Shown piece after piece: positions 1 through 8,215 of a DNA stretch of 8,215 nt. Position numbers and translations under genes: made by a program. How positions within the stretch are numbered: position 1 is the first letter of the stretch; each line of letters starts with the position of its first letter. This stretch comes from Candidatus Iainarchaeum sp. GTDB taxonomy: Archaea; Iainarchaeota; Iainarchaeia; Iainarchaeales; CSSED10-239. The notes beneath the pieces were generated by a model, which saw nothing but the letters and a program-made list of their open reading frames with translations, had not been told where the DNA came from and ran no database searches. The DNA lies in contig JAQVRT010000033.1 in the NCBI GenBank assembly GCA_028700905.1, forward strand, positions 1 through 8,215. Direction: 5' to 3'.

Positions 1-1
1 A

Positions 2-49
2 CAAGATATTAATCCAGATGATATTTTAAAAGGAGATTTTTCATTTTAA
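2..49 (+). CDS. srp54: 3' end of an SRP54 reading frame entering from upstream; closed by an in-frame TAA at 47-49
   Basis: Frame 2 translates as QDINPDDILKGDFSF*. It continues in the same frame into LFKKQISAAKKLGPFNKIISMLGIGG. Together these are colinear with the start of the SRP54 M domain (the G-x-F-T-L-N-E/D-L/F...Q-L...MG...ILSMIPG pattern). The TAA sits at the variable N/R/E position of that motif. Confidence 0.5.
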   Translation, partial: QDINPDDILKGDFSF

Positions 50-109
50 CTTTTTAAAAAACAAATTTCAGCTGCTAAAAAATTAGGTCCTTTTAATAAG
101 ATTATTAGT

Positions 110-475
110 ATGCTTGGAATTGGTGGTAATATTTCAAAAGATCAAATGAATTTAGGTCAAGAAAAAATGAAAAAATATAAAGTTATGCTTGATTCTTTTA
201 CAAAAAAAGAACTTTATTTTGAACCTCAAGAAATAAATAAAAGTAGGATTAAAAGAATTTCAAATGGTTCTGGAACAAAAGAAGAAGAAGTAAAAGAACT
301 TGTATCACATGTTAAAAAAATGAAAAAAATGTTTAAACAATTTTCATCTAGAGGTGGAGGTTCTGCTGGAATGATGAAAAAGATGTTTGGTGGAAAAATG
401 CCTGACATGTCAAAATTTAATGACATGGATCCTAAACAAATGGAAGATATGGCAAAGCAGTTTAAACTAAAATAA
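110..475 (+). CDS. srp54: Signal recognition particle protein SRP54, C-terminal M-domain portion (the ORF as callable from the first ATG)
   Basis: The ORF track protein has EKMKKYKVMLDSFTKKE...SRIKRISNGSGTKEEEVKELV followed by a Met/Gly/Lys-rich tail. This is typical of the archaeal/eukaryal-type SRP54 M domain. It is in the same frame as the upstream fragment 2-49. TAA stop at 473-475. Confidence 0.8.
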   Translation: MLGIGGNISKDQMNLGQEKMKKYKVMLDSFTKKELYFEPQEINKSRIKRISNGSGTKEEEVKELVSHVKKMKKMFKQFSSRGGGSAGMMKKMFGGKMPDMSKFNDMDPKQMEDMAKQFKLK

Positions 476-494
476 AAAGGATTTGTGTATTTTA

Positions 495-1346
495 ATGATT
501 GAAATAATTTTATTTATTAAACTTTTTATAATATTAATTGCAACAGGTATAGGTGCTTGGACAGATTGTAAAACTGGTTATATCTATAACTGGATCACTT
601 TTCCTTTAATTATCTTAGGTTTATTATTATTAATTTTAGAATCTTTTATTTTATTTAATCTTGGTTGGTTTTATTTTCTTAAAGTGTTTATAATTGGTTC
701 ATTAATATATGGTATTGGTTATTTATTTTATTATTTTGGAAAATTAGGAGGAGGAGATGTAAAATTATTTTTAGGAATTCATCTTTTAGTTCCTTATGTA
801 AATGGACAACTTTTAATTTTATGGGTTTTAATTTTATCTTCTCTATTATCTGTTTTAATTGTTTCAATTAAATATTTATTTATTCTTTTTAAAAAAATAA
901 CATTTACTGAATTTAAAAAAATTATAAAAACAAGAACCTCTAAAATGATTATTTATTTATTAATGTTTATTTTCTTTGTTTTTCTCTTATATTCTGCAAT
1001 CTATAATGTTGGTTTTTCAAAATATTATTTCTTTTTATTAATTCCTATATTTATTGGTCTTTTAACAGTTTTATTTGAAGAAGAAATTAAGAAATATATT
1101 TATCTTAAAAGAAAAGCTTTAAGGAAAATAGAAGAAGGAGATGTTTTAGCTATTGAGTTTTTATCAAAAGAACTTCTTAATAAACTTAATATGGGAAATA
1201 GACAAGTTATTGAAGAAAAAGATTTATTGATTATTAAAAACTTAGATGTTAAATCTTTACCTATATATGATAATCTTCCAAGATTTGGGCCTTATATACT
1301 TTTAGGTTTTATTTTTGCAGTATTATATTTATTTTTCTTATTTTAA
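495..1346 (+). CDS. A24-family aspartic membrane peptidase (archaeal preflagellin/prepilin peptidase, FlaK/PibD/EppA-like)
   Basis: Polytopic hydrophobic protein with the two family aspartate motifs: AWTDCKTGYIYN in the first TM region and GGGDVKLF. The track starts at TTG 483. The ATG at 495 lies about 13 nt after an AAGGA (477-481) and is the more likely start. TAA stop at 1344-1346. Confidence 0.75.
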   Translation: MIEIILFIKLFIILIATGIGAWTDCKTGYIYNWITFPLIILGLLLLILESFILFNLGWFYFLKVFIIGSLIYGIGYLFYYFGKLGGGDVKLFLGIHLLVPYVNGQLLILWVLILSSLLSVLIVSIKYLFILFKKITFTEFKKIIKTRTSKMIIYLLMFIFFVFLLYSAIYNVGFSKYYFFLLIPIFIGLLTVLFEEEIKKYIYLKRKALRKIEEGDVLAIEFLSKELLNKLNMGNRQVIEEKDLLIIKNLDVKSLPIYDNLPRFGPYILLGFIFAVLYLFFLF

Positions 1347-1377
1347 GGAATAATTAAAAAAAGGTTACTTGAAAAAT

Positions 1378-2565
1378 ATGTATTTTAATCTTCATTCTGG
1401 AAAAAAGATTTTTATTCAAAATAAATCTTTTCAATTTATTTTTGTAGTTTTTTTAATTAGTTTAGGACTTGGTATATTTGATGCTATTTTTTCATTATAT
1501 TTAGAAAATATTTTAAAAGATCCTTCTCTTGTTGGTTTTGTAAGTGCAATCATTACAATGATTATGTTTTTTACATATCTTTTCTTAACACAAATGTATT
1601 CTAAATATCCAGTAACTCATGTTTGGCTTGTAAGTACTTTGCTTATGGGTTTTTGTTTATTTTTACTTTATTTTTTTTCACAGATTATAATCTTTACAAT
1701 ACTTATTGGTTTAGTTGTAATTTCTATGACTCTTCATTTTAATACTACAGCAATTATTTTAAGGCATTCCAGTACTTTAGAAAATATTGGTAAAATACAA
1801 GGCTATTATTATACTTTTAGAAATATTGGTTGGGTTATAGGTCCATTAATCTCAAGTTTTATTTTATATAAGTTTGGACTTTTAAATAATTTTCTTGCAA
1901 TTGGTTTTTTTATATTTTCTGGTTGGCTTTTATTTTTATATTATCAAATTAAAGCTTATGAAGAAAATAAACCTCAAACAATTAGTTTAAAGTCAATAAG
2001 ACAAAACATTGTTGATTATTTTAGAAATAAAGAATTATTTAAATTATATTTTCTAAGAGGAGCACTTTCTCTATATTGGTCTGTATTTTATATTTTCACT
2101 CCATTATATATTTTGTATAATGGACTTTCAATAAGTTTTGTTGGAATTTTTTTAGGAGTTGCAACAATTCCTGTTGTTATTATTGAATATTTTATTGCAA
2201 AGAAAATTGATGTTATTTTAAAGAGAGAATTATTTATTACAGGAAGCTTTTTAATTTCTTTATTTTTAGTTTTAGCATTTGTTTTTAATGGATATATTTA
2301 TTTAAGTTTAATTTTTATATTACTTTCAATAATTGGTGCTGGTTTTTTAGAACCAACTTGTGAAACTTATTTCTTTAATAATGTTAATCAGTTTATTGCA
2401 GATAGATATTATGGTGTTTATAGAACTTCAGATTCTTTATTTAGTTTAACTTCTAGACTTTTCTTTGGTTTTATTTTATTATTTTTAAAAATTAAGTTTA
2501 TATATTTGTTTACAGGTATATTCTTTATACTTATATATTTTATTTCAAAAAACATAAAAAATTAG
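1378..2565 (+). CDS. Multi-pass membrane transporter, MFS-like permease
   Basis: About 395 aa with roughly 10-12 hydrophobic segments in two halves separated by a charged central loop (YEENKPQTISLKSIRQNIVDYFRNKE). That layout fits an MFS fold. No signature motif was recognised with certainty. The track start is TTG 1369; ATG 1378 is preceded by AAGGT at 1361-1365. TAG stop. Confidence 0.55.
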   Translation: MYFNLHSGKKIFIQNKSFQFIFVVFLISLGLGIFDAIFSLYLENILKDPSLVGFVSAIITMIMFFTYLFLTQMYSKYPVTHVWLVSTLLMGFCLFLLYFFSQIIIFTILIGLVVISMTLHFNTTAIILRHSSTLENIGKIQGYYYTFRNIGWVIGPLISSFILYKFGLLNNFLAIGFFIFSGWLLFLYYQIKAYEENKPQTISLKSIRQNIVDYFRNKELFKLYFLRGALSLYWSVFYIFTPLYILYNGLSISFVGIFLGVATIPVVIIEYFIAKKIDVILKRELFITGSFLISLFLVLAFVFNGYIYLSLIFILLSIIGAGFLEPTCETYFFNNVNQFIADRYYGVYRTSDSLFSLTSRLFFGFILLFLKIKFIYLFTGIFFILIYFISKNIKN

Positions 2566-2574
2566 GTTTTAATT

Positions 2575-3684
2575 ATGAGTTTTACAATTACAAAAAAAGA
2601 TAAAAAAACAAATGCAAGAATTGGTGTTTTTAAAACTAGTCATGGAACCATAAAGACTCCTTTTTTCATGCCAGTTGTAACTAAAGGAATTGCAAAGTTT
2701 ATAACTTTAGATACTTTAGATGAAATTAAAACACAATGTTTTATTTCAAATTGTTATTTATTATATTTAAAACCAGGAAAAGAACTTTTAGAAAAAACAA
2801 AAGGTTATCATAATTTTATAAATTGGAAGAAATCTATTTTTACAGATTCTGGTGGGTTTCAACTTAAAAATCCAAGTTTTTTTATTTCAATGAATGATAA
2901 AGGAGTTTGGTTTAAATCTCCTTTTGATGGATCTAAACATTTTATGTCTCCTGAAAAAGTAATTGAGATGCAGAATGTTATTGGTTCTGATATTGCAATG
3001 ATATTAGATGATATGCAAGATGCTAATCTTTCAAGAGAGGCTTATGAAATTGCAACTGATAGAACTATAGCTTGGGCAAAAAGAGCTATCCTTGCACATA
3101 AAAATAAGAAGCAAATGCTTTTTGGAATAGTTCAAGGTGGAATCTATAAAGATTTAAGAGAAAAATGTGCAAAAGAAATAAATAAACTTCCATTTGATGG
3201 TCTTGCAATTGGTGGACTTGCTTTAGGTGAGCCTAAAGAATCCATGCATAAAGCAATTGATTATTCTTTAAAACATTTAGATGAAGAGAAAATAAAATAT
3301 TTAATGGGTTTAGGATCTCCAGAAGACATTATTGTTTCAATTGGTAAAGGAGTTGATTGTTTTGATTCTATATATCCTACAAAAATGGCAAGACATGGTT
3401 TTATTTTTACAAGAAAAGGTCCTATTCTTTTAAAGAAAGCAAAATATAAAGATGTTTTTGAGCCTATTGAAAAAGATTGTGATTGCCCTACTTGTAAAAG
3501 GCATACACTTGCATACCTTCATCATCTTTTAAGACTTGATGAGCCAGGTGTTAAGATTCTTTTATCTATTCATAATATTAGATTTTTACATAGGCTTTTA
3601 GAAGATTCTAGAAAAGAAATAGAAAAAGGAACTTTTGAGAGTTTTCAAAAGAAATTTTTAAAAGAATATAAAAAAAGAGATTAA
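2575..3684 (+). CDS. tgt: tRNA-guanine transglycosylase, catalytic domain only, bacterial/eukaryal Tgt-like architecture
   Basis: Colinear with Tgt over the full length. Motifs seen: TDSGGFQ, FGIVQGG, GLAIGGLALGE, YLMGLGSPED, GVDCFDSIYPTKMARHG (catalytic Asp region), and the zinc site CDCPTCKRHTLAYLHHL. At 369 aa it has no C-terminal PUA or ArcTGT-type domains. Confidence 0.9.
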   Translation: MSFTITKKDKKTNARIGVFKTSHGTIKTPFFMPVVTKGIAKFITLDTLDEIKTQCFISNCYLLYLKPGKELLEKTKGYHNFINWKKSIFTDSGGFQLKNPSFFISMNDKGVWFKSPFDGSKHFMSPEKVIEMQNVIGSDIAMILDDMQDANLSREAYEIATDRTIAWAKRAILAHKNKKQMLFGIVQGGIYKDLREKCAKEINKLPFDGLAIGGLALGEPKESMHKAIDYSLKHLDEEKIKYLMGLGSPEDIIVSIGKGVDCFDSIYPTKMARHGFIFTRKGPILLKKAKYKDVFEPIEKDCDCPTCKRHTLAYLHHLLRLDEPGVKILLSIHNIRFLHRLLEDSRKEIEKGTFESFQKKFLKEYKKRD

Positions 3685-3687
3685 AGA

Positions 3688-3712
3688 ATAGTTTTTAAAA
3701 AATAAAAACTAT
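3688..3712. terminator. Perfect 9-bp AT-rich hairpin between convergent genes (candidate bidirectional terminator)
   Basis: ATAGTTTTT (3688-3696) pairs with AAAAACTAT (3704-3712) around a 7-nt loop AAAAAAT. It has a T5 run on one strand and an A5 run on the other. It lies 4 nt after the tgt stop and overlaps the stop codon (3709-3711) of the - strand ORF. Confidence 0.4.
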
Positions 3713-4161
3713 CTTAAAAATAATTTTGCTATTTTATATTTAATAGATCTAAAAAAACCTTTAGTCTTAATCTCAAGTTCTTTTGTTTTAAAAGCTTGAT
3801 TAATTTCTGTCATTGGATCTTCTGCTTCTAAGATTCTATTTATTACTTCTTCTTTTCCTGTAATCCAGACATTTACGTTTTCAATATTTTCTTTTGTTAC
3901 TTTATATTCTTTATTTTCAAGTCTTTCAATAAAAATTTCTAAAGGTTCTTCAGTTGTTTGAATCTCAATTTTCATTTTATCATTTTTAATTGCATTTTGT
4001 GCAATTTTTGGTAATTGTTCAATGTTGTTTACAAAGTCTACTTTTACTTCGTCTATATTGTTATAATAATATCTAATATCTTTTGATTCTGCAAAAACCA
4101 TTGTGCTATTAAATATTAATAATCCTAAAGTTATTCCAAATAATATATTTTTATAGTTCAT
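3709..4161 (-). CDS. Hypothetical secreted or membrane-anchored protein (N-terminal signal/anchor)
   Basis: 150 aa. The N-terminus MNYKNILFGITLGLLIFNSTMVFA looks like a signal peptide, and the remainder is charged and soluble. The C-terminal stretch WITGKEEVINRILEAEDPMTEINQAFKTKELEIKTKG faintly resembles the SCP2-type motif. That resemblance is not enough to name a family. Confidence 0.6.
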   Translation of the reverse strand: MNYKNILFGITLGLLIFNSTMVFAESKDIRYYYNNIDEVKVDFVNNIEQLPKIAQNAIKNDKMKIEIQTTEEPLEIFIERLENKEYKVTKENIENVNVWITGKEEVINRILEAEDPMTEINQAFKTKELEIKTKGFFRSIKYKIAKLFLR

Positions 4162-4187
4162 AAAGTATTTAAAGCTTCAAAATATTT

Positions 4188-4856
4188 TTAAATAAGATTG
4201 TTTTCTTTAAATGAGAAATATTTTTGATTTGTAATTATTAAATGATCTAAAAAAGTTATCTCTAAAAGCTTGCAAGCTTCTTTTATTTTTGTCGTAGCTA
4301 TTTTATCTTCTCTTGAAGGATAACATTCTCCTGAAGGGTGATTGTGTGCTATGATTATTGCTTGAGCATTTTCTTTTAAAGCTTCTTTTAATATTTCTTT
4401 TTCAGAAACTAAGGTTTGATTATCTGTTCCAATAGTTATTATTTTTTTTGAAATAACTTCGTTTCCTTTTAGAAATAGTGTGATTAAATGTTCTTGTTCT
4501 TTATTTTCAATATCATGTCTTAATATTTCATATGCTGTTTTTGGAGAATAAATTTTTTCTGAAGTTTTTATATTTTTTATAGATATCCTTTTGTAAAGTT
4601 CTATGATTGCTTTTATTTGAGAGGCTTTTACAATACCAATACCTTTTATCTTAAGAAGTTGATTAATTGATATATTTTCAAGATCTTGAAAAGTATATTT
4701 TGAAAGAATCTGGTTTGATATATCTAAAACATTATATTCTTTTGTGCCTGTCTTTAGAATGATTGCTAGAAGTTCGCTATTTGATAGACTTTTTTCTCCA
4801 TCTCTTGAAAGTCTTTCAAGAGGTCTGTTTTCTGGTGCTATATCTTTTAATCTCAT
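4188..4856 (-). CDS. radC: RadC-like JAB-domain protein (UPF0758 family)
   Basis: N-terminus MRLKDIAPENRPLERL...LSNSELLAIILKTGT. It has an HhH-like LLKIKGIGIVKASQIKAIIEL and a JAB metal motif AHNHPSGECYPSREDKIAT...DHLII. The track ORF begins at 4889, but family members start at the internal Met (4856). The extra MERNIYFLFKK is probably not translated. Confidence 0.85.
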   Translation of the reverse strand: MRLKDIAPENRPLERLSRDGEKSLSNSELLAIILKTGTKEYNVLDISNQILSKYTFQDLENISINQLLKIKGIGIVKASQIKAIIELYKRISIKNIKTSEKIYSPKTAYEILRHDIENKEQEHLITLFLKGNEVISKKIITIGTDNQTLVSEKEILKEALKENAQAIIIAHNHPSGECYPSREDKIATTKIKEACKLLEITFLDHLIITNQKYFSFKENNLI

Positions 4857-4925
4857 TTTTTTAAAAAGAAAATAAATATTTCTCTCCACTAATAAATATA
4901 CTTAATCCTTTATTTAAGGGAGGGG

Positions 4926-4957
4926 AAAAAAAGGTCTTTCCATAAAAGAAAGTACCT
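4926..4957 (-). terminator. Stem-loop followed by a T7 run on the - strand (terminator-like), between repeat copy 1 and radC
   Basis: The - strand reads AGGTACTTTC-TTTTATG-GAAAGACCT then TTTTTTT CCCCTCCC. This gives a 9-bp stem with one bulged base (4932-4940 pairs with 4948-4957) and a 7-nt loop. The seven + strand A residues at 4926-4932 (4932 is also the first stem base) give the T run on the - strand; six T residues follow the stem and the seventh is its last paired base. Confidence 0.45.
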
Positions 4958-4999
4958 TTCTAATAGATGCATATTTCTAAATAATATATATCCTTTAAC

Positions 5000-5050
5000 A
5001 AATATATCTCTTTTCAAGCAGGGGGTAGCTGGCCGAGTAAATTAATTTAG
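5000..5050 (+). repeat. Direct repeat copy 1 (51 bp): AAATATATCTCTTTTCAAGCAGGGGGTAGCTGGCCGAGTAAATTAATTTAG
   Basis: Matches copy 2 at 50 of 51 positions and copy 3 at 41 of 42. It has a GC-rich core in an otherwise very AT-rich locus. Its right end overlaps the stop codon (5047-5049) of the - strand toxin-like ORF. Confidence 0.95.
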
Positions 5051-5373
5051 TATTTAAATCTCTTTTCATAACTTTTATGATTAAACCATTCTATAATAAT
5101 AGATATAATTTTAATTTGATCACTTTTAATTGTGTATACTAATCTCCATCCATTAAATAGATTATATTTCCAAAGGTTTGTAATTTTATATTTTTTAATA
5201 TATTCTTTTGACCATAATTTTTTTGAAATTTTAATTCCAGAAGTAGGATCTTTTTTAAGAGTTTCAATTGCTTTTAGAATATTTTTATACAAATCATGAT
5301 TTTCTTTAAGGTTTTCAAAATTAATTTCTAATTCTCTTGAAACAAATACAACATAATTTTCTTTATCAATCAT
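5047..5373 (-). CDS. RelE/ParE-superfamily-like toxin (type II TA toxin candidate)
   Basis: 108 aa. The C-terminal half NLWKYNLFNGWRLVYTIKSDQIKIISIIIEWFNHKSYEKRFKY has the RelE-like pattern: an aromatic-R-hydrophobic-Y strand, then a second hydrophobic strand, then a basic/His tail. Its start overlaps the upstream ORF's stop by 4 nt (ATGA at 5370-5373). Confidence 0.55.
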   Translation of the reverse strand: MIDKENYVVFVSRELEINFENLKENHDLYKNILKAIETLKKDPTSGIKISKKLWSKEYIKKYKITNLWKYNLFNGWRLVYTIKSDQIKIISIIIEWFNHKSYEKRFKY

Positions 5374-5639
5374 CTTAATTTAACACCTAAAGATAATATT
5401 TTTGAAATATTTTTTTTATCATATATCCAAATTACAATATTATCTTTATCAATAATAATCTTACTAGATTCTTCTAGATATTCAAGAATTATTTTGTATG
5501 TCTGATACATCATTTTTTTAGGTATTTTTTTCCATAATTGATAGATAGTATACTGAGAACTATATTTTTTAATAGCATTTTCAACCATTAAGATACTCTC
5601 AAGCTTTGGACTATGATATTTTATTTTTTCTTTAGGCAT
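5370..5639 (-). CDS. Small upstream partner of the toxin-like gene (putative antitoxin, possibly winged-helix-like)
   Basis: 89 aa counted from the internal Met (MPKEKIKYHSPKLESIL...). It is translationally coupled to the downstream ORF through the ATGA overlap. The track's longer version (to 5732) runs into repeat copy 2 and AT-rich promoter-like DNA, so it is probably an artefact. No family was recognised. Confidence 0.45.
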   Translation of the reverse strand: MPKEKIKYHSPKLESILMVENAIKKYSSQYTIYQLWKKIPKKMMYQTYKIILEYLEESSKIIIDKDNIVIWIYDKKNISKILSLGVKLR

Positions 5640-5714
5640 ATTATATAACTTTATATAAGTTAAATTTTTAAATATTTTTATTTGCCTAAAGTATATATTA
5701 ATATGTGTTTTAAA

Positions 5715-5765
5715 AAATATATCTCTTTTCAAGCAGGGGGTAGCTGGTCGAGTAAATTAATTTAG
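5715..5765 (+). repeat. Direct repeat copy 2 (51 bp), one C-to-T difference from copy 1 (GGTCGAG, T at 5748)
   Basis: AAATATATCTCTTTTCAAGCAGGGGGTAGCTGGTCGAGTAAATTAATTTAG. Its right end contains the stop codon (5757-5759) of the DUF1016 C-terminal reading frame. Confidence 0.95.
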
Positions 5766-6311
5766 AGCTTTTTTTAATTCTTTTTCATTTGGTAAAAATG
5801 TACTTAATTTTTTAGGAATTTTAGATAATTTGTATTCTGCTATTCCTAATGGATATTTATTATTTAATAAAGCATATTCTACTATTGTCTTATTCTTAGA
5901 TTTACATATTAATAATCCAATAGTTTCTTTATCTTCTTTTCTTTTAATATCTTTATTTATTATATTTATATAAAATCCTATTTGCCCAAGATATTCAGGT
6001 TTAAATTCAGTAATTTTTAATTCAATTACTATAAATCTTTTTAAAATATAATTATAAAATAATAAATCTATATAAAAATCTTTATTTCCAACATTAATTT
6101 TAAATTGTTTTCCAATAAATGCAAATCCTTTTCCTAATTCTATTAAAAATTTAGATATATTTGAAACAATAGATTCTTCTAATTCTTTTTCATTAAATTC
6201 TTCTTTTAAATTTAAAAAATCTAATATATAATTTTCTTTAAAATAATTTAAAATAAATTTTGAATCTTTTTTTGGAAGTGTGTTTAAAAAATTATTGTTT
6301 ATGTTTTTTTT
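5757..6311 (-). CDS. C-terminal PD-(D/E)XK nuclease domain of the DUF1016/YhcG-like gene, in the -1 frame relative to 6299-6763; no start codon of its own
   Basis: My hand translation of the - strand gives NINNNFLNTLPKKDSKFILNYFKENYILDFLNLKEEFNEKELEESIVSNISKFLIELGKGFAFIGKQFKINVGNKDFYIDLLFYNYILKRFIVIELKITEFKPEYLGQIGFYINIINKDIKRKEDKETIGLLICKSKNKTIVEYALLNNKYPLGIAEYKLSKIPKKLSTFLPNEKELKKALN*. It carries GKGFAF, the D...ELK catalytic motif and Q..FY. The frame is open for 198 codons (6353 to 5760) and has no in-frame ATG, GTG or TTG. Confidence 0.7.
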   Translation of the reverse strand, partial: KKNINNNFLNTLPKKDSKFILNYFKENYILDFLNLKEEFNEKELEESIVSNISKFLIELGKGFAFIGKQFKINVGNKDFYIDLLFYNYILKRFIVIELKITEFKPEYLGQIGFYINIINKDIKRKEDKETIGLLICKSKNKTIVEYALLNNKYPLGIAEYKLSKIPKKLSTFLPNEKELKKALN

Positions 6312-6763
6312 CTTGCATATAAATTTAATTCTATTTGATGTTCTAATAATACTTTAGACCATAAATTATTAATTGATTCTTGAATATAAAAAAGTGCTTC
6401 TTCTTTATTTTTAATTTTATCTAGAATTAATCTTATTTGATTCCAAGGTAATTGTGCCACAACTTGTGGCACATTTTCTGTTTTAAAAAATAAATAGAAT
6501 TTTCTCATATAAAATAAATTTCTTCTCGAAAAACCTTTTACATTAGGGAATTCTTTTCTTAAATCTTTTTCTATTTGCCCAATTAAATTTATTCCCCAAT
6601 TACTTTCTTTTTGTTTAAAATAAATTTCTTTTCCAAGAGTGTAATAAAGATTAATTAATTCTGAATTTACTTTTAATATTGCATTTTGTCTTGATTTAAT
6701 AATGTTTTCTTTAATTTTAGAAATAAATTCTATATATTCTTTATTAAATATATTTTTTTCCAT
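6299..6763 (-). CDS. N-terminal domain of a DUF1016/YhcG-like nuclease (truncated by a frame break)
   Basis: 154 aa. IKSRQNAILKVNSELINLYYTLGKEI...WGINLIGQIEKDLRKEFPNVKGFSRRNLFYMRKFY...VAQLPWNQIRLIL...EALFYIQESINNLWSKVLLEHQIE matches the YhcG N-terminal helical domain pattern. Full-length family members are about 340-380 aa, and this ORF stops right after an A8 run. Confidence 0.8.
   Translation of the reverse strand: MEKNIFNKEYIEFISKIKENIIKSRQNAILKVNSELINLYYTLGKEIYFKQKESNWGINLIGQIEKDLRKEFPNVKGFSRRNLFYMRKFYLFFKTENVPQVVAQLPWNQIRLILDKIKNKEEALFYIQESINNLWSKVLLEHQIELNLYARKKT
6304..6311 (-). other. A8 homopolymer (A_AAA_AAA in the 0 frame) at the DUF1016 frame junction
   Basis: The - strand reads gca aga aaa aaa aca TAA. 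Re-reading one A (-1), or adding one A, joins ...LYARKK to NINNNFLNTLPKK... and gives a protein of about 335 aa. Confidence 0.6.
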
Positions 6764-6780
6764 ATCTTATCTATTCTAGA

Positions 6781-6796
6781 TATATTTTATATTTTT
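6781..6796 (-). promoter_or_regulatory. TATA-like box upstream of the DUF1016 gene
   Basis: The - strand reads AAAATATAAAATATAT, centred about 25 nt upstream of ATG 6763. That spacing fits an archaeal TATA box driving a leaderless or short-leader mRNA. In DNA this AT-rich the match is weak evidence. Confidence 0.3.
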
Positions 6797-6800
6797 ACAA

Positions 6801-6842
6801 AAATATATCTCTTTTCAAGCAGGGGGTAGCTGGCTGAGTAAA
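6801..6842 (+). repeat. Direct repeat copy 3 (42-bp shared core), one C-to-T difference from copy 1 (GGCTGAG, T at 6835)
   Basis: AAATATATCTCTTTTCAAGCAGGGGGTAGCTGGCTGAGTAAA. After GAGTAAA it diverges from copies 1 and 2. A TTAATTT...AG remnant reappears at 6855-6867. It lies between the DUF1016 gene and the divergent nuclease gene. Confidence 0.9.
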
Positions 6843-6942
6843 AAAGATTAAATTTTAATTTCTATAGCCAATAACCTACATTAACATTATAAACTCTTTC
6901 TCTCTTAAATATATTATTAAATATAAAAAATAAGATTATATT

Positions 6943-8157
6943 ATGAGATATTCACATTCTTCCATGGAGACTTTTAGAAATTGTCCTCTTCAATTTAAAT
7001 ATAAGTATATTGAAAAAGTAGATATACCTATTAAAAATAATATAGAAGCATTCATGGGTTCAATGGTCCATAATACTTTAGAAAAATTATATACAGATCT
7101 AAAATATAATAAATTATTGTCTTTAGAAGAAGTATTAGATTATTACAATAAATCTTGGACAGATAATTTTTCATTTGATAAAGTAGAAATTATAAGAGAA
7201 GGTTATACTGAAGAAAACTACAAGTCTTTAGGTCAAGATTACCTAAAAAATTATTATAATACTTATAAACCTTTCAATCAAGGAAAAACTATTGGCCTTG
7301 AAATGCAAGTAAATATTTCTTTATATGATAAAGAAAGACAAAAAACTTATGATCTTATAGGTTATATTGATAGACTTTCTTTAGTTTCAGATAATCATAT
7401 AGAAATTATAGATTATAAAACAAATAATTCTGCAAAAACTCAACAAGAGGTAGATGTTGATAAACAACTTGCTCTTTATTCTATAGCAATTAAAGAAAAA
7501 TTTCCTTTTGTTGAAAAAATAGATCTTTGTTGGTTTTTTTTGTCAGCTGGTATAAAACAAGTTTCAACAAGAACTGTAGATGATTTAGAAAAATTAAAAC
7601 AAGAAACAATAGAAATTATAAGAGAGATTGAAGATTCTAAGCAAAAAAATAATTTTCCAGGTAAACCTTCTGCTCTTTGTGATTGGTGTGCTTTTAGGTC
7701 AATTTGTCCTTTTAAAGCACACGATGTTATTACTAAAAATCTTCCAGAAAATGAATATTTAAAAGAAGAGGGTGTCTTTTTAGTTGATAAGTATCAAGAA
7801 TTTACTGAAAAAAAGAAAGCTTTACTTGAAAAAATTGATCCAGAGATTGAAAAATTAAAAGAAGCAATAATTAATTATTCTAAAAAGAATAATTTAGAAA
7901 AGCTTTTTGGAAAAGAAAAATCTTTAATTGTAAAAGAATATTCTTCTTTTAAAATACCTGAAAAAAAATCAAAAGAAAGAGAAGAACTTGAAGCTCTTTT
8001 AAAGGAAAATAATTTTTGGCCTTTAGTTTCTGATCTTTCATATATAGAAATTTCAAATCTTATAAAAAATGGTTTTTTTGAAAGTTCTTTTAAAGAAAAG
8101 CTTTTAAAATATTTAAAAGAAGAAAAAATAAATAGACTTTACTTAAATAAAAAATAA
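6943..8157 (+). CDS. Cas4/RecB/AddB-family PD-(D/E)XK nuclease with a 4-Cys Fe-S cluster motif and a C-terminal extension of about 140 aa
   Basis: N-terminal Cys in SMETFRNCPLQFKYKYI. Nuclease motifs GYIDRL and EIIDYKT, then QLALYSIA. C-terminal Cys triad CDWCAFRSIC. Residues from about 265 to 404 are a Lys/Glu-rich, probably helical extension that I do not recognise. Confidence 0.8.
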   Translation: MRYSHSSMETFRNCPLQFKYKYIEKVDIPIKNNIEAFMGSMVHNTLEKLYTDLKYNKLLSLEEVLDYYNKSWTDNFSFDKVEIIREGYTEENYKSLGQDYLKNYYNTYKPFNQGKTIGLEMQVNISLYDKERQKTYDLIGYIDRLSLVSDNHIEIIDYKTNNSAKTQQEVDVDKQLALYSIAIKEKFPFVEKIDLCWFFLSAGIKQVSTRTVDDLEKLKQETIEIIREIEDSKQKNNFPGKPSALCDWCAFRSICPFKAHDVITKNLPENEYLKEEGVFLVDKYQEFTEKKKALLEKIDPEIEKLKEAIINYSKKNNLEKLFGKEKSLIVKEYSSFKIPEKKSKEREELEALLKENNFWPLVSDLSYIEISNLIKNGFFESSFKEKLLKYLKEEKINRLYLNKK

Positions 8158-8159
8158 TT

Positions 8160-8215
8160 TTATTTATTTCTCATAAAAAACTCTAAAACTTCTTGTTTAG
8201 TTTTACCTGTTTTTT
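8160..8215 (-). CDS. Possible 3' end of a - strand ORF entering from beyond the window
   Basis: The - strand reads ...KTGKTKQEVLEFFMRNK* with TAA at 8160-8162, 2 nt from the convergent nuclease stop. Only 18 codons are visible, which is too short to assess. Confidence 0.2.
   Translation of the reverse strand, partial: KTGKTKQEVLEFFMRNK

Follow-up and report, generated by a model that had tools for sequence, protein, structure and literature searches.

The locus studied here raises the question of whether three near-identical direct repeats, which separate accessory genes on the chromosome of a Candidatus Forterrea-like DPANN archaeon, are sites of gene capture or copies of something that belongs to the host. 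DPANN archaea have very small genomes, and the acquisition and turnover of defence genes in them are poorly understood. The window (the whole stretch of 8,215 nt that was analysed) contains a 42-51 nt element, here called E, in three copies of the same orientation: E1 (5000-5050), E2 (5715-5765) and E3 (6801-6842), all on the plus strand and all where the original prediction had placed them, with starts at 5000, 5715 and 6801. A 27-nt core, CAAGCAGGGGGTAGCTGGCCGAGTAAA, starts at 5015, 5730 and 6816 with 0, 1 and 1 mismatches, respectively, and three core matches were obtained in none of 200 dinucleotide-preserving shuffles. The cores occupy 5015-5037 in E1, 5730-5752 in E2 and 6816-6838 in E3; C>T at 5748 and at 6835 are the two substitutions among the copies, as had been reported. 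The E-bounded units repeat with periods of 715 nt and 1086 nt, and their lengths of 664 nt and 1035 nt were reproduced. Among the strains compared, E1 is invariant, position 5748 in E2 is C in some and T in others, and the core mutations of E3 differ from strain to strain. The consensus is TATAT-N3-TTTT-N3-5-RGRGGG-N4-TGKCCGAG-WAA (~40 nt).

The DNA around the copies had been described as unrelated, which does not hold close to the element. On the left side of every copy, the flanks are weakly similar over ~20-35 nt (a 77-nt family with 81% identity), and on the right the first two copies have 13 further bases in common, TAAATTAATTTAG. In E2 this extension covers the last two codons and the stop of the DUF1016 gene, and in E1 it contains a 9-nt remnant of the same DUF1016 3' end (last two codons and stop).

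Resident genes stand on both sides of the array. On the left, adjacent to E1, is a RadC gene (4188-4856, minus strand; Pfam RadC and UPF0758_N). On the right is a gene for a 404-aa PD-(D/E)XK nuclease of the Cas4/AddB-like type (6943-8157, plus strand; Pfam PDDEXK_1), which has Cas4-like matches and adjoins E in every relative examined. Its upstream region and proximal promoter (6843-6942, plus strand), the ancestral right flank of E, are homologous to the nuclease-upstream regions of three related loci (L021, L024 and L112), with the common block ATTATAAACTCTTTCTCTC. The genes of the array itself read leftward. The first unit comprises a RelE/YoeB/ParE-like toxin gene of 108 aa (5047-5373, minus strand), whose stop codon (5047-5049) lies inside the E1 extension, and an upstream small gene that it overlaps by 4 nt (5370-5639, minus strand; 89 aa from the ATG at 5639), presumed to encode an antitoxin or regulator. 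The two had been called a toxin-like pair, and this name stays tentative, with weak YoeB and ParE matches that fall below the Pfam and NCBIfam cut-offs. The small protein had no match in family searches and no sequence relative in the PDB, and it is 76% identical to a 102-aa protein that precedes DUF1016 in L112. A single-sequence AF2 structure of it was too poor to use (pLDDT 47; order H-H-H-E-E). The second unit is a gene for a DUF1016/YhcG PD-(D/E)XK nuclease (5757-6763, minus strand, stop 5757-5759; Pfam DUF1016_N and YhcG_C) that matches the PADLOC candidate defence family PDC-S02 (E = 5.9e-126). It is frameshifted in the window at a T8 run (6303-6310), with both halves open; the copy in contig L002 is intact (335 aa) and has T9 at this run. 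Within the shared extension the stop codons of toxin and DUF1016 are in different frames, that of DUF1016 being the equivalent of 5042-5044. Exact-protein look-ups of the window toxin and of the truncated N-terminal DUF1016 ORF returned no record, and a search for viral relatives of DUF1016 and of the toxin found none. The cargo consists of candidate defence genes (PDC-S02, PDC-S22 and the toxin unit).

E is restricted in its distribution. In contigs of 332 kb and 698 kb and in a complete 840-kb genome it is confined to this locus, except that the 332-kb contig has one extra copy ~65 nt upstream of orc1/cdc6. A genome scan for the core returned the complete Forterrea genome as its sole match, and a profile search with E over 303 kb of related loci gave no additional copy. 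Metagenome and genome scans, regular expressions and the profile search agree that the core is locus-specific and not genome-wide, as expected from the original prediction. Core matches in L015 and L016 are chance occurrences in GC-rich bacterial DNA. In relatives, a single E is found upstream of orc1 (L009, L018, L019, L020 and L028); it is kept there at Orc1 identities of 63-96% and sits ~65 nt from the gene in every relative. One diverged E is also present upstream of the nuclease gene (L021-23, L024-27; also L112), at the position of E3 in the window. E3 is therefore the ancestral copy, and E1 and E2 arose with the inserted genes; the left flank of E1 is orthologous to the RadC-side flank of the relatives' single E. 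E is an ancestral host element, single-copy at the nuclease gene and at orc1/cdc6 in relatives, so the proposal that the repeat is a foreign att site has to be given up. No virus or plasmid carrying E as attP was found in IMG/VR with three E variants, and none of 80 phage loci encoding KilA-N relatives contains E.

The same distribution bears on the suggestion that E is a generic element, i.e., a minus-strand terminator, a REP/MITE-like repeat or a tRNA-fragment att site. Two minus-strand genes do have their stop codons immediately before E, and the core part GGGGGTAGCT is superficially like a tRNA 5' end; however, only four copies at two loci exist in the available genome fragments, the minus strand has no T-run after E, and no stable hairpin is formed. 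We consider this suggestion extremely improbable, since copy number, folding, ARAGORN and Rfam results already contradict it. The many dispersed copies of a genome-wide REP/MITE repeat or generic terminator were not found in the 332-kb and 698-kb contigs, the complete genome or the 303 kb of related loci. With ARAGORN, neither the window nor the E copies of six related loci gave a tRNA, and by eye E has no A14, D-stem partner or GG18-19 of a tRNA fragment or split tRNA. An Rfam search (E <= 10) gave only a chance snoRNA match elsewhere in the window and nothing at the E copies. A micro-ORF within E (CTG-GCC-GAG-TAA after an SD-like G-run) was also rejected, as it differs in length from copy to copy and would have to start at CTG, which is improbable.

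The repeats do bound accessory-gene units, as predicted, and the content between them varies among genomes. Contig L008 lacks exactly one 715-nt period, the toxin unit (toxin and small gene), corresponding to window positions 5051-5708, and retains one hybrid repeat. In principle, the missing toxin unit of this strain might also result from an assembly that collapsed over the 57-nt repeat. In L112, a related species, the order is RadC-Ea-DUF1016-small gene-Eb-nuclease, opposite to the unit order of the window; E2 with its left flank and the small gene is orthologous to Eb with its flank and the 102-aa gene. In L021-23 RadC directly adjoins the divergent nuclease gene, with one E and no cassette, an empty site. 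At the other locus, a phage-type KilA-N gene lies upstream of orc1 between ~108-nt E-containing repeats in a distant relative, seen in two samples (L030/31). The E-bracketed pattern recurs in three lineages. In L024-27, a HATPase_c_4 gene is inserted at the nuclease locus and E is not duplicated.

Such an arrangement could be produced by a dedicated cassette-capture system, integron-like or IMEX/pdif-like and working without a hairpin, in which a recombinase encoded elsewhere would insert circular single-gene units at E, regenerate E on both sides and possibly excise and re-insert them. The E-unit-E-unit-E layout in one orientation with ORFs tight against E, the precise one-period presence/absence difference, the different unit order in L112, an independent E-bracketed insertion at the second E locus in another lineage and a cargo of candidate defence genes (PDC-S02, PDC-S22, toxin) are all in keeping with it. 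In integron arrays and CALINs, including those of archaea, attC is the repeated site (Ghaly et al. 2022, PMC9668308), and the likeness extends to short, co-oriented single-gene units, a repeated site that starts at the stop codon, a cargo rich in toxin/defence-type genes, and units that are lost and re-ordered between related genomes. In contrast to attC, E has no hairpin and no R''/L''-L'/R' symmetry, and the loci examined have no IntI; E is ancestral and present even where cassettes are absent, each array has only 2-3 copies, and the repeats vary in length and hold gene remnants. Integrons have an IntI tyrosine recombinase gene beside an attI site, which CALINs may lack. The locus, which had been compared to an integron, is not an integron: the attC fold is absent, and so is an IntI gene in the loci examined. 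E has no att-type structure. When both strands of E1, E2 and E3 were folded as single-stranded DNA, z-scores relative to shuffles ranged from 0.66 to -1.46 and no stem was conserved, and the dyad search agreed with the lack of attC-like symmetry noted in the original prediction; the RYYYAAC/GTTRRRY pair does not occur in E. The absence of an integrase, earlier seen for the window, extends to 21 kb, as no recombinase-family gene was found in the 21 kb around the array in L002 or in the loci of relatives.

Small recombinase-less modules between copies of a host site, often carrying toxin-antitoxin genes, are also known as Xer-dependent modules (IMEX, and pdif of Acinetobacter plasmids). A dif site consists of two ~11-bp inverted arms around a 6-bp (4-10 bp) spacer (PMC2958812); E lacks this 11-6-11 architecture, and the best 11-bp arm pairs over the core agree at 6-8 of 11 positions, a level that shuffled sequence also reaches. 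Moreover, the copies of E are direct rather than alternating, and E lies near the origin rather than the terminus. A dedicated capture system is on balance unlikely. E has neither the inverted repeats nor the folded structure used by tyrosine recombinases and IntI, no locus examined encodes a recombinase, and the duplicated lengths are unequal (about 40, 51-57 and about 108 nt). The gene 3'-end remnants in the repeats are not expected from a fixed crossover site, the same-locus insertion in L024-27 left E unduplicated, no E-linked cassette pool was found in the metagenome, genome and viral collections searched, and E is conserved where cassettes are absent.

The copies themselves point to another origin. 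Within a genome they are 92-100% identical, whereas between species they are 71-78% identical, and although the flanks of E1/Ea and of E2/Eb are orthologous, the copies resemble their within-genome partners more. E copies therefore evolve in concert. In Forterrea the distant orc1 copy is 94% identical to E1 (core 23/23), whereas the likeness between the orc1 E and the nuclease E is only 66% in GCA_964591795, a hint of active copying or exchange between loci. In L030, the 14 nt to the right of the orc1-proximal copy are a native KilA-N 3' end, and the repeat spans the promoter of the adjacent leftward gene together with its 5' UTR as far as the start codon, so that it reaches the start codons of both a 55-aa gene and KilA-N. 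The route suggested by the gene 3'-end remnants in the repeats is segmental duplication with unequal homologous recombination, acting on a reused promoter/operator module. Taken with the L024-27 insertion without E duplication, the remnants are better explained by this route than by a dedicated site-specific system, and an att-site system of that kind is the less likely of the two.

We therefore favour, at a probability of about 0.5 and from sequence comparison, the reading that E is a promoter/operator-type cis-element of the host and that duplication with homologous recombination yielded E-unit-E-unit-E. Within one genome a similar upstream segment precedes non-homologous genes: E with its left flank precedes the leftward RadC gene, the small gene/toxin operon and DUF1016, and E precedes the rightward nuclease gene and orc1. 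In Forterrea and related Iainarchaeia, two divergent promoter regions normally contain one E each, namely the region between RadC and the Cas4-like nuclease gene and that upstream of orc1/cdc6 beside the predicted replication origin, where E most likely serves as a promoter/operator-type module. Accessory genes acquired horizontally (the YoeB-like toxin unit, the DUF1016 nuclease and, in a relative, KilA-N) would have landed here, and segmental duplication with unequal homologous recombination may have handed each leftward-reading unit its own E. Gene conversion and/or selection would then keep the copies within a genome nearly identical, and the copies would serve as substrates of homologous recombination that deletes units, such as the 715-nt toxin unit, or re-assorts them. 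Each E copy has a leftward gene 38-180 nt on its left; as the distance to the leftward start codon ranges from 38 to ~180 nt, E is not simply the core promoter of those genes.

There are published parallels for such reuse, namely 'putative mobile promoters' (PMC3575422) and the activation of transferred genes by tandem duplication (PMC11111574). Common to these and the present case are a regulatory segment that recurs upstream of non-homologous genes and a gene 3'-end remnant that marks a duplication junction. The promoter-carrying repeat of L030, which brings the promoter and 5' UTR of a neighbour to the start codon of the acquired KilA-N, and the leftward gene at every E match both precedents. 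They differ from the present case in that the E segment also brackets units as direct repeats, has stayed homogeneous in the course of evolution, recurs at two specific loci (those of orc1 and the nuclease gene) and belongs to a DPANN archaeon. Several counterpoints to the host-element reading should be mentioned. The three unrelated cargos are co-oriented and end 5-12 nt from E, like true cassettes; the origin of the first duplication is not accounted for by homologous recombination alone; and stretches of 40-57 identical nt are short for homologous recombination to be efficient. The hint of active copying between the orc1 copy and E1 in Forterrea, the variable distance from E to the leftward start codons and the possible assembly collapse in L008 also count against it.

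Promoter activity of E is predicted from geometry, namely a TATA-like box with a conserved T/G ~26 nt downstream. In the alternative offered with the original prediction, each E would be a rightward promoter: its TATA box would give rise to short RNAs that begin in the core and, at E1 and E2, enter the toxin and DUF1016 genes from their 3' ends in antisense orientation. This geometry is compatible because the spacing between TATAT and the invariant CCGAG stays near-constant at 28-30 nt across species; in TGKCCGAG the invariant T and near-invariant G lie ~26 nt past the centre of the TATA-like box, the tRNA-Gly gene of the same organism has a TATA box ~30 nt ahead of it, and most copies of the E3 and orc1 types have T-runs 10-20 nt beyond E. 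However, a G5 run occupies the place where promoter DNA must melt, L024-27 retain the GC core yet lack TATAT, and orc1 and the nuclease gene have proximal TATA boxes of their own that are better conserved; neither a conserved RNA structure nor an Rfam match was found. Rightward promoters of this kind at E appear very doubtful.

The constant position of one E ~65 nt upstream of orc1 in every relative also raises the possibility that E is a non-canonical Orc1/Cdc6 binding site. The orc1 copy would then be part of oriC or of orc1 autoregulation, and the array of three copies would form another cluster of initiator sites (for datA-like titration or as a dormant origin), with the cassettes as mere passengers of an origin-like region that is prone to recombination. 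In the published Forterrea genome the origin is placed beside cdc6, and sequence variation is reported to be concentrated near it (PMC5905446). The G-run of E resembles the ORB 'G-string' (PMC1868953), and E varies in step with the fast-evolving Orc1, with TGGCCGAG in the Forterrea group and TGTCCGAG in the others. In haloarchaea, downstream Cdc6-titrating ORB clusters have been proposed, and secondary clusters away from the unwinding element are known there (PMC4010727). E is nevertheless dissimilar to the mini-ORB dyad GTTCCAGTGGAAAC. Archaeal ORBs occur as several, usually inverted copies around an AT-rich unwinding element next to orc1/cdc6, whereas here orc1 has a single E with no inverted pair flanking such an element, a search around orc1 for further repeats that could be ORBs found no other repeat family, and all E copies are direct repeats, separated here by genes. 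The 66% likeness between the orc1 E and the nuclease E of GCA_964591795 also counts against this reading. A canonical ORB, in which a G-string follows the mini-ORB dyad, was rejected, as the G-run alone is in common and the 21 nt upstream, AATATATCTCTTTTCAAGCA, are unlike the consensus in PMC1868953. An initiator-binding role, though conceivable, is rather unlikely.

A bolder proposal, which we regard as quite unlikely, is that E is the recognition site of a new, hairpin-independent gene-capture system of Iainarchaeia (DPANN) that stockpiles anti-virus genes at two docks. The docks would be fixed, one beside the replication origin and orc1 and the other beside the Cas4-like nuclease gene, and every insertion would duplicate the whole ~40-nt site, by analogy with the duplication of a CRISPR repeat. 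Candidates for the enzyme acting in trans would be Orc1, the Cas4-like nuclease next to E and an unlinked recombinase.

Returning to the preferred reading of E as a reused host control element, candidate defence genes of this lineage are held between homogenised copies of a host element at two specific docks, of which one adjoins the gene of the replication initiator. If plain recombination is responsible, the locus would be a natural example of promoter reuse, in which new genes receive an expression signal together with a built-in deletion route; if a dedicated enzyme is involved, it would represent a new kind of archaeal cassette platform. In both cases, the predicted origin of this uncultivated lineage has in E a conserved and well-defined motif.

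The three direct repeats of the element E were confirmed at 5000-5050 (E1), 5715-5765 (E2) and 6801-6842 (E3), as were the two C-to-T substitutions (5748 and 6835) and the units of 664 and 1035 nt. In a window with a G+C content of 22%, the 27-nt core of E gave three matches with at most one mismatch, and none of 200 shuffled sequences yielded three. From the left, the 3' end of SRP54 is followed by the A24 peptidase, MFS transporter and TGT genes, a 150-aa ORF and, on the minus strand next to E1, RadC. Between E1 and E2 lie two minus-strand genes, a YoeB/ParE-like 108-aa gene and, on the E2 side, an 89-aa gene (5370-5639) overlapping it by 4 nt. The DUF1016/YhcG nuclease gene (minus strand) is found between E2 and E3, and a 404-aa PD-(D/E)XK Cas4-like nuclease gene (plus strand) to the right of E3. 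The original prediction needs amending at two points: the DUF1016 gene spans 5757-6763 and is frameshifted, and the flanks of the repeats, described as unrelated, have 13 bases (TAAATTAATTTAG) in common to the right of E1 and E2. DUF1016's final two codons and its stop lie within these bases, as does, in a different frame, the stop of the toxin gene. The frameshift is a one-base homopolymer difference, T8 at 6303-6310 versus T9 at 13741-13749 of the Forterrea-group contig L002; the gene is intact (335 aa) with T9 in L002, L003 and L013. The T8 tract may reflect an error of sequencing or assembly, a pseudogene specific to the strain, or slippage that switches a defence gene on and off.

By exact-protein look-ups and pattern scans, the window belongs to an archaeon resembling Candidatus Forterrea multitransposorum, in the Diapherotrites/Iainarchaeia (DPANN). 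Contigs of 33-698 kb match the locus at 98-99% identity, and the same three-copy array is found in the complete 839,632-bp genome CP045477.1; the surrounding genes (Rpr2, S19e, L31e, eIF-6, prefoldin) are archaeal. The E core was found in the whole metagenome collection only at this locus and at one further place on the same 332-kb contig, and in the genome collection only in CP045477.1; one other core match per collection, in GC-rich bacterial DNA, was set aside as chance. A degenerate regular expression and an nhmmer profile of E detected no further copies in 303 kb of related loci, and E was absent from IMG/VR. According to these scans, the core is not scattered as a generic terminator or REP-like element. 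The fourth copy, on the 332-kb contig, lies ~65 nt upstream of orc1/cdc6 in the same orientation as the gene, ahead of a proximal TATA box and a start region that are both strongly conserved, and is kept in relatives whose Orc1 is 96, 83, 79, 73 and 63% identical. The paper on the Forterrea genome locates the replication origin beside cdc6 and reports that sequence variation is concentrated near it (PMC5905446). The block CCTACATTA of the conserved orc1 start region (ACCCTACATTATAC; contig L009 ~6165-6175) recurs at window 6878-6886, 36 nt right of E3 and upstream of the nuclease gene, either fortuitously or, perhaps, as a remnant of exchange between these two E loci.

Relatives of the locus were found via the TGT and DUF1016 proteins. 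In one group (L021-23, TGT 90% identical), RadC is the direct neighbour of the nuclease gene, in divergent orientation, with one diverged E between them and no cassette. In another group (L024-27, TGT 80% identical), RadC is separated from a single E by a decaying HATPase_c_4/HTH gene. The flanks of these single copies are homologous to the right side of E3 (nuclease-upstream) and the left side of E1 (RadC side), so E3 occupies the ancestral position, E1 and E2 having arisen with the inserted genes.

As predicted, the repeats mark off variable units of accessory genes. Contig L008 (NPID01000025.1), ~98% identical to the window, lacks window 5051-5708; here only one repeat stands between the flank on the RadC side and the 3' end of DUF1016, so that exactly one 715-nt period is gone. 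An assembler collapse across the 57-nt repeat keeps a small probability. Locus L112, with a DUF1016 of 83% identity, is arranged as RadC, repeat Ea, DUF1016, a 102-aa gene, repeat Eb and nuclease. Because of this gene order, the match of the 102-aa protein to the 89-aa one, and the homology of Eb and its left flank to E2 and its left flank, the two units stand in opposite order relative to the resident genes, and L112 has neither the toxin gene nor an E between the units. The small proteins (window 5370-5639, L112 2781-3089; 89 versus 102 aa) are 76% identical and have no family match. The partner is a YoeB-like toxin in Forterrea (4-nt overlap) and a DUF1016 nuclease in L112 (34-nt gap); since the same small protein is paired with different effectors, it may be a regulator or antitoxin swapped among them. 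In L030/L031 (two samples, Orc1 63% identical), two direct repeats of ~108 nt upstream of orc1 enclose a KilA-N gene; they contain E and also the neighbouring leftward gene's promoter and 5' UTR, as far as the start codon of that gene. Phage proteins share 52-65% identity with the KilA-N protein, for which PADLOC gave a match to a candidate defence family, PDC-S22 (E = 1.3e-128). DUF1016 matches PDC-S02 (E = 5.9e-126), and the cargo is thus one of accessory, candidate defence-type genes.

Neither a tRNA nor an Rfam family was found at E. No significant single-strand fold was obtained on either strand, so E is not attC-like; 11-bp inverted arms with a 4-10 bp spacer were no better than chance, so a dif-like site (as defined in PMC2958812) was also rejected. 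With no recombinase gene in any of the loci examined, the integron reading originally proposed does not hold. Nor does that of a foreign att site, as E is a conserved host element, present in single copy also where there is no cassette (L021-23). Its consensus is TATAT-N3-TTTT-N3-5-RGRGGG-N4-TGKCCGAG-WAA, with 28-30 nt from TATAT to CCGAG; the invariant T and near-invariant G of TGKCCGAG lie ~26 nt past the centre of the TATA-like box, and the TATA box of a tRNA-Gly gene in the same organism lies ~30 nt upstream. This geometry matches an archaeal promoter. However, a G5 run occupies the region that must melt, one lineage has the core without TATAT, and both rightward genes have proximal promoters of their own; E is therefore better described as a putative promoter/operator-type module. 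Because of the position of E, Orc1/Cdc6 is an obvious candidate for its factor. Binding of E by Orc1, compatible with either mechanism considered below, is unlikely in our estimate; no mini-ORB dyad was found in E, only its G-run resembles the ORB 'G-string' (PMC1868953), and E is single around orc1, with no partner repeats.

Compared over 38 aligned columns, E copies of the same genome share 94-97% identity in Forterrea (E1-E3), 100% in L112 and 92% in L030, versus 71-78% between species at corresponding positions. The flank homology indicates that E1 is orthologous to Ea and E2 to Eb, which places the duplication before the split of these species. Homogenisation of the copies must have followed, through gene conversion or through rounds of excision and re-insertion, and selection for one binding factor may add to this. 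The Forterrea orc1 copy is 94% identical to E1 (core 23/23); in genome GCA_964591795 the orc1 and nuclease copies are just 66% alike (L028 versus L021). Across strains, E1 does not vary, and the only polymorphism of E2 is one C/T site. The E3 core (window 6816-6838) is mutated differently per strain group (one G lost, GCAGG>GCACA, GCTGG>GCTAG; counterparts L002 14246-14267, L008 ~10-50, L013 8066-8088 and L017 5957-5979), with numerous changes for genomes 98-99% identical.

Several other features were observed nearby. A hairpin with a T7 run after it (AAAGGTACTTTC...GAAAGACCTTTTTTT; ~4925-4965, minus strand) lies between E1 and the start of RadC, next to a GGGAGGGG block; relatives retain a stem (counterparts in L112 and L021), with both-side changes in 4 of 9 pairs, and it may be a terminator/attenuator or small RNA of the RadC leader. 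The TGT-RadC-nuclease neighbourhood of relatives gathers further accessory genes, none bounded by E: an RHH+PIN pair between RadC and a 152-aa gene, an acetyltransferase after TGT, a HicA toxin, and a type I methylase (HsdM) upstream of SRP54 (grouped as L112 5061-5720; L024 10110-10676 and 16915-17190; L024 1405-2922). In L030, two tandem 26-nt repeats (4247-4298; TATTTAAACATCTTGTGCACCCTAAC, 88% identical) directly precede a Fic-domain gene inserted downstream of orc1. In L002, ~8 tandem 36-nt repeats (4329-4761) encode a repetitive acidic/lysine-rich N-terminal segment of a 504-aa SRP54-family protein, presumably an FtsY-type receptor, whose gene is upstream of SRP54. The product of the TGT gene (2575-3684) is 369 aa long, and the TGT domain is its only Pfam family. 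An archaeon is expected to have an archaeosine TGT, and it is thus notable that NCBI names the homologues in archaeal MAGs bacterial-type tRNA guanosine(34) transglycosylase.

Two scars bear on how the repeats arose. The extension of E1 carries 9 nt of the DUF1016 3' end; in L030, the orc1-proximal repeat is followed on its right by 14 nt that form the native 3' end of KilA-N, which is as long as its phage homologues. These gene ends argue for duplication of a chromosomal segment rather than crossover at a fixed site. A transferred gene would land beside E, and tandem duplication or unequal exchange between E copies would then set E and the adjacent leftward promoter before it; redundant gene copies would later be lost or replaced. 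The direct repeats, once present, would let homologous recombination delete one period, duplicate units or re-assort them. This route corresponds to promoter reuse (PMC3575422) and to the activation of transferred genes by tandem duplication (PMC11111574). A dedicated site-specific system acting at E could explain why the units share one orientation with their ORFs packed tightly up to E, why the pattern recurs at both E loci, and why the distant orc1 copy of Forterrea matches E1 throughout the core; however, the insertion in L024-27 left E unduplicated, which fits the duplication route and not an obligatory att mechanism, and we regard such a system as quite unlikely. To the composite explanation, a reused host promoter/operator module with segment duplication and homologous recombination, we assign a probability of about 0.5. 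The array is thus not an integron, and E is, on comparative grounds, a conserved host element with a putative control role, apparently duplicated around acquired defence-type genes. As such, the array is a variant of direct-repeat-bounded cassettes and promoter reuse, both already known, in a little-studied lineage.
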